This document shows positions 1 to 64,000 of a DNA stretch of 64,000 nt, piece by piece (within the stretch, counting starts at the first letter, position 1; each line of letters begins with the position of its first letter). The DNA lies in the NCBI GenBank assembly GCA_005222975.1, contig NJBI01000003.1:1-64000 (forward strand). The letters run 5' to 3'. The position numbers and the translations under genes were made by a program. The stretch is from Promethearchaeota archaeon Loki_b31. Lineage in GTDB: Archaea > Asgardarchaeota > Lokiarchaeia > Sigyniarchaeales > SOKP01. The notes beneath the pieces are model-generated. The model saw nothing but the letters and a program-made list of their open reading frames with translations, was not told the DNA's origin and did not search any database.

Positions 1-1
1 C

Positions 2-547
2 TATTTCTGGGGCGATGACGATAACATGACAAAATATAAAGCTGCCTATTTTGACTACTATAAAGACGTAGGAAAAATGGTTTGGAGACATGGCGATTAT
101 ATAGTAATTCATAGCGATACAGGTGGTATTACCTTCTGGGGTCGATCGGACGCAGTTTTAAAACCTTCTGGAGTACGAATTGGTACTGCAGAAATCTATA
201 ATGTTGTAGAACAATTACCTGAGATCGCTGATAGTCTTGTTATAGGTCAGAAGTACTCCGGAGATATCCGAATAATAATGTTCGTTCTCTTGAATGAGGG
301 CTACGAATTAACGGACGATTTAAAAGCCAAGATTAGTACAACATTGCGTGAAAAGACATCGCCAAGACATGTGCCTAAGCTAATCTTTGCTGCTCCCCCA
401 GATGGCATACCTTACACTTTCAGCAATAAGAAAGTCGAAATTGCCGTGACTAAAATCATCCATGGCATGGAAGTGGCCAACCGAAGCGCACTTAGAAACC
501 CAGAATCCTTAGATTTCTACATGGAAATGAAGGATAAACTACAGTAG
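2..547 (+). CDS. Acetoacetate-CoA ligase (acetoacetyl-CoA synthetase), C-terminal part; 5' end lies outside the window
   Basis: Frame open from position 2 (YFWGDDDN...). Motifs WRHGD, GRSDAVLKPSGVRIGTAEIY, SPRHVP, NKKVEIAV and NPESL are typical of acetoacetyl-CoA synthetases. Confidence 0.9.
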   Translation, partial: YFWGDDDNMTKYKAAYFDYYKDVGKMVWRHGDYIVIHSDTGGITFWGRSDAVLKPSGVRIGTAEIYNVVEQLPEIADSLVIGQKYSGDIRIIMFVLLNEGYELTDDLKAKISTTLREKTSPRHVPKLIFAAPPDGIPYTFSNKKVEIAVTKIIHGMEVANRSALRNPESLDFYMEMKDKLQ

Positions 548-585
548 ATATTTAAAAATTATTTCCAATTTTTTTCTAAATATTC

Positions 586-2499
586 TTATTTATAATCTGT
601 TACATACCAAAATCTTCTTGGATATCTAGTTTTTAAAAAAGGAATAAGATTCTTTCTTAAAAATGTATACTTAAAAGGAATTTGAATATCCTTTCCCGCG
701 AAAACTTGAATTATATAATAAGGAGAAATGGGTTCTTGAATTTTTGGATCTGATCTTCTAATAATCTCCCGTAAAACGATAATAAGATATTTAGCATATT
801 TCATAAAAGCAGTTCTATACCTTAATAATAGAAGGATATCATAAGGCATTAGTTTAGTTATTTCTTTAATTAAATTTAAAATAATCTCATCATCATTTAG
901 AAGAATACTGTTTAAGATTGATTCATAAGTAAATTCGCAAATAAAATATAGTAACTGATTGGAAATATTATATATCTCATCAATATCTCTTTTAAGCTTA
1001 ATTTGCGTATAAGAATCTTCAGTTAAAGCCATTCCTATTAAATAATTAGTCATTTCTTCACTGATGGAAAATCCATAATTATTTAAATGCTCGTTTAGTT
1101 CAATACTACCCAAAATTTGTGACTCTCTCCTTTTTAGAACTTGATTATACTCTAATTCTAACCATTGTTTAATTAATAAAGTATTTCTCCTAGAATAACT
1201 AAATCTTAACTTTCCTTCTTTCAATTTAAAATTCTTAATTCTTTGTTCTACTTTTTCATTTATCTCTACAGGCGCTACTTCTTTTAAGATTTTACATGCT
1301 AGCCATATTCTTCTAAGCGGTTCCTTAAACTTTTCAGGTTTAACTATATCGAGGAATTTTTTTACGCTTTTAACTTCCGTAATATTTACTTGACGACTTT
1401 TGGAAGAGTAAGTTGAGTTTATTCCTAATAAATGGCACATATTGTGGAAATCGTGTAATAAAGTATCTGAATAATTTTCAAAATTTAAAGTAATTCTCTT
1501 GTCGAGATTTACAGTTATCCCTCCATCTGTATCAAAAAGTCCTTTTAAACCTCTTCTAATAAAGGAATAATTCTTTAATACAAAATCAGGAACCCCTACT
1601 TGATGATCAACTTTATTTCCGGGAATTAGACCATTTTTATTATCTCTAATCCTTTTACCTTTTTCAACAATACTAAAATGAATGGATTTTCTCCTTAAAA
1701 TTAATTGTAGAGTATTTTCATCTTTAATGTGTTGTAAGTGTAATTCATCTTCAGTTAGATTAAATATTGAACATACAGTTGTTTTGACATATTCAGTATA
1801 TCTTTCTTCATCAATGGGGTTTAATGAAACTATAACCGTTTGACCATTTTCGCTTAAATGACCATCTCCACACATTGTACAAATAAATTCAGCAAGATCC
1901 TCATTTTCTTCAAGTGGGATATATTCAAATTGACCTATCATCTTTTTATGAGGAATTAGATCATCTTCAAAATGAGTTATCAAATTTTCTTTATATGATG
2001 TATATTTTTTATAAAATTCAAGAAGTGATTGCTTTGAAAAGTTATCTAAAAATAAAGCTTTGAATTTATTAAAAATGTTAATTGATAACCGATATCCTTT
2101 ATAGAGGACTCTCTGATATACATCTTCGGATATTCCAATTAATTCACTAATTTTTCTCCGAGTAAATATTCTATCTTTAATTTTTAATTCTTTAACAATT
2201 TCTTTCAAATATTCTGTATTTATAATAATCCTTATGTTGGGTGGTTTATATTCCACAATATAACGTTCAAAAAGTTGTCCTTTATTAGTTTTAATTGAGT
2301 TATCACAATATTCTATATTGTTTAAATTATCATTATTGTTATCTAAATGTTCAATATCTTCATTAATATAATGGACATTAGTTCTTATGCCAAAACGGGG
2401 AAGATTATCATTATTAGAACATTTTCTTTTAGTCTTGGGATTTTTATAACAACGTAAATCATTTTTTTTTCCTTTAGATTTATTTGTATTTTTAACCAT
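586..2499 (-). CDS. Free-standing LAGLIDADG (DOD-type) homing-endonuclease-domain protein with an N-terminal HTH
   Basis: Two LAGLIDADG-like helices, LAEFICTMCGDGHL and LKGLFDTDGGI, about 110 aa apart. HTH-like segment RRKISELIGISEDVYQRV. No intein splice motifs seen. Confidence 0.8.
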   Translation of the reverse strand: MVKNTNKSKGKKNDLRCYKNPKTKRKCSNNDNLPRFGIRTNVHYINEDIEHLDNNNDNLNNIEYCDNSIKTNKGQLFERYIVEYKPPNIRIIINTEYLKEIVKELKIKDRIFTRRKISELIGISEDVYQRVLYKGYRLSINIFNKFKALFLDNFSKQSLLEFYKKYTSYKENLITHFEDDLIPHKKMIGQFEYIPLEENEDLAEFICTMCGDGHLSENGQTVIVSLNPIDEERYTEYVKTTVCSIFNLTEDELHLQHIKDENTLQLILRRKSIHFSIVEKGKRIRDNKNGLIPGNKVDHQVGVPDFVLKNYSFIRRGLKGLFDTDGGITVNLDKRITLNFENYSDTLLHDFHNMCHLLGINSTYSSKSRQVNITEVKSVKKFLDIVKPEKFKEPLRRIWLACKILKEVAPVEINEKVEQRIKNFKLKEGKLRFSYSRRNTLLIKQWLELEYNQVLKRRESQILGSIELNEHLNNYGFSISEEMTNYLIGMALTEDSYTQIKLKRDIDEIYNISNQLLYFICEFTYESILNSILLNDDEIILNLIKEITKLMPYDILLLLRYRTAFMKYAKYLIIVLREIIRRSDPKIQEPISPYYIIQVFAGKDIQIPFKYTFLRKNLIPFLKTRYPRRFWYVTDYK

Positions 2500-2677
2500 G
2501 ACTGAAATCTCAAAAAATTCTTAATTATTCTTTTAAATTGCAATATGTAACACGAATATGTTTTTATCTTTATAAATCTTAATAGAGTAGGGATTTTGTC
2601 TTTATATATAATATAGAATTCTATGTATTAATTAAAAAATTCAAGAAATTTAAAAATAAAATTAGATTCGTCTTAAA

Positions 2678-3568
2678 TTATTGCTTTAAATATCCTATTG
2701 TTTCTTGTATTCTCTTTTTTAACTTCTCTTTTAACTCTTTAATGCTTTTGTATATAATAAAATTAAAATCTTTAACATCAAAATGGATATCTGATATTGA
2801 ATTAACAATATGTATTACATCTTTATTTAGACCATGAGCAATTCCTAACTCATAATAACAGTTTGGACGTGCTTCTGTAAGATCAGAAATAATAAATCGA
2901 GCTTTTTTTATATTATCAATAATTTTTTCTGTTATATGCCCATTAAATTCCTGTTCATCGACTCTCTCGCAAGTATAGCCAAGAAGTGAAACAATAGGTT
3001 TGATCACATTTTTATATGAATTTTGGAGTATAAGATTTTCGGAATATGACATTATCACAAAACAAAAGCTATCGTCAACCTTATTGTTCTTTGGAATTTC
3101 AATCTTCTGATTATAATTAATTATTTTAAAACCATCTTTAAATTTGAGGTTTCCTCTAATATTTTCAAAAATCCCCGCAAATTTACCCCAATTAAGGATA
3201 GTCCATAAAATTGTGCCATTCTTTAAATTAATCTTATAGATAGATTTTATAAAATTAATTGCCTCTGTATTTGTATATTCATTATTTATTAATTCAATGA
3301 AATCACTAAATGGTTTATATTCTAATAATTTGGATCGAAAAATTGAAATTTTTTTTTCTTGAGAAGCGTAATAGATGTCTTCTGAAAGTTCAAATAATCC
3401 TAGTTGTTTTGCCGCACCTATAGCTTTTCTTGAAGATTCCTCAGAAAGATTTAAAGAAGAAGAGAGAAGTTTTTTATTGAATAAAATATTTGATTCTTCA
3501 CATTTTTTAGAAAATTCTACAGCTTTTACAATAATTTTTGCACTAACATTATAAATCTGAAATTTCAT
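2678..3568 (-). CDS. Winged-helix (AAA_assoc_C-like) module fused to a C-terminal nucleoside 2-deoxyribosyltransferase/TIR-like domain
   Basis: C-terminal CFVIMSY...IKKARFIISDLTEARPNCYYELGIAHGLNK is the NDT-like signature. N-terminal KKISIFRSKLLEYKPF...ILNWGKFAGIF resembles PF09821. Confidence 0.75.
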   Translation of the reverse strand: MKFQIYNVSAKIIVKAVEFSKKCEESNILFNKKLLSSSLNLSEESSRKAIGAAKQLGLFELSEDIYYASQEKKISIFRSKLLEYKPFSDFIELINNEYTNTEAINFIKSIYKINLKNGTILWTILNWGKFAGIFENIRGNLKFKDGFKIINYNQKIEIPKNNKVDDSFCFVIMSYSENLILQNSYKNVIKPIVSLLGYTCERVDEQEFNGHITEKIIDNIKKARFIISDLTEARPNCYYELGIAHGLNKDVIHIVNSISDIHFDVKDFNFIIYKSIKELKEKLKKRIQETIGYLKQ

Positions 3569-4938
3569 AAATCAAAACCCAATTTTCTTTCTAATAACTT
3601 TATATCGGAGAAGAATAACCGATTATCTTTAATCTCTTTATATAATTGCAGATGATCTTTAATTAAAATATTAAAATCTTTCAGATATTCATATTTTTCA
3701 CATAACTGGATTAGTTCTTTAACTGCATTAATAGTTTTTTCAAAATCTCCTTTACTACTTGATGTAATGATTCCAATTTGTTTTCCAAGCCTAAAATAAC
3801 CAATATTGGCTTTTTTTAACTGGAAGCCATTTGAAGAGTTCTCTTGAATTTTAACAGTGTTTTTGTTATCTTCAATCTCGTAAAAATGTGCTTTTTCTTC
3901 TGAATTCAAGATTCCTTCTTTACTTAATTCGGACTTGAGCATAGTTTCCTTTTTTGAAAAGTTATTAACTTTTATAACTCGGTATTTTCCTTTACTAATT
4001 GTTTCAATTAAGTTAGCTTCTCTTAGCCAACTCATGAATTTTTTACCGTATGTTTTTATAGTTAATTCAGACGACCATTTACCACCAATATATCTATTTA
4101 AAAAATTACCTAAATCAAGAGTTGTAATTTCCTTTTCTTGTAGTTTTATTATAAGTTCTCTATATTCGCTCTCAAAAAGAGTTTGTCTCCAGATTTCAGG
4201 TATATGCTCTCTATTAAAGGACTCTACTAACCTATATCCTTTTTCTGTAATATAATATTGTTTTGGTGCTATTTTTTCTATTAATCCAAGTTCAATACAC
4301 ACACCTATTTCGGTAGATACCCTTTTTCCTAAATCGTTTATGAGAGTTGACAAATCAACTTCTTTAATTTTAGATATATATTCTACAATTTTAAAAATCG
4401 TATTAAAAGAACAAGAGGGTAAAACCGGTTTTTTCTTCAATTTAATTTTTTGCCCATTTAATCTTAAAATACCTCTTGAATAGATACCATCGCCAACATA
4501 ACTTAAAATACTTGCGGTTGCAGAGCCATACGCCTTAAATGTTAAGGGATTATCCCATCTTTTACTAAATTTAAAAGCAAGCTGCTTACCAATCTCCTCA
4601 GATGTTAATATATTTTTAGTTATCAATAAATTAGAAACAAATTTGAATGGCTCTTTCTCTTCTATTCCAGATTTAATTAGTTTACCTGCCAAGTCATCAT
4701 CATTTGTGATAATAGCTATTCTAAACTTAAGCCCTAAGTCAGAAAGTTTAAGCGTTTTTAATTTTTTGTCATAATCTACCAATTCTAATAATTGCAAAAC
4801 GGGTAATAAATTAGATATTTTACTTTTTCCAAATAAATCATATATATCATCTAATTCACACACATCTTCTTGTGGAAATTTTTTAATAAAATCCTTTATT
4901 AAACCAATTCGAACATATGGGAGAGTTATATTTTTCAT
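3565..4938 (-). CDS. Protein with two tandem winged-helix (AAA_assoc_C-like) modules
   Basis: Internal repeat (LP...LELV..LKLSDLG...W..PLTFKAYG and LP...LGLI..YYITEKG...W..ELTIKTYG). Overlaps the downstream gene by 4 bp (ATGA). Confidence 0.6.
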   Translation of the reverse strand: MKNITLPYVRIGLIKDFIKKFPQEDVCELDDIYDLFGKSKISNLLPVLQLLELVDYDKKLKTLKLSDLGLKFRIAIITNDDDLAGKLIKSGIEEKEPFKFVSNLLITKNILTSEEIGKQLAFKFSKRWDNPLTFKAYGSATASILSYVGDGIYSRGILRLNGQKIKLKKKPVLPSCSFNTIFKIVEYISKIKEVDLSTLINDLGKRVSTEIGVCIELGLIEKIAPKQYYITEKGYRLVESFNREHIPEIWRQTLFESEYRELIIKLQEKEITTLDLGNFLNRYIGGKWSSELTIKTYGKKFMSWLREANLIETISKGKYRVIKVNNFSKKETMLKSELSKEGILNSEEKAHFYEIEDNKNTVKIQENSSNGFQLKKANIGYFRLGKQIGIITSSSKGDFEKTINAVKELIQLCEKYEYLKDFNILIKDHLQLYKEIKDNRLFFSDIKLLERKLGFDL

Positions 4939-5597
4939 TTTAAACTATTATTCATTTTATTTAATCATATAAAGAAAATGATTTTATTTAAATTTGATTA
5001 TTAAGAGATTATTAGAATGAGAATTTAAACTGAAAGAATTCTTTTAAATCCTTATATTATATTTGATGATATTCAACTATTTAAATATTATTTATAAGTG
5101 GTTGTCGAAATGAAATTTAACCAAAAAAACTTTAAATTATTTAAAAAAGATCTGAAAAAAATAAGGTTATATTAAAATAAAAGTATAAAATGTTCAATAA
5201 ATTACTAATCTTTTAACCTCCATAGAATTAAAAAATGATTGTTAATGTGAAAATGGTAATAATTACAGAAAAAATTATAACTATATGTGAAATTCTATTT
5301 GCGATAAAAATTATTACTTTACCTAATGAAATATTCAATTCATGGTATATTTATGATATATATTGTAGCATCAAGAAATCCTAAATCGCTAAATTTATGT
5401 AATAAATATTGATGAAAAAATTCAATCATATTTCATTGGATCAATTTAAATAAATAACATAGGACATATATTTAATAAAGAATTATATTAGAATAATAAA
5501 GATAAAAATTTACTTAGATGTAAAAATTTTATTATTATATTTCAATAGATTTAATTATCTACAAATTGAATGATTAATATTTTCATAGGTTATAAAA

Positions 5598-7292
5598 ATG
5601 CTTGAAAGATTATTTGTAAGACCAAAAAGAAAATCTAGAAAGTTTTTATTTGGATTAAATAATTTTAAATCTTTTAAAGAAAACCAACTGATTGAAATCA
5701 AACCATTAACAATAATATGTGGGGTAAACAATTGTGGTAAAAGCTCGATTATCCAAAGTCTTCTACTATCTTCCCAAAGTTTGGAATTAACGGAAAAATT
5801 TAGGGGATATCCTCTATTAATAAGATATCCATATGACTTTCGAGAGCCAATTTATAAAACATCCTTATTATTTGAAGGGGATTTATGCCATCTTAGTGAT
5901 TTTTATAATGTATTAAATAGATATTCAAAAGATAAAGAATTTTCATTTAATTTTGAAATAGAAAGTACTAAATTTTCAGTTACTTTCTTTAATCCATATA
6001 AAGAAAATCCATTAGAAGCTTATGTTAAAAATATTGATATAATTGGGGATGGATATAATTTACAAATTGAATCCAAATTTGAAGAAAATAACGATAAATT
6101 TAATTATTCATGTCTAATAAAAAAACTAAATTTTCAACATTTATTATGGCGATGTCCTTTTGGATATTTTAAAAGCAGAAAGTATCTATCAAATAAAAAT
6201 TTTGAAGAAACTTTCATAATAAATCATTTAATAAAGGATATTAAAGTTATATTTAATGGTTTCTTACCAGAAAAGCTTCTTCTTCCTTATGATAGATTTT
6301 CTAATGAAATAAACCTCATTATCCAAAGATTTGGTGAAGGTCTAAAGGAATTAAAGTCTTTTAAAAAAAGAATTAATGAGGAGTTAGAATTTATATTACT
6401 GAGAACTGAAGGTAAAACTAAGGATTATGGAAGAAAGATAATAAAAGAAACATATTATTCCTTTTTTGAATATTATGAAAATAAAATATTCGAAGATTTA
6501 TTAAAGAAATTTCACTATATTGGACCTTTAAGGGATGAACCACATAGATATTATCAATTTTATGATATCAGAAATTTAGATATAGGTAACAAAGGACAAT
6601 ATGCTGCTCAGATTTTAACTTTAGAGGGTGATTTACAGATTCCCACCTTTAAAACCTTTGAAATTAAAGATGGAAAATTAATCTTTGAGAAAGTTAAATT
6701 AAAAGATTTATCTTTAAAAAAGGGATTGTCAATATGGTTTAAAAAATTAAATCTTCCATCAATAAATCCTAAAAAGTTAGAACATATCTTATTTAAAATA
6801 GTTGTAAATTTACAAAAAAGCGATGAATATGTTACACTTCAAGATGTGGGTTTTGGGATAAGTCAAATTTTACCCGTATATGTTGAAAGTTTAAGAATGG
6901 AAAAGGGACATACATTAGTTTTAGAACAACCCGAAATTCACCTCCATCCAAGTATGCAATCTAAACTAGCAGATTTTTTAATTTCAATGGCAATTTCTGG
7001 AAAAAATTTTCTTATTGAAACTCATAGTGAACATTTAATTAACAGAATTTGCCTTAGAATAGCTCAAGATCACTCAAATACAATAAAAAATATTATCTCG
7101 CTTGTATTTGTTGAACCTCCAAAAGAAGATAAAACAGGGAAATTCATTGGTTCAAAAATAAAGAGAATTATTTTAAATAATTATGGAGAAATTGAAAATT
7201 GGCCAGTAGGTTTTTTTGATGATTTAGATAGCGGTAAAATAATACAAGCAGCGATTAAAAAAAGAAAAAAAGAAGCTAATGGTGAAATATAA
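5598..7292 (+). CDS. AAA_15/AAA_21 ABC-type ATPase with C-terminal DUF3696
   Basis: Walker A GVNNCGKS, signature DVGFGISQILP, Walker B LVLEQPEIHLHP, H-loop ETHSEH, and C-terminal YGEIENWPVGFFD. Confidence 0.88.
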   Translation: MLERLFVRPKRKSRKFLFGLNNFKSFKENQLIEIKPLTIICGVNNCGKSSIIQSLLLSSQSLELTEKFRGYPLLIRYPYDFREPIYKTSLLFEGDLCHLSDFYNVLNRYSKDKEFSFNFEIESTKFSVTFFNPYKENPLEAYVKNIDIIGDGYNLQIESKFEENNDKFNYSCLIKKLNFQHLLWRCPFGYFKSRKYLSNKNFEETFIINHLIKDIKVIFNGFLPEKLLLPYDRFSNEINLIIQRFGEGLKELKSFKKRINEELEFILLRTEGKTKDYGRKIIKETYYSFFEYYENKIFEDLLKKFHYIGPLRDEPHRYYQFYDIRNLDIGNKGQYAAQILTLEGDLQIPTFKTFEIKDGKLIFEKVKLKDLSLKKGLSIWFKKLNLPSINPKKLEHILFKIVVNLQKSDEYVTLQDVGFGISQILPVYVESLRMEKGHTLVLEQPEIHLHPSMQSKLADFLISMAISGKNFLIETHSEHLINRICLRIAQDHSNTIKNIISLVFVEPPKEDKTGKFIGSKIKRIILNNYGEIENWPVGFFDDLDSGKIIQAAIKKRKKEANGEI

Positions 7293-8158
7293 TAATAAAT
7301 TGTTATATTGATCCTATCTTTCTATCGGTAAAAAAATCTGTGACATTAAAACATTATTCAGAAGTTATATTCCTTGAATTAAATGAATTTTTTATTAGAG
7401 TTAAAGAATTAGAGAAAGAATACGGTGATAAATTTATAGAAATTAATATTAATCAAGAGTTTTTGATGAATTGTATGCAATATAATCCTTTTTGTTTCGA
7501 GGGGAATTACTCTATTTGTAAACGATTTAAAGAATTTATTTTTTTGATTTTAAGAAAATACCGAAATTCAAAATGCGAAAAAACAACAAATGAACAAATT
7601 ATTCCTTTTAAATATGAATATGAAAATGAATATGTCCCGTTAACTATAATGAATACTTGGAATCAATTTATAAATAGATGTTTGTTATGTGTAAATAAAC
7701 AAAATAGAAATCTTGAATTATTAACATGTGATGAGATTGGATCAAATAAAAAGGAAGATGTTCCTGAATATTTTAATAGAGTTATTGTTAATCTAATCGA
7801 TTGGTTAAATAATGTATATGGATTTATTAATATTTCAACTGAACCTGAGAGGATCAATGTTGATCTAAAGTCGAAAATGAAAGGAAATTGGGCTCACTCA
7901 AAAACTAAAGGTGTTATGAGTGTAATTAATAAATTATTGAATAGTAATTATATTAAAGAAATTTATCCAATAGAAAAATCGAGAAAAGTAAATGAAAATA
8001 GGTTAGAAATAGTAAATTTCAATCAATTAAAGATATATATTAAAGATAAGATTGGAACTCAATTATTTATAATTAATACTACAGCTAAGAATGAAATTGA
8101 AAGTATTAAAATTATGGAAAATATGCTTAAAATTATACCTACCTTTAAGGTTAAATAA
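7292..8158 (+). CDS. Hypothetical partner of the ATPase with a C-terminal DUF2103-like domain; start uncertain (ATA near 7292 or GTG at 7340)
   Basis: Frame open from 7286, just after a GGTGA RBS at 7281-7285. C-terminal AHSKTKGVMSVINKL...IKEIYP...GTQLFIINTTAKNEIE resembles DUF2103. Confidence 0.6.
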   Translation: MINCYIDPIFLSVKKSVTLKHYSEVIFLELNEFFIRVKELEKEYGDKFIEININQEFLMNCMQYNPFCFEGNYSICKRFKEFIFLILRKYRNSKCEKTTNEQIIPFKYEYENEYVPLTIMNTWNQFINRCLLCVNKQNRNLELLTCDEIGSNKKEDVPEYFNRVIVNLIDWLNNVYGFINISTEPERINVDLKSKMKGNWAHSKTKGVMSVINKLLNSNYIKEIYPIEKSRKVNENRLEIVNFNQLKIYIKDKIGTQLFIINTTAKNEIESIKIMENMLKIIPTFKVK

Positions 8159-8231
8159 TCTCTGTTATCCAAGATTCTTTAAAAATCGACAAACTTTTCA
8201 TTTCCATATCGAAATTAATTATCCTAGAAAT

Positions 8232-8819
8232 TTAAGGTCCTTTTAGATAAGTATCTAAAAAACCTATATATGCTTCAAATTGACCTGGTTCCAAATTAAA
8301 ATTGCTATCAGAAAAATAAATAACTTGATCAATAAAATTACCAACTTTTTTCACTATTGTTGCTGGATTTAAGATTCTCTTATATCCAACTAAAGCTGTT
8401 GGGATATTTTTAATTATCTTTACACTTTCAAGATTAATTTTAGCGTTTTCTACATTACGTGTTGACAAAACCGATTTTACTTGAATTACTGCTTTTACAG
8501 AGTCAGGAGTAGTAATTATTAAATTATTCTTTAAAAATAATGGAAATGATGAAGTACCATCAACTATAATTATATCAAGTTCTTTTGAAACCTTTTCAAC
8601 TTCTTTTGTAGGTGTCAATTTAACGATTAGTCCGGTATAGATTTCAAATTTAGGTGGTATATAATTTCGAGTCACCTCTCTTATGATATCTTCATAGAAA
8701 TCACCAAGAACTTTTGAAGCCACATCTGAAGGATTGCCTGTTAAGTTTCTTAATGTTTGCTGCATTTGCAATAACTCTTTTTGGATTCCATCATAAACAT
8801 TCATAATTATTTTTATCAA
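8232..8819 (-). CDS. DUF6602-type PD-(D/E)XK restriction-endonuclease-like protein
   Basis: GDFYEDIIR...P..FEIYTGLIV...SKELDIIIVD...PLF...PDSVKAVIQVKS. Confidence 0.75.
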   Translation of the reverse strand: MIKIIMNVYDGIQKELLQMQQTLRNLTGNPSDVASKVLGDFYEDIIREVTRNYIPPKFEIYTGLIVKLTPTKEVEKVSKELDIIIVDGTSSFPLFLKNNLIITTPDSVKAVIQVKSVLSTRNVENAKINLESVKIIKNIPTALVGYKRILNPATIVKKVGNFIDQVIYFSDSNFNLEPGQFEAYIGFLDTYLKGP

Positions 8820-8892
8820 ACTAATTATTTAAAGGGCTAATATTTATTTATAATATAAACAGATGAAGGAAGAACTTCAAAAAATATAAAAT

Positions 8893-9272
8893 TCATTCAT
8901 TTAACTTTATAACAATTTTCCTTGCCTCTAATATCCCCCATTGAGTTAACTTTAATCCCCTTTCATTCTCATGAACAAGATTTCTTTTTTTTTAAATTAT
9001 TCACATATGTTGATATATATCCCTTATTTTTAGGTTTTAATATTTTGAAGATTTTATCTTTTGAAATTCGACTTTCATTATAATTATCTAATAATACAAA
9101 CAAGATCTTATTCGAGAACGACATATTTGAATCCTTGAATATTATCTCTCCATTTTCAAATCGTTCAACTCTCTTATAATATTCAAATGAGATTGTTTCT
9201 AAAAAATTAATAGTCTGCTCATCAAGTGACTTTTAATAAAAGTTTTTCGAGTTTGATTAAATAAATGCTCAC
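8893..9272 (-). pseudogene. Truncated, frameshifted remnant of a gene with a C-terminal winged helix
   Basis: Reads LDEQTINFLETISFEYYKRVERFENG...ISTYVNNLKK, then after a frameshift in a 9-nt homopolymer (8985-8993) RNLVHENERGLKLTQWGILEARKIVIKLNE*. A second frameshift lies near 9232, and the 5' part is cut at the island boundary. Confidence 0.6.
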
Positions 9273-9278
9273 AATTAT

Positions 9279-9311
9279 CCGATAATTAACCGATGATTAA
9301 CCGATGAATTA
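9279..9311 (+). repeat. 3 x 11-bp tandem micro-repeat at the island right junction
   Basis: CCGATAATTAA CCGATGATTAA CCGATGAATTA. Confidence 0.8.
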
Positions 9312-9536
9312 CAAGCAAAAATAAGCCAAACTTTACGAGAAAAAACCTCCCCAAGACATATACCAAAATTAATCTTTCAAGCACCCGAAGATGGTATTCC
9401 TTATACTTTCAGCAACAAAAAAGTCGAAATTGCCGTGACAAAGATTATTCACGGTATGGAAGTGGCCAATCGAAGCGCATTAAGGAATCCCACCTCTTTA
9501 GATTACTATATGGAAATGAAAGATAAGTTAAATTAA
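9297..9536 (+). pseudogene. Orphan 3' end (79 codons plus stop) of acetoacetate-CoA ligase; diverged direct repeat of 308-547
   Basis: LTDELQAKISQTLREKTSPRHIPKLIF...MEMKDKLN*. 70/79 aa identical to the first gene, no indels, no start codon. Confidence 0.92.
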
Positions 9537-9620
9537 AACAATAAATTTTTTTTATTATATTATTATTCTTTATAATTTAGATTAAAGAAAATCCATCATC
9601 TTCATTCATACAATTAATCT

Positions 9621-11282
9621 TTAATTATTATAGACATCTTTAAATTGTATTCTAATTACCTTCTTATCTAACTTACCTACGCTGGTCCTAGGGATAGAGT
9701 CCACAAATATGATCTTGTTTGGTATTTGCCATTTAGCAAAATTTTTGGTGAGATATTGACGAAGCTCTTCTTCAGTAATTGATTTAAAGTCTTCCCGTAG
9801 AACAACCAAAGCTAAAGGTCTTTCCTCCCATTTTGGATGTGGTAATCCTACTACGGCAGCTTCAAGTACACCTTTATGAGTCATTAATGTATTTTCCATA
9901 TCAATTGAACTAATCCATTCTCCACCGCTTTTAATCACATCTTTAATTCTATCTGTTATCTTTAGATATCCTTCAGAATCAATACAACCAGCATCACCAG
10001 TTCTAAAAAATCCATCTGGTGTAAAACTATCCTTTGTTCGATCTGAGTTATAATAACACCTGGTAATCCAAGGACTACGTAAAAGCACTTCTCCAGAAGA
10101 TTTCCCATCACTAGGAAGCTCATTACCCCTTTCATCTACTATTTTAATGTCTATACCTGAATTAATGGTACCTTGCTTTTTCTTAAGTTCCCAAAGATCC
10201 TCTTCAGAAAGTTCTTTTTTAAGCCAGGGTTTGAAATAATTTAGGGTGACAATTGCTAACCCTTCTGTAGAACCATAAGTATGTACAATTTCTCCACCAG
10301 TTTCATCCCAGAAACCTCGCATTAGAGTTATTGTAGGTTCAGATCCTCCGCAGAGGAAACGAGCACCGGTTAAATCTGGTTTTTCATCCATTTTTCGGAT
10401 TATTTCATGCATTGCCATCAAAACGGTTGGCACTGCAGCTGATATAGTTACTTTTTCTTTATCCATCAGATTAGTAAGTTCTTTTAGATCTTGTAAGCTC
10501 CACTTGCCCGAGAAAATTAATTTAGCCCCAGCATATGCTGAAGCTTGAGGTATCGACCAACCAAGGACATGGAACATGGGAACCATTTGAAAAACAACAT
10601 CATTCACTGATATAGAGAATTTAGCAGTAAACATTAAAGCATGAATATATACTTCTCGGTGAGAGTAATATACTCCTTTTGGTTTTCCAGTAGTACCTGT
10701 TGTATAACACGCTGCATATGAAGAATCTTCATCTAAGTAAGGCCATTCATATTTCGGTGAGGCATTATTCACAAGTTCTTCATAGCTATAAATTGGGTTA
10801 AGATCAGCTCTTATATCACTTAAATCCTTTTCAGTAATAATTATGTACCCTTTTATTTCCTTGCATAAAGCAGCTACAGATTCAGCTACACTAATCAGAT
10901 CTTCATCAACAATGATATATTTTGCACCAGAATGATTTATTACATAAGATAATTCCTCAGGAATAAGGTTTAGATTCAAAGAAACCATAACAGCCCCCAT
11001 TCCAGGAAGACCATAATAAATCTCAAAATGCTGATGATGATTCCATGCAATAACTCCAACTCTATCACCAACTTTTATACCAATAGAGTCTAACGCATTT
11101 GCTAATCTTTGCATTCTTTCATACGAATCCTTATAGGTATACTGAAATAAGGTATCATCACTTTTTCTTGTAATGATTTCTTGTTTCGCGAAATTTCTTA
11201 TACCCTGCCGCATATGGTTTATAACATTAAGCTGGTAATTCTTTTCTTGCTCAACCATAAAACCCTTAACAATCTTCCTCAT
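9621..11282 (-). CDS. Long/medium-chain fatty acid-CoA ligase (AlkK/DmdB-like)
   Basis: YTTGTTGKPKG, YGSTE, FRTGD, DRIKDVIKSGGEWISS, PKWEERP. Confidence 0.92.
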   Translation of the reverse strand: MRKIVKGFMVEQEKNYQLNVINHMRQGIRNFAKQEIITRKSDDTLFQYTYKDSYERMQRLANALDSIGIKVGDRVGVIAWNHHQHFEIYYGLPGMGAVMVSLNLNLIPEELSYVINHSGAKYIIVDEDLISVAESVAALCKEIKGYIIITEKDLSDIRADLNPIYSYEELVNNASPKYEWPYLDEDSSYAACYTTGTTGKPKGVYYSHREVYIHALMFTAKFSISVNDVVFQMVPMFHVLGWSIPQASAYAGAKLIFSGKWSLQDLKELTNLMDKEKVTISAAVPTVLMAMHEIIRKMDEKPDLTGARFLCGGSEPTITLMRGFWDETGGEIVHTYGSTEGLAIVTLNYFKPWLKKELSEEDLWELKKKQGTINSGIDIKIVDERGNELPSDGKSSGEVLLRSPWITRCYYNSDRTKDSFTPDGFFRTGDAGCIDSEGYLKITDRIKDVIKSGGEWISSIDMENTLMTHKGVLEAAVVGLPHPKWEERPLALVVLREDFKSITEEELRQYLTKNFAKWQIPNKIIFVDSIPRTSVGKLDKKVIRIQFKDVYNN

Positions 11283-11465
11283 TCAATCACTCTCCTTTTT
11301 ATTTATTATTAATTTTCTCCAGGCGTATTTTCCGTTTGACAGATATTTCTTTTAATTTTATACCGTTACAAAAAAAAAAGAAATATTCATCAAAAAGTAA
11401 AAAATATAAGACTCTTTAACCATAAGTATATTGAATTACTTAAAAATTTAAAAATGTAGTGAATT

Positions 11466-11660
11466 ATGACTTTAAAACCTATCAAAGAAGAAATAATTAA
11501 TCTTATACAAGAGTTACCTGATGATGCAACATTGGAGGATATTCAATATCATTTATTTGTAAAACAAAAGCTCTTAAGAGCTGAGGAACAAATAAAAGAA
11601 GGAAAAACTATTTCCCATGAAGAAGTCATGGAAAAGGCTAGGACGAAATGGTTCAAATAG
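11466..11660 (+). CDS. Antitoxin (addiction-module type)
   Basis: 64 aa, LPDDATLEDIQYHL...GKTISHEEV. Overlaps the downstream toxin. Confidence 0.8.
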   Translation: MTLKPIKEEIINLIQELPDDATLEDIQYHLFVKQKLLRAEEQIKEGKTISHEEVMEKARTKWFK

Positions 11661-11938
11661 AATGGTCTGAAGAATCTGAAGAAGATTTAAACGATATACT
11701 TTCGTATCTTTCAAAAAGCTCCTCTCAATATGCCAACTCTTTTTTTGAACGCGTTCATGAAGTTGTAGAATATATTAAACAATTTCCTAAAATGGGTCGA
11801 AAAGTTCCGGAATCTAAGAATCCAAGCGATAGGGAATTAGTTATTCAAAAATATAGACTAATTTATAGGTTTTTAGAGGAAGAGAATAGAATACTAATTA
11901 TGATGATAATTCATGGAAGTAGAGTATTGAAATTATAA
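11648..11938 (+). CDS. RelE/ParE family toxin
   Basis: IEWSEESEEDL...FPKMGRKVPE...RELVIQKYRLIYR...IIHGSR. Confidence 0.9.
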   Translation: MVQIEWSEESEEDLNDILSYLSKSSSQYANSFFERVHEVVEYIKQFPKMGRKVPESKNPSDRELVIQKYRLIYRFLEEENRILIMMIIHGSRVLKL

Positions 11939-12083
11939 GAACGACATTCTCTACATTCTCTTACATCAAAGAGGAACTTATATAGTTTTAAAACTTATTT
12001 TTTTACAATTTTTAAATTCTATTTTGTCTAATAATTCAATTATTTAAAAAGAATTAATAAAAAAATACATTATATAATATGCT

Positions 12084-12932
12084 ATGGAAGATAAAAGAAA
12101 AATAATCTCTGAAGGCGACGTTGTTAAATTTACAAAACACCCTAACACTATAACTTCCTTAAAACGCGATTTTAAAACGCTCGGTGTTGAAAAAGGTTCT
12201 GTTATTATAATGCATAGTTCGCTGAGTAAAATTGGTTGGACTGTTGGAGGGCCAGTATCCGTAGTTAAAGCGCTAACACAAGTTTTAACTCCAGAAGGTA
12301 CATTGGTAATGCCGACATTTACCAGTGGCAATTCCGAACCATCTCAATGGGAAAACCCTCCAGTACCTAAAAGTTGGTGGGGTATAATAAGAAAAGAGCT
12401 GCCCGCCTTCGAAGCTAAAATAACTCCTACTAGAGCAATGGGACGTATTGTAGAAACTTTTAGGAATTGGCCTAAAGTCTTTCGGAGTAATCATCCTAAT
12501 GTATCGTTCACTGCTTGGGGTAAGCAAGCAAAGTTTATTACCGAAAATCACGAATTAGAAGCAGAATTGGGCGAGAATTCTCCAACTTCCCGCCTTTACG
12601 ATCTTAACGGACAAATATTATTAGTGGGAGTAAACCACGAGAATAACTCTTCGTTGCATCTTGCTGAATATCGAAGCGGTTTCCCTAGAAGAAAGTATAT
12701 TCGAAATGGATGTGCGATGATGGTGAATAATCAGAGACAGTGGGTAGAATGGGAAGGTCTAGATTATGATAGCGATGATTTTGAGCTACTTGGAAAGAAT
12801 TATGAATCTAAAATCAATTTTAAACCAGGTAAAATTGGTCTGGCTGAAGCTCGATTGATTTCACTTCGAGATATAGTAGATTTTGGAGTAGATTGGTTAA
12901 CGGAAAAAAGAATAAAAAAGATATTAAGATAA
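12084..12932 (+). CDS. Aminoglycoside N3-acetyltransferase family protein (AAC(3)/YokD)
   Basis: MHSSLSKIGWTVGG, GTLVMPTFT, RSNHP, NSSLHLAE. Confidence 0.9.
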   Translation: MEDKRKIISEGDVVKFTKHPNTITSLKRDFKTLGVEKGSVIIMHSSLSKIGWTVGGPVSVVKALTQVLTPEGTLVMPTFTSGNSEPSQWENPPVPKSWWGIIRKELPAFEAKITPTRAMGRIVETFRNWPKVFRSNHPNVSFTAWGKQAKFITENHELEAELGENSPTSRLYDLNGQILLVGVNHENNSSLHLAEYRSGFPRRKYIRNGCAMMVNNQRQWVEWEGLDYDSDDFELLGKNYESKINFKPGKIGLAEARLISLRDIVDFGVDWLTEKRIKKILR

Positions 12933-12992
12933 ATATATTTTACCTTACATTATAAATTCTATAAAAAAAGAAAAAAATGAGGTCGTGTAAAA

Positions 12993-13550
12993 ATGAAAAA
13001 AGTTCTAATCGTTTATGGAACAAGATATGGAAGTACTGAAGAAGTTTCAAATAAGTTAGTGGATATTTTAAAAGAAAAAGGGATTGATACTTCTGCTATA
13101 AATTTTAAAGATTTAATAACTGAAAATCAACCCAATTTAGAGGAATACGATGGAATCATAATCGGTTCAGGTATAAAAGTAGGTCAATGGACAAAAGAAA
13201 CAAAAAAATTCATAGAAAATAATTTAGAATTTTTCAAAAATTCTAAGGTAGTTTTAGGTGTTTTTGTAAGCTCCGGTCTGGCAAGCAGTCCTGAAAAAAT
13301 AACTGAATTAAAAAAGGAATACATAGAGGATGTATTAAATCAATATGGAATAACAGCTGACTTATACGATCTGTTTGGAGGAGTTCTAGATTTATCTAAA
13401 GATTCAAATATTGGATTTTTGGGAAAAAAAATGGTAAAGATGGTTAGTAAAGAAGATCCTAGAATTAAACCTAACCAAAGAAATGATCTGAGAGACTGGA
13501 ATCAAATAAAGCAATTTACTGAAAACTACGCAAATTTATTGAAGAATTAA
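12993..13550 (+). CDS. Flavodoxin-domain protein (Flavodoxin_5/HemG-like)
   Basis: IVYGTRYGSTEE, FGG and DLRDWNQI motifs. Confidence 0.85.
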   Translation: MKKVLIVYGTRYGSTEEVSNKLVDILKEKGIDTSAINFKDLITENQPNLEEYDGIIIGSGIKVGQWTKETKKFIENNLEFFKNSKVVLGVFVSSGLASSPEKITELKKEYIEDVLNQYGITADLYDLFGGVLDLSKDSNIGFLGKKMVKMVSKEDPRIKPNQRNDLRDWNQIKQFTENYANLLKN

Positions 13551-13630
13551 ATCTTTTTTTTACTTTTTATTTAAATCACTAACATTATCAAAACCAGAAC
13601 ATTAAGTTTTAATAATTAAATATTATCGAA

Positions 13631-14515
13631 TTGAGGAACACCAGTGATATGACAAATCTTAGATCCAGCGAAGAAACAATTAATGAACATGATGTCTTCT
13701 CAAAAGTAACACTTGTCTATATGTCCCCTAATGGGAGTACTAGAAAATGTGCAGAATTAATTGCTGAACAAATAAAGGGAGAAGGGGAAGTTTTACTTAT
13801 TGACCTAGCAAGGATCGATTCCAGTGAATTGGAATCAATTATCTCTGAAACAACGTTACTCGGCGTTGGATCTCCTACATATCATCTGAACATGTTAGAT
13901 CCCGTAAAAATATTTCTGGAAGGAATCCCTAACATTCCCATTAATAAAAGCCAAGGGCGATGTTCTTTCTGTTTTACTACTTATGGACATGTAAACTCTG
14001 GAAAAACACTTATAAATATGGCTAAGATACTTCACAAGAAACATTACGCAGTATTGGGAGCTCTCAAACTTAGAGCAAAACATTTTTATCAAAAATCAAT
14101 TATGTTTCCCAATTCTGAAGATCAAGACCTGATATTGAAGTTTTGTGAAACCATTAAATATAGAATTACTAATCCTATTGAGTGGAGAAAATTATCAAAA
14201 ATGTTGAACTATCAATATCTGAAAGTTAAGTTAATATATCCAATTATTCAGATCTTTGGAAGTAGTTTCCGAGTGCCAAAATTCAACTTCAATAAGGATC
14301 TCTGCACTTCTTGTGGTTTGTGTGAGGAGAACTGCCCAACACACGTAATCATTATATCTGAATTACCTAAGAAACAGAAAGGATGTATTTACTGTTTCAA
14401 TTGTGTGATGTTTTGTCCAACAGGCGCAATCTATTCAGATCTTGATAAGGTCAAACGAATCTTAAAATTTGACGCAAAGGTATTACATGAAGAATCAATC
14501 AGAGAGATTATCTAA
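13631..14515 (+). CDS. EFR1-type flavodoxin-ferredoxin fusion
   Basis: N-terminal YMSPNGST flavodoxin loop and two CxxCxxCxxxCP motifs. Confidence 0.85.
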   Translation: MRNTSDMTNLRSSEETINEHDVFSKVTLVYMSPNGSTRKCAELIAEQIKGEGEVLLIDLARIDSSELESIISETTLLGVGSPTYHLNMLDPVKIFLEGIPNIPINKSQGRCSFCFTTYGHVNSGKTLINMAKILHKKHYAVLGALKLRAKHFYQKSIMFPNSEDQDLILKFCETIKYRITNPIEWRKLSKMLNYQYLKVKLIYPIIQIFGSSFRVPKFNFNKDLCTSCGLCEENCPTHVIIISELPKKQKGCIYCFNCVMFCPTGAIYSDLDKVKRILKFDAKVLHEESIREII

Positions 14516-14709
14516 GGTTGAAACAATATACAATTAAAAAAAATAATTAATAATCTCAAAATCAACAGTTTTATATTAAAATTATTTAAAAAAAAAGATA
14601 AGGTTAGATAACAATCGCAAAAAGAGAGTTTTTTACTTTTATACTAATTATTATTTACTACTTATATTATTAAATTATTACTTTGTTAGATTTATACTAC
14701 TTCTTTAAA

Positions 14710-14994
14710 TTAATAGCGATTTCGTCTACCGCCGCCGCCACCCCTATTGTATGAACCAAACTGAGGGGGTGCTTTCTCGGTTACTACAACGTTTGAAGCC
14801 TGCGGACCTTTCTGGCCCTCTGTTACATCAAACTCAACCTTATCGTTTTCGTTTAACGTCAAATATTCATCCTCTCCACCAGATAATGCGGTGTAATGAA
14901 CGAACACATCGTTACCTTCTTCAGAGTTTATAAATCCAAAGCCTTTTCGGCTATTAAACCATTTTACTGTTCCTTTTACCACTTTTAAAACCAA
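14710..14994 (-). CDS. Cold-shock domain protein with a Gly/Arg-rich C-terminal tail
   Basis: GTVKWFN..KGFGFI (RNP1), VFVHY (RNP2), tail [11 protein letters not shown]. Confidence 0.93.
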
Positions 14995-15124
14995 TTTTTT
15001 TTGAAAACAATTCTTTATTCTTTTCTTAAAGAATTAATTAAGAAAAGGATCCATGTCTAATTAATTTTTCTGTTTTTCTCATTTCTTATTCGTTTGATAT
15101 TTCAATTTCCTATTGTGATACTAA

Positions 15125-15685
15125 TTAGGATCTCACAGAAAATGCTTGTTTTTCAAGCGGTTCTTTAACTAAACCATAATAATTACGCGCGATGTATACA
15201 ATTTGGTCTTGCTTTAAGGGATCTAGTTTTTTACCGGTTAATTTTTCCTCATCGACATGAACTGCCAAAACTTCACCTAAGTATATTATGTGACTGCCAC
15301 ACTTTATTTTTTTGATGACTTTACATTCGATATTAATCGGGAATTCTTTAATGATTGGTACTTCTACTTCAGAACCTTTTTGCTTCGTTAAGTTAAGTTC
15401 TTTCCATTTATCTACTTTCTTCCCCGTTCTCGTTCCACAAAAATCCATCTCTCGAATTTGGTTTGCGTTCGGAACGTTAACCACGAATTCCTCCAATTTT
15501 TCAATTAGGGAATACGAGTGCCTTGATGGTCGAATAGAAACGGAGATTACCGGCGGTTCAGATACTACTCGAGCAACCCACGCAAGTGTTATGAGATTTG
15601 CTTCGTCCCATTCACCTACCGAAACAACAACGGCAGGAGATACGATAGGAGTTGTTGTTTTATTAATTTGTATCTTCAAAAGCAT
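15125..15685 (-). CDS. Flavin reductase family protein (DIM6/NTAB)
   Basis: PPVISVSIRPSRHSY, EFVVNVP, ECKV...GSH...GEV. Confidence 0.9.
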   Translation of the reverse strand: MLLKIQINKTTTPIVSPAVVVSVGEWDEANLITLAWVARVVSEPPVISVSIRPSRHSYSLIEKLEEFVVNVPNANQIREMDFCGTRTGKKVDKWKELNLTKQKGSEVEVPIIKEFPINIECKVIKKIKCGSHIIYLGEVLAVHVDEEKLTGKKLDPLKQDQIVYIARNYYGLVKEPLEKQAFSVRS

Positions 15686-16518
15686 TAATCAACCCAAAAA
15701 TCTTTTGCCAATCGTCTTCTTGTTTGCCACAGACCACCCTTTTCAGTGAAACCAATTACACCTTTACCTTGATCAGCGTCTTTTATTTTCCACATCCCGC
15801 TAACAGCCCCAGTTAAAGCGCCGGATAAAACCTCAAAGCCTTGAGCAGTATATAAATCGCACTCTACTCCTCGATTAATAATAAATTTTAGTTGACGCAT
15901 ACCTTGCTGGTTTTTGGATTTAAGCACGTCCAATAACAGTTCTACTTCGGTATCAAGTTGGTCGTTGGGCACAACCCGGTTCCATAGATTCCATTCTACT
16001 GCCTTTTCTCCAGAGTGGAGCGCACCGATAAGATTAATTTCCTTAGCTCTCCTTCGGCCTATAAGTCGAGATAATCGCGTAGTACCACCCCAACCGGGAG
16101 TTATTCCGACATCTACTTCGGGCATGCCCCATTTCGAGCGCTCGGTGGCAATTACAAAATCACACACCATAGTAACTTCCAAACCCCCACCTACCGCATA
16201 ACCGTCTACTGCTGCAATTGTGATTTTATCTAACTCTTCGAGCTGATTAGCCATATTTTGATAGTATCTTACCCGTCTTGTTATATCATTTGCATTTCCC
16301 CACTTAATCATTTCTTTAATATCATCGCCCACGCAGAAATTATCACCCGCGCCCTTGATAACTAAGAATTTGAGTTTTGTAGACTGTCTTACGATTTCTA
16401 TAGCAGCAACTATCTCTTCAGAAAGTTTCATGCTTAACGCGTTCATGACATCAGGTCGATTGAGCGTTATCCAAGCCACTTGGTCCGTCTCTTTATAAAT
16501 TAAATTTTCGAATTTCAT
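15685..16518 (-). CDS. Enoyl-CoA hydratase/isomerase (crotonase family)
   Basis: LNRPDVMNAL, FCVGDDI, GYAVGGGLE, PEVDVGITPGWGGT. Confidence 0.9.
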   Translation of the reverse strand: MKFENLIYKETDQVAWITLNRPDVMNALSMKLSEEIVAAIEIVRQSTKLKFLVIKGAGDNFCVGDDIKEMIKWGNANDITRRVRYYQNMANQLEELDKITIAAVDGYAVGGGLEVTMVCDFVIATERSKWGMPEVDVGITPGWGGTTRLSRLIGRRRAKEINLIGALHSGEKAVEWNLWNRVVPNDQLDTEVELLLDVLKSKNQQGMRQLKFIINRGVECDLYTAQGFEVLSGALTGAVSGMWKIKDADQGKGVIGFTEKGGLWQTRRRLAKDFWVD

Positions 16519-16691
16519 AATTTATTTTTGATTTATTTTTATTTAAATGTATAGAACGAAGTTTATCATTAATTATTTTTTAGAGGTTATTGGAAGAGTT
16601 GTACGCCATACGGCTAGCCATTTTGTAGTTAGGTCATTTATGATTATTTCGTTATATTAAATTATATTTTTTTCAATTTAAGATTAAATAT

Positions 16692-16706
16692 GAGAAAATT
16701 TATAAA
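16692..16706 (+). promoter_or_regulatory. Archaeal BRE-TATA promoter of the leu-leader/leuS transcript
   Basis: Purine-rich GAGAAAA directly followed by TTTATAAA (16699-16706). The predicted TSS near 16729-16733 coincides with the uORF ATG. Confidence 0.65.
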
Positions 16707-16732
16707 ATACAATTAATATATTTTCTATAATA

Positions 16733-16819
16733 ATGATCTCTAATAATACTGCTTCAAGAAATTCAATAAGAGCTTTTATACTTCTAGGAGATTTGCTTTT
16801 AGCATTATTATTATTGTGA
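16733..16819 (+). CDS. Putative leucine-rich leader peptide of leuS, MISNNTASRNSIRAFILLGDLLLALLLL
   Basis: 28 codons. 9 of the last 12 are Leu (CTT, CTA, TTG, TTA) and none of the first 16. Ends about 140 bp upstream of leucyl-tRNA synthetase. Confidence 0.8.
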   Translation: MISNNTASRNSIRAFILLGDLLLALLLL

Positions 16820-16870
16820 GTGAAACAAATCCACTCGATCTTTTTCTATTAAATTTTCTATGGATTTGTT
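16817..16870 (+). promoter_or_regulatory. Putative attenuator: alternative hairpins and U-rich tracts after the leader stop
   Basis: Perfect 10-bp stem AACAAATCCA (16824-16833) / TGGATTTGTT (16861-16870) around a U-rich loop. Competing hairpin TGAGTG/CACTCG (16817-16837) includes the stop codon. Confidence 0.6.
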
Positions 16871-16961
16871 CTCTCTGGGTATAAAATTTAATTGAAAGAG
16901 GTCATAGGTGGGTTGCTTGCTCTATGGAGATAAAAAGTTAACTTGAAAATAAATAAAAATA

Positions 16962-19862
16962 GTGGTAAAATTTATGTATAGACCCCAAGAAATCGAAAAG
17001 AAATGGCAGGAAAAATGGGAACAAGCCAAAATTTTCGAAGCAAATCCAAATCCGGAGAAAAAGAAGATTTTTATAACATCTCCTTACCCATACGCTTCTG
17101 GGCCTTCACATATAGGCCATGGAAGGAGTTTTGTAAATGGAGATATATTTGCTAGGTATTATCGAGCTAAAGGGTATAACGTACTATATCCTATGGCTTT
17201 TCACATCACAGGTACTCCTGTTTTAGCAATCTCTTCTTCTATTGAAAGAAAGGATAAAGAGACTATAGAAAGGATGAAGGATTATGTATCTTTACACACT
17301 AAAAGTCGAGAAAAGGTAGGGAAGATTGTAGAAAGTTTTGTAGATCCTTGGAATATTGTCAACTATTTTTCTAAAACAATAAAAACTGATTTCAAATCGA
17401 TAGGAATGAGTTTAGATTGGAGAAGGGAATTTACTACGGGTGACAAGTTATATAACAAGCTGATTGAGTGGCAATATTACAAATTATCTGAGTTAGGGTA
17501 CTTGGAAAAAGGCGAATATCCCATTCTTTATTGTACGCGATGCGAAAATGCTGTAGGAGAGGACGATATAACAAGAGGAGACGAACTTGATTTGAACATA
17601 AACGAATACATTTGCATAAAATTTCCGTTTGAAGACGCTTATTTAGTACCTTCTACCTTAAGACCAGAAACTATATATGGTGCGACTAATCTATGGATAA
17701 ACCCAAATGGAATGTATGTTTACGCTAAAATCAACGGAGAGAAGTGGATTATTTCTGAAGATGCAACCAATCTTTTAAAAAATCAAAATAAAAATGTTAC
17801 CATACTTAAAAAAATTAAGGGAATGGAACTTATTGGTAAAAAGGTTAAGGCCATAGATGGAATCAGAGAGCTTTTAATATTACCAGGATATTTCGTAGAT
17901 ACTTCAGTAGCTACGGGCGTGGTCTACTCTGTGCCTGCTCATGCTCCTTATGACTACACCGCTTTAATTGATTTACAGAAAAATCATGAAATAATTAAAA
18001 AATTTAAATTAAACAAAGAAGAAATTAGTCAAATTAAGCCAATTCAAATTATAGATTTAGAAAGTTTCGATGAGATTCCAGCAAAAATTTATTGTGAAAA
18101 ATTTGGAGTTCAATCTCAAGAAGATATAGAGAAATTAGATAACGCAACTTCTGAAAATTATAAAATTGAATATTATAACGGCACTTTAAATGAAAAATGT
18201 GGAAAATACGAAGGAAAGCAGGTAAAAGAGGTAGTAGAGAATGTTATTGCGGAATTAATTGAGAGAAATAAGGCAGACAAATTGTACCTCCCAATTACTA
18301 AAAATCTTAAATGCAAGTGTGGAGAGCAGGTGATCGTCTCAATTTTGAAAGATCAATGGTTTCTAAATTTCAATGCGGGAAATTGGAAGCAGAAAGCATT
18401 TGAGTGCCTAAATAAAATGGAAATTGTCCCTAAAAAATATAGAATGAATTTTGAACATATATTTAATTGGTTAGAAAAGAGACCTTGTGCTAGAAAAAGA
18501 GGTTTAGGTACGAAACTTCCATTTGATAAAGATTGGATTATTGAATCATTAAGCGACTCTACAATATACATGAGCTTCTATACTATATTACATTTAATAA
18601 AAAAGAATAATATCAAATCAGAACAGCTTACACCAGAATTTTTTGACTATGTTTATTTAGATAAAGTTGATATCGTAGACTTGTCAAAAAAGACTAGCGT
18701 TGATTCGAAAGTATTGAAGCAAATGCAAGACGAATTTTCCTATTGGTATCCCGTTGATCATCGACACACAGCTATAATGCACATTTCTAATCATTTGAGT
18801 TTCTATATTTTCCATCATGTGGCTACATTTCCGGAAAAACTGTGGCCAAGAATTATTTCCCTTATCGAACCCGTAATTATAGAAGGTCAGAAAATGGGAA
18901 AGTCAAAAGGGAACGTTATTTCACTAGCAAACATTCAAACGAATTATTCCGCTGATTTATTTAGGTTTTATATATCTCACAGCGCAGATTTTGGAATAAG
19001 TGTAGATTGGAGGGAAAAACAAATACATACCGTAAAAAATCATATAAATCGATTTTACTCCTTTATCACAAAAAATATCAACAAGATAAATGATTATGAC
19101 GGAAAAATTGAAAATTTAAACGCGAAATATTCTAAGATTATCTTATCAAAATGTATAAGAAAATTTGTTGAAGCAGAAAGTGGATTGAAGGAACTCAATT
19201 TAAGAAAATACCTTCAATTATCATTTTACGAGGTTTTTAACTTATTACAAGAATTTAATAAGTACTCTAAAGATGAAAACGATCTAATAGAAGTATATAA
19301 GATTGTATTTCCTGAGTGGATCCAAATTCTTTCTTTAGCCATGCCTCACTTATGTGAAGAACTATGGGAATTGATGGGAAATACAGAGTTTTTATCAGAG
19401 ACTATTTGGGGTGATTTTAGCAGAAAGCACATAAATAACGAGCTCGAAAGAGAGTTTGAATATATTTCTAGTATTGTTGACGATATTTTAAACATAAAAA
19501 AAATTGTGAAATCTGGCGATTCAAGTAATATTTATTTATACACGGCTCCTAAATGGAAATACGAGGTTTATGATGTAATTATTTTAAAGAAGGGAAATTT
19601 CAAAGAAATTATAGATGAGTGTAAGCTCGATAATGGCTTAATGAAAAACAAAAATTTAATTTCATATATCAAAAACCAAATAAAAGATAGAATCTGGGAA
19701 AAGGAATTGATTAAGTTAAATGAGGAGGAACTTTTAGAAGAATACAAAGACCACATTGAAAAAAGGATAAACAACATAATAATTATTAATTCAGAATACG
19801 ATCCAAAAAACCGGTTGATAAAAGCTGTTCCTTATAGAGCAGCAATTTATATAGAAAATTAA
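16962..19862 (+). CDS. leuS: Leucine-tRNA ligase, archaeal/eukaryotic type
   Basis: HIGH, KMGKS, TLRPET editing-domain start, SVPAHAPYDY, WIIESLSDSTIYM. Confidence 0.97.
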   Translation: MVKFMYRPQEIEKKWQEKWEQAKIFEANPNPEKKKIFITSPYPYASGPSHIGHGRSFVNGDIFARYYRAKGYNVLYPMAFHITGTPVLAISSSIERKDKETIERMKDYVSLHTKSREKVGKIVESFVDPWNIVNYFSKTIKTDFKSIGMSLDWRREFTTGDKLYNKLIEWQYYKLSELGYLEKGEYPILYCTRCENAVGEDDITRGDELDLNINEYICIKFPFEDAYLVPSTLRPETIYGATNLWINPNGMYVYAKINGEKWIISEDATNLLKNQNKNVTILKKIKGMELIGKKVKAIDGIRELLILPGYFVDTSVATGVVYSVPAHAPYDYTALIDLQKNHEIIKKFKLNKEEISQIKPIQIIDLESFDEIPAKIYCEKFGVQSQEDIEKLDNATSENYKIEYYNGTLNEKCGKYEGKQVKEVVENVIAELIERNKADKLYLPITKNLKCKCGEQVIVSILKDQWFLNFNAGNWKQKAFECLNKMEIVPKKYRMNFEHIFNWLEKRPCARKRGLGTKLPFDKDWIIESLSDSTIYMSFYTILHLIKKNNIKSEQLTPEFFDYVYLDKVDIVDLSKKTSVDSKVLKQMQDEFSYWYPVDHRHTAIMHISNHLSFYIFHHVATFPEKLWPRIISLIEPVIIEGQKMGKSKGNVISLANIQTNYSADLFRFYISHSADFGISVDWREKQIHTVKNHINRFYSFITKNINKINDYDGKIENLNAKYSKIILSKCIRKFVEAESGLKELNLRKYLQLSFYEVFNLLQEFNKYSKDENDLIEVYKIVFPEWIQILSLAMPHLCEELWELMGNTEFLSETIWGDFSRKHINNELEREFEYISSIVDDILNIKKIVKSGDSSNIYLYTAPKWKYEVYDVIILKKGNFKEIIDECKLDNGLMKNKNLISYIKNQIKDRIWEKELIKLNEEELLEEYKDHIEKRINNIIIINSEYDPKNRLIKAVPYRAAIYIEN

Positions 19863-19981
19863 TATAACTAATTTTCCTTTTTTGAAAAATTAAATTATTT
19901 TAATTTAACAAAATTGTTAAATACTAATTTCTCTTAAACTATTATCTATAAACAAAATTTTAATAGAGGAATGAAAATAAA

Positions 19982-20581
19982 ATGAAAAAAAAAATTATTG
20001 TAGGTATTATTCTCCTCATAATTTGGGCTATATTTTATTGTTATGTAATCATTACTGGAGGTGTTGACATCAGTGTTAGTGTTTTGATTCATTATCTGGT
20101 TGGGATATTTGCAATTCCAGGTTATTTATGCCTGTATTATGGGCTTTCCTTACGAAATAGAGGTATTATGATATTTATTACAGGATTACTTTTAATCTTA
20201 CCTTGTGTAATATTCATCGCAATTTTACTAATTGACCCATTTTTAGCTTGGACAGATTTAATAATAGCTATATATACGATGTTTATTGTCATATGGATAC
20301 TATTTTTTATTCTTCCAAGCGTGTACATGATATCTTCTGGAAGGCTCCCGGATAACACAAAATACAATAAGAAAATACTGAGATATTATCTCGCTGCTAT
20401 AGGGACTATATTAGTGGGCATGTGGTTTTATCTGGGAATCTTTGGGTTGATTGCTGGATCGGCTGGTACGGATTTCAGGAGTTTCTTTTTCCAAAATATT
20501 TGGATTTCGATACTAATTGGCACTATCATAGGTCCAATTATTGTTTGTGTTGCATGGGAATTTCGTAGTTATCATTTTTAA
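19982..20581 (+). CDS. Hypothetical multi-pass membrane protein
   Basis: About 6 hydrophobic segments. Confidence 0.7.
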   Translation: MKKKIIVGIILLIIWAIFYCYVIITGGVDISVSVLIHYLVGIFAIPGYLCLYYGLSLRNRGIMIFITGLLLILPCVIFIAILLIDPFLAWTDLIIAIYTMFIVIWILFFILPSVYMISSGRLPDNTKYNKKILRYYLAAIGTILVGMWFYLGIFGLIAGSAGTDFRSFFFQNIWISILIGTIIGPIIVCVAWEFRSYHF

Positions 20582-20652
20582 TTTTGATTTAAATTAAGTA
20601 ATAAGTTAAATTATTATTTAATTTAAAAATTATTATAATTTAAACGAATTTT

Positions 20653-21561
20653 CTATATTTCTTCCAATCCATATACTTGCTTTGGAGTAAGATATTTAGG
20701 AAATTTATCTATTAAGGCTAAGCGTGTGAGAAAGCACAAATGACATTCATCTACATATGTATCTTTATGTTTAACTTCATATTCTTTTACTAATTGAGCA
20801 GGACCTCCTCGAATTAGAGGACCACATATAGGATGAGATTCTGCATGATAATTTTTTACCAATTCTGAAAGAGGGCTTTCCCAAAAATTACCTATACTTA
20901 AACCTTGACAAATTTGGGCGTTACCAAATGGATCAACATGTATTCTTCCAAGGCCCTCTAAATCTTCATAAGGACATTCGACCATTTCATTCCACGATCT
21001 TTGAGGTAAATTTTCAGTCAAAGTTTCAACAGCTCTTCCTCTGAACATAACACCACCACCTATTATTTGTTTTCCTTTTTCGTGCTCTTTTTCATTTCCC
21101 TTCTCAACTGTAGGTTCATTGATACTGATTGAAGATGTAGGAAGGTTTAATTTATCTGCTGCGCTTCTTGCTACTTTGGATAAGTTATCATCTTTATTTT
21201 CAAAATGAAATTCATCGTCACTTACAGTAAAATCCTTTACGCCTAAATCAGTAAGGGATTTAAGCCACACTTCTGCATCCTCAGTACAAGTTGCCCAATA
21301 AGAATTAGTTACAATTCCAATTTTAAATCCTTTTTTATTAGCGAGTTTAATCCCTTCAAGCATTATAGGATAAAACAGAAAAGGCTCTCCACCTTCAAAA
21401 TAAATCCATTCTATCGTGCCGATTTTAACAGATTCATCAAGAACTGCTCTAATTTGCTCTAAAGTGAAAGTTCCTTTAGAATGAGGGCTACAATACAAAA
21501 AGCAATGATCACATTCATAATTACATGTATAAGTTAGGAGAAAGTGAATACCATTTAGCAT
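20653..21561 (-). CDS. Radical SAM protein
   Basis: CNYECDHC, GGEPFL, and C-terminal Cys/His motifs (ICG, CHLC). Confidence 0.9.
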   Translation of the reverse strand: MLNGIHFLLTYTCNYECDHCFLYCSPHSKGTFTLEQIRAVLDESVKIGTIEWIYFEGGEPFLFYPIMLEGIKLANKKGFKIGIVTNSYWATCTEDAEVWLKSLTDLGVKDFTVSDDEFHFENKDDNLSKVARSAADKLNLPTSSISINEPTVEKGNEKEHEKGKQIIGGGVMFRGRAVETLTENLPQRSWNEMVECPYEDLEGLGRIHVDPFGNAQICQGLSIGNFWESPLSELVKNYHAESHPICGPLIRGGPAQLVKEYEVKHKDTYVDECHLCFLTRLALIDKFPKYLTPKQVYGLEEI

Positions 21562-21678
21562 GCTAGTTTCCCTTTAATTAAGATTTTGAGTAAATATCCA
21601 ATTTTACTTAGTATTAAAATAAAGTTAATTAATAAAAATACATTAGATTCTATAAAATTTCATAAGAAGTGAAGATTA

Positions 21679-23025
21679 ATGGCAGACCTAGTAAGTATGT
21701 ATGAAAAATATTTTAAAGACCCAAAACGGGAACCCGTCTTAGTTGATTACGTGCGAACGCCAATAGGGCGGAGAAAAGGAACTATAGGCCGTCATAGAGG
21801 CGATGATTTAGTTGTACATTGTTATCACACCATTCTAAATCGTATCGATTTTGACGTAAATATAATTGGGGATTCAATTATATCTTGCAATAGTCAAATT
21901 GGAGATTGTGCCTTGGATATTGGAAGAACTGCTGCTTTAGCTGCTCATCTACCAGTAAAAGTGCCCGGAATGACAATCAATCGTCAATGTGCTAGCGGTG
22001 CTCAATCAGTTATGTCTGCTTGGCAGGCGATTGCCTCAGGGATACACGATTGCGTTATTTGTGGGGGTGTTGAGGTGCAAAACCGATATCCAATTATGTC
22101 TGACGCTATTATTTTTGATAAGGAACAAAATAAAACAGTAATGATAGCGCCAAATAAGAAGATTTTAACTAACCCCGAAGTAGCTGAGAAGTTAAAAGAA
22201 TATAAAACTTCATTTGCGGGCCAGATTAATTCTGCCCACGATTTAGGATTCCATTGGATGAAAAAATCTGGAAAAACTTTGGAAGAATTTAGACTTGAAT
22301 TAGATAGTCTATCTTTTGCCTCACATAAAAAAGCTCTTACTACTTGGGATGAAAGAGGAAAAGAAATTGAGCCGATTTGGTGTCCCAAGCTTGACGAAAA
22401 TGGAAAACACATATTAGACGAAAAAAACGAAGTTGCTGAAGATCCAAGTTTATCCGTATTGACCAAGAAAGACGAAGCGCCACGCCCAAATTCCACCATG
22501 GAAAAATTAGCAACTTTAAGAACGATAATCGGAAGAAAAAGCAAAGCCTTTTTAACCGCAGGTAATAGTTGCCCAACTAGCGATGGTGCGGCGGTACAAC
22601 TGTGGATGACGCGTGAATTAGCCGAAGAATCTGGATTAAATATTAGGGCTACAATCGTAAATTATTTTGTGCTTGGAACCGATCCTATTTTACAACTAAC
22701 AGGGCCAATAGATGCCATGCCTGAAGTTTTGAAAAGAGCAAACATGACCTTTGATGATATGAGTTTTATAGAAATCAACGAAGCCTTTAGCCCTGTAATT
22801 TATGCAAGTTGTTATGAACTTGGGTTAGATTGGAAAGACCCTCGATTTAATCCCTGGGGAGGCGCGATTGCATTAGGGCATCCTACAGGAGCGACGGGTA
22901 CAAGATTAATTGGTACAAACATTCATCAATTAGAGCAGTCTGGAAAAGAATTTGCCATTAGTTCAATGTGTGTTGGTCTCGGAATGGGTGCCGCAACCAT
23001 CGTAAGAAATGAGCATCCTAAATAA
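21679..23025 (+). CDS. Thiolase (acetyl-CoA C-acyltransferase)
   Basis: NRQCASG, NEAF, GGAIALGHPTGATG, MCVGLGMG. Confidence 0.93.
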   Translation: MADLVSMYEKYFKDPKREPVLVDYVRTPIGRRKGTIGRHRGDDLVVHCYHTILNRIDFDVNIIGDSIISCNSQIGDCALDIGRTAALAAHLPVKVPGMTINRQCASGAQSVMSAWQAIASGIHDCVICGGVEVQNRYPIMSDAIIFDKEQNKTVMIAPNKKILTNPEVAEKLKEYKTSFAGQINSAHDLGFHWMKKSGKTLEEFRLELDSLSFASHKKALTTWDERGKEIEPIWCPKLDENGKHILDEKNEVAEDPSLSVLTKKDEAPRPNSTMEKLATLRTIIGRKSKAFLTAGNSCPTSDGAAVQLWMTRELAEESGLNIRATIVNYFVLGTDPILQLTGPIDAMPEVLKRANMTFDDMSFIEINEAFSPVIYASCYELGLDWKDPRFNPWGGAIALGHPTGATGTRLIGTNIHQLEQSGKEFAISSMCVGLGMGAATIVRNEHPK

Positions 23026-23138
23026 AAATTTATATTGCTATTTTTTTTTATTTTATTTTAATAAATTTCACTAGTATTAAACTTATTATTTAATAAAAGC
23101 AAAATGTATCATAATTCATCTTAAATGTAAAAAAAAAT

Positions 23139-24371
23139 ATGTTAACTATGAACAATGTAGCGATAATAGGAGTAGGCCACACAAAATTCGGAAGATTAAT
23201 AGACAAGGGTTTAATGGATTTACTCTGTGAAGCATCGTTAGAAGCGCTCGATAACTCAAATACGAGTGAAAAAGATTTTAATTCCGTTTATGTGGGTGCG
23301 ATGAGCCCAGGACAATTTAATCAGATTTCTGGCGTTGCGAGTGCTCTTGTAGACAGGATAAGCCTATTACCCGCTGCAGCCGATCATATAAAGAACGGTC
23401 CTGCGAGTGGAGGGTCTGCTGTAAAAGCTGGTTTTCAAGCAATTGCTTCTGGTATGAGTGATTTAGTTTTAGTTGTTGGGGGTGAGAAGATGACGCATAT
23501 TACTACGCCAGGAGCAATAACTACTAATGTAGCAACTATAACTCATCACGAAGCAGAAAGACGCCATGGTGTTTCACTCCCTTCTCTTGCTGGCTTATTA
23601 ACGCGAACATACCTCGAGAAGTATAACGCTAAATTGGAATGGCTTTCAGATATCGCAATTAAGAACCATAAAAATGGTGCTTTAAACCCTGTAGCACATT
23701 TTCAAAAAACTATAGACGAGTTCATGGAGAGTGCTATTCGAAAAGGAAAGGGAAATTGGGATAATATTTATGATTACCTTAAGAACGATAAGACAAACCC
23801 AATAATCGCTGATCCACTAAGACTTTTTCATATTTGCCCTATTTCAGATGGAGCAGCTGCCTTAGTATTATGTAAAGTAGAAATTGCAAAGCAATATTGC
23901 GACACTCCTATTCTGATTACTGGTATAGGTCAAGCAACTGATACACACATAGTTCACGAAAGAGAAGACCTTACCGTATTGAAAGCTTTGAGAATTTGTT
24001 CTGATCAGGCTTATAAAATGGCTAAAAAGTCTCCAGAGGATATTGATGTTGCTGAGCTTCACGATGCTTTCGAGATTCTTGAAGCTGTGGAAAGCGAAGA
24101 CATTGGCTTTTTTAAAAAAGGGGAAGGCGCTAAAGCAGCACACGATGGTTTGACTGAAATTGGCGGAAAAATTCCAATAAATCCTTCTGGTGGCTTAAAA
24201 GCAAGAGGACATCCACTTGGTGCTACCGGCGTTGCTCAAGTAGTTGAATTAGTTTGGCAATTAAGAGGTGAAGCTGGAAAAAGACAAGTCGCAGGTGCTG
24301 AAACAGGAATTACCTGTAATTTCGGAGGATTTGGGAATAACATTATTTCAATCTTGGTAGAAAGAATGTGA
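23139..24371 (+). CDS. SCP2-type thiolase-domain protein
   Basis: CPISDGAAA, ELHDAF, NPSGGLKARGHPLGATG, NFGG. Confidence 0.9.
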   Translation: MLTMNNVAIIGVGHTKFGRLIDKGLMDLLCEASLEALDNSNTSEKDFNSVYVGAMSPGQFNQISGVASALVDRISLLPAAADHIKNGPASGGSAVKAGFQAIASGMSDLVLVVGGEKMTHITTPGAITTNVATITHHEAERRHGVSLPSLAGLLTRTYLEKYNAKLEWLSDIAIKNHKNGALNPVAHFQKTIDEFMESAIRKGKGNWDNIYDYLKNDKTNPIIADPLRLFHICPISDGAAALVLCKVEIAKQYCDTPILITGIGQATDTHIVHEREDLTVLKALRICSDQAYKMAKKSPEDIDVAELHDAFEILEAVESEDIGFFKKGEGAKAAHDGLTEIGGKIPINPSGGLKARGHPLGATGVAQVVELVWQLRGEAGKRQVAGAETGITCNFGGFGNNIISILVERM

Positions 24372-24630
24372 TTTTTTGTTAAAATATGAAGTCGTCAATT
24401 ACTATACTATCTGTTTTAACGAAATAAATCTTAGACTCAATTCTAATTTATTAGCTTTATAACAATGGATATTATCCACGGTTAAACCAATATTAAAAAA
24501 CATTCTTTTTATCTATTCTATTTTGTTTTAGATTTGATATTTAATTTTGTATTCAAGATTCATAGAAACTAAAATTTTAAATTAAAATAAATCTAATCTT
24601 AATTTAATAATTTGAAATCTACTTGAAAAA

Positions 24631-25188
24631 TTGATGAAAGAATCTCAAAAATTCAGATTTAAGGTTATTGTTATAGGGGATGGTACCGTAGGAAAAACTT
24701 CCTTGATTAAGAAATTCACGAAAGGTTCATTTCAAAAAGAGTATATTAAGACTTTAGGTGCGCAATTTTCTAAGTTCGAGGCAGAAATTAGTGGAGATCC
24801 TATTAAATTAGTATTTTGGGATATAGCTGGCCAAGATGTTTTCAGTTTTTTACATCCTACTTTTTATAGGGAAAGTTTCGCAGCAATTATTGTGTATAGT
24901 CTCGAAGAAAATAATGTAGGCAAACGAAGCTTTGAACATATTACAGATTGGCATGAAGATATAAAAAAATACTGCGGAGATATTCCTATTGTTATGTTTG
25001 CGAATAAGGTCGATTTAATTGAGGAAAACAATTTGGATAAAATGGACATTCAAGAGGTTGTAAAAGAAAGAGATTTTCTCGGATATTACTTAACATCAGC
25101 AAAAACAGGGCAAGGAGTTCACGAGGCTTTCAATGTTATCATTAATGAACTACATTCTAAATATAAAGCATTATCTTCAGAATTATAA
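24631..25188 (+). CDS. Rab/Ras-like small GTPase
   Basis: G1 GDGTVGKT, G2 YIKTLG, G3 WDIAGQ, G4 NKVD, G5 TSAK. No CAAX motif. Confidence 0.93.
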   Translation: MMKESQKFRFKVIVIGDGTVGKTSLIKKFTKGSFQKEYIKTLGAQFSKFEAEISGDPIKLVFWDIAGQDVFSFLHPTFYRESFAAIIVYSLEENNVGKRSFEHITDWHEDIKKYCGDIPIVMFANKVDLIEENNLDKMDIQEVVKERDFLGYYLTSAKTGQGVHEAFNVIINELHSKYKALSSEL

Positions 25189-25218
25189 TTTTTTTATTAA
25201 TTATTAAATAAAGAGAAC

Positions 25219-27126
25219 TTACTTCATCTCAGCAAGAAAGAGATCTGCGATTATAAGCCATTTTTGTTTTGTATCGGGATCAATTGAGCTTTTATTTACA
25301 ATATCTTTCCCTTTTTTAAGATTTTTAACTGCTAAATCATGGTTTCCAAGCGCTTTATAACAAATTCCCATTTTAATATATGTTTGGTAAATATACCACT
25401 CATCGCTGCTCATTACAAGTGCTTTTAAGAATCTTTTTACAGCTTCTTCATATTCTTCAGAATGCATTAAAATTTCTCCGTAATTGTCATGATAAATTCC
25501 TATATCTGGTTCACCCTCTATAAGTTTTTGAATAATTTCTAAGGATTCATCTTTTTTATCCATGTATTGGAACCAATAAGCCTTATAGCTAAGAAGTTCC
25601 TTATTTTTTGGATACTTTTTAAGTAAATCTTCGATAATATCTAATCCTGCTCTTAGATTCCTCTTTCTTTTAAGAATAGATGCCTTTTTCATCATAATAT
25701 CTATTTCATCTTCAGGAAACGCTTTTAACGTATTATCTAATACCCTTAATACTTCATTATATTGGTTAAAGTAAATTAAAATTTTAATTTTTGATTTATA
25801 TAAATCAATATTCATAGGATTTAACTCAATTTCCCTATCAATTTCTTTAACTTCTTCTTCATATTGACTTTTTAAATCTTCAGAAATTGGGGAATCAAAA
25901 ATTTCTGCCAAATCCTGCCAAATTAATCCTTCTAATTTATCATAAGTATCTTTTAACTCCCTTTTAGTCTTAAACTTATATGCTAAATATTTAATATATC
26001 CCGGTAACAATTCTCGTAATGATTCTTTAAAATCTTTATTGAATAAGAAAATACATATCTCATCTAAAATCTGATTTATAATAGAATTACTATCGTATTT
26101 GGTCAGGTCATCATCCGGTTTCGAAAAGAGTTTATTTAAATATGTAAATTTGTTAATATAGTTTTCTGTAATAACCTGAAACATTCTTTCCAATTTTCCA
26201 TCCGATTGAAAGTAATAAACTCCACCTGAAGGGCCTGTTAATTTAAAAAATTTGAATGGATATATTTTACCTTCAGAAATTTCATCAATATAATAATCAA
26301 GAGTAATTTTTTTAATTTTATACTTTTTTGAGAAATTTTCAGGCGATATGAAGTTAGGATATTGCTCTGGATGATTAATTGAAATAAAAAGTAAGATTTT
26401 GTAGAAAACTTCCTCATCTTTTAATAATGGTTTTACTTTTTCATAATCTAATTTTAGAATATTAGTAAGAAATCTAAATTGTATATCTTCATCTTTAATA
26501 TTGTAATTCTCAAAAAATTGGATGGTTTTATTAGTAATCTCTTCAATTCGTTTACCCTCCTCTTCTAAAATAGTTTGTCTATCTAAATCATAATTTTGAA
26601 GCATCCTTGAATATTCTGATTTACCTGCTCGGGTAATTACATATTTTCCATCCTCTTTTATTACAAAACCCCTTTCGATTAATAAACTCAAATTTTTTGA
26701 CAATGAAGATTGATTTATGGACAATGGTTCTTCAAGGAAATCAGACCTTTTGCAATAATTATTATTGTAAACCATCCATAGAATCCAATGGGAATAATTC
26801 CTACCGCTTTTTAAAATGATTTTAGGCGGATAACTCAACTTTCGTTCCTTTTTTCCTATTTGGGATAAGTCATTAAATTTCTTTTTCCCTTTTGGAGTTA
26901 TTCTATATTGTCCTCTTGCAAACTTCTCAATAAATCCTTTAAAAATTAATTTTGTGAAATGACGTGATAATGTAGAAATGGGAATTTCAATTGGTTGTTG
27001 CTCAAAATTAGACCATTCACAACTTTCATTATTTGCCAGCATCCAAAGAATTATATGGTCATAATTCTTTCTTTGCAGTTTCGAGGGGTTAAGAATCTCA
27101 TCAGAGGGGTAATTTAGTTTTCCCAT
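25219..27126 (-). CDS. Tandem winged-helix plus C-terminal TPR protein (putative regulator)
   Basis: Two repeats NY.H.ILWM..NN..C..S.F...P..I..S.LS.....LI.KGF......Y.IT..GK, followed by TPR-like helices. Confidence 0.75.
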   Translation of the reverse strand: MGKLNYPSDEILNPSKLQRKNYDHIILWMLANNESCEWSNFEQQPIEIPISTLSRHFTKLIFKGFIEKFARGQYRITPKGKKKFNDLSQIGKKERKLSYPPKIILKSGRNYSHWILWMVYNNNYCKRSDFLEEPLSINQSSLSKNLSLLIERGFVIKEDGKYVITRAGKSEYSRMLQNYDLDRQTILEEEGKRIEEITNKTIQFFENYNIKDEDIQFRFLTNILKLDYEKVKPLLKDEEVFYKILLFISINHPEQYPNFISPENFSKKYKIKKITLDYYIDEISEGKIYPFKFFKLTGPSGGVYYFQSDGKLERMFQVITENYINKFTYLNKLFSKPDDDLTKYDSNSIINQILDEICIFLFNKDFKESLRELLPGYIKYLAYKFKTKRELKDTYDKLEGLIWQDLAEIFDSPISEDLKSQYEEEVKEIDREIELNPMNIDLYKSKIKILIYFNQYNEVLRVLDNTLKAFPEDEIDIMMKKASILKRKRNLRAGLDIIEDLLKKYPKNKELLSYKAYWFQYMDKKDESLEIIQKLIEGEPDIGIYHDNYGEILMHSEEYEEAVKRFLKALVMSSDEWYIYQTYIKMGICYKALGNHDLAVKNLKKGKDIVNKSSIDPDTKQKWLIIADLFLAEMK

Positions 27127-27201
27127 TTTCTAAATAAATAAAATGTTATTTTCGATACGTATAAATTGGGAACATTTCTATTTATACCTATTTTTCAAAA
27201 C

Positions 27202-27245
27202 TTCCACATATTTTCGGAATTTTCAAGGAATTGCCGAAAGTGGAA
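27202..27245. promoter_or_regulatory. Imperfect inverted repeat in a divergent promoter region
   Basis: TTCCAC..TTTCGG AATT...AATT.CCGAAA GTGGAA. Confidence 0.5.
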
Positions 27246-27273
27246 CTATATATGGATAGATATCTACATTTTT

Positions 27274-27312
27274 CATTGATCATCATTTTGATGATAAAAC
27301 TAGAATAAAAAA
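27274..27312 (+). promoter_or_regulatory. Putative operator, copy 1 (ATCATCA-N3-TGATGAT)
   Basis: Perfect inverted repeat at 27279-27295 inside a 39-bp block that recurs at 28099-28137. Confidence 0.65.
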
Positions 27313-27362
27313 TTAAAAAAAAAGAGTTGAATAAAAAAGGAATATTTGAGGTGTAAATCATA

Positions 27363-28028
27363 GTGATAAAGAAATTAAAAGCGACTAAAACACTTATCGT
27401 AGCATCATTTTTCATAACTATTATAGCAATTGTTACACCGGTGATGGCGGCTGAACCTGATCGCATCTTAATCATGGCAACAGGGGATGACTTAGATATC
27501 TCTGGAGCTACTAATTTGATCATAGGGAATATTGAATTAGGTGGAGGCGGTGAGCTCCCCTCTGCACAAGTATTTTTCCATCAAAAAATCTATGATGAAT
27601 CAGGGGAAAAAGTGTATACGATGAAAGGAATGCTCAAAGATGGATTAGTTCTAAAGACCGATCATTATTTTTATTGCCCAGTCTTTAATGTCTGGTTTAT
27701 TAACGTTTGGTTGGTCATGGGTGAGGGAAAGTTTAAAACTACTGATACCGATTTCGAGGTATTTTTTCGAAAGTTGTTTCCAATAATCATGCCAAATACT
27801 GAAGGTAAATACGTTTCAGCAAATATTTTAATGTTTCTAAGCCCTACTGCTGAATATTGTTTAGAAGATCCCGGAACATATCCCCCAGGAACTTATCCTC
27901 CAGTTTTTATTTTGCCAGAAGGAGGATGGGTCCTTGCTGCAGTTATATGGGAAGTTGAAACGCCTATGGGTCCAATGGAATTGCCGATCGGTCCAATATC
28001 CTATTTGACAAAATACATGGAATATTAA
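27363..28028 (+). CDS. Hypothetical secreted protein
   Basis: Signal-peptide-like N-terminus ending TPVMA-AE. Short PGTYP repeat. Confidence 0.7.
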   Translation: MIKKLKATKTLIVASFFITIIAIVTPVMAAEPDRILIMATGDDLDISGATNLIIGNIELGGGGELPSAQVFFHQKIYDESGEKVYTMKGMLKDGLVLKTDHYFYCPVFNVWFINVWLVMGEGKFKTTDTDFEVFFRKLFPIIMPNTEGKYVSANILMFLSPTAEYCLEDPGTYPPGTYPPVFILPEGGWVLAAVIWEVETPMGPMELPIGPISYLTKYMEY

Positions 28029-28098
28029 GACCCATAAGACTAAATTAATCGTAACAGAATAAGAAATATATTCTAAAATCTTTTTTTTTTTAAAAACA

Positions 28099-28137
28099 CA
28101 TTGACCATCAATTTGATGATAGAATTAAAATAAAAAA
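28099..28137 (+). promoter_or_regulatory. Putative operator, copy 2 (ACCATCA-N3-TGATGAT)
   Basis: About 34/39 identical to 27274-27312. Confidence 0.65.
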
Positions 28138-28145
28138 CAATTGAG

Positions 28146-28553
28146 TTGATAAAAAAAATGACCGAAATTAAAAAACTTACAAAAATCGCACTAATTGTGA
28201 TCGCTATTGTTTTTTTCATATTTGGGGTCAACCTTACATTTCTATATGATATGACCTTGAATCCTGAGGGCTGGACAAATCCCTATTTCCCCAGATTTTG
28301 GGGGGGACTTTTATTTCTAAGTTCCCTTTTTGCAATTGTAATGCTTCGCAAAAAGGAATGGGAAGAAATTAAATTGACATTTGCGTATTTGTTAGGTACA
28401 ATTATACCGACTTTAATCATTGAAGTTGCTGTATTAGCTGTATTAGGCTCCACTTTTGGATCTCAGACTATTCTACTAGGTTCAAGCACTATAACTATAG
28501 AGTCTGTACTTCTTTTGCTTGGAATTGTCTCTTATATCAAACAGAGAAGCTAA
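28146..28553 (+). CDS. Hypothetical 4-TM membrane protein
   Basis: Four hydrophobic segments. Confidence 0.7.
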   Translation: MIKKMTEIKKLTKIALIVIAIVFFIFGVNLTFLYDMTLNPEGWTNPYFPRFWGGLLFLSSLFAIVMLRKKEWEEIKLTFAYLLGTIIPTLIIEVAVLAVLGSTFGSQTILLGSSTITIESVLLLLGIVSYIKQRS

Positions 28554-28772
28554 ACGCAACAAATGAAAAATTATCTAATTATTTTTTTTTCTTTTTTAGT
28601 TCTTGATTATAGAAGTTTTCATTGAAAAAATATGAATAAATTGACACCCTTTTTTCTTATTAAGACCTTATACATAAGTCGAGATTAATTGATGAAAAAT
28701 AACAAGGGTTAAACATTAAATTTAAAACTATACTTAGCTTAAATTATTCTTAGAAATCAGAATATATGAAAA

Positions 28773-30737
28773 ATGTCTCACTCTGAATTAAATCAATTAT
28801 CACAAGCAGAAGAACTTTTTAATCAAGGTAACCTTGAAGAGGCTCTTGAAATACTAAATGATGAGAGCCATTTTGAGGGGCTTAGTCTTCAGCAAAAAAG
28901 TTATTTTCAGTTTCTTAAGGGATTAATTCTCTTCTACCTTAATAAAGGCGAAGATCTCATTAGTTTAGGCGAGACAATTTATAAAGAAGGTCAAAAATGT
29001 AATGATAAACTCCAATCTCTTGATGGATTATTTTTTATTATTACTGGATTAGCTATAGCTGGTAAATTTGAGGAAGCGTTCAATTTTTTTAAAGAAATTG
29101 AATTAGTAATAAAGTCTATTTCAAATGGGTCTAAAGAAATTATAACTCAAAGAAAAGCTCGTTTAAGTGTAGCAATAGCCTTTGTTGGATTGCATGGTGG
29201 TAAAGTAGATTTGGTTGAGAAGTCTTTAGAGTGGATCTTAGATTCACAAGAAAAATTCGATAAATCATTCGAAATCGTCTGGGCTAATCTTATAATGGCG
29301 AGTTATTTATTGCGAGTAAAAAGCAAGTTTGATCTTTGTAGGGAGCACATCAAAAAAGCATTATCTCTTGCAAAGGAAATTAAATTTAATCACTTCTGGA
29401 TTGCTATGTGTCAACTCTATTTTGGAGGATATTATACATTTATTGGTGAAATGGATAAAAGCTTGAAATATAACATAAAGGCTTTAGAATTATTTAAAAA
29501 GATAAAGAGTAGTTTTAATATTGCCATTCTATTAAATAATATGGGGAATTTATATGGTGAAATGGGTGAATATGAACTTGCTTTGGAACATTTGGAGGAA
29601 AGTATAAATCTTTTAGAGCAGATTCCTCAAGGTTTTTTTTCTATTGAAGGCACTATTGAAAGTTTAATAACCTTAACCGTTGAACATGGAGATAACGAAC
29701 GTGCTCAAAAATACTTTCACCGTTTGGAAGAAATTTATAACCAGAAAAGAAACGATAGAATTGAATTTGGTTACAAATTCGCTAAAGCCGTAATTTTAAA
29801 AACAAGTTCTCGAATCCGAGATAAAGCAAAAGCAGAAGAATTATTCAAAGAAATTGTAGAAACTAAAACTATATTTTTTGATCTTATTATAAAAGCTCAT
29901 ATCCATCTTTGTGACATACTTCTCACGGAATATCGTATAGAGAATAATATTGAGGTACTTAATGAACTTAATTATTATATTTCCAGACTATTGGATATTG
30001 CTGAAAAGCAACATTCATATCTAGTCTTTTGTGAGACCTTCATATTACGAGCCAAAGTAGCTTTAATTAATTTCAATATGAAAACAGCAAGGCGTTATTT
30101 AACTCAAGCTCAAAAAATAGCGGAATCTTATGGTATAAAACGATTAGCAATAAAAATCTCATATGAACATGATGAATTACTTAGGCAAATAAAGAAATGG
30201 GAGAATTTAAAGGAATCAGAAGCGTCTTTATCAGAACGCTGGAAGCTCGCGGGTTTGAACGAGCAAATGGAGTATATGGTAAGGAAACGAATGATTGGAG
30301 TACCAGAGGCATCAGAAGAAAATCCTGTTACAATTTTAATAATAACCGAAGGTGGTACTCAATTATTTTCTCACTCATTTATTGAGGAAAAAGAATTTGA
30401 ATCCTATCTTTTTAGTGGTTTTTTAACAACTATAGATTATTTTATGAAGGAAATGTTTTCTGAAGGTCTTGATCGATTTATTTTTGGGAACTATACTCTC
30501 CTTATGAAATCTGTGGCACCGTTTTTTATCTGTTATATATTTAAAGGTGATTCCTATTATGCTCATCAGAAGATAAATTATTTTGTTGATCACATACAAA
30601 AAGAAGATGATATTTGGCAAAATTTACTTAAATCCTTTCAAATAAACCAGTCTATTCACTTAAAAGATATCCCCTTACTTGAATCCTTAATAACAGAAAC
30701 ATTTATCACTAAAAATGTTGCATTAAATGAATTTTAA
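28773..30737 (+). CDS. TPR-repeat protein with a C-terminal longin-like domain
   Basis: TPRs such as LLNNMGNLYGEMGEYELALEHLEES. C-terminal ILIITEGGTQLFSHSF...LFSGFLTTIDYFMKEMF. Confidence 0.78.
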   Translation: MSHSELNQLSQAEELFNQGNLEEALEILNDESHFEGLSLQQKSYFQFLKGLILFYLNKGEDLISLGETIYKEGQKCNDKLQSLDGLFFIITGLAIAGKFEEAFNFFKEIELVIKSISNGSKEIITQRKARLSVAIAFVGLHGGKVDLVEKSLEWILDSQEKFDKSFEIVWANLIMASYLLRVKSKFDLCREHIKKALSLAKEIKFNHFWIAMCQLYFGGYYTFIGEMDKSLKYNIKALELFKKIKSSFNIAILLNNMGNLYGEMGEYELALEHLEESINLLEQIPQGFFSIEGTIESLITLTVEHGDNERAQKYFHRLEEIYNQKRNDRIEFGYKFAKAVILKTSSRIRDKAKAEELFKEIVETKTIFFDLIIKAHIHLCDILLTEYRIENNIEVLNELNYYISRLLDIAEKQHSYLVFCETFILRAKVALINFNMKTARRYLTQAQKIAESYGIKRLAIKISYEHDELLRQIKKWENLKESEASLSERWKLAGLNEQMEYMVRKRMIGVPEASEENPVTILIITEGGTQLFSHSFIEEKEFESYLFSGFLTTIDYFMKEMFSEGLDRFIFGNYTLLMKSVAPFFICYIFKGDSYYAHQKINYFVDHIQKEDDIWQNLLKSFQINQSIHLKDIPLLESLITETFITKNVALNEF

Positions 30738-30855
30738 TTTCTAAATTAAGGAAATTATATTTTTTAGACTATTCAATTAGTTATAATTTTATATTAGATA
30801 ATATCTAATTTTAGATTATAAAGATAATATAATTTGATAAGTACTTAAGAAATCA

Positions 30856-31404
30856 ATGACTAATTTTGAAGAATTTGGATTTAAGATAACCGTTATTGGG
30901 GACGGAGCGGTTGGTAAAACATCCTTAATTAAGAAATTTACGAAGGGAACTTTTGAGAAGGATTATATCAAAACTATTGGCACCCAATTTTCAAGATTTA
31001 ATAAACAAATTGAAGAAGCTGTAATTAATTTAATATTCTGGGATATTGCTGCTCAAGATGATTTCAATTTTTTACGCCCTTTATTTTACAGAGAAAGCAG
31101 GGCGTGTATTATTGTATGTAGTCTTGAAGAAAATGAACTAGGTGAAGATAGTTTTATCCATATTAAGGATTGGTATAATGAGCTAAAAAAGTATTGTGGG
31201 AACATTCCTGTAGTTCTATTTGCTAACAAAGTTGATTTAGTAGAGGAAAATGATTTAGATATCGATAAAATTCAAAATATTGTAAATAAACACAATTTTC
31301 TTGGCTACTATATAACATCTGCAAAAACAGGACAAGGTGTTATTGACGCATTTAATGCTATTATTAATGAATTATATTATAAATTCAAGGCTTTATCTTC
31401 ATAA
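30856..31404 (+). CDS. Rab/Ras-like small GTPase, paralog of 24631-25188, with variant G3 (DIAAQ)
   Basis: GDGAVGKT, YIKTIG, WDIAAQ, NKVD, TSAK. Confidence 0.92.
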   Translation: MTNFEEFGFKITVIGDGAVGKTSLIKKFTKGTFEKDYIKTIGTQFSRFNKQIEEAVINLIFWDIAAQDDFNFLRPLFYRESRACIIVCSLEENELGEDSFIHIKDWYNELKKYCGNIPVVLFANKVDLVEENDLDIDKIQNIVNKHNFLGYYITSAKTGQGVIDAFNAIINELYYKFKALSS

Positions 31405-31459
31405 TTTTCATTTTTTTACAATTTGTTTTAAATGTTTTAGATGATAAAGTGAGAAATTA

Positions 31460-31813
31460 ATGAATAATGAAGTAAAAATAGAATGGAAAAAATGTAATAA
31501 TTGTGGATTTTTACAGCATCCATCCCATCTTAGATGTTTAAAATGTAAACACGACAAATTTGAAAAAATCGTTGCGATCGGAAACGCTATATTAATAACC
31601 TTTACAATCTTAAAAGCGCCTCCTGCTGAGTTTCGCAATAAACCTTCTTATGCGCTTGGAGTTGTTGAATTTGACAATGGTATAAAAGCCTTGGGACAAA
31701 TTACACCCCAAGATCGTTTAAAAGTTGGGATGAAATTAAAGCCTGTTTATAGAAAAATTTGTGATAATTTAGATGGTAAGGAAGTCTATGATTACGCTTT
31801 CGAACCAATTTAG
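31460..31813 (+). CDS. DUF35 family Zn-ribbon/OB-fold protein (typical thiolase partner)
   Basis: CNNCG...CLKC, then TFT...PP..F..KPSYALGVVEF...GQI...KVGMKLKPV. Confidence 0.9.
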   Translation: MNNEVKIEWKKCNNCGFLQHPSHLRCLKCKHDKFEKIVAIGNAILITFTILKAPPAEFRNKPSYALGVVEFDNGIKALGQITPQDRLKVGMKLKPVYRKICDNLDGKEVYDYAFEPI

Positions 31814-31840
31814 TAACCTAATAAAGAGGTAGTAGAAAAT

Positions 31841-33517
31841 ATGTTCTCTAATGAAGAACTGGAAAAAATTGAACAAGAACGAAAAGAATGGGAAGAAAGG
31901 GTTTTAAATGAGTATATCGAACGAGGAGAAAGAAGAGAAACTTTCGAAACACCTTCAAACATACCTTTAAAACATGTCTATGGCCCCGGTGATCTTAAGA
32001 ATATCGATTATTTAGAAGACCTTGGATTTCCAGGAAATCCCCCCTTTACGAGAGGTGTATATCCAAACATGTATCGTGGAAGAATTTGGACGATGAGACA
32101 ATATGGCGGTTTTGCAGATGCTTCCAAAACAAACGAAAGGTTCAAATATTTAATATCGCAAGGACAAAAAGGACTTTCAATTGCCTTCGATTTGCCAACA
32201 CAGATGGGCTATAATAGTGACAATAAAATCTGTTTAGGAGAAGTAGGAAAGGTTGGTGTAACGGTTAACTCCTTGAGAGATTTTGAACAAGTGTTCGAAG
32301 GGATTCCTTTAGATAAGGTATCAACAAGCATGACTATTAACGCTCCTACTTCAGTGCTTTTAGCAATGTATATCGTTGTAGGCGAGAAACAAGGAATAAA
32401 ACCTGAACAATTAATTGGTACGGTTCAAAATGATATCTTAAAAGAGTATATCGCAAGAGGGACATATATTTATCCTCCTAAACCATCTTTAAGATTAGTA
32501 GCAGATGTAATTGAATATTGTTCCAAAAATTTACCCCGTTTTAATACCATCAGCATTAGTGGGTACCACATGCGAGAAGCGGGATGTAATGCTATTCAAG
32601 AAATTGCCTTTACGATAGCAGACGGTATCGCATATGTTGAAGAAGTCCTTAGTCGGGGAGTTAATATTGACGAATTTGCCCCAAGATTATCTTTCTTTTT
32701 TACAACTCATAATAATTTTTTTGAAGAAATTGCTAAATTAAGGGCAGTTAGAAAGTTATGGGCAAAAATAATGAAGGATAGGTTCCACGCTAAGGATCCA
32801 AATTCAATGAGATTACGATTTCATACTCAAACTGCGGGAGTTACTCTAACGGCTCAACAACCTAACATAAATATTATCAGAGTAACCCTTCAAGCGCTAG
32901 CAGCAATTCTAGGGGGAACGCAATCGCTTCACACCTGTGGTGCAGACGAGGCTTTAGCAATTCCAACAGAAGACTCTGTGAGATTATCCTTAAGAACTCA
33001 ACAAGTTCTTGCTCATGAATCGGGAGTTACCGATGTTGTGGACCCATTAGGGGGTTCTTATTATATTGAGTACTTAACTTCAAAATTAGAAGAAAAAGCT
33101 TTAGAATATATTGAAAAAATTGACGCAATGGGAGGTATATCTATTGCCATTGAGAGCGGATTCATTCAACGGGAAATCCAAAATAATGCATACTATGAAC
33201 AGAAGAAAATAGAAGCGGGAATTAATCAAGTAATTGGTGTAAATATTTATTGTACTGAAGAAGAGTGTAAAATAAAAACCTTTAAACACGATATTGACGA
33301 GGAACAAAAAATTATATTGTCTCTCGGTGAATTAAAAAAAAGTCGAGATGAGACCTTAGTTGAAAAAAAACTAACTGAATTAAAAAAAGTGGCTGAATCT
33401 GCTAAGAACATTATGCCAATCATGATTGAAGTAGTTAAAACCTATGCTACAATAGAAGAGATTTGTAGCGTCTTAAGAGAAGTTTTTGGCGAATATAAAA
33501 GTCCCCAAATATTTTAG
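31841..33517 (+). CDS. Methylmalonyl-CoA mutase, large (substrate-binding) subunit
   Basis: PFTRGVY, RQYGGF, AFDLPTQMG, QNDILKEYIARG, SISGYHMREAG, DPLGGSY. Confidence 0.93.
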   Translation: MFSNEELEKIEQERKEWEERVLNEYIERGERRETFETPSNIPLKHVYGPGDLKNIDYLEDLGFPGNPPFTRGVYPNMYRGRIWTMRQYGGFADASKTNERFKYLISQGQKGLSIAFDLPTQMGYNSDNKICLGEVGKVGVTVNSLRDFEQVFEGIPLDKVSTSMTINAPTSVLLAMYIVVGEKQGIKPEQLIGTVQNDILKEYIARGTYIYPPKPSLRLVADVIEYCSKNLPRFNTISISGYHMREAGCNAIQEIAFTIADGIAYVEEVLSRGVNIDEFAPRLSFFFTTHNNFFEEIAKLRAVRKLWAKIMKDRFHAKDPNSMRLRFHTQTAGVTLTAQQPNINIIRVTLQALAAILGGTQSLHTCGADEALAIPTEDSVRLSLRTQQVLAHESGVTDVVDPLGGSYYIEYLTSKLEEKALEYIEKIDAMGGISIAIESGFIQREIQNNAYYEQKKIEAGINQVIGVNIYCTEEECKIKTFKHDIDEEQKIILSLGELKKSRDETLVEKKLTELKKVAESAKNIMPIMIEVVKTYATIEEICSVLREVFGEYKSPQIF

Positions 33518-33555
33518 GAAATTTATCAAAATACTAAAAAATCTTAAAGATATTC

Positions 33556-35007
33556 TTAACTTTTTAGTTTTCTCTTATAGTTAGTAATTTTAGGTAATAA
33601 AGGAATGAATTCAAGAGGATCTCCAAATACAGGTACTCTCTTTTTTGCTAATAATCTAGAAATGCGATAACTTTCTTCGGGACGGTGGGCTCTCTCTAAA
33701 ATTGGAATTAATGGTTTATTATGTTTATGCCCTAAATATAAAGCCTCAAGCATATTAACTTCAAAGTTCTCAGCTGGTGTTATGGAATACCCGGGATCAA
33801 AATACCAACTTGGAAGGTCCATAATTAGGGCGTCGATTTTTTCATCGGATAAAGCAAGATCAATTATTTCCTTAATGCTTTGGCTGTAAAATAGTTGTGC
33901 TGCTACATCTAAAGGGTTTTTAGAACTTGTACCACGAATAATGAATTTTTTATCCAATTGTTCTTGAATTTTAGGGCTAAATTGAGGTACATTCATTCGG
34001 AATTTTTCAATTAGATCAACTAAGATAACCCCATAACCTCCACTTAAACTGAAAACAGCAATATTTTGTAAATCATTAATTCCGTAGAAGTCTATTAACC
34101 GCGCAGTATGCATCAATTGTTCTAATGTTTCAACTTCAATAAGATTATGTTGTTTGAAAATAGAATTCCAAATTTGAGTATTACCCGAGAGAGATGCTGT
34201 ATGAGTTCTAGCTGCTAGCGCCCCACTTTCGGATTTTCCACCTTTTAAAACAACAATCGGTTTTTTGTTATCAACAAGAACTTGTCTTAAATCAGCTCCT
34301 CGATTTTCTTTAATACCTTCTAAATAACACAAAATCAAGTCAGTTTCATCGTCGTTGCTAAAAAAATGTAAAATGTCTATGAAGTCTAAATCTGCTCCGT
34401 TCCCAAATGAGAACACTTTGGAAAAATGAATGTCCATTTCTTTCGCAGTATAAATAGCAATATTACATACTCCTCCTGATTGGCCTATAAACCCGATATT
34501 TCCAGGAGTCGTTGGGAATTTTGAACGCCAAGCTATGCCTAATTTTGGGTAAAATATTCCCATCCCATTAGGTCCAAGAATTCTAACTTTGTTTTGAGCG
34601 CATTCTATTATTTCTTTCTCTAAACGACGACCATCTTTAGTTCCTGCATCGGAAAACTCTGCTGTAAAGATGTTGACTAATTTAACACCTTTTTCCACGC
34701 AATCGTCGATAACATCTAATACTTGTAACGCGGGCACTGTAATGAAAGCAAAATCAACTTTTCCAGGAATGTCTTTAATAGAAGAATAAACGTTCGCAAC
34801 TGGAAAATTAGGAATTTCTTTAACTTTGGAATGGACAGCATAGAGATCTCCCTTAAAATTTTCTTGGTGATTCCTAAGGAAAAAGAAGTTTCGTTTCTTT
34901 GAAGGGCCTACAACTGCCATTGATTGAATATCGTTAATAAATGAAATATCTTTAACATTTAAGTTAAAAGTTTTAGATGGCGTCATTAATGGTATAAAAT
35001 TAAGCAT
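33556..35007 (-). CDS. Acyl-CoA synthetase (NDP-forming) alpha subunit / CoA-binding protein
   Basis: ILGPNGMG, QSGG, GNGADL, HTASL (phospho-His), SGGYG, NPLD. Confidence 0.88.
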   Translation of the reverse strand: MLNFIPLMTPSKTFNLNVKDISFINDIQSMAVVGPSKKRNFFFLRNHQENFKGDLYAVHSKVKEIPNFPVANVYSSIKDIPGKVDFAFITVPALQVLDVIDDCVEKGVKLVNIFTAEFSDAGTKDGRRLEKEIIECAQNKVRILGPNGMGIFYPKLGIAWRSKFPTTPGNIGFIGQSGGVCNIAIYTAKEMDIHFSKVFSFGNGADLDFIDILHFFSNDDETDLILCYLEGIKENRGADLRQVLVDNKKPIVVLKGGKSESGALAARTHTASLSGNTQIWNSIFKQHNLIEVETLEQLMHTARLIDFYGINDLQNIAVFSLSGGYGVILVDLIEKFRMNVPQFSPKIQEQLDKKFIIRGTSSKNPLDVAAQLFYSQSIKEIIDLALSDEKIDALIMDLPSWYFDPGYSITPAENFEVNMLEALYLGHKHNKPLIPILERAHRPEESYRISRLLAKKRVPVFGDPLEFIPLLPKITNYKRKLKS

Positions 35008-35195
35008 GAATTTAATAGTTTATAAAAATCTAAAAAAGAAAAATTTAAAAAAATTATGTTAAAATAGCGGATAGTCTCTCTAAAAACGAATAATTTAAAA
35101 TTTAAACATTTTTAGGAAAAATTTTCTCTCTGAAATTATATATTTATGTTCTTACTATTTCTATTTTAACAACAAAATTTTTTTTAAATCATAAA

Positions 35196-36128
35196 GTGAA
35201 AACCATTATGATTAGCAAAACCATTTTACATATGATTCACGACTTAAAAACAGATAAAACTTCTGGAGCGAGTGAATTAATAGAAATCGCACTTGAAATT
35301 TTAGAAGCTCAGCTTCATACTATAAAAGATCCTAATATAGATATAAAAGAGGTTATATTTGAAATATCTAAAGAACTATTTAACATTCGCCCAAGTATGG
35401 CTCCTATAATCAATACAATTGGATATTTTATTCATGATTTGGAATTTTTCAGCAAACAAACACTTTTAGAAAAATTAAAGACATTTCCTGCAGAAAGATT
35501 AAGAATAGATAACGCTTTAACTTCCTCGTTTCATTCGTTTTTAGATAGATTTGAAGGGAAAAAACTCAACATAATGTTAATCTCTTACAGTACTACAATT
35601 ATTAAGCATTTGAAAGAAAATATAAAAAACGATTTTACTTTTTATGTTTTAGAATCTCGTCCTTTGCTTGAAGGGCGACGTACCGCCGAAATATTGTCTT
35701 CTAATTTTGAAACACATTTAATAGCAGATTCAGCGATGGGGAAGTTTATCAAAAAAGTTGATATAGTTCTTCTCGGAATTGATAGCGTACTGCGAGATGG
35801 GTCAATAGTAAATAAGATAGGAAGTTATCCTTTAGCATGTATTGCCGCTGCGAATAATAAAGATGTTTACGCTGTTGGGGATTCTTATAAATATAATTTA
35901 AAGAGTCATTATAACCAGAAAGTAATTGTTGAACAAAAGCCAATCTACGAGGTATATTCTAAAAAAATTAAAAAAGAATTGTTTAAAGTCCATAATTTTT
36001 ATTTTGATATAACACCATCTAACTATTTTAAAGAAATAATCTCCGATTTAGGAATATTGACGATGCCCGAGTTTTTGGAGAAAGTCAAAAGTACGCTTCC
36101 ATTAGAATGGTTCAAATCATTTCTTTAA
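35196..36128 (+). CDS. eIF2B alpha/beta/delta family protein
   Basis: RPSMAP, ESRPLLEG, DS..RDGSIVNKIGSY, FDITP. Confidence 0.88.
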   Translation: MKTIMISKTILHMIHDLKTDKTSGASELIEIALEILEAQLHTIKDPNIDIKEVIFEISKELFNIRPSMAPIINTIGYFIHDLEFFSKQTLLEKLKTFPAERLRIDNALTSSFHSFLDRFEGKKLNIMLISYSTTIIKHLKENIKNDFTFYVLESRPLLEGRRTAEILSSNFETHLIADSAMGKFIKKVDIVLLGIDSVLRDGSIVNKIGSYPLACIAAANNKDVYAVGDSYKYNLKSHYNQKVIVEQKPIYEVYSKKIKKELFKVHNFYFDITPSNYFKEIISDLGILTMPEFLEKVKSTLPLEWFKSFL

Positions 36129-36211
36129 AATCCAAGTTCTATTTTTTATTTTTAAACATTTTTGTTGGATAACTATAAATATTTTGTACAAAGAATTTAA
36201 TTTAGGGTACT

Positions 36212-37390
36212 ATGTCAATAGATGAAAATTTAGCTTATGAAATTACTAAAAGATTATCATTTCCTCGATTAGTTGGCTCAGAAGGAGAAAAAAGGGCAAT
36301 CAAAGTAGTCGTAGACGAGTTTGAAAAGATGGGTTATAATACCGTCAATCGCGAGAAATTTAAAACTTCGCTAAACAATTGGAAGAGGATCGAACTTTTA
36401 TTTTTAACTATGGGAATATTATATATCCTTTTAGCGATATCTTATTACAATTTACCAATTTTATCGTTGGTTATCATTACTCTAATTGTAATATGTATAT
36501 TAAAGTTACTTAAGATTTCTGATTCAAATAAGATAAAATTAATGAAGAATGATATCTATAATTTCGAAACTGAAAACATTTATGTAAATTTAAAAAGCAA
36601 GAATTCTTTGGCCAATCTTATCTTTATTGCTCATTACGATTCGAAGTCTCAAGTATACTCATCAATTTTTAGGATTTATTTAATAATGGGCTCAGTTTTT
36701 GGCGGAATAATTCTATTAGTTGTATTTTTCGTCTTAAGCGTTTTAAAGATTATTTTTATGTTTAATAATCTCATCTTGGATAACATCCTTTTGGGCGTCA
36801 GCATAGTAATAGGGATATTAACAATATTAAATTTTTTCAATAAAGTCAGTAATAAATCTCCAGGAGCGACAGATAATGCCACGAGCGTTGGTACAGTTAT
36901 TGCCCTCTCAAAATATTTTAAGAACAATGCTTTAGAAAATATTGATTTTACGTTTTTAATTACGGGTTCTGAAGAACTTAACTTAGGTGGAGCGATTGAT
37001 TTCATCCAGAAACACAAAAATGAATTAGATAAAGACATAACATATTTTATAAACTATGATCTTGTAGGTGCACATGGCGTGCTAAGAAACGTAACATCTC
37101 ACGGAATTCCTAAGAAAACAACCAGTACAAAATTAAACGAGCTATTTAGGAATAGTAGTAAAGATTTAGGGATTGAAATAAAGGAGATATATTTTCCTAT
37201 AGGTGCAGCTGGAGATCATATGCCCATCGTAAACATGGGGTATAAGGCTTGCGTACTTGCTTCCACTGGAAGTATGAAATATGTCCATTCTAAAAAAGAT
37301 ACGATGAGTTTAGTTTCTAAAGAGGGTTTAAATAACATTTTTAGTTTATCAATTGAGGTTGCAAATAGGTTGAATAAAGAATTAACTTAA
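36212..37390 (+). CDS. Membrane-anchored M28 family peptidase
   Basis: AHYDS, GATDNATS, GSEE, DH, and H..KD. Four TM segments. Confidence 0.85.
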   Translation: MSIDENLAYEITKRLSFPRLVGSEGEKRAIKVVVDEFEKMGYNTVNREKFKTSLNNWKRIELLFLTMGILYILLAISYYNLPILSLVIITLIVICILKLLKISDSNKIKLMKNDIYNFETENIYVNLKSKNSLANLIFIAHYDSKSQVYSSIFRIYLIMGSVFGGIILLVVFFVLSVLKIIFMFNNLILDNILLGVSIVIGILTILNFFNKVSNKSPGATDNATSVGTVIALSKYFKNNALENIDFTFLITGSEELNLGGAIDFIQKHKNELDKDITYFINYDLVGAHGVLRNVTSHGIPKKTTSTKLNELFRNSSKDLGIEIKEIYFPIGAAGDHMPIVNMGYKACVLASTGSMKYVHSKKDTMSLVSKEGLNNIFSLSIEVANRLNKELT

Positions 37391-37415
37391 ATTGCTTCTT
37401 TAAGAAATAATTTCT

Positions 37416-38765
37416 CTAATCTACTTTTTCCGCCATATAAGGCTTCAAAGATATAATCGCTATTGCATACAAAGGAATTACGGATAGTTCGATAAATATC
37501 GAGATCATGAAAGGAGCGCTTGGACCTAAACTATCCCAAGCCAAACCTCCTAGAGTTGGGCCTAAAACAGCACCTAATAAGCTTAACCACTGAGCCGCCC
37601 CAAAAATTTTTCCACGGTGGATTTTTGATATTCGACTGAGGACATTTTGTAAAATTAAGTTCCCCCCCCAAGCAAAAGTTGCGTCAAAAAGTAAAATAAA
37701 ACCAAACATTAATCCCGATGTAGAATTAATTATAAACCAGGTTACTAGCGCCCCTAACCCGCTTACAACTGCAACCCCTAATACGGGATTTACTTTATCA
37801 GCAATCTTACCTAATTTAGGAGCAAATAACAGAGATAAAACCTGAGCGGGAAAACAAATTAACATTACTAGAATAGGCATCTCAACTTTCAATTCTTCAA
37901 TCAAATAAACTTGAAAGAAGGGATACGCTAAAGATTGATTCATACTACTCAACATAAAGGCAATGGTCAACACGCTGAAACCGAAAAAAAATCCCGTCGC
38001 TAAGTTGTTCTTGGGTTTTACAGAAGAATCTGGCATCACTGGTTCTTTAGAAACCATGATTGGTTCGACTGAGGATGGAAATAAATTGAAAATATGCTTA
38101 TCGTATGTAAGTTCTTCGTCGACTTTACGATGAAAAATTATACCTCCAAGAACATTAGATGCAGCAAATAATATCAGTGGACTGTAAACCAAAAAAAGAT
38201 TTTCAGGCGTAAATATAATTGCTAAACCAAAAATAATAACACTAATAATTGATCCAACTAGATTTCCTTTTCCTATCATTCCAGCTCGTTTTCCGAACGC
38301 AAAAGAACGATTTGATTTATTTGACTTCTCAGAAATTAACGTATCTAATGGTGTCCAAAAAAACCCTACAAAAAGCCCTAAAACAAACATCCCAATAGCG
38401 AATAATAATAAAGAAGATAATAAAATACCCAGATACATTAAAATATAGCTTGTCCCACGCCCAAAACTCCCTATTAGGATTAAAAGCTTTTTTGAAACTC
38501 TGTCAGTTAAATAACCAACAAATGGAGCACTGATTAACCCACCCATAGTTTGTATTGAGAATGTAAGCCCCAACACCGTTCCCGTACCTCCTAATAATTG
38601 GATTGTGACGTACGGGATTAAAAATGAGAAAAAAAAGAATCCCATGCTGTTCCAAAAGATAATTCGGATCATAGGAACGAAATCTGGAGTAATCTTCATT
38701 GCGTTTGCTTCTTCTGGCGTACTATCAGAATCAAAATGATTACCGTTATCAAAATTGTGCGACAA
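37416..38765 (-). CDS. MFS transporter
   Basis: GYLTDRVSKK and GKIADKV motif-A variants. About 12 TM. Confidence 0.88.
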   Translation of the reverse strand: MSHNFDNGNHFDSDSTPEEANAMKITPDFVPMIRIIFWNSMGFFFFSFLIPYVTIQLLGGTGTVLGLTFSIQTMGGLISAPFVGYLTDRVSKKLLILIGSFGRGTSYILMYLGILLSSLLLFAIGMFVLGLFVGFFWTPLDTLISEKSNKSNRSFAFGKRAGMIGKGNLVGSIISVIIFGLAIIFTPENLFLVYSPLILFAASNVLGGIIFHRKVDEELTYDKHIFNLFPSSVEPIMVSKEPVMPDSSVKPKNNLATGFFFGFSVLTIAFMLSSMNQSLAYPFFQVYLIEELKVEMPILVMLICFPAQVLSLLFAPKLGKIADKVNPVLGVAVVSGLGALVTWFIINSTSGLMFGFILLFDATFAWGGNLILQNVLSRISKIHRGKIFGAAQWLSLLGAVLGPTLGGLAWDSLGPSAPFMISIFIELSVIPLYAIAIISLKPYMAEKVD

Positions 38766-38940
38766 TTAAAAAAGCTCCCCTAAAACTATTATGTTTAATA
38801 AAAATCCATTTCCTAAAAAGTTCGTTATTTTAAGTTTTAACATAAATTTATGGAATAAATGAATAAAACTTAATTTTTTAAGAAGATTTTTCTTAATACA
38901 ACTTATCAATTAGAAAACAAAAATAAATTTTTAGAGAAAA

Positions 38941-39939
38941 ATGTTAACTCCAGAACACGTTAAAGAAATTTTAAAAGATTACACCGTTAATCTTCGATTC
39001 CACGCACGCGGGGGGCAAGGAGGCGTTACTGCTTCTAACCTATGCGTCGAAGCTTTTTATGGCTATGGCGTCTGTCAACCGAGATTTGGAGCAGAACGAA
39101 TGGGAAGTCCCACTGAAAGCTATGTTAGGCTTTCTGCGAACTCAGATTTAGTAAGGTCAAATGAACAAGTGTATGGCCCTCATTTCGTAGCTGTGTTAGA
39201 TGAATCGTTACTCTCAGAAGTAGATGTAACTGCTGGCGTACCTAAAGGTGGTTGGTTGATAGTAAATACCGTAATGGACCAACTAACCATTCAAGAAGCT
39301 GTAAAGAGAAAAGACATAAATATTGCTACAATCGATGCGACCCGAATTGCTCTAGATGTTTTAGGTCGAAATATTACAAATACTATTATATTAGGTGCTT
39401 TAATAAGAATCTCTCACCTCTTTACTCTCGAAGAATTATCTAATGCTATCATGAAGCGATTCAAAGGAGCTATAGCTGGAAAAAATATCGAAGCAATAAA
39501 GCAAGCAATTGAAGAAACTTGCATATTTGACATCGGAGTCGAGCCAGATTTTACCGTTGACACTAAAGTACCGTGGCAACAAATAGATTTAGGCTTACCT
39601 GGATATAAGGAATTAGATAAAGCGGGTGTTTGGTATTGCGACGAAAAAGTAATCCCTGTTGGAAGCGACCAAGTTAATACTGGCTCGTGGGGCGAATGGG
39701 ATATGATTTGGGACGCGGAAACGTGTACAAATTGTGCTCAGTGTTGGTTTATTTGCCCTGATTTTGCCATTATTAGAGAAAAAAGGGAAGACGACAAATA
39801 TCATATGATTGGAATTGATCTACTTCATTGTAAATCATGTTTAAATTGTCTAAATATCTGCCCTGTTCAAGCAATAAGTAAAAAATTGAAACAAGGACCG
39901 GCTGCTTGTGCAGTACCAGAAGAAAGTGGAGGTAATTAA
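38941..39939 (+). CDS. 2-oxoacid:ferredoxin oxidoreductase gamma-delta fusion
   Basis: RGGQGGVTA and FGAERMGSP (gamma). NTGSW plus two CxxCxxCxxxCP (delta). Confidence 0.9.
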   Translation: MLTPEHVKEILKDYTVNLRFHARGGQGGVTASNLCVEAFYGYGVCQPRFGAERMGSPTESYVRLSANSDLVRSNEQVYGPHFVAVLDESLLSEVDVTAGVPKGGWLIVNTVMDQLTIQEAVKRKDINIATIDATRIALDVLGRNITNTIILGALIRISHLFTLEELSNAIMKRFKGAIAGKNIEAIKQAIEETCIFDIGVEPDFTVDTKVPWQQIDLGLPGYKELDKAGVWYCDEKVIPVGSDQVNTGSWGEWDMIWDAETCTNCAQCWFICPDFAIIREKREDDKYHMIGIDLLHCKSCLNCLNICPVQAISKKLKQGPAACAVPEESGGN

Positions 39940-39940
39940 A

Positions 39941-41167
39941 ATGTCAGTAGAACCAATGAAATTATTTTTCAAAGAGATTAAAGAGCCCATCGAGACGGCA
40001 ATGATTGGGAATTACGCTGTGGCCGGGGGAGTTACCCAAACGGACCCTGATGTAATTTGTGCATTCCCTATTACCCCTCAAACTCAATCCGTTGAGGGAT
40101 TATCTGATGTCGTTCATCAAGGAAGATTAAAAGCGGCTTTCGTTAATGTCGAATCCGAATTAGCCGCTATGAGTTATTCAACGGCAGCTTGCGCTGCTGG
40201 TGCCAGAACTTTTACTGCTACAGCATCACAAGGCTATTTATTAATGACTGAAGCCTTGCCTATGGCCGTAGGTTGGCGCGTCCCGTTAACGATGATGATT
40301 TCAGCAAGAGCTTTTAATGCTCCCAATCTTTCTATATGGAACAGTTGGAGTGATTTCGTTTTGTTTGACGTTGGGTGGAATTGTATCGTTTCAGAAAATG
40401 TGCAAGAAACCTACGATGCAGCAATTTTGTCAGTTATGATGTCTGACAATTCTTTGTTTCCAACTATGTTTGTACACGACGGTTTTATTATTTCTCATTC
40501 CGTTCAGAAATTATGGTTAATTCCAGACGAGATTGTACGGAAATTAACGCCAAAAAAGTCTCGCCACACAATTTCAACTGAGCGTCCTGGTGTATGGGGC
40601 GGTATTGTAACACCAAGCTTTTTCATGGAGGGACGAAAAAATCTTGATGAAGCAAAGAAACCCGTGTTAGATATAATGAAAAAGGCGTTCGAAGAATTCG
40701 GAAAAGCGACTGAGCGCTATTATAACTTAATTGAAACCTACAACTTAGATAACTCTTTAAAAACGGCTTTTATTACTATGGGATCGATGTGTGGAAACAT
40801 CATTAGTTGGATGACAAAAAACAAAGATATAGGATTAATCAAAATCAGAGCATACAGACCTTTTCCTTACGAAGAGTTACAAAAGATTGTCCAAGAGCAT
40901 AACATAGAAAAATTAATTATTCTAGAAAAATCAGATTCGCTAAATAATCTTTTACCACCATTTGCCACTTCAATAGCTACGGCGTTATATCCGCTTAAAA
41001 CTCTATTCAGATGCTATATTGTAGGACTAGGTGGGCGGGATGTTACTCGAGATGAGTTCGCGATCGCAAAGAAGAAAATGGAATCTGTTAACGATATGAA
41101 AGGACAGCTCTATAGTTACCTTGGCGTACGGGAGACCAAAGATAAAATCTATGAGGTGAACAGATAA
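39941..41167 (+). CDS. porA: 2-oxoacid (pyruvate-type):ferredoxin oxidoreductase alpha subunit
   Basis: FPITPQT, VESE, TATASQG, DGFIISH, RPFP, GLGGRD. ATG at 39941 follows a GGAGGT RBS. Confidence 0.88.
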   Translation: MSVEPMKLFFKEIKEPIETAMIGNYAVAGGVTQTDPDVICAFPITPQTQSVEGLSDVVHQGRLKAAFVNVESELAAMSYSTAACAAGARTFTATASQGYLLMTEALPMAVGWRVPLTMMISARAFNAPNLSIWNSWSDFVLFDVGWNCIVSENVQETYDAAILSVMMSDNSLFPTMFVHDGFIISHSVQKLWLIPDEIVRKLTPKKSRHTISTERPGVWGGIVTPSFFMEGRKNLDEAKKPVLDIMKKAFEEFGKATERYYNLIETYNLDNSLKTAFITMGSMCGNIISWMTKNKDIGLIKIRAYRPFPYEELQKIVQEHNIEKLIILEKSDSLNNLLPPFATSIATALYPLKTLFRCYIVGLGGRDVTRDEFAIAKKKMESVNDMKGQLYSYLGVRETKDKIYEVNR

Positions 41168-41168
41168 G

Positions 41169-42254
41169 ATGTCAAAACCAGAAAGAAATGTAATTAAATT
41201 CGAAGATATCTTAGCAAGAGATGGCAAATGTAACGTTTTATTTTTAAACTACGATAACGAAGCTTTTATGAACACTGGGATTCAAGAATCAGGCGCTACA
41301 CCACCTCACGCTTCGACAACCACTGGACCCGGTGGAGAAAAAATTCCCGGTAAAGTTGGTATAAAACAAGATTTAGTTACTCCTTTTGCTTTTTATGGGA
41401 CAAAATCGTTATTTTTAGCAACGGCAAACCCCGCTTATCCAGCAGATTTTATGGGAAAAGTTGCTGATGCGTTAAAGTCAAACGGATCTGCTTTCATTCA
41501 ATCAATAGCTGATTGCATGAGAGGATGGCGACATCCAGCCGAAGACGCCGTGAAAATTTCAAAATTAGCTACAGATTGCGGTTATTGGCCTCTTTACACT
41601 GTTAGAGTAAAAGATGGCATTCCAACATTTTCTTATTATCGTGGATTAGATATAGATAAGGAGAAATTTGTAGAATACTTAAAATCTATGGGTCGGTTTA
41701 GACATCTCTTTAAGCCACAGTTCTTAGAAAAAGAAATTGACGAATTAATTTACTATACTGAACAACGTAACCTTAAACTAAAAGGGCTTATTGAACAGTT
41801 TGGAGCCGAAAAGCCAATAGACTTTTATCAGGTAAATCGAAGAACTTTAGAACCTCAACAACATCTCCATCCAGGACACGGATTATGCCCAGGGTGTGGC
41901 GCAGGAATGGTCTTGAATCAGATGGCTACAGCAGCTACAGCAGTCGCGGGTAACAACATTATTTATGTGAATAATACGAGTTGCAGTGAAGTATCGACAG
42001 CGAAAGATTTTGTGACTTCTTGGAAAGTTCCTTGGGTTCACCACTTATTTGAAAGCGGAGCTACTATAGCTGAAGGAATAAGCACAACTTATAAAATTCT
42101 TAAATCTAAAGGTTTGTTCAATGGAGAGGTACCGTATGTTATACACATTGCCGGCGACGGTTCTACATACGATATTGGATTTCAATTTCTCAAAGCTGCT
42201 CTCATTCGAACGAGTTCTTTCGTAGAAATGAACGAATACTTGAAACAAAATTAA
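41169..42254 (+). CDS. porB: 2-oxoacid:ferredoxin oxidoreductase beta subunit, circularly permuted
   Basis: YDNEAFMNTGIQ at the N-terminus; GHGLCPGCG, NNTSC and GDGSTYDIG in the C-terminal third. Confidence 0.88.
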   Translation: MSKPERNVIKFEDILARDGKCNVLFLNYDNEAFMNTGIQESGATPPHASTTTGPGGEKIPGKVGIKQDLVTPFAFYGTKSLFLATANPAYPADFMGKVADALKSNGSAFIQSIADCMRGWRHPAEDAVKISKLATDCGYWPLYTVRVKDGIPTFSYYRGLDIDKEKFVEYLKSMGRFRHLFKPQFLEKEIDELIYYTEQRNLKLKGLIEQFGAEKPIDFYQVNRRTLEPQQHLHPGHGLCPGCGAGMVLNQMATAATAVAGNNIIYVNNTSCSEVSTAKDFVTSWKVPWVHHLFESGATIAEGISTTYKILKSKGLFNGEVPYVIHIAGDGSTYDIGFQFLKAALIRTSSFVEMNEYLKQN

Positions 42255-42365
42255 TTTTTTTTATTCTTTTTTATTCAAAATTATTGCTATCAAGCTTAAA
42301 ATTTCTGTTTTTTAAAGTAAATAAAAATCTAGAAAAAAAAGTAAAAAGAATAAAAAAGAGATTGA

Positions 42366-42605
42366 TTAAGGTAAAAATTGAGAGAGAATTATAATTGCTG
42401 GATTTAAAATCGAGCTATCACCCTCCCAGAATCTCCCTTTAGAACTTTCTATTCTAAAGCCACTTAGAGAATCGATGGGAAATTCTATTCGTCCTTTTTT
42501 TTGGGTCTCGATAAAAAATGTTTTCTTATATATTCCACACCCAGTTAGCCTAAATATTAACAGAGAATGCTCAGACCCATCCTTCAAGGTAATTATTATA
42601 TCCAT
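42366..42605 (-). CDS. Small hypothetical protein, paralog of the adjacent gene
   Basis: Shares I.LKDG.....I.RL...GI....FFIE..K.GR.E.P.DS..GF.IE with 42679-42933. Confidence 0.75.
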   Translation of the reverse strand: MDIIITLKDGSEHSLLIFRLTGCGIYKKTFFIETQKKGRIEFPIDSLSGFRIESSKGRFWEGDSSILNPAIIILSQFLP

Positions 42606-42678
42606 TTGATCCCACCTTCTTGATTTTAAATTTTATTTTATTTTATATATTGTTTTAAAATTATTTGTATAGAAATAG

Positions 42679-42933
42679 TCATGTCAATTGTTTAGAAAGA
42701 ATTCCAACTGCTGTAATTAAAATCGTCATATTACTCTCATGAAGAAGATATGTACGTGCGGTCTCAATCTTAAAACCATCAATAGAATCAAGAGGAATTT
42801 CAAGACGACCTTCTTTATGGTTTTCAATAAAAAAGTTATTCTCGTTAATACCAGATGCTTTTAATCTATCAATTATCATTTTATATTGAGTCCCATCTTT
42901 TAAGAAAATAATTAAATCCAATAGATTCACCAT
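42679..42933 (-). CDS. Small hypothetical protein, paralog of the adjacent gene
   Basis: Same conserved pattern as 42366-42605. Confidence 0.75.
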   Translation of the reverse strand: MVNLLDLIIFLKDGTQYKMIIDRLKASGINENNFFIENHKEGRLEIPLDSIDGFKIETARTYLLHESNMTILITAVGILSKQLT

Positions 42934-43040
42934 TTTTAAACTTCAATTATGAATATTAATATTAATCTACTTATACTATAAAAAGCTTTAAAAAAAAAAT
43001 TAGTTATTAATGCTATGAAGTCGGAGACTATAATAAAATA

Positions 43041-44273
43041 TCATTTTAGACGAAATATCTTTTTTGGGTTTTCATATAACATTTTATTTCCGATATCTAC
43101 CGCATCGCTAAAAGAAAACTTCTTAGCTTCAATAAAATCAACAAGTACTTCTGCTAAAATGTCCTTGATTAATAATAACGAGCCGCAAGTTCCCTCTAGA
43201 TTTTCACAATCTCCCCCAAAAGCAAAGACTTTATCGGTACAATTCATTTCAATCAGTCCATACAATAATCTTTTAGTAGCAGATTGACTGAGAATAGGCA
43301 TCCAACATAGATCCACGTAGGCATTAAATCTTTGAGTCAAAATACCGGGTATTGTATGATGAAAAGGATAGCCGCCATGAAATATATCAAATTTTACGTC
43401 CGAAAATTTTCTCATTATATCCATAAGATAAAGAGGATTGGTTTCTACCATAGTAGCCAATCCTGTATGAACTTGAACGGGCATTTTTTCTTTTTTTGCA
43501 TATTCTAAAAGAGAGGTTACGACATAATTACCCCATCTTCTCATTTCCTTCTCGTCGATAAAACCTTCTTTTTTCTGAATTTTTTTAAAAATTTCAGTAA
43601 TTTTTCCGTCTTCATTTCTTTCATACAAAAAATGAATTGACCGTTCATAGGCAGATCCTATTTTAATTACATTTGCCATATAGCGCAAAGAGGAGAAATA
43701 TTTTTCAAGAACATCATCAAAATCATCTAGTGTATCAAGCGATTGATTAATATTTTCACCATATAACTCAATCTGATGTTTATAGATCGTAGGGCGATAT
43801 TTATAAGTGTCTACCCTAACAAACGGGAAAGTAACCTCATCAATCCTAATGGTTGTTTGAACGATAGGATGTTTCCAATGTTCCCATAAGTACGGCTTAA
43901 TATCTAGAATTACGTTTGTTATATTTAACTTCTGTGTAAGAGTATCATACATATAGTTTGGGTCTTTATATGCCTCTTTAATTTTGTTATTTAATATTTC
44001 CATTTTTTCAGGTTTTATGGGAAGTATATCAATATCATATAATTGTTTAAATGCTAAGCGAAGTGAATTTAATGCATCTGATCCTATCCTTTTTTGCAAG
44101 GTTCCACAAATATTCTTAATCTTTCTTGGTGAATGTATATAAGCCCCATTTAAAACTTTAGCTAAATCTATAGTTGGTTTTTGAGGATGATAATTCCCCA
44201 CATCACCAAAGTGCTCATGAGTATCAAAAATTTGAACCCATTCTGAAATTAAATTATCTTTTAACATTTTCAA
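43041..44273 (-). CDS. Amidohydrolase family protein
   Basis: DTHEH, QVHTG, FHGGYP, FGGD. Confidence 0.85.
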   Translation of the reverse strand: MKMLKDNLISEWVQIFDTHEHFGDVGNYHPQKPTIDLAKVLNGAYIHSPRKIKNICGTLQKRIGSDALNSLRLAFKQLYDIDILPIKPEKMEILNNKIKEAYKDPNYMYDTLTQKLNITNVILDIKPYLWEHWKHPIVQTTIRIDEVTFPFVRVDTYKYRPTIYKHQIELYGENINQSLDTLDDFDDVLEKYFSSLRYMANVIKIGSAYERSIHFLYERNEDGKITEIFKKIQKKEGFIDEKEMRRWGNYVVTSLLEYAKKEKMPVQVHTGLATMVETNPLYLMDIMRKFSDVKFDIFHGGYPFHHTIPGILTQRFNAYVDLCWMPILSQSATKRLLYGLIEMNCTDKVFAFGGDCENLEGTCGSLLLIKDILAEVLVDFIEAKKFSFSDAVDIGNKMLYENPKKIFRLK

Positions 44274-44412
44274 TCATTTGAAGGTTTGTTTTTAAATAAA
44301 AGTACACTCGAAAAATAAAGTTTATCTAAAGTTTGAGATAAATACTAATGGTTTTTAGGATTAAGTCTAATTAATATCATTCATTTTCATAAGAAAAAAT
44401 GATGGGTTAAAA

Positions 44413-45573
44413 ATGGCATTATCAAAACGTGAACGTGTATTCAAAGCTCTCGAGCTTGATGGAAAACCAGATATGGTTCCTATACATTTGTTTGGCTTTG
44501 AGCAAACAGGGCTTTCTTTCCAAGCTTTTAAAGAATCAGAAGAAAGGAAAAGATATCATAGTTCCGTAAAAAATACGAAATCTAACGTTAAATACTATAT
44601 TACAGAACAACGCTTTTGGAATGCCGATCTTTATGGAATGGACCCATTTGGGGAAAACAAAATAAAAGTGAGATACGAAAACGCACCTCCTGAGTACGCT
44701 GGCTGTCGTCTTAATAGGATGGACGGTAGGTTATATAGAACCGTGAAGCAAGTTAATACAGGTTTGGAATATGCTTGGTATGTTGGTGGTTATTTTACAA
44801 ATCCGGAGATCTTGCACTCTTATTGGGATCAGTATGGAAAACCAACCGAATTGATTAACGATAGGGTTAAATACTCGACTCAAAAATGGGAAGGTTTTGT
44901 TGAAGCTCTTGCACCTTATTTCTATCCAATGGCAAATTTACCCCTAAATCCCTCTGAAGTTTTAATTGGGGGTCTTTCTTTTACTCGTTTTGCTTATTAT
45001 ATACGAAAAAACCCCCGATTTATTCACGAAATTATGGACGAATACACGAAGGTTGATATTGAAATAATTAAGCGGTTAGCTGAAGTAGGCGTTGATATAG
45101 TTATGTTTGGCGATGATTTGGGTTATAAAGACAATGGATTCTTTTCTTTAAAGGTTTTTCGAGAATTTATCCTTCCATATCACAAAAGAATTTACCAAAC
45201 ATGCAAAAAAAGGGGTGTGTTAGTTGTACTACATTCTTGTGGGAAAATTGATCAATACTTACCCGATTTGGTTGATATTGGTCTTAATTGTATTCAATCT
45301 TTAGAAGCAACAGCAGGAGTTGACTTAGCTGGGTTAAAAAAATCGCTAGGGGATCGTTTGTGCTTTATGGGTGGATTGGACTCCTCAGGGGTTTTAACTC
45401 ATGGAACCCCCGAAGATGTGTATGAAAATGTAAGGAGCACAATAAAGAAAGCTGGTAAAGGTGGTGGATTCTTCGTAGGACCTAGTCACGACATCTTAAA
45501 TATGCCGTGGGAGAATGTTTTAGCAATGAGAGCAGCTATAGAGAAATACCGAAAATATCCATTAAACCTTTGA
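44413..45573 (+). CDS. Uroporphyrinogen decarboxylase/MtaA-like family protein
   Basis: GDDLG, LHSCG, GGLD, GGGF..GPSH. Confidence 0.85.
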   Translation: MALSKRERVFKALELDGKPDMVPIHLFGFEQTGLSFQAFKESEERKRYHSSVKNTKSNVKYYITEQRFWNADLYGMDPFGENKIKVRYENAPPEYAGCRLNRMDGRLYRTVKQVNTGLEYAWYVGGYFTNPEILHSYWDQYGKPTELINDRVKYSTQKWEGFVEALAPYFYPMANLPLNPSEVLIGGLSFTRFAYYIRKNPRFIHEIMDEYTKVDIEIIKRLAEVGVDIVMFGDDLGYKDNGFFSLKVFREFILPYHKRIYQTCKKRGVLVVLHSCGKIDQYLPDLVDIGLNCIQSLEATAGVDLAGLKKSLGDRLCFMGGLDSSGVLTHGTPEDVYENVRSTIKKAGKGGGFFVGPSHDILNMPWENVLAMRAAIEKYRKYPLNL

Positions 45574-45590
45574 GAGTTATTAGCGAAATA

Positions 45591-46847
45591 CTATACGAGG
45601 TTTTTTTCAGTCATAGAACTATTAATCTCCTTAAGCAAATCTTTTTTAAACTTGTTATTTAACTCAATTCCATTTAATATTAAGAACTCCTCTAATTCGT
45701 CTTTCGTTATTTTCTTTTTCCCTTGCTTTTCTATCCAATTCCTTGCTTTAAATATTAATTTGCCATCATTACCGCCCATAAATTTCGGTAAGTAGAGATT
45801 TGTAATAAATTCTGTTCGGTAGAAGGTCCTTACAAATAACCCTTTGCTGTCAAGATTTTTATATAAATTAGAAACTTGCTCTGGCGAGGCATCTATTACC
45901 AAATTTTTACCTACTTTTTGAATTTTCTTATAAAGTGATATCCATATTTCTGATCCCATTGGTGCACTTCCTGCACCTGGAACCCATTGAATCCCCGTTA
46001 TCGCAGGTTCGGCTAATAAGGGATCTAAGTGATGAAGTGCGTTGGGACCATCTAAATGGTAAATTATGTAATCTAAATGTTCTGCTTGAGCTACAAGATC
46101 AGGTAAGGCAAACCTTTTAAACCATTTTGGGTTTAACATCGCACTAAAATCACATTGCATAGGATAACTCCTTTTTCTACACCAGACATTGAGCCAACTA
46201 CTACATCCATTTCCATATTTATCAATAATATCTTGTAATTTATCATAAACATGTAATAGTTTTTCAAGTATGATTGAACGACACGTATCAATAATTTCAG
46301 GCTTTCTCTTCATAGCTAAAATTATATTAGTTGGTCCTAAAAATGCTGAAAGCGTATCTAAAACACCCCCTAAATCAGTTTGTGCTATTGTATAGTTTCT
46401 ACCTGCTCGTTTTGCAGCATATTCAGTAATTCTTAATAATCGTGAATACCATTCATTGTTTTGATTTAATTTGACGCTTTCAAGATATTCTGTTAGATCC
46501 TCTATTTTTATTGGGCGACTAAACCAAACTGTACTCGATTGGAATTTTGGTTTAACTCCAAAAACTGCTGCCACAATTCCAGGACCATAATTCGGGAAAT
46601 AACGAGGCATAGACTCACCCCCATAATATGTAATTTCGGCTCGCTTTTCAAACCCATCAAGAGCATTTTCAATTCCTTCATGGTCTTGTGCTAAATCCCA
46701 ATTTTCACCAACGATATCTAAATACGCACCAAGTTTTCCCCTTTTTTTAGGAAAATAATAACTAAAAACAGGACGATCAATTATTTCTCGATCCCACCAC
46801 GCACTCATTCGCTCTTTCGCTTCATCAATATCCTCTTTATATTCCAT
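45591..46847 (-). CDS. UroD/MtaA-like TIM-barrel protein
   Basis: NYGPG, DLGG..D, QCDFSAM, YHLDGP, IQWVPGAG. Confidence 0.75.
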   Translation of the reverse strand: MEYKEDIDEAKERMSAWWDREIIDRPVFSYYFPKKRGKLGAYLDIVGENWDLAQDHEGIENALDGFEKRAEITYYGGESMPRYFPNYGPGIVAAVFGVKPKFQSSTVWFSRPIKIEDLTEYLESVKLNQNNEWYSRLLRITEYAAKRAGRNYTIAQTDLGGVLDTLSAFLGPTNIILAMKRKPEIIDTCRSIILEKLLHVYDKLQDIIDKYGNGCSSWLNVWCRKRSYPMQCDFSAMLNPKWFKRFALPDLVAQAEHLDYIIYHLDGPNALHHLDPLLAEPAITGIQWVPGAGSAPMGSEIWISLYKKIQKVGKNLVIDASPEQVSNLYKNLDSKGLFVRTFYRTEFITNLYLPKFMGGNDGKLIFKARNWIEKQGKKKITKDELEEFLILNGIELNNKFKKDLLKEINSSMTEKNLV

Positions 46848-46998
46848 AAAAGAAATATCAAAACAAAACAAATTAATCTTTACATTTTACAATTCTGTAG
46901 TACACTCAAACTTGAATAGGAGGTTAAAAAATTAAAAAGAGTTGGTTGAGAGAGAAAGACAGAAACCTGAAGATTTTGGAATAGCTTCTTTTTTTCTT

Positions 46999-47901
46999 TT
47001 AATAGAAGGGTTGATCTTTAATATTTGGTAGTTCTATTTGGGGAGCAAATTTTTTAATATATTCAATAGACTTTAATGCTTCGCTTCTTGGTAGTTCAAA
47101 GACTATTGGTCCTGTAAAATTTCTCTGGTGAAGTAAATTTAAAAACTCCGGTGGAAAGTTCTTCCCCGTACCTAAAGCACCATGATCAATAATTCCTTTT
47201 TCAGCGTAGTCTTGTAAATGAATTTCACCTGTGATATCTAAATATTTTTCCGCAATATCAACCAAATCGCATTCTCCCGAGAAACCACCTAGAGTATGTG
47301 CCGTATCAATACATAATTTCGTACCTAATTCCTCAATGATTTTAATTGTAGCTTCAAATGGAAACACGATATTTTCGATCGCAATTTTATTTCTATCTAT
47401 TCCTGTCCTTTTAATAATTTCTTTTATGCTCTGAATTGATAAATCTGCGAACAAATTTGTTGCAACGGGATAGATATCTGGATCCATTATAAAATTCATT
47501 GCATCAGCAATAAATTCGCCCGTTGCATGTAATACATAGACTTCTATATCATCTTCTAATTCGATAAAGGTATTATACGCATCAACTATCGAGTTTATAC
47601 TTCCTTCACGAATGAATTTGTTAGGACTTGCAAGTTCAATGCTTATGAAAGGAAAATGTGCTGAATAAGTAATATCATATTTTTGTTTTATACTCTTAAT
47701 TTTCTCAATTTCTTGCTCTGTTATCTGAATAGGAAATAGTTGGAAGATATCTAGTACAATCTCGCAGTGTTTATATCCCGCTTTAGCAACTCCCTCGATA
47801 AGATCCGAGAGCCTAAATTGTGCTAATCCCGCCAAACCCTTTTCTTTTAGGATTTTATCAATGACAAGATCGAGTGATAAAGGGGAAATTCCAAATCTCA
47901 T
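46999..47901 (-). CDS. AP-endonuclease-2/xylose-isomerase-like TIM barrel protein (possibly CbiR-like)
   Basis: SAHFP, IEN, DTAH, IHLQD, DHGALG.G, VFE. Confidence 0.75.
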   Translation of the reverse strand: MRFGISPLSLDLVIDKILKEKGLAGLAQFRLSDLIEGVAKAGYKHCEIVLDIFQLFPIQITEQEIEKIKSIKQKYDITYSAHFPFISIELASPNKFIREGSINSIVDAYNTFIELEDDIEVYVLHATGEFIADAMNFIMDPDIYPVATNLFADLSIQSIKEIIKRTGIDRNKIAIENIVFPFEATIKIIEELGTKLCIDTAHTLGGFSGECDLVDIAEKYLDITGEIHLQDYAEKGIIDHGALGTGKNFPPEFLNLLHQRNFTGPIVFELPRSEALKSIEYIKKFAPQIELPNIKDQPFY

Positions 47902-48190
47902 ATGAATTAATATGAAATTCTCATAATAAGTTTAATTGAGTTTAAACACTATTAGCAACATGATAAACTGATGGAATTGGTTAAAATTTTTATTAAAAAT
48001 AGCCCTCTATTTTTAATTATCTCCATCAATAACGTCAAGGGAAATAAAATATACTTGACATGAGAGATTATTTATCCAGAGTATTTAAAAGTATTAGGAT
48101 TGAATTTTTACAAAAAACTATATTATTATATTTGAATACAGCAAATATCTATTTACTATATATCTACAATCGGATAAAATTTAGCTAAAA

Positions 48191-48946
48191 ATGTCTAATT
48201 TAAATCTAACACTTTCATTAACACTAAATCATCCAAGCGTACAAAGAGTTATAGAGATCGCAAAAGAGGTAATAAATAATAAAAAAGTGTTAGATACAGA
48301 ATTACTTTATACTTTTGCTAAAAGACAGTTAAAACTTCCCAGAAAAGGGCTCCTAAGCATCATACAATTACTTATTAATAAAAAAGTGTTAGTTGAGGGT
48401 TCAAAATATACTAGAGATGAGGTTCTTAATAATAAGTATAGGTTTAATCTTTATAGATTTTTGACCTCCTATTTAGGAGCTCATTTCTCAACAATAAGAA
48501 AACAAATCATAACAGATAATAGTGGCAACTTGGGAAGTTCCGGCCAGTTGATATGGCATTTGGAAATGCTTATCAAATTCAATTATATTAAAAAGATAAA
48601 AGTTAAAAATTATACTGTTTTTCTTCCGTATGAGATTGATGACGAAATCGGTTTACTTCATTTTGTTTTACGAGATGAAATATACCTAAAAATTATTCAA
48701 TTACTAATAAACAATGAAAAACTTAAAAGAAGTGAAGTCCATAAATTGGTAAATGAAAAAAGAGAGACAGTTTACTATCGAATTAATAACCTTATCGAAT
48801 TTAATATTATTAAATTAAGTGGAGATAAAAATTCTCTCATTCTTAATTCCCGTATGAAAGATGATATAATCTCAATAATAAAGACATTTTCGCAAAATAA
48901 ATCCCAAACTAAAAAATTAAATTTCAATAACGAGAAACGAGGTTAA
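48191..48946 (+). CDS. Multi-winged-helix transcriptional regulator
   Basis: GAHFSTIRK...GQLIWHLEML and RSEVHKLVNEKRETVYYRINNL. Confidence 0.78.
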   Translation: MSNLNLTLSLTLNHPSVQRVIEIAKEVINNKKVLDTELLYTFAKRQLKLPRKGLLSIIQLLINKKVLVEGSKYTRDEVLNNKYRFNLYRFLTSYLGAHFSTIRKQIITDNSGNLGSSGQLIWHLEMLIKFNYIKKIKVKNYTVFLPYEIDDEIGLLHFVLRDEIYLKIIQLLINNEKLKRSEVHKLVNEKRETVYYRINNLIEFNIIKLSGDKNSLILNSRMKDDIISIIKTFSQNKSQTKKLNFNNEKRG

Positions 48947-48953
48947 AAATTAA

Positions 48954-50243
48954 ATGACATTGAATTTGACACCTGAGGTTATTGTAGATTTTATCGTAGC
49001 TATTAGTGGATTTGTATTAACTATAACAACTTACATTAAACCAAAAACTAAAAAGATTACCTCATTAAATTACATAAGGTTATCAATCTTCAGTTTTAGC
49101 GTCTTTATTTTTTTAGATGGATTATCTCTCCTCTATATAAGCAAGCTTTTGAGTATCATATCTGGTTTTATTTTAGTCCCATTAACCTTGTCATTAGTAA
49201 TCGGGATAACATATATTATAAAAGAAAATTTTTACTCACCTGGATTTGTAATAGTAATCGGATTGAGTGTTTTATTAATATACCTTGGTTTTCAGCCAAA
49301 TGCCGTCGATATCCAGATACAAGGAGGATATATACGACTACCTTGGACTGGTCTATTTAATGATATTGGAATGATACTTACTGCTATAAGTGAAGTGTAT
49401 ATGCTTTATTGGGGTATAAAAACTCTTAAGAATGCTCCATTTTTGATTAAAAAAGAGGCTTATTTGTTCTTCCTTGGAATTTTCTTTGCTTCGGTTGTAG
49501 CAATGTTTTTTTACGTATTATATTTAATTGACCCTTTTTATATTCTAATTTCTAATTTTGCTTTATTGATTGGTCTCCTAATCGTAACTTTATCGGCAAT
49601 GATTGAACCCAAATTGCTTTATATTTTACCCTTTACAGTTTATAGGATTGTGGTGAAAGATCGCGAGGGATATCCTTTATTTGATCATGATTGGTCGAAA
49701 TCAGAAATAAGTGAAAATATCTTCACTGGATTTATTAATGCCATACAGTTGATGAGTGAAGAAATTATGAATATGGGAGGCTTACTTGATATCCAACTAG
49801 ATGATGGGATTCTAATTTTACACGAATCTGAGAATATTACTGTTGGATTAATAACCTCGAAATCATCAAAGCTACTCAGATATTCTGTAACCAATTTTAC
49901 ATGTGATTTTGAAAATAAATTTGAAAAAATCCTTAAGGAAGGAAATAAAGATATGAGAGAATATGAAAGCGCTCATGAATTAATTGAGAAGTACTTTTCC
50001 AATTTCCCTTCCAGAATAATTTCTCATAAGAGAAAACCTTTACTTTTAACTGAAAGATTATTAAAACTCCCTTTAACATTAGATACAGACCTTAAAAAAA
50101 TTTTCAAAGATGAAGAAGAGTTTAATTTCATCAAATCTGAAATATATCGCACTCCAGAAAGTACCGCAGCAGGCTTTATCTCATTATATAAAGAATTAAA
50201 AAATGAACTAGATGATATAGAAAATGAATATGAAAAAAGCTAA
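48954..50243 (+). CDS. About 7-TM membrane protein with a cytoplasmic longin-like domain
   Basis: Seven hydrophobic segments, then YRIVVKDREGYPLFDHDW...IFTGFINAIQLMSEE...FTCDFENKF. Confidence 0.75.
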   Translation: MTLNLTPEVIVDFIVAISGFVLTITTYIKPKTKKITSLNYIRLSIFSFSVFIFLDGLSLLYISKLLSIISGFILVPLTLSLVIGITYIIKENFYSPGFVIVIGLSVLLIYLGFQPNAVDIQIQGGYIRLPWTGLFNDIGMILTAISEVYMLYWGIKTLKNAPFLIKKEAYLFFLGIFFASVVAMFFYVLYLIDPFYILISNFALLIGLLIVTLSAMIEPKLLYILPFTVYRIVVKDREGYPLFDHDWSKSEISENIFTGFINAIQLMSEEIMNMGGLLDIQLDDGILILHESENITVGLITSKSSKLLRYSVTNFTCDFENKFEKILKEGNKDMREYESAHELIEKYFSNFPSRIISHKRKPLLLTERLLKLPLTLDTDLKKIFKDEEEFNFIKSEIYRTPESTAAGFISLYKELKNELDDIENEYEKS

Positions 50244-50419
50244 AATATGGGAAAACGATAAATTTCTTTTTTACATTACCATATAAACATAAACATTTAT
50301 CATGATATTATCAAAAAGAGAAATCTTTAAAATAAGTAAAATTGATTAGTATTAATCAAAATTTTATATAAAGAATTTACATATTAAAAATATCTAACAA
50401 TCTAATTTTAGTAGTTTTT

Positions 50420-51841
50420 ATGGTTGAAAATGATGAAACTGAAACTTCAAGACATTCTATATGGACCTTTCTATCTTTTGGCTCGTACCAGATTACTTGG
50501 ACGATCCCAACTGCAACAATGAGTCTCTTCATGTTCTATTATTATCATACTATAGTTGGTCTTGATCCTCTCTTGATCTTGTTTGTCACTGTCATAAATA
50601 CTGTGTGGGCTTCTCTTAACGATCCCTTAATTGGCTATTTGACTGATCGCAATTTTAAATGGACACAAAAATGGGGAAGGCGCTTTCCTTGGATAATGCT
50701 TGCATTTATACCACAGTCTTTATCTCTCATATTAATATTTTCTGCTCCAGAGCTCGATCCAGCAAATCCTTGGCCAGTTGTATTATGGCTTCTGTTTTCA
50801 CTAGTTTTGTTTGATTTATTTATCACACTTGTAGACATTCACGCTGCTATACTTCGTGCTGATAAATTTCGAACAGAAAAAGAAAGAAGAAAATATTCAG
50901 GATTTTTTGGTGCGTTTGATATGATTGCACAAGTTCTTGGAATGATGCTTCCACCACTTCTGTTGTTTTTTGGAGACACAAGAATGTCGTATACCGTCAT
51001 GGCAGTAGCAATCGGTTTTATTGGAATTATTTTTGGCGTGTTATTTATCCCTGGAGCACGTGAGGATAAGATCATTATAGATCGATATTATTCTAGGGAA
51101 TACGAACGACTGCATATATTTAAGGGTGTAATGATAGTATTAAAACAAAAAAGTTTTATGGCTTTCTATGCAGCGTATGTTGCTTTTCTTTGTGCTACAA
51201 CGATAATGACTGGAATGGTAGCGTATATGACAACATTTATTTTGCAAGAAAGTGAGGATTTTATGACAATCTTTTTCGCAATATTTCTCTTAGGTGCATT
51301 GATTTCAGTTCCGATCTGGCTCAAAATTCTTAAAAAAGTTAATAATAATAAGAAAGTTTATCTAATCGGAAGCTTCTTATTATGTGCTCTTATCGTACCT
51401 CTCGCCTTTTTTCAAGGACCAATTGATTTGGCAATAATAATGTTTTTGGTGGGTTTTGGCACAGGATGTGTGTGGTCTATTGGAATTCCAGTAATGTTAG
51501 CGAACGCACAGGATGATTATGTAGTACGTACTGGGAAAAATCAGAAGGGATTACTTATAGGAACATGGGCAGTGTTAGGACTTATTACGGCTTTTATCGA
51601 TGAACTACTTATAGCTGCTGTTTTTACACTTACTGGATTTGTTCCAGGAATCTCAGATTATGCAGAATTAGTTGCAACTGTTGCAAATGTAGATATGGTC
51701 CTTTTCGGGATTCGTCTCCTTCTAGGAATTATCCCTATGTTGGTCCTGTTAGTGGGTACTTTGATCTTTTGGAAATATTATCCTCTCACCCAAGAAAAAA
51801 TACTAGAAAACAAAGCTAAGCTAAAAGAACTTGGCTTTTAA
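50420..51841 (+). CDS. MFS transporter, GPH (MelB-like) family
   Basis: NDPLIGYLTDR...WGRRFPW, DD..VRTGKNQKG, YPLT. Confidence 0.9.
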   Translation: MVENDETETSRHSIWTFLSFGSYQITWTIPTATMSLFMFYYYHTIVGLDPLLILFVTVINTVWASLNDPLIGYLTDRNFKWTQKWGRRFPWIMLAFIPQSLSLILIFSAPELDPANPWPVVLWLLFSLVLFDLFITLVDIHAAILRADKFRTEKERRKYSGFFGAFDMIAQVLGMMLPPLLLFFGDTRMSYTVMAVAIGFIGIIFGVLFIPGAREDKIIIDRYYSREYERLHIFKGVMIVLKQKSFMAFYAAYVAFLCATTIMTGMVAYMTTFILQESEDFMTIFFAIFLLGALISVPIWLKILKKVNNNKKVYLIGSFLLCALIVPLAFFQGPIDLAIIMFLVGFGTGCVWSIGIPVMLANAQDDYVVRTGKNQKGLLIGTWAVLGLITAFIDELLIAAVFTLTGFVPGISDYAELVATVANVDMVLFGIRLLLGIIPMLVLLVGTLIFWKYYPLTQEKILENKAKLKELGF

Positions 51842-51958
51842 ATAATCCTCTTTTTTTTATTTAAGATTTAGTTTAGAAATATTATTATATTTTTAATCGA
51901 TATGTTCCATATTTTTAAGAAAAATTTTTTATATCCTTAAGATTAACCTTTAATTACT

Positions 51959-53119
51959 ATGGTTGGTAATTATGAAAAAATAGCAAAAAAAATGGGAGTT
52001 CCTTGGTCAGAAGAAATGGAGAAGATTTTAAAGGCTCTGTATTCCCCTGAGGAAACTGAGATTCTCCTCGTCTTCAACGGACCTTACTTGGATCGTTTTG
52101 ATGCAAAAAAAATAGCGAAAAAACTCAAGCGCTCAATTGATGAGATTGAACCCACATTAAAGGAAATGGCGCGTACTCAAAGGCTCTTTTCTGCTTCAAG
52201 AGGGGATGAAACAACTTATTCAATGTTTCCACTACTTCCAGGGCTTTTTGAACTTTATTTCTCTAACTATGAAAGAGCTATGAGAGAAGAAAAAGAAGTC
52301 TTAGAATTATTCACTGAAGAATATGAGAAATATTATAATCAAGGTCATGTTGTAAACACGGTGAGTTCCTCATATCCTTTCATGAGAGTGTTTGTTGACG
52401 AGAAAGTCATTAAGGATACTATTGAGAGAGGAAAAGGAACTAGTATTGAAGTTGAACAGGAAGTAGAACAATACAAAAATAAAATATTACATTTCGAACA
52501 AGTTAAAAATTTAGTTGAGAAGGCTCGTAGGATCTCTGTTATGGATTGTGCTTGCAGAACTCACATGAAACTACATAATGAGGGTGTTCCCGTAAATGAT
52601 TATCCCATCAATGTATGCATGAGCTTTAATGTGTTTGCAGATTATTGTATAGAAAATGGATTTGGAAGAGAGCTGTCAAAAGAGGAAACTCTTAAAACTC
52701 TGACTGAAGCAGCTAAAGCAGGTTTAGTTCATACCACTCAAAATATGACAGAAAAGATGACATTTATATGCAACTGTGATCGGGATTGTTGTGTAATGCT
52801 ACGAGGAATTCGCCAATTTAACGATCCAAATGTAGTCGCAACATCAAATTTTATACCCGAATATGATAGAGATAATTGTATTTTTTGTTTAAAATGTATA
52901 GAACTCTGTCCCATGAATATTATTGAATTGGTTGATGATGGGAGCGAAGATCAAAGAATTTCAATTAATCTCGATAGATGCATCGGTTGTGGAGTTTGTG
53001 CTTTTAACTGCCCTGAAGAAGCATTAACAATGGTCAAAAAGTATGATAAAATTCCAGTTGAAAACGCGATGTTGATGATGACAAAATCTATTGAGGGTAG
53101 GAAGAATAAAAGTCTTTAG
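51959..53119 (+). CDS. 4Fe-4S binding protein with an N-terminal HTH-like region
   Basis: CACR, AGLVH...ICNCDRDCC, two CxxCxxCxxxCP motifs. Confidence 0.85.
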   Translation: MVGNYEKIAKKMGVPWSEEMEKILKALYSPEETEILLVFNGPYLDRFDAKKIAKKLKRSIDEIEPTLKEMARTQRLFSASRGDETTYSMFPLLPGLFELYFSNYERAMREEKEVLELFTEEYEKYYNQGHVVNTVSSSYPFMRVFVDEKVIKDTIERGKGTSIEVEQEVEQYKNKILHFEQVKNLVEKARRISVMDCACRTHMKLHNEGVPVNDYPINVCMSFNVFADYCIENGFGRELSKEETLKTLTEAAKAGLVHTTQNMTEKMTFICNCDRDCCVMLRGIRQFNDPNVVATSNFIPEYDRDNCIFCLKCIELCPMNIIELVDDGSEDQRISINLDRCIGCGVCAFNCPEEALTMVKKYDKIPVENAMLMMTKSIEGRKNKSL

Positions 53120-53222
53120 GATAATTTGAATTCTAAAATTGATTAAATTACCTCCTTTTTCTTATAGTTTTGGGTACATTTTTTACACAATACAATGGTT
53201 CAAGAAATAGAATAGTTTTTGT

Positions 53223-54350
53223 TTAAATTGGATATTTTCCATATTTTTTCGTTGCGGAAATCATCGTAAGGACGTTTTCAAGTTTACAAGAATTCGTTAT
53301 GTCTGTGCAAGGGCTCAAAATATAACCCCCACCTTCGCCAGCGTCCCGAATGCACTTTTTCACAGCGCTTACAACTTCGTCTTTTGTGCCATAGGGTAAA
53401 AGTTGAGAAACATCAATATTTCCGATCAAACATAGTTTATCTCCATATTTCTCCTTCAGGAACTTCAAATCCATACCTGCCATCGGCTCCAGAGATTGTA
53501 CGCCGTTGAATCCTGCCTCAATCAGCCCTTCAAAATAGGGTTCAGTGAATCCATCAGAGTGAAAGCACACGTATTTACCCGCTTTCCTTAAAACTTGGAT
53601 GGCTTGCTTATAGGCGGGAATTATGAATTCTCGATGGTATTTTGGGTTTATCATAGTAGTGTTCTTTAAAGCAGAATCATCACATATAAAGAAAATGTCC
53701 AAATCCGTTTCTACGTTTAATTTTGCAGCTGTAATTAGTTTTTTAGCCCTTAGCTCGATATAATGTTTAATTTTACTTTTGTTTTTCCGTATCAACTTAA
53801 TTAACAGTCCTAACCCCAAACCCTCCCAAAGAGGCTCTAAAATTGGGTCAAGATGGCAACATGGTACAAATTCATCGGTTGGGAATTTTTTAAGTCGTTT
53901 ATTAATGTTTCTCGCGAAATCTGGAGCTTCTTCCCATTCAATAGCGAAATATGTATCGTGAAAATAATCTGCTTTTTCTTCAGTATCTATATAATTTCCT
54001 AAATAATAAGCGCCCCCCATATCCATATCTCTTTGTTTTAAATAGATTCTACCGTTAATATCAAGATATTTATTATCATCTGGTAATTTCGGTAAAGGAT
54101 GTTCTTGCATGTGTTTCTGGGGAATGAATGTTGGAAACGAATCGAAGTCCCATGACATATCAAAACCAAGCTTATACTCTAAATTATAATCTCTATAAGA
54201 TAGCTTATACTTCCTCTCTTTGGTGTACGAATCCCCCCAATAATTCAGAAGTTCTCGTTGAAATCCTGGCATGATAATCTGGCAAAACAACGGTATGCGA
54301 TCGGGTTCCTCGTGATTAAACGCCTGTATTACTCTTTTCCGAGCACTCAT
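53223..54350 (-). CDS. UroD/MtaA-like family protein
   Basis: EEPDRIP, CDD, FHSDG, GNID, GGGYILS. Confidence 0.85.
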   Translation of the reverse strand: MSARKRVIQAFNHEEPDRIPLFCQIIMPGFQRELLNYWGDSYTKERKYKLSYRDYNLEYKLGFDMSWDFDSFPTFIPQKHMQEHPLPKLPDDNKYLDINGRIYLKQRDMDMGGAYYLGNYIDTEEKADYFHDTYFAIEWEEAPDFARNINKRLKKFPTDEFVPCCHLDPILEPLWEGLGLGLLIKLIRKNKSKIKHYIELRAKKLITAAKLNVETDLDIFFICDDSALKNTTMINPKYHREFIIPAYKQAIQVLRKAGKYVCFHSDGFTEPYFEGLIEAGFNGVQSLEPMAGMDLKFLKEKYGDKLCLIGNIDVSQLLPYGTKDEVVSAVKKCIRDAGEGGGYILSPCTDITNSCKLENVLTMISATKKYGKYPI

Positions 54351-54447
54351 ATTTTCACATTCTCGCAAATTCAATTATTGTATAAGATAAAAAGAAAAGA
54401 AATAATCCGAAAATAAATTTATCTATTTTCAAATTCTAATAAATTAC

Positions 54448-55218
54448 ATGGCAATATTAATTGAAAAAAATTATCCGGTATTTACCATTGTTATTAATAA
54501 TCCCGAAGTTAAGAACGCAGTAGATGGTCCTACAGCTCAAGAATTAAGTGTTGCATTTAGAAAATTCGAAAACGATAAAGAAGCTTTAGTTGCTGTATTA
54601 TGGGGCTCTAATGGAACGTTTTGTTCAGGTGCAAATCTGAAGGCTATTGCTGAAGGGCGAGGAAATAAAATAGAAAAAGAAGGAGATGGTCCGATGGGTC
54701 CAACGCGGATGTTTTTATCAAAGCCAGTTATTGCAGCTATAGCAGGTTATGCTGTTGCAGGAGGATTAGAACTTGCCTTATGGTGTGATATGCGTGTTGT
54801 TGAGAAGGATGCGATTTTTGGAGTATTTTGTCGCAGATTTGGTGTACCTCTTATAGATGGTGGTACTGTGAGATTACCAAGACTTATTGGATTAAGTCGA
54901 GCTATGGATATGATTCTTACTGGACGCCCTGTGAATGCTGAAGAAGCACTCGCGTGTGGGCTTGCTAATCGAGTAGTTGATATAGGTCGATCGAGAATAG
55001 AAGCAGAGAAATTAGCAAGAGAAATTGCGGCTTTTCCAAAAACTTGCATGAGAAATGATCGCTTCTCCGCTTATGAACAATTTGGATTAGATATTAAAGA
55101 TGCGATGGTAAACGAATTTGAATACGGTTTAAAAACCTTAGAAAGCGGAGAATACATAGAGGGGAGTCAAGATTTTGCTAAAGGTAAAGGTAAGCATGGT
55201 AATTTTAAGAAGATATAA
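54448..55218 (+). CDS. Enoyl-CoA hydratase/isomerase
   Basis: FCSGANL, GYAVAGGLELA, RRFGVPLIDGGT. Confidence 0.92.
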   Translation: MAILIEKNYPVFTIVINNPEVKNAVDGPTAQELSVAFRKFENDKEALVAVLWGSNGTFCSGANLKAIAEGRGNKIEKEGDGPMGPTRMFLSKPVIAAIAGYAVAGGLELALWCDMRVVEKDAIFGVFCRRFGVPLIDGGTVRLPRLIGLSRAMDMILTGRPVNAEEALACGLANRVVDIGRSRIEAEKLAREIAAFPKTCMRNDRFSAYEQFGLDIKDAMVNEFEYGLKTLESGEYIEGSQDFAKGKGKHGNFKKI

Positions 55219-55253
55219 AATAATATGATATTGTGATTAGATATGGTGATTAG

Positions 55254-55676
55254 ATGATTATGTTTGAAGAATTTAGAGTAAAAACCCCAGAAAGAGAAGT
55301 TTTACTAGAAATTACAAATGAAATTAGAAAGATTGTAAGGAATTCGGGCATAAATAAAGGTGTCTGCCGCGTATTTGTACCTCATACTACTGCGGGAATA
55401 ACTATTAATGAGAACGCAGATCCCTCTGTTATGAAAGATATTTCTAATTATTTGAACAAATTGATACCAAAAGGCGGAAGTTTAGGATATTCTTTTAGAC
55501 ATATGGAGGGTAATTCAGATGCGCATATTAAATGCTCTTTAACAGGACACTCGTTAGAATTGTTGATTCATGAGGGTAGATTAATGCTTGGAACTTGGCA
55601 AGGAGTGATGTTTGCAGAATATGACGGTCCGCGAAACAGGAAAGTCTTAGTCCAAATTCAAGGAGAATTTAATTAA
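55254..55676 (+). CDS. yjbQ: YjbQ/UPF0047 family protein
   Basis: PHTTAGITINENADP, NSDAHIK, LGTWQ, DGPRNR. Confidence 0.92.
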   Translation: MIMFEEFRVKTPEREVLLEITNEIRKIVRNSGINKGVCRVFVPHTTAGITINENADPSVMKDISNYLNKLIPKGGSLGYSFRHMEGNSDAHIKCSLTGHSLELLIHEGRLMLGTWQGVMFAEYDGPRNRKVLVQIQGEFN

Positions 55677-55698
55677 AATAATATCAATAAATTATACT

Positions 55699-56937
55699 TT
55701 ATTTCTTTACTAATTTCAAAGTTATAAAGAATGTAATAACTAATAAACCATTAATTAAGTGAAAGGGTAAAAATGTATCGATTTCCCCTAAAAAACTAAT
55801 AATAATTGGTCCAATTGCGCTACACAAAAATCCTATAGCGTTGTTAAATCCGATGCCTGTACCTTTTAAATCCGGATCAATTTTTTCTATAATATTTAAT
55901 AGTAATGTGTTTCCCGCTGGTTCGTACAACGCTAACCCTATCCCAACTAATGTCGTAATAATTAAAAACACAATCAGATTAAAAACAATACTAGTCAAGA
56001 ACGAAAGAGAAAAAATGATAACAATTATCCGCCCCACCAACATCATTTTTCTTGGGCTATGACGATCTGTTAATCTACCAGAGATAACCACAAAAGTTAT
56101 GTAAGCCGCTACGATAAGAATTAAAACATAGCTCGTTTGAATTTCGTCCAAAATAAATTGGACTTGTAAGACCCAAATTAAATATGCCATAATTCCTCCA
56201 AATATAAACCACCTTACGCTATTTAAAAATATATTAATTATAAAGTGCCTTTCTTGTAATAAGATTTTTACATTTGCTAAATTTAGCGACATTTTATTCT
56301 CATTTTTGGGACTTTCTAAATCGGTTTTCACTTTTTTGTTTCCCTTTTCTTTCAAGAAAATAATCATAACTACCCCCGATATTATTGTTAAAATGCCCGA
56401 AATAGAAAATATATTCCTAAACCCGAAATATGAAGAGATGTATCCCCCGATAACGATGCCTCCAAAAGTACCTAAGGACATCGATAACGCGTATAACCCC
56501 ATTCCTTTTCCGTGCTCTTCTTTCTCGTAAATATCACCAATAATTGCTTGTAAAATGGATGTATAAGCTCCTGCCCCTTGAATTGCTCTAAAGATTATAA
56601 GTTGAACAATGTCCTGAGCGATAAAACATAAAAAAGTTCCAATTATGTATATAATCAATCCGATAAATACAACTAATCTTCTACCATACTTATCAGAGGC
56701 ATCAGCGAATGGAAATTGAAACAGTGCTTGCGTTACAGCAAAAATCCCTATTACGATTCCATAAGCGGTAAGTGTTCCAGAGAGGTCTATAATAAAAGAT
56801 GGTAACCCAATATTAACCACGCTTATTCCTAAATTTCTAAAAAATACTCCCATTAAGACAACAAAAAGTAAAATTTTTACGTGCTTTCCAAAATTGCTCT
56901 TTGAACGCTTTAAATTATCCTCAGTTTTAATCCCCAT
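55699..56937 (-). CDS. MFS transporter
   Basis: SDKYGRR, RAIQGAG. About 12 TM. Confidence 0.9.
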   Translation of the reverse strand: MGIKTEDNLKRSKSNFGKHVKILLFVVLMGVFFRNLGISVVNIGLPSFIIDLSGTLTAYGIVIGIFAVTQALFQFPFADASDKYGRRLVVFIGLIIYIIGTFLCFIAQDIVQLIIFRAIQGAGAYTSILQAIIGDIYEKEEHGKGMGLYALSMSLGTFGGIVIGGYISSYFGFRNIFSISGILTIISGVVMIIFLKEKGNKKVKTDLESPKNENKMSLNLANVKILLQERHFIINIFLNSVRWFIFGGIMAYLIWVLQVQFILDEIQTSYVLILIVAAYITFVVISGRLTDRHSPRKMMLVGRIIVIIFSLSFLTSIVFNLIVFLIITTLVGIGLALYEPAGNTLLLNIIEKIDPDLKGTGIGFNNAIGFLCSAIGPIIISFLGEIDTFLPFHLINGLLVITFFITLKLVKK

Positions 56938-57047
56938 TTATTTTAGAAATTAAGAAATAAATTTAAAGTTATTTTTCGCAATATTTTAAACTTTTAATAC
57001 TCATATTTACATAATCTTAGTTATTATTTTGGAAAAAAGGGATAATA

Positions 57048-58229
57048 ATGGAGTTTGGATTTAATTCTTTATCAAATTTAGCCCAGATTAGGAAAGATGT
57101 GAAGAGAAAAAGAATTTCTAGTTACGATAAAACAGGGGCAAATGCTGATTTCTTTACATTCAAAGGCAATGAAATAAGGGAAATTTGTAACATAGAAGGC
57201 GCTGGAATGATAAAACACATCTGGATGACGATTGCCTCGGGAGATCCTTATTACTTGAGAAAAACAGTTATTAGAATGTGGTGGGATAACGAAGAGCACC
57301 CTTCAGTAGAGTGCCCAATAGGAGACTTTTTTGGGGTAGGCCACGCAAAGACCGCAAATTTTTGGAGTCTGCCGCTTTCTATGGGGCCAGAGGACGGAAA
57401 AGGATTTAATTGTTTTTTCCCAATGCCGTTTTCAAAACGCGCTCGAATAGAAATTGAAAATGAAAGCGATATCGCCTTGGTAGTTTATTTTTATGTTGAT
57501 TACGAAGAATATCACTCGTTAGACTCTACTTATGGTAGATTTCACGTTTTTTGGAATCGCGTAAATCCATGTGAAGGAAGCGATTATGTCAAAAAGAAGA
57601 AAGTGGAATTCAATTTTAAAAAGAATCCAACACACGAGAAAGATTATTTTGTCATGGACGCTGAAGGTGAAGGCCATTTCGTTGGATTTCATTTAGATAT
57701 TCATAATTTATATGAAACTGAGAAGCACAATTGGCCTGGAGAAGGAGACGATTACATAGAGATCGATGACGGTGAAATTATTCTTTATGGAACTGGCACT
57801 GAAGATTATTTTTGCACATCGTGGTGCCCAACTCAATACTATTGCTCACCCTACTTTGGAATTCCATTGCCGGGAGGTAAAAATTGGAGCGGAAAAATAT
57901 CCTATTATAGGTATCACATTGAAGATCCAATATATTTTCACAAAAATATTAAAGTAAAGATAGAGCACGGTCACGCGAATCAAAGGTCAGACGATTGGTC
58001 TTCAACAGCTTACTGGTATCAAGCAGAGCCACATCAGAAATTTAAATCTTTTCCGGTAGTTAACGATAGATTACCTAGAGAAGAACCTAAAGAGATAATA
58101 AATAAAATTTTCACTACCGAAGAACTTCTAGAAATGCCAACCATTTCGCAAGGAACAGCTGAAAGCATAGAAAAGGATATTGAAGAAGAAATGAAAATAC
58201 AAGAGAAATTGACAAATGAAGAACATTAA
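57048..58229 (+). CDS. DUF2961 / glycoside hydrolase family 172 protein
   Basis: SSYD.TGANAD, PIGDFFG, WPGEGD, GTGTEDYF, IEHGHAN, STAYWYQ. Confidence 0.9.
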   Translation: MEFGFNSLSNLAQIRKDVKRKRISSYDKTGANADFFTFKGNEIREICNIEGAGMIKHIWMTIASGDPYYLRKTVIRMWWDNEEHPSVECPIGDFFGVGHAKTANFWSLPLSMGPEDGKGFNCFFPMPFSKRARIEIENESDIALVVYFYVDYEEYHSLDSTYGRFHVFWNRVNPCEGSDYVKKKKVEFNFKKNPTHEKDYFVMDAEGEGHFVGFHLDIHNLYETEKHNWPGEGDDYIEIDDGEIILYGTGTEDYFCTSWCPTQYYCSPYFGIPLPGGKNWSGKISYYRYHIEDPIYFHKNIKVKIEHGHANQRSDDWSSTAYWYQAEPHQKFKSFPVVNDRLPREEPKEIINKIFTTEELLEMPTISQGTAESIEKDIEEEMKIQEKLTNEEH

Positions 58230-58240
58230 GCCTTTAATAA

Positions 58241-58274
58241 TTACTCTAAAGAGATCGAACCTTAAAAATAAAAA
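58241..58274. repeat. 34-bp direct repeat, copy 1
   Basis: TTACTCTAAAGAGATCGAACCTTAAAAATAAAAA; 33/34 identical to 59075-59108. Confidence 0.9.
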
Positions 58275-58295
58275 TAAAATTTTTTTTTAAAAATT

Positions 58296-58364
58296 TTATA
58301 AACTCTTTAATTTAGTCAAATGTTCTTCGTGAAGTTCACTTAACTTTTTTTGTTGCTCTATGAA
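58296..58364 (-). pseudogene. Orphan diverged 3' end of the GPH transporter at 59128-60492
   Basis: FIEQQKKLSELHEEHLTKLKSL* versus FTEQQEKLKVLHEERLRKLK* (14/20 identical). Confidence 0.8.
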
Positions 58365-58472
58365 ATTTATATAAAACTATGGCGAGTCTAAGGATATACA
58401 AAAAAAGTAAAAATTTAAGAGAAAGATAAGAGTTTATAATAGTGAGAATTATTATATTAATGATGGTGAATT

Positions 58473-58685
58473 ATGAGTAGAAGCATGATTGAGAAAATTT
58501 TAACTCTGATAAAAGAACTTCCAGAAAATACCCATCCCGAGGATATGGATGAGGCAATGTACCAGCTTTTCGCAAAAAAAGAAATTCTTAAAGGTTTGGA
58601 AGACAGTAGAAAAGGAAATATTATTAGTATAGAAGAATTTAAGAAAAAAATGGCGAAAAAATGGCTGATAGAGAATGGACAATAG
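58473..58685 (+). CDS. Antitoxin (addiction-module type)
   Basis: LIKELPE...MYQLF...GLEDSRKGNIISIEE. Homologous to 11466-11660. Confidence 0.8.
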   Translation: MSRSMIEKILTLIKELPENTHPEDMDEAMYQLFAKKEILKGLEDSRKGNIISIEEFKKKMAKKWLIENGQ

Positions 58686-58978
58686 AATTGTCAAAAAGCG
58701 CAGAAGATAATATGGATCAAATTCTTTTACATATCTCACAAAAAATCTCACACCAACAAGTTCAAGCTTTTTTAAGAGGATTCTATGATACTTTAGAAGA
58801 TATTAAACGCTTCCCAAGAATGTATGCTAAACTATTGGATTTAGATAACCCCAATATTCGTCATTTTATTTATAATAAATACCGGATTGTCTATGAATTA
58901 ATTGAAACAGAAAGGGTAATTAGAATCTTAACAATCTTTCATTCACGACAACAATTAAGATTAAGCAATATCATCTAA
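58661..58978 (+). CDS. RelE/ParE family toxin
   Basis: LSKSAEDNM...FPRMY...IRHFIYNKYRIVYE...ILTIFHSRQ. Confidence 0.88.
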   Translation: MADREWTIELSKSAEDNMDQILLHISQKISHQQVQAFLRGFYDTLEDIKRFPRMYAKLLDLDNPNIRHFIYNKYRIVYELIETERVIRILTIFHSRQQLRLSNII

Positions 58979-59074
58979 TTTCTCATATAAATCGCTTTCT
59001 GCTTTTGGAGACCATTCTATTTTAATTAATGAAATATATTGGACTCGACAATGATTGATGTCCATTATCTAAAG

Positions 59075-59108
59075 TTACTCTAAAGAGATTGAACCTTAAA
59101 AATAAAAA
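59075..59108. repeat. 34-bp direct repeat, copy 2
   Basis: TTACTCTAAAGAGATTGAACCTTAAAAATAAAAA. Confidence 0.9.
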
Positions 59109-59127
59109 AAGAAAATTTAGACTAAAT

Positions 59128-60492
59128 TCACTTCAATTTTCTCAATCGTTCTTCATGAAGTACTTTTAACTTCTCTTGCTGCTCAGTGAATCTTTTGTAA
59201 TTTAGGGGAAAGAATTTAAAAATTATTAGCCCAATTAATAGACCAATAGCAGGAACAATTGACATTGAAAGTCTTAACCCAATTATTGCTTCAGATGTTT
59301 GAGTTTCTAATTGAGGATCAAATCCGCTAATTAACTGAACAAGTATTAAGGCTAAAGCAGAAAGAATCATTGATAATCTAGCAATAAAGGCTCCAATTCC
59401 ACCATATGTTGCTTCTCGTCTTTTTCCTGTCTTTATTTCATCATAATCAATTGCCGCGGAAATTACTGGTTCAGTCATTAATACTCCACTAATTCCCATT
59501 CCAGGAAAAAGTCCAATAATTGTTAAACTAATAAAATCTTCTGCTAGAAAGAGTGGTACCATACCAATACAAAATATGATCATTGAGAGAGTTAAGCCAA
59601 ACTTTGGCCCTTTTTTTCCATAAATTTTCCACCATAATGGGATGCCACCAAGAATTCCTAATGCTACTCCAATCATCGCAAAACCTTCCATTCCCTCCTC
59701 CATATTTAGAATAAATTTTGCATAAAGAGGAAGAATCATTAAAGTAAAACCAAAACAAAAATCAAGCATTGCGTATGTAATTGATCCAATTAAAAATGGT
59801 TTGTTCGAAAAACATTCTTTAAATGCCTTAAATATAGGTGATGGTTCATCTATTTGAAATTCTTTCCTCTCTTTTGTTCCTAGGAGAGAGAGATACATTG
59901 TAATTGGAATAGTAACCCCCATAATAACTCCCGCCATTGCCCAACTACCTAGTGCAACAGCGATCATTGAAGGAATCATGACTCCAATCATTGACGATAA
60001 AAATGCAATCGTATCGTTTATAGCTACTACTGAAGCTCTTTCCATCTCATCTTCATACATTTCCGTATATAAAGCGCTCCAAGCGGTTATAACTATTGTA
60101 AATCCCGTATCGAATAAAAACAGCATTAACAAACCGTGAAGAAAGACTAAACCCGTATCAGAATATGGGACCCACCACAGTACCATAAAACCTATCGTCA
60201 TTGGAATTGTTCCATAGATAATCCATGGTACCCGACGCCCTCGTTTTGGCTTCAATTTATCCATATAGTAGCCAATTAAAGGGTCGTTGATAGCATTCCA
60301 TATTCCATAGAACATGAGTAGAAGACCAAATTGAATAAGGGAAAGTCCAGCGTATATAGTATAAAAAGTTAATAACCAAGAACCGATCATGTTGTATGGA
60401 AGGGCAGAGGGTACTGCGCCTAATGAATACAGTAAATGTCCTAATCGCGAATGTATTTTATTTCCATCAGATTTTTTAACAGATTCCGTCAT
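59128..60492 (-). CDS. MFS transporter, GPH family
   Basis: WNAINDPLIGY..D...GRR.PW, IDYDEIKTGKRREA.Y.G. Confidence 0.9.
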   Translation of the reverse strand: MTESVKKSDGNKIHSRLGHLLYSLGAVPSALPYNMIGSWLLTFYTIYAGLSLIQFGLLLMFYGIWNAINDPLIGYYMDKLKPKRGRRVPWIIYGTIPMTIGFMVLWWVPYSDTGLVFLHGLLMLFLFDTGFTIVITAWSALYTEMYEDEMERASVVAINDTIAFLSSMIGVMIPSMIAVALGSWAMAGVIMGVTIPITMYLSLLGTKERKEFQIDEPSPIFKAFKECFSNKPFLIGSITYAMLDFCFGFTLMILPLYAKFILNMEEGMEGFAMIGVALGILGGIPLWWKIYGKKGPKFGLTLSMIIFCIGMVPLFLAEDFISLTIIGLFPGMGISGVLMTEPVISAAIDYDEIKTGKRREATYGGIGAFIARLSMILSALALILVQLISGFDPQLETQTSEAIIGLRLSMSIVPAIGLLIGLIIFKFFPLNYKRFTEQQEKLKVLHEERLRKLK

Positions 60493-60498
60493 TTTTAA

Positions 60499-62700
60499 TA
60501 GAGATTTTTCGTGTCAAAAATAAACATGTTTTTTTTGATTAATACTCTTTTTCCACAGCTCTTTTTAAGTACCCTTCCTAATTTGACTTGAATATTTTGA
60601 ATATTTATATATTAAAGGATTAAAATGATTATCGCTTAGAGCAGCATATCAAAAACTCTAAATACTCTATTTGATTACAATATATAAATGAATACAAGAA
60701 TAAAATAAAAGATATATTAGGTGAAAAGGAATATGGTTTATAAAATTATTAGGAATGGTAAGGTCTACATCGTACATGAAATAAATGACTATATTGACCA
60801 CCCCGTCCAGGAAACAATTGATTGTGAAACAAAGGAGGGAATGAACCGCTATAAAAAGTTATTTACCCCGAAGAGAAGGAAGAGGAAAAGCCAAAGATCG
60901 CCACAGCACCTAAGGACTCGACAAACAACGTTGGATGAGTTCTTTTCTTTCAATTGTTCTAACCCACATGAGGATGTCAAGGTCTTAACTCCTGCGGTTG
61001 AGCCACCAATATGTTCAGAAGAAGGCAGAGATCGAGACATTCTCTCGCTTCCAAAGAAGGAAATGATTATAAATCATGTTAAAAAGCTTAAGGCAGACCA
61101 TCAATCATTTGGGCACAGTCGCATTAAAAAAGAGTTACCTGAGTATATGGAGTGTTCCGAAGCTACTATCAGCCGTATCTTACGCGAACATCAGCTCCAA
61201 AACCCGCCCAAACGATTGGCATCAGAAGTTAAAATAGGTATTTGGTGTCCTTCTTTAGCTTCTCATACCGGAGAAAGTTTTTCACTGGAATGTGATGCCA
61301 AAAATGGCATGATTTTAATTTTATTCCTATTTCAACAAATATTGGAGCCATTAATTAAACCTTTTCTAACAGAGAAAGAGATAAAACACGTCCTTGCGTA
61401 TAGTTTAGGGATGCTCTCTGAGAAACCCGTTTATCAGTGCTTGGAGGTAATCCCTCCAAGAATAATGGAGCTCCTTGAATTTGATAAGGTGATAAAGTTA
61501 AAGAATATCCCTGCAATATTAAAAACCTTAGGTTCTCACAAAGATGGCATTACTTCAGAGAAAATTCGCAATAGTAAACCAAATAAGCTGGCACTGGACG
61601 AAAAAGTAATAGAACGGTATTCTAAAAAAGCGCACATTGACACGCACGACGACACCTGTCAAGCAGGATACTTTTATTGTTCGCGGAGGAATAAGAGCGT
61701 GCTGGCGGAGTCTATAGAAGTAATAGCAGATATTAGTCAAGAAGGGATTGCATTACCGCTATATTTTACATTTACTCCGCATTCGCTCACCAAAAAGGAA
61801 CAAGCCATGTTAGCAGAACGCGATATACCTCAGCAATCAGGAACACATCTCGCTTCTCTTGATACCAAAAATAATTCAAGCCTTTCCAAACCTGCTAAAG
61901 GTAAAAGGGCAAAGACGGTGTTTTTGTTATTGGATGTTATTTCAAGCACCATTGGGCAACTACCGCTACGTTTTGACAATAATTACGCACAGAAAGAGTC
62001 CATCCAGCGCCTTCAAGCCGAAAACTGGTCATTTATCGGGCATGGTAAGTCTAATTTAATCGTTGGGAAGTCGTTAAAAAAGCGGATGAAAAAGGAGAAA
62101 TTAAAATACGCCTGCGAATCGATTGACTCCGCTGATCATGGCGGATCTATTAATGTGGTGGGTTATCAAAAAAATGGGCGGGTACATCTTTATCTGACCA
62201 ATGAAACCGATCACGAGTCCACCAAGTCCATTATTGAAGAATATAGACATCGTTGGCGTCTCGAAAATACATTTAAATGGACCCCCTCCATTACACTATT
62301 GAGCGGAAGTGATCCGATAGTTCATATAGGGCAATTAATTATTGCCTTGTACTTCCTATCCTATCTCGTCCATTATTTCCGCGCCGCCACTCCCACCATT
62401 GTCTCTCTACTTGAACATCCTGCGAGCGTGCACTACGAAAATAACATTTTAATCATCACATTTCCCAAGATCCGCAAGTATTTTTGGAATAAATTGGTTA
62501 ATCTTCAGCAAAAGCTGCATGAAACCCATTTTTCTTGCGTTCAAATTAGTTACGAGAATAAAGGACGATAAATTTTTCTTTTTCATGATATTGATTAATT
62601 TCCTCGGTGAAGATACCCTTCCCTCCAACATTTCTTGTTAACGAAGAAGCGATTTCAAGATTTAAAAAGTTTTAAATATTTTTGACACGAAAAATCTCTA
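60499..62700 (+). mobile_element. Insertion sequence, 2202 bp, with perfect 24-bp TIRs and a TTAA target-site duplication
   Basis: TAGAGATTTTTCGTGTCAAAAATA at 60499-60522 and its reverse complement at 62677-62700. TTAA at 60495-60498 and 62701-62704. Confidence 0.92.
60721..62571 (+). CDS. DDE transposase (IS4 superfamily-like)
   Basis: LALDEK, RFDNNY, YLTNE, YRHRWRLENTFK. N-terminal HTH FGHSRIKKEL...SEATISRILREH. Confidence 0.88.
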   Translation: MKRNMVYKIIRNGKVYIVHEINDYIDHPVQETIDCETKEGMNRYKKLFTPKRRKRKSQRSPQHLRTRQTTLDEFFSFNCSNPHEDVKVLTPAVEPPICSEEGRDRDILSLPKKEMIINHVKKLKADHQSFGHSRIKKELPEYMECSEATISRILREHQLQNPPKRLASEVKIGIWCPSLASHTGESFSLECDAKNGMILILFLFQQILEPLIKPFLTEKEIKHVLAYSLGMLSEKPVYQCLEVIPPRIMELLEFDKVIKLKNIPAILKTLGSHKDGITSEKIRNSKPNKLALDEKVIERYSKKAHIDTHDDTCQAGYFYCSRRNKSVLAESIEVIADISQEGIALPLYFTFTPHSLTKKEQAMLAERDIPQQSGTHLASLDTKNNSSLSKPAKGKRAKTVFLLLDVISSTIGQLPLRFDNNYAQKESIQRLQAENWSFIGHGKSNLIVGKSLKKRMKKEKLKYACESIDSADHGGSINVVGYQKNGRVHLYLTNETDHESTKSIIEEYRHRWRLENTFKWTPSITLLSGSDPIVHIGQLIIALYFLSYLVHYFRAATPTIVSLLEHPASVHYENNILIITFPKIRKYFWNKLVNLQQKLHETHFSCVQISYENKGR

Positions 62701-62830
62701 TTAATAATTCACATATAAATAAAATTTTTAAAAATCAATTTTTAATTAATATTTTGTTATTCAGTCTTTTAATATTTACATTTTAATGTAATAATATCTA
62801 ATAAAAAAGCTTACGAGTACGAAGTTAAAC

Positions 62831-64000
62831 TTATTTATCATCTTCAACTATTTCTAAACCTAAAATTTTCGCTCCGTTTATGAAATCTTCCTTCCAATCC
62901 CCTATGAAAGTTACCCTATGCCATCCAAATGCGTCCCAATCATAGTTTTCCATAATCTTTTCAACATCGCTCTCAACTAACATTTTAGAAACGCAGCCTT
63001 TTTCATCCACTATATTATCTATTATTTTTCCCGTACGGATTGAGATTTTTTTTTCAAAAACGCTGATTTTAATAGTCGTTACTGGTTTCCCTATTGGAAA
63101 TTTAACGCGAGGTGAGGCACCTAAAAAATGAGTTTCACCATGGTATACGATATCATAAGGCGCTTGTGGACCCTCTGGACCTTGTAAATTACATGGAGCT
63201 ACACAATGCATATACGTGATTTGATTTTTTTTGATATCAAAAGTGTGGTTGGACACATATCCCGGTCTACCAGTTAAGTACAGGCCAAAAAGAAAGCTTA
63301 TGGTCGAATCCATGTCGGACTCACATATGCCGTATTTTCCTTCGTTACTTAATTCGAAAAAAGCCATGCAAGGATAAGCGGGAAACGCGCCGCACAACAA
63401 GAATGTGCCACAATCGGGAGTAAAAATGTCAATGTCTTTATCTTTCAAGATATTTTTAAAAGCTAGATATAGTTTTGCGGAATTTAAAATGGTTTTTTCC
63501 GTGGGTTCTACTAAAGAAGCATTTTCCATCCATTTTTGAGCGATCTTTTTTGCTTGGTCCGTGTTAACCTCATTATAATATTTGAGAATCTCCTCTGGAT
63601 CTCCTCTAATCATTTCTATATCGAATACATTTTTTAAAATTTCTTTATAGAGCGCTTCATCCTTTCTCCACTGGTGTGCTTGATCAAGACCAACTGTATC
63701 GGTATAAAATTCAAATTCCTCATCGTTACTCATTTTACCTACTTGATCCAAAAACTCTGGATGATTTTTAGCTATTCGCATCCGTTCGGGATTAAACAAC
63801 CCTAATATAACCTCCCAGTTCATTTTGATGACGTCCTTAGCGTAAACCAAGACACTTTTTCCTCTCAAACGCACGAGATTAAACATATTCCCAAACATCC
63901 TGTCAAAATCTTCTAAATTTTTTGAAGATAAAATAGATAGTTGATAATTCTTGTCTTTAACACTTGAGAATATTTTTGTGAATGTATGGTCTCCAGCATA
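62831..64000 (-). CDS. L-fucose/arabinose isomerase-like protein; 5' end lies outside the window
   Basis: Frame open to the window edge. PCMAF..L...G...ICESD, HC..P, GWHRVTFIGD. Confidence 0.7.
   Translation of the reverse strand, partial: YAGDHTFTKIFSSVKDKNYQLSILSSKNLEDFDRMFGNMFNLVRLRGKSVLVYAKDVIKMNWEVILGLFNPERMRIAKNHPEFLDQVGKMSNDEEFEFYTDTVGLDQAHQWRKDEALYKEILKNVFDIEMIRGDPEEILKYYNEVNTDQAKKIAQKWMENASLVEPTEKTILNSAKLYLAFKNILKDKDIDIFTPDCGTFLLCGAFPAYPCMAFFELSNEGKYGICESDMDSTISFLFGLYLTGRPGYVSNHTFDIKKNQITYMHCVAPCNLQGPEGPQAPYDIVYHGETHFLGASPRVKFPIGKPVTTIKISVFEKKISIRTGKIIDNIVDEKGCVSKMLVESDVEKIMENYDWDAFGWHRVTFIGDWKEDFINGAKILGLEIVEDDK

Follow-up and report, generated by a model that had tools for sequence, protein, structure and literature searches.

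The window analysed here (64,000 nt of Promethearchaeota archaeon Loki_b31, GCA_005222975.1, NJBI01000003.1:1-64000) raises the question of how an island in which no integrase is found came to lie between two diverged copies of the 3' end of a single gene, aacS. The copy attached to the gene (copy A, 307-547, the portion of the foreign tract that recurs downstream) closes the open aacS frame 2-547, and its counterpart (copy B, 9296-9536) is an orphan frame of 79 codons with no gene body upstream. The repeat finder paired 307-575 with 9296-9564, and in BLAST the two copies align over 231 nt at 78% identity (E = 1e-47). A preliminary description, drawn up from the DNA, had reported that the ligase 3' end recurs about 8.7 kb downstream at about 77% identity, with about 37 synonymous versus 9 non-synonymous codon changes counted by hand and with no indels or stops. 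Over the 80 codons including the stop (308-547 versus 9297-9536) there are 56 base differences (76.7% identity), no indels and no internal stops; the recount gave 38 synonymous and 9 non-synonymous codon differences, so the hand count was accurate. The NG86 estimate of dS between the copies is saturated. The features of the locus are collected in Table 1.

Table 1. Features of the aacS locus and the adjoining island (positions in the window).
Feature	Position	Strand	Basis
aacS 3' part (acetoacetate-CoA ligase, 181 codons)	2-547	+	NCBIfam NF002937/TIGR01217, E = 2e-63
Foreign (A-type) aacS tract	247-547	+	Segment-wise identity drop versus G017 and G009; alignment
Free-standing double-motif LAGLIDADG homing endonuclease, 637 aa	586-2499	-	PF14528; motifs; AlphaFold2/Foldseek
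TIR/nucleoside-deoxyribosyltransferase-like effector, 296 aa, cargo	2678-3568	-	PADLOC TIR effector, E = 8e-15; weak PF05014
Protein with weak matches to winged-helix families, 457 aa, gene overlaps that of the TIR-like effector, cargo	3565-4938	-	Kept with the endonuclease and TIR-like genes on L150
AT-rich spacer, GC about 18%	4939-5597		Synteny with metagenome contig L150 stops at 5267
AAA_15/DUF3696 ATPase, NsnB/AriA-like, 564 aa, cargo	5598-7292	+	Pfam E = 1.6e-23; PADLOC NsnB E = 1.5e-66
272-aa partner protein, cargo	7340-8158	+	No Pfam match; weak PADLOC CARF7--CARF_DUF2103 (PDLC01930), E = 1.6e-4
DUF6602 PD-DExK/NucC-like nuclease, 195 aa, cargo	8232-8819	-	PF20247 E = 1.6e-16; PADLOC PD_DExK and NucC
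Non-coding right-junction region	8820-9295		Read from sequence
Orphan copy B, displaced native aacS 3' end, 79 codons and stop	9296-9536	+	Identity to G009, G005 and G017
Fatty-acid-CoA ligase, 553 aa, conserved right flank	9621-11282	-	NF004837

Comparison with the nearest relatives identified the native and the foreign end. Copy B is 91.6% identical to G009 and G005 and 89.5% to G017, comparable to the flanking DNA (dS 0.30 and dN 0.044 against G009). Extended by the native intergenic region of 84 bp, it gives a 339-nt alignment with G017 at 90% identity. Copy A reaches only 77-84% identity to the same three genomes, with saturated dS. The two copies come from separate lineages, as had been proposed; copy B is the native end and copy A the foreign one. 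This assignment is based on segment-wise pairwise identities, used in place of a tree of the 3' ends, which was uninformative because G021 and G017 are mosaics that draw copy A towards them. The attached aacS is 98.0% identical to G017 and 96.7% to G009 over nt 1-245, 76.7% and 71.7% over nt 246-305, and 83.6% and 78.6% over nt 306-543. Its diverged tract begins at about 247-250, some 55 nt upstream of the start of the repeat, and with this offset between foreign tract and orphan the left junction is homologous and the right one is not. The left bound of the island, previously set at 308, matches the repeat start (307) but not the earlier start of the foreign tract. The genome G017 provides the empty site that had been suggested as a check: its aacS is uninterrupted, and 88 bp after the stop codon follows the same convergent ligase gene that flanks the island on the right (96% amino-acid identity). 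Incoming DNA has displaced the resident end, as the earlier reading held, and the native end now lies 8.7 kb downstream of its gene.

The gene next to the rebuilt aacS end, convergent with it and 38 bp from its stop codon, encodes the LAGLIDADG endonuclease. Its catalytic motifs, GDG (D212) and DTDG (D325), are invariant across 14 homologues, the best Foldseek matches of its AlphaFold2 model (pLDDT 81) are I-Tsp061I, I-DmoI, I-SceI and PI-PfuI, and a dN/dS of 0.32-0.41 indicates that the gene is under purifying selection. Five cargo genes (about 6 kb) separate it from the orphan, four of them with defence-type family matches; this defence-type cargo consists of a TIR-like effector with a winged-helix partner, an AAA_15/DUF3696 ATPase with its partner, and a NucC-like nuclease. 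At the right junction the orphan's opening 11 nt (9296-9306) occur a second time immediately upstream, at 9285-9295; the 11-nt tandem repeat so formed (9285-9306) is not a simple microhomology. The left junction lies within aacS homology. We searched the rest of the genome and the fetched loci for DNA similar to the right junction (8820-9300) and the spacer and found none beyond L150.

The same endonuclease lineage occupies the same position at aacS on further metagenome contigs (L150 and L151, and also L152). In L150, an independent metagenome contig, the endonuclease is 92% identical and is accompanied by the same left half of the island, the contig carrying the aacS 5' part, copy A and the endonuclease, TIR-like and winged-helix genes (96.8% identity); comparison of G000 with L150 gives about 99% identity for the element and 96-96.7% for the host 5' part. 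In L151 the endonuclease is 64.5% identical and the adjoining aacS 89.5%; gene, cassette and orphan lie on a single contig, the foreign tract and the orphan both start at nt ~250, and the arrangement is that of a clean cassette insertion. In two further genomes (G052 and G020) the aacS stop is followed directly by what remains of the endonuclease gene, a C-terminal portion, and their aacS shows 78.8% identity upstream of nt 245 and 96.7-98.3% downstream. At the proposed cleavage site, all five alleles with an endonuclease gene or a remnant have Ser in place of Glu. What stays constant in the proposed cassette is a foreign, synonymously recoded last third of aacS together with the convergent LAGLIDADG gene. 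The cargo is not the same in L150, L151 and the window, so that joint movement of cargo and cassette is no more than a possibility.

Orphans 3' of aacS are present in at least seven other assemblies. Weighing against the cassette reading, their left ends vary among genomes (nt 250, 300, 305, 380, 400, 407, 412 and 448), and five or six genomes (G009, G011, G051, G057, G049 and G054) have an orphan yet lack both an endonuclease gene and a Ser-type allele; either the cassettes have decayed there, or a second process also generates orphans at this locus. Mosaic aacS 3' regions throughout the genus make it clear that plain recombination is at work. In eight other species the immediate downstream neighbours of aacS are unrelated, mostly metabolic genes, with no homing-type endonuclease among them.

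The gene-end-swap pattern extends to a second gene, with a paralogous endonuclease, in other Promethearchaeota. At L069 and L070 a glycerol-3-phosphate dehydrogenase gene whose end is atypical stands on one side of the endonuclease gene and an orphan with a native-type end on the other, and the junction falls directly behind the conserved motif RRTEMSLWI. A search of 41 genomes showed this cassette with its orphan only in G058 and G059. In a further case, L071, which concerns ERCC4, it is a 5' end that is duplicated.

Taken together, we consider it likely that the island is a free-standing homing-endonuclease cassette, akin to the mORF elements of fungal mitochondria, that entered by homology near nt 250 and was joined non-homologously on the right. 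The preliminary description had offered homology-anchored capture with an illegitimate junction or endonuclease-driven insertion, and the data favour a combination of the two, an endonuclease-linked cassette with one homologous and one non-homologous junction. The endonuclease would cut endonuclease-free aacS near 247-262, at the codons for GQK-(W/Y)-E-G-D, which immediately follow the conserved LPEIADSLVIGQ motif, a putative site drawn from the positions of the junctions and from the allele types. The left broken end would then invade a cassette-bearing allele, from which it would copy the recoded gene end and, behind it, the endonuclease gene with any DNA that follows; aacS would be made whole without splicing, its recoded end would no longer contain the target site, and the native 3' end would stay downstream as an orphan, which in the window has lost about 55 nt from its start. 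Such an orphan could act as a right homology arm in later rounds. That it is indeed the right homology arm of the element, with the cargo between endonuclease and orphan being copied into endonuclease-free aacS by double-strand-break repair, is a tentative extension that we think rather doubtful.

The most serious competitor of the cassette reading invokes a variable hot spot of homology-facilitated illegitimate recombination, in which foreign DNA anchored in aacS was joined illegitimately at its right end inside the aacS of the recipient, with the LAGLIDADG gene as a passenger or as a defence or regulatory protein. Such recombination is known from naturally transformable bacteria (Acinetobacter, Streptococcus pneumoniae) and likewise combines one homologous anchor with one non-homologous junction; at aacS, the start of the foreign tract about 55 nt before the orphan speaks for it. 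The strongly mosaic alleles, the species-to-species variation of the aacS downstream neighbours and the orphans without an endonuclease gene speak for it, too, as does the appearance of WhiA, a non-cutting LAGLIDADG regulator, among the fold matches of the endonuclease. However, WhiA has no catalytic Asp residues, and these are invariant across the 14 homologues of the endonuclease. Illegitimate recombination is also not bound to a given gene or enzyme and would not be expected to bring one endonuclease to one site repeatedly; it leaves unexplained why the endonuclease has the same position and orientation in lineages 64-92% identical and in two species with remnants, why a paralogous endonuclease shows the same layout at another gene, and why the two junctions coincide at nt ~250 in L151. 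We therefore regard it as unlikely, if still the best of the alternatives.

An integrative site-specific element that brought a replacement gene end and later lost its integrase, leaving an immobile, CIME-like island, appears improbable. Integration into a protein gene classically leaves a replacement end with the native 3' end displaced, and the cargo is of a kind usual in islands. Integrase elements such as e14 and phage 21 (at icd) and ICESt1 and CIMEs (at fda) rebuild the end of their target gene with a diverged replacement 3' end, and they resemble the aacS island in having this end on the gene and the native one beyond the element. Islands of the e14, phage 21 and ICESt1 type depend on a tyrosine recombinase and on an att core, short and identical, at each border; neither was found at the aacS island. 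As had been stated before, the island yielded no integrase or recombinase by Pfam, NCBIfam or PHROGs; no serine recombinase domain was found in its proteins, and no tyrosine recombinase (PF00589) was matched on the aacS contigs of the 42 genomes of the genus. The usual integrase slot beside the rebuilt gene is taken by the endonuclease gene. The repeat had been called too diverged for an att pair. Divergence by itself is not decisive here, the gene ends of e14 and phage 21 being diverged as well, but no identical core in a fixed position was found at both borders: the longest run shared by the copies (20 nt, 431-450) is internal, the start of the foreign tract and that of the orphan are offset by about 55 nt in the source genome, and orphan ends vary among genomes. 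Least probable of all is a chimeric contig joining the aacS ends of two strains around unrelated DNA. Contamination of the source genome, a MAG, stands at 6%; the contig of the window begins within aacS, the right junction of the island is seen on one MAG contig, and the aacS 5' part (residues 5-573) lies on a second contig, C83, which overlaps window positions 1-279 at 97.5%. Against such an artefact stand L150, which independently runs from the aacS 5' part to the winged-helix gene, the single-contig arrangement of L151, and the orphans in the other assemblies. Full-length tandem ligase paralogues in relatives, which the preliminary description had raised as another source of the duplicated end, were looked for and not found: each genome has one aacS and a 32%-identical paralogue elsewhere.

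The closest known counterparts of the cassette are the mORF elements of fungal mitochondria, described at atp6 of Allomyces macrogynus (Paquin et al. 1994, cited after PMC3630166), at atp6, atp9, cox2 and nad3 of Glomus sp., at atp9 of Rhizopus, at cox2 of Mortierella, and at cob and atp6 of Endoconidiophora (PMC6279837). They, too, insert an endonuclease gene (LAGLIDADG or GIY-YIG) close to where a conserved gene ends and bring along a foreign C-terminal coding part, with the native one displaced downstream; the native copy resembles close relatives, the inserted copy is diverged, and element-free relatives exist. The differences are that the host here is an archaeal chromosome and not an organelle, and that the endonuclease gene is a separate convergent gene on the opposite strand and not an in-frame fusion, neither in phase nor co-transcribed with aacS, unlike in Allomyces and Glomus atp6. 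Moreover, its product is large, with extra N- and C-terminal helical domains, unlike the fungal mORF enzymes, and the cargo, mostly with defence-type matches, is a further difference. Cleavage by the Allomyces enzyme was shown biochemically according to PMC3630166, whereas cleavage by the aacS-linked enzyme is a prediction. Intronless homing by the free-standing phage endonucleases T4 SegB, SegF, SegG and MobE (PMC2988022, PMC2330249, PMC2790892) is similar in that the endonuclease gene lies beside its presumed target, flanking markers are co-converted and the carrier allele is altered at the target site; in contrast, the phage swap is clean, has homology on both flanks and leaves no orphan copy behind, the enzymes are GIY-YIG or HNH, and the setting is phage co-infection.

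In the literature searched, we found no archaeal precedent for an endonuclease cassette that swaps gene ends. Apparently new is the occurrence of this design, described for fungal mitochondrial genes, on Promethearchaeota (Asgard) chromosomes and at no fewer than two host genes. Integrase-free islands are common and mostly unexplained, and the aacS locus offers a concrete, testable route by which they may arise. A homing endonuclease that brings a recoded gene end needs neither intron nor intein and may carry cargo, so that the archaeal cases would widen the known range of homing strategies; the cassette would also give a mechanism for the mosaic aacS 3' ends across the genus. If the doubtful extension is true and the orphan is the right homology arm, Asgard archaea would possess a homing-driven, integrase-free vehicle for defence islands with the same design as the fungal elements. 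The endonucleases themselves form a family of large LAGLIDADG enzymes that are probably site-specific and have predictable natural targets.

Across the endonuclease family, duplicates of a flanking gene end were found at only 3 or 4 of the 76 loci with family members, which weighs against the cassette reading. A stray end fragment of the glycerol-3-phosphate dehydrogenase gene was noted in G080, with no endonuclease gene within the 3 kb searched around it. A self-tblastx screen of 80 endonuclease loci returned mostly noise owing to summed statistics, and the search targeted at the ends of neighbouring genes yielded the clean cases L069, L070 and L071.

The acetoacetate-CoA ligase gene aacS (NCBIfam, E = 2e-63) is interrupted by the start of contig C78, of which the window forms the first 64 kb, and is split between this contig and contig C83 of the same MAG (3.5 Mb, GC 31.5%, completeness 92%, contamination 6%); homologues of the window proteins are from Promethearchaeota, i.e., Loki-type Asgard archaea. 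The two contigs overlap by 279 nt with 97.5% identity (7 mismatches; G000:C83:1-279 vs window 1-279, G000 being the source genome). Both ends are A-type, and the mismatches within aacS indicate co-assembled strain variants, i.e., strain heterogeneity at the locus. The end of the gene (copy A) is repeated downstream as an orphan (copy B), with six genes between the copies. Across 80 codons the copies differ by 38 synonymous and 9 non-synonymous changes (76.7% identity), with no indel or stop and with saturated dS; the preliminary description (about 77% identity, about 37 versus 9 codon changes) was exact on this point. The GC content of the island is 18-29% compared to 41% in aacS. At the exact boundary between island and orphan stands a tandem pair of the 11-nt word ATTAACCGATG, which matches the pattern of neither simple microhomology nor target-site duplication at the flanks. 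Near aacS, many species of the genus carry one to three copies of a cold-shock protein gene.

Features of the aacS locus (window positions) and of endonuclease loci at other host genes
Feature	Position	Strand
Copy A, last 240 nt of aacS	307-547	
LAGLIDADG protein, 637 aa (island gene)	586-2499	minus
Endonuclease gene patch diverged between G000 and L150 (residues ~183-282)	1652-1951	
TIR/NDT-like protein (island gene)	2678-3568	minus
Winged-helix-like protein, 457 aa (island gene)	3565-4938	minus
AAA_15/DUF3696 ATPase (island gene)	5598-7292	plus
Partner protein, 272 aa (island gene)	7340-8158	plus
DUF6602 NucC-like nuclease (island gene)	8232-8819	minus
Tandem 11-nt word	9285-9306	
Copy B, orphan aacS end	9296-9536	
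Conserved right flank: ParE toxin, aminoglycoside 3-N-acetyltransferase family, flavodoxin, ferredoxin-domain and cold-shock protein genes	11648-14994	
Glycerol-3-phosphate dehydrogenase gene, LAGLIDADG gene and orphan end, without cargo	L069:7020-11455	
The same arrangement	L070:7239-11304	
Endonuclease gene upstream of ERCC4 nuclease gene	L071:5241-10376	

The genus sample comprised 42 genomes, with a full-length aacS match in 30. An empty site was identified in the related genome G017, where the aacS stop is followed after 88 bp by a convergent fatty-acid-CoA ligase gene, the same gene that follows copy B in G000; copy B with its 84-bp downstream spacer is 90% identical to G017 over 339 nt. 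Between copy B and the related genome G009, dS is 0.30, inside the species-level range, and dN is 0.044, somewhat raised (0.016 between G009 and G005), whereas dS between copy A and G009 is greater than 2. The segment identities and dS values (B close to the relatives, A distant) show that copy B is the displaced native aacS end and copy A a foreign one. The earlier proposal that incoming DNA displaced the resident gene end is thus supported by the native B, the saturated dS of A and the empty site; the alternative of two full tandem ligase paralogs was encountered in no relative among the genus genomes searched.

Nucleotide identity of aacS segments (numbering starts at the first codon of the window; window position = number + 1)
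Comparison	nt 1-245	nt 246-305	nt 306-543
G000 attached aacS vs G017	98.0%	76.7%	83.6%
G000 attached aacS vs G009	96.7%	71.7%	78.6%
G000 attached aacS vs G005	94.7%	68.3%	77.3%
Copy B vs G009 and G005			91.6%

The foreign tract of the attached gene starts at about nt 247-250, some 55 nt ahead of the starting point of copy B, and therefore the left junction lies within homology and the right junction (known from one MAG contig) does not. The island probably arose by insertion of a cassette driven by a putative endonuclease, with a homologous left and a non-homologous right junction; this reading combines the two mechanisms originally offered, endonuclease-driven insertion and homology-anchored capture with an illegitimate junction. 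Insertion by an integrase appears very improbable: as noted from the start, no integrase or recombinase was detected between copies A and B, and the 42 genomes mostly hold a single Xer-like PF00589 match each, plus a few extra copies; all of these lie on other contigs, none on an aacS contig.

Related arrangements recur at aacS. The metagenome contig L150 matches window 1-5267 at 96.8% identity: the 5' part of aacS leads into copy A, and behind it come the endonuclease gene (92% amino-acid identity) and the genes for the TIR-like and wHTH proteins. Beyond this point the contig differs in its right half and lacks the orphan aacS end, and then the ligase gene found downstream in G000 follows. 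A block at L150:116-7229 (a 313-aa protein, an AAA_21/AAA_15 ATPase, a 629-aa protein, small ORFs and a 273-aa ORF, the opening sequence of which looks alpha/beta hydrolase-like) stands in place of window 5268-9616, which makes the island exchangeable in its right half. The element is about 99% identical between G000 and L150, compared to 96-96.7% in the host 5' part. In contig L151, a complete 664-aa aacS is followed by an endonuclease gene (64.5% identical to that of the window and likewise convergent), a gene for an HNH_5 protein, an orphan fragment of aacS and katG, and both the foreign tract and the orphan start at nt ~250; judged by this layout, L151 is a clean cassette insertion of gene end, endonuclease gene and cargo. 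In genomes G052 and G020, what remains of the endonuclease gene is C-terminal sequence (up to 70% identity) directly 3' of the aacS stop, and their aacS genes show 78.8% identity upstream of nt 245 and 96.7-98.3% downstream. At nt ~250, in the K-(W/Y)-E-G-D codons, Ser is present in all five alleles with an endonuclease gene or remnant, and mostly Glu in endonuclease-free alleles. In the nearest relative (G021:C155, locus L034), aacS is A-type as far as about nt 480 and B-type from there to 13 nt past the stop, with no island and a further deletion of about 4 kb of downstream genes; this hybrid end looks like island loss via recombination between A and B.

The 637-aa protein retains both LAGLIDADG motifs (M.GDGHL with D212; LKGLFDTDG with D325), the acidic residues of which are invariant in 14 homologues with identity down to 30%, and dN/dS of its gene is 0.32-0.41 (three orthologues). 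In an AlphaFold2 model (pLDDT 81), a central domain between helical domains on either side matches the monomeric archaeal/organellar enzymes I-Tsp061I, I-DmoI, I-SceI and PI-PfuI. The G000 and L150 versions of this gene agree at 98-100%, apart from one sharp patch of 75-85% identity; it spans the first LAGLIDADG half-domain together with the sheet that contacts DNA, and here L150 resembles the L151 lineage. This patch may be a swapped recognition module.

Some observations do not fit the cassette insertion. The left ends of the orphans vary by genome (nt 250, 300, 305, 380, 400, 407, 412 and 448), the aacS 3' region is mosaic across the whole genus, and several genomes (G009, G011, G051, G057, G049 and G054) have an orphan without an endonuclease gene, which may represent decayed cassettes or another recombination process at the same hot spot. 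On contig G051:C100 (L054), a 250-nt orphan end lies about 200 bp after an intact aacS stop with no gene between; it is either a cassette that has lost its endonuclease gene or a replacement of the gene end alone. Furthermore, a flanking gene-end duplicate was not seen at most loci of the endonuclease family, and the putative cargo is not the same from contig to contig.

The putative aacS cassette shares the architecture of the mORF elements of fungal mitochondria, in which a foreign C-terminus and an endonuclease ORF are inserted and the native C-terminus is displaced (PMC3630166, PMC6279837). These were first reported for atp6 of Allomyces macrogynus, with cleavage demonstrated according to PMC3630166, later for atp6, atp9, cox2 and nad3 of Glomus (PMC3630166), and are also present in cob and atp6 of Endoconidiophora (PMC6279837). 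In contrast to mORF elements, the aacS cassette is located on an Asgard chromosome, its endonuclease gene is convergent rather than in-frame, the enzyme is large and multidomain, and the island has inserted cargo, mostly with defence-type matches. No archaeal account of such a design was found in the literature searched; the nearest prokaryote-side analogue is phage intronless homing, which, unlike the aacS cassette, leaves no orphan.

In two other Promethearchaeota MAGs (L069, L070), a paralogous LAGLIDADG endonuclease gene is convergent to the glycerol-3-phosphate dehydrogenase gene, and beyond it the last ~40 codons of the latter recur as an orphan copy. Identity between the two endonucleases is 74%, and each reaches 33-38% to the window enzyme over aligned cores. 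The dehydrogenase end is of the native type (…LWISHK…KKTVSFI) in both orphans and in endonuclease-free relatives, but atypical (…LWIAPSFVLES…KKTFEFLL) where it is attached to the gene, and the junction lies directly after the conserved RRTEMSLWI motif; among 41 genomes searched, this cassette with orphan was found only in G058 and G059. At a further locus, L071, an ERCC4 nuclease gene is preceded immediately by an endonuclease gene and, 2.6 kb further upstream, by a duplicate of its own first 48 codons (54% identity), a layout that may be a 5'-end version of the cassette design.

Follow-up and report, generated by a model that had tools for sequence, protein, structure and literature searches.

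In the genome of an Asgard archaeon, a short reading frame that ends in a run of leucine codons stands ahead of a gene for leucyl-tRNA synthetase. The question raised by this locus is whether the two are linked by attenuation, that is, whether a ribosome on the short frame decides if the polymerase goes on into the synthetase gene. According to a 2021 paper on transcription in archaea, there is no known case of attenuation or antitermination in this domain (PMC8448881), and our own literature searches found no published archaeal attenuator. The DNA analysed here, called the window, is a stretch of 64,000 nucleotides from Promethearchaeota archaeon Loki_b31, and all positions below are counted from its first letter.

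Leader ORF, promoter and downstream gene

The promoter, the leader ORF (uORF) and the gene that follows were located as given below.

16692-16707, forward strand: BRE-like purine stretch and TATA box, GAGAAAA-TTTATAAAA (TATA box at 16699-16707), as read in the sequence
16733-16819, forward strand: predicted leaderless leader ORF of 28 codons, MISNNTASRNSIRAFILLGDLLLALLLL and stop, from the translated reading frame; Leu run at 16781-16816, stop codon TGA at 16817-16819
16974-19862, forward strand: leuS, archaeal-type leucyl-tRNA synthetase of 962 aa, with HIGH and KMSKS-type motifs and a TIGR00395 (leuS_arch) score of 938 bits

A first-pass annotation, made from the letters of the window, had placed a 28-aa uORF at the ATG at 16733, with a Leu-rich end that draws on four types of Leu codon, and we found it to be present exactly there. 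Leu takes up 9 of the final 12 codons, the codons used being CTT, CTA, TTG and TTA. When 3,524 small intergenic ATG ORFs of the same genome (12-45 codons) were ranked by Leu richness the uORF came out on top, and as it is the sole one to reach 9 Leu in a 12-codon window, it exceeds the expectation by chance. A repeat or mobile element was also considered as the identity of the leader and is excluded, since the leader is single-copy in the genome. On comparing leuS loci of the same genus for which upstream DNA is available, the uORF was found to be kept in all 27, with a length of 27-32 codons and at a distance of 205-250 nt from leuS, and each of these uORFs ends in a Leu run (for example LLAVLLLLL or LLQALLQLLL). 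Of the two other frames across this span, one is open in none of the 27 loci and the other in 3, and every indel in the uORF is a multiple of 3. Leu is retained in the orthologs by synonymous change among TTA, TTG, CTT, CTA, CTG and CTC, including changes from CTN to TTR, and the middle of the peptide drifts and is poorly conserved. The more distant archaeal-type LeuRS loci L021 and L022 (43-45% identity) were searched as well and the leader is absent from them. It may be noted that a hairpin can also be drawn within the uORF itself (columns 10-20 with 67-77 of alignment A1), in which 81.5% of the cells are paired; a slide by +3 still gives 77%, which comes from TTA repeats, and the hairpin was not retained.

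The gene after the leader had been called leuS, and this assignment is borne out by the TIGR00395 score, with the correction that its ATG lies at 16974. The genome has a second LeuRS on another contig, a bacterial-type protein of 928 aa (TIGR00396, 969 bits). The archaeal-type leuS occurs in 29 of 42 genomes of the genus and is absent from several genomes with a completeness of 95-100%, which makes the gene an accessory one. The gene in the window is therefore the second, accessory archaeal-type LeuRS and not the universal one of the lineage; the LeuRS found throughout the order is of bacterial type with an archaeal-like C-terminal part. We also observed that the 9-nt string ATGTATAGA that opens leuS (16974-16982) recurs 427 nt upstream at 16547-16555. 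There it opens an ORF of 37 codons (16547-16660, MYRTKF...), and a similar MYRT... ORF is seen in the closest relative (L004). The repeated string may be a relic of gene insertion or duplication, or may be due to chance.

Upstream, the BRE-TATA lies where the first-pass annotation had put it. In 76 leaders the consensus BRE/TATA aaAAAAtTTTtATaatA stands 41 to 25 nt 5′ of the uORF ATG, and from this spacing transcription is predicted to start within a few bases of the ATG, so that the uORF would be a leaderless mini-gene. The RNA data that we used are Logan assembled contigs from a related strain (~96% identical), which cannot prove ends or levels and whose depths and breaks are uninformative on termination. 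The 5′ end of one metatranscriptome contig is at 16727, about 24 nt past the centre of the TATA box and about 6 nt ahead of the uORF ATG, which agrees with the start that had been predicted near 16733. The contigs cover 16727-16836, 16807-18577 and 16816-17850, the latter two bridging the leader and leuS. No RNA contig lies over 16554-16726, and in assembled contigs of this kind a stretch without cover is not evidence. The RNA contigs thus fit transcription that begins near 16727 and continues through the leader into leuS.

Competing folds of the leader RNA

The RNA that follows the Leu run can be divided into segments that take part in one or both of two folds.

16818-16833, forward strand: segment A, 5′ arm of the first helix (putative antiterminator), which starts inside or right after the stop codon; inverted repeat I19
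16837-16860, forward strand: segment B, T-rich, GATCTTTTTCTATTAAATTTTCTA, which is either the loop of A:C or the 5′ arm of the long hairpin; inverted repeat I1
16861-16875, forward strand: segment C, 3′ arm of helix A:C, TGGATTTGTTCTCTC; inverted repeat I19, folds and covariation
16880-16903, forward strand: segment D, A-rich 3′ arm that pairs with B, TATAAAATTTAATTGAAAGAGGTC; fold and inverted repeat I1
16907-16922, forward strand: segment E, GGTGGGTT, which pairs with 16828-16835 and provides outer closing pairs of the long hairpin; fold
16913-16923, forward strand: pyrimidine/U-rich tail TTGCTTGCTCT, which overlaps the outer closing pairs and then extends past them

A perfect 10-bp stem (16824-33/16861-70) with U-tracts enclosed had been described after the stop codon; it is present as inverted repeat I19, with T-tracts inside, and it is both conserved and covarying. 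The proposed competing pairing that includes the stop codon can be read in the sequence as GAGTG (16818-22) with CACTC (16831-35). The conserved alternative to the stem is a longer hairpin that had been missed, in which 16818-16860 pairs with 16876-16922 and whose inverted-repeat arms are 16837-60/16880-903 (I1). This long hairpin is the minimum-free-energy fold of 16810-16935 (-33.3 kcal/mol, z = -3.67; 0 of 200 shuffles fold as well). The 3′ part of segment A (16828-16835) doubles as its outer 5′ arm, and since it uses some nucleotides from the 5′ arm of the 10-bp stem and also pairs the T-rich loop of that stem, the two folds compete. A further pairing that had been suggested, GAUUUG with the CAAAUC arm, is readable in the window (GATTTG at 16790-95, CAAATC at 16826-31), but it was dropped because on inspection by eye it has no constant register among the orthologs. 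In several orthologs a second small ORF overlaps the stop of the uORF (ATGA or GTGA; M-S/N-E/D-T-N/S-P-L...). The overlap is not kept, and the conservation beneath it is that of RNA segment A, so this ORF was rejected as a gene.

Both folds recur in the orthologs. Helix A:C starts at the stop codon with energies of -13 to -18.5 kcal/mol (mean z = -4.0 against shuffles). The long hairpin A′B:DE has energies of -19 to -29 kcal/mol over the span that was compared with shuffles (mean z = -2.6) and is the minimum-free-energy fold in nearly all of them. The core of segment B, TCTTTTTCT, is nearly invariant among the aligned orthologs and leaders. Pairing and covariation were counted explicitly for each helix, as RNAalifold returned only 5 pairs on the whole-leader alignment, a scarcity that we attribute to the competition of two folds. 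The counts are as follows.

Helix A:C, 24 sequences, sequence-only alignment: 88.8% of cells paired; double changes at 7 of 13 pairs; covariation score reached by 0 of 500 shuffles
Long hairpin, 24 sequences, sequence-only alignment: 80% paired; double changes at 5 of 21 pairs; modest covariation
Long hairpin, 78 leaders, alignment by a covariance model built on the long hairpin and so fitted to that structure, a caveat for these counts: 80.4% paired; double changes at 20 of 21 pairs; score 0.287 against 0.162 in shuffles (0 of 500 reach it) and 0.07-0.12 when slid
Helix A:C, 78 leaders, same alignment, which is not fitted to A:C: 83.6% paired; double changes at 12 of 13 pairs; score 0.233 against 0.157

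The core helix B:D is 88-91% paired. Helix A:C and the long hairpin have four or five nucleotides in common (alignment columns 50-53/54, of which columns 50-53 correspond to 16830-16833 in the window), and because these are shared and segment B lies within the loop of A:C, both helices cannot form in full together. The position of the stop codon relative to this switch is nearly fixed, the uORF ending 0 nt from helix A in 61 of 77 leaders and between -3 and +1 in 75 of 77.

The 3′ side of the long hairpin is less distinct. In the 78 leaders the T content of the first 6 nt past the hairpin is 59% against 34% genome-wide, but a run of at least 4 T follows the hairpin in just 19 of the 78, so the U-tail is weak, and a scan of the window for consensus terminators found none. 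We also calculated duplex energies between the switch segments (A, B, C and D/E) and the ribosome-binding site of leuS, and these are like those of shuffles (mean z -0.6 to +0.4). As the switch has no such pairing, simple translational occlusion of leuS is unlikely and control by premature termination is favoured.

Distribution of the leader and exchange of its codon run

With the covariance model the leader was detected in 88 of the 126 genomes that belong to one Promethearchaeia family, spread over nine genera, and no match was obtained in 24 genomes sampled from other families of the class. A further 54 leader matches were retrieved for comparison of the downstream gene with the codon run. 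The ORF is open in all leaders. On sorting the loci by the gene downstream, the following groups were obtained.

LeuRS, 45 loci (41 archaeal-type, 2 bacterial-type, 2 divergent archaeal/eukaryal-like): last 10 codons with 4-8 Leu, 0 Ile (1 in one leader) and 0-3 Val; the Leu count holds for 44 of the 45 leaders, the uORF of L176 having been read by eye
FrhB/FdhB-like domain fused to a TrmB-type helix-turn-helix, 14 loci: last 10 codons with 4-7 Ile and 1-3 Val
Small ORFs convergent with an aminotransferase gene, 19 loci: last 10 codons mostly with 3-6 Val and 3-5 Leu
Acyl-CoA dehydrogenase, 1 locus: last 10 codons with 7 Val

The amino acid of the run thus partitions with the downstream gene on a constant RNA scaffold. 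The leaders are mutually related, and the match of run and gene rests on few independent events, namely the three LeuRS types and an IleRS leader that is described below; all of these match the cognate amino acid.

Several features of these loci may be recorded here. Leu-run leaders on the same scaffold precede other LeuRS types at L176 and L187 (genus g22) and at L188 and L192 (genus g18), namely a LeuRS of bacterial type in another genus and a divergent third type, archaeal/eukaryal-like, with the motif FPYLNGPPHLGHG. The FrhB-TrmB loci (L137-L144, L147, L181-L183, L190 and L191) have an Ile/Val-rich leader, for example MISNNTATRTLGRVLISLSIIIVVVLII before its stop, with the same switch; the gene itself encodes about 480 aa, in which a 2x[4Fe-4S] FrhB/FdhB-like domain is fused to the TrmB-type helix-turn-helix. 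The Val/Leu leaders (L145, L150, L171-L173, L175, L178-L180, L185, L186, L193, L194, L197 and L201) precede a strong Shine-Dalgarno sequence (GGAGG) with one or two small ORFs of about 45-80 aa that have no Pfam match. These small ORFs are convergent with a class I/II aminotransferase gene of the opposite strand and meet it at its 3′ end. As the small ORFs converge on that 3′ end, antisense control of the aminotransferase gene is conceivable. At L196 (genome G151) a Val-run leader, MLTNNNTKNTLSSVVVVDVVVVLL before its stop, stands on the same scaffold ahead of a gene of the acyl-CoA dehydrogenase family.

It had also been suggested to look for uORFs rich in cognate codons before other aminoacyl-tRNA synthetase genes, and one such gene was found. 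An Ile-rich uORF of 24 codons, MNEKSKFLVLTSIFIEIISDIIIR before its stop (23-24 codons across the loci, with an end of the form ...FIEIISDIIIR), lies in the leader at 5902-6107 of contig C38 of the same genome (G000; = L042:403-608), 131 nt before the gene of a 951-aa spare MupA/B-like IleRS, and it is kept in 8 of 8 orthologs. This leader has an invariant GGATGTGG just 5′ of the uORF, an invariant CCACATCC about 60 nt past the stop and a hairpin TGAAAC...GTTTCA with compensatory changes, and its RNA scaffold is unrelated to that of the leuS leader. Among the other class I genes of the genome, those for ValRS, the bacterial-type LeuRS, MetRS and a CysRS-like protein have no cognate-rich uORF upstream, and the leader is absent from the distant IleRS loci L052-L056. 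By a PF00133 search of this 92%-complete genome (contigs C1, C38, C19 and C6), the 951-aa protein is the sole IleRS, and an IleRS of about 1,060 aa as in the relatives was not found. Candidate tRNA-like sequences were seen by eye directly upstream of valS (contig C19) and of the CysRS-like gene (C87).

The occurrence of such leaders at a spare LeuRS and a spare IleRS suggests that back-up synthetases are induced on charging failure. Bacteria provide a parallel in their inducible second synthetases, some of which give resistance to natural synthetase inhibitors.

Proposed switch, alternatives and known systems

The leader has several elements of a classical attenuator: a uORF of cognate codons with a maintained frame, helices that exclude each other through shared nucleotides and a stop codon so placed that a ribosome there would occlude the 5′ arm of the antiterminator. 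We propose, with a probability of about two in three, that it is a ribosome-read sensor of Leu-tRNA charging, in which stalling leads to read-through into leuS and smooth translation leads to the long hairpin as a premature terminator. We infer the translation of the uORF, the terminator role of the long hairpin and the polarity. Transcription would begin a few bases before the ATG at 16733 and so yield a leaderless mini-gene, on which a ribosome would read 28 codons, through the Leu-rich last 12, to a stop codon that touches segment A. When charged tRNA-Leu is plentiful, the ribosome at the stop would cover A and block its pairing with C; B would then pair with D and A′ with E, giving the long hairpin and U-rich tail, the putative premature terminator. 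When charged tRNA-Leu is scarce, the ribosome would stall early in the Leu run and leave A free to pair with C as soon as C is made, which would trap B in the loop, block the long hairpin and let the polymerase continue into leuS. Such a device would switch on the spare archaeal-type LeuRS, beside the bacterial-type one, when charging of Leu-tRNA drops.

The covariation of the helices, the geometry of stop codon and helix and the match of codon run with gene support the core idea of a Leu-codon leader peptide that toggles the RNA. The attenuation reading of the first-pass annotation is upheld to this extent, that the putative ribosome-read Leu leader before leuS has a conserved uORF and stem, a stop at the 5′ arm and a run that tracks the gene. 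Its anatomy had to be revised. The 5′ arm of the stem could be masked from the stop codon as had been suggested, but the alternative state is not just a matter of exposed U-tracts. In the conserved alternative, the U-rich stretch is paired to an A-rich arm further downstream, in a covarying hairpin that has a U-rich tail. The weak U-tail, the terminator scan and the modest covariation of the long hairpin in 24 sequences weigh against our explanation. Archaeal termination depends mainly on oligo-T and aCPSF1/FttA rather than on hairpins, and this too counts against a hairpin terminator. It may be noted in this regard that, as reviewed, archaeal RNA polymerase can stop at bacterial-like terminators and a hairpin enhances termination (PMC13675443).

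The same ribosome-read switch might operate with the opposite polarity or a different output, so that segment B, exposed in the 27-nt loop of A:C, is a target of aCPSF1/FttA for cleavage and termination or of decay, and is protected by the long hairpin; the gene would then be on when Leu is plentiful and off when the ribosome stalls. We consider this unlikely, though several observations speak for it. No other T-rich element of the leader is as conserved as segment B, and the tail past the hairpin is only moderately U-rich. U-tracts are described as central to termination in archaea, with FttA/aCPSF1 as an aid (PMC13675443; see also PMC7515710 and PMC11616081). The Val-run leader before the catabolic-looking acyl-CoA dehydrogenase gene would fit this polarity better, since a catabolic gene, if it is one, is expected to be induced by plenty and not by shortage. 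On the other hand, the conservation of B is explained equally by its covarying pairing with D, and T is enriched right after the hairpin. Lowering a synthetase when charged tRNA is scarce would moreover contradict the known leaders of aminoacyl-tRNA synthetase genes (pheM-pheST, T-boxes and the predicted Streptomyces leuS attenuators, PMC1262725).

Two other explanations do without sensing by codons. The small ORF might encode a functional micropeptide with a hydrophobic tail, the RNA being its own 3′ element or terminator and leuS having a separate downstream promoter, with no sensing of amino acids. The N-terminus (MISNNTA-like) and the hydrophobic C-terminus are indeed shared by all flavours of the leader, and segment D holds a TATA-like TATAAAAT. 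Leu, Ile and Val tails are chemically alike, yet they are split cleanly by the downstream gene; in addition the middle of the peptide is poorly conserved, a hydrophobic tail of 9 residues is too short for a membrane span, B and D covary as a helix and the RNA contigs extend from upstream of D into leuS. Conservation of the N-terminal codons could also come from pairing with the codon run, for which the evidence is weak. Altogether we regard a micropeptide as quite improbable. The leader might otherwise be bound by a protein or a tRNA (autoregulation by LeuRS through tRNA mimicry, or a T-box-like device), with a static fold to which the uORF is incidental. The order A, B, C, D would allow A:C and part of B:D to coexist as a loop-to-tail pseudoknot, and a static structure of this kind could be envisaged. 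The two helices share nucleotides, however, and the ORF is kept open in all leaders. The same scaffold also stands before unrelated genes (FrhB-TrmB, small ORFs, acyl-CoA dehydrogenase) with the codon run alone changed, which a LeuRS-specific site does not explain. An Rfam scan of 15500-18000 with E up to 10 gave matches at chance level only, the best being Phe_leader (19.9 bits, E = 4, where the cut-off is 55 bits), and the T-box and the Leu, Phe, Thr, His and Trp leader families have no match at gathering score. We therefore give the binding leader a very small probability indeed.

Returning to the attenuator, we lean slightly towards a more general statement. It is that one Promethearchaeia family has a modular leaderless attenuator, in which a constant RNA switch is combined with an exchangeable run (Leu, Ile/Val or Val) and tRNA charging sets the transcription of spare synthetases and other genes. 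If true, Archaea would have their first case of transcription attenuation mediated by the ribosome, and there would be direct genetic evidence that transcription is functionally coupled to translation in the prokaryotes most closely related to eukaryotes. From a conserved leader whose runs can be exchanged it would follow that archaeal ribosomes gauge the supply of amino acids, that folding of nascent RNA can steer archaeal polymerase or termination factors, and that Asgard archaea have a functional coupling of the two processes. With a length of about 200 nt, the leader is a compact test object for archaeal termination and coupling.

Among known systems, the enterobacterial leuL, ilvL and ivbL leader peptides of about 14-32 codons end in runs of Leu or of mixed Ile, Val and Leu. 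Our leaders resemble them in having the run at the end of the peptide, and the Ile/Val flavour (...SLSIIIVVVLII) resembles ilvL. The enterobacterial leaders control biosynthetic operons, whereas the targets here are synthetases, the FrhB-TrmB fusion, small ORFs and an acyl-CoA dehydrogenase, and one scaffold serves several runs. The T-box of Firmicutes is likewise a cis leader that induces a synthetase, often a spare paralog, in response to uncharged cognate tRNA, but T-boxes bind the tRNA directly and have no leader peptide, and no T-box match was obtained here. In mycobacteria, ribosomes that stall on leaderless polycysteine sORFs open up a structure in which a downstream ribosome-binding site is hidden (bioRxiv 10.1101/834739). 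These sORFs share with our case a leaderless sensory short ORF, pausing on a codon run and several loci of one design; they differ in that here no segment pairs with the ribosome-binding site of leuS, the structure lying 50-70 nt upstream of that site. The layout is also close to that of E. coli pheM-pheST and of the classical attenuators predicted for leuS and trpS of Streptomyces (PMC1262725), where an aminoacyl-tRNA synthetase gene follows a short ORF rich in cognate codons, antiterminator and terminator helices compete and the ORF ends where a ribosome would mask the antiterminator. In contrast to these, the leader described here has archaeal TBP/TFB-type promoters, another RNA polymerase with other termination factors, a leaderless uORF, no kinship in sequence or Rfam family, a tail that is moderately U-rich and a spare paralog as its target, and it is a prediction from sequence. 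What emerges looks like a bacterial type of control in a domain in which it has so far been undescribed.
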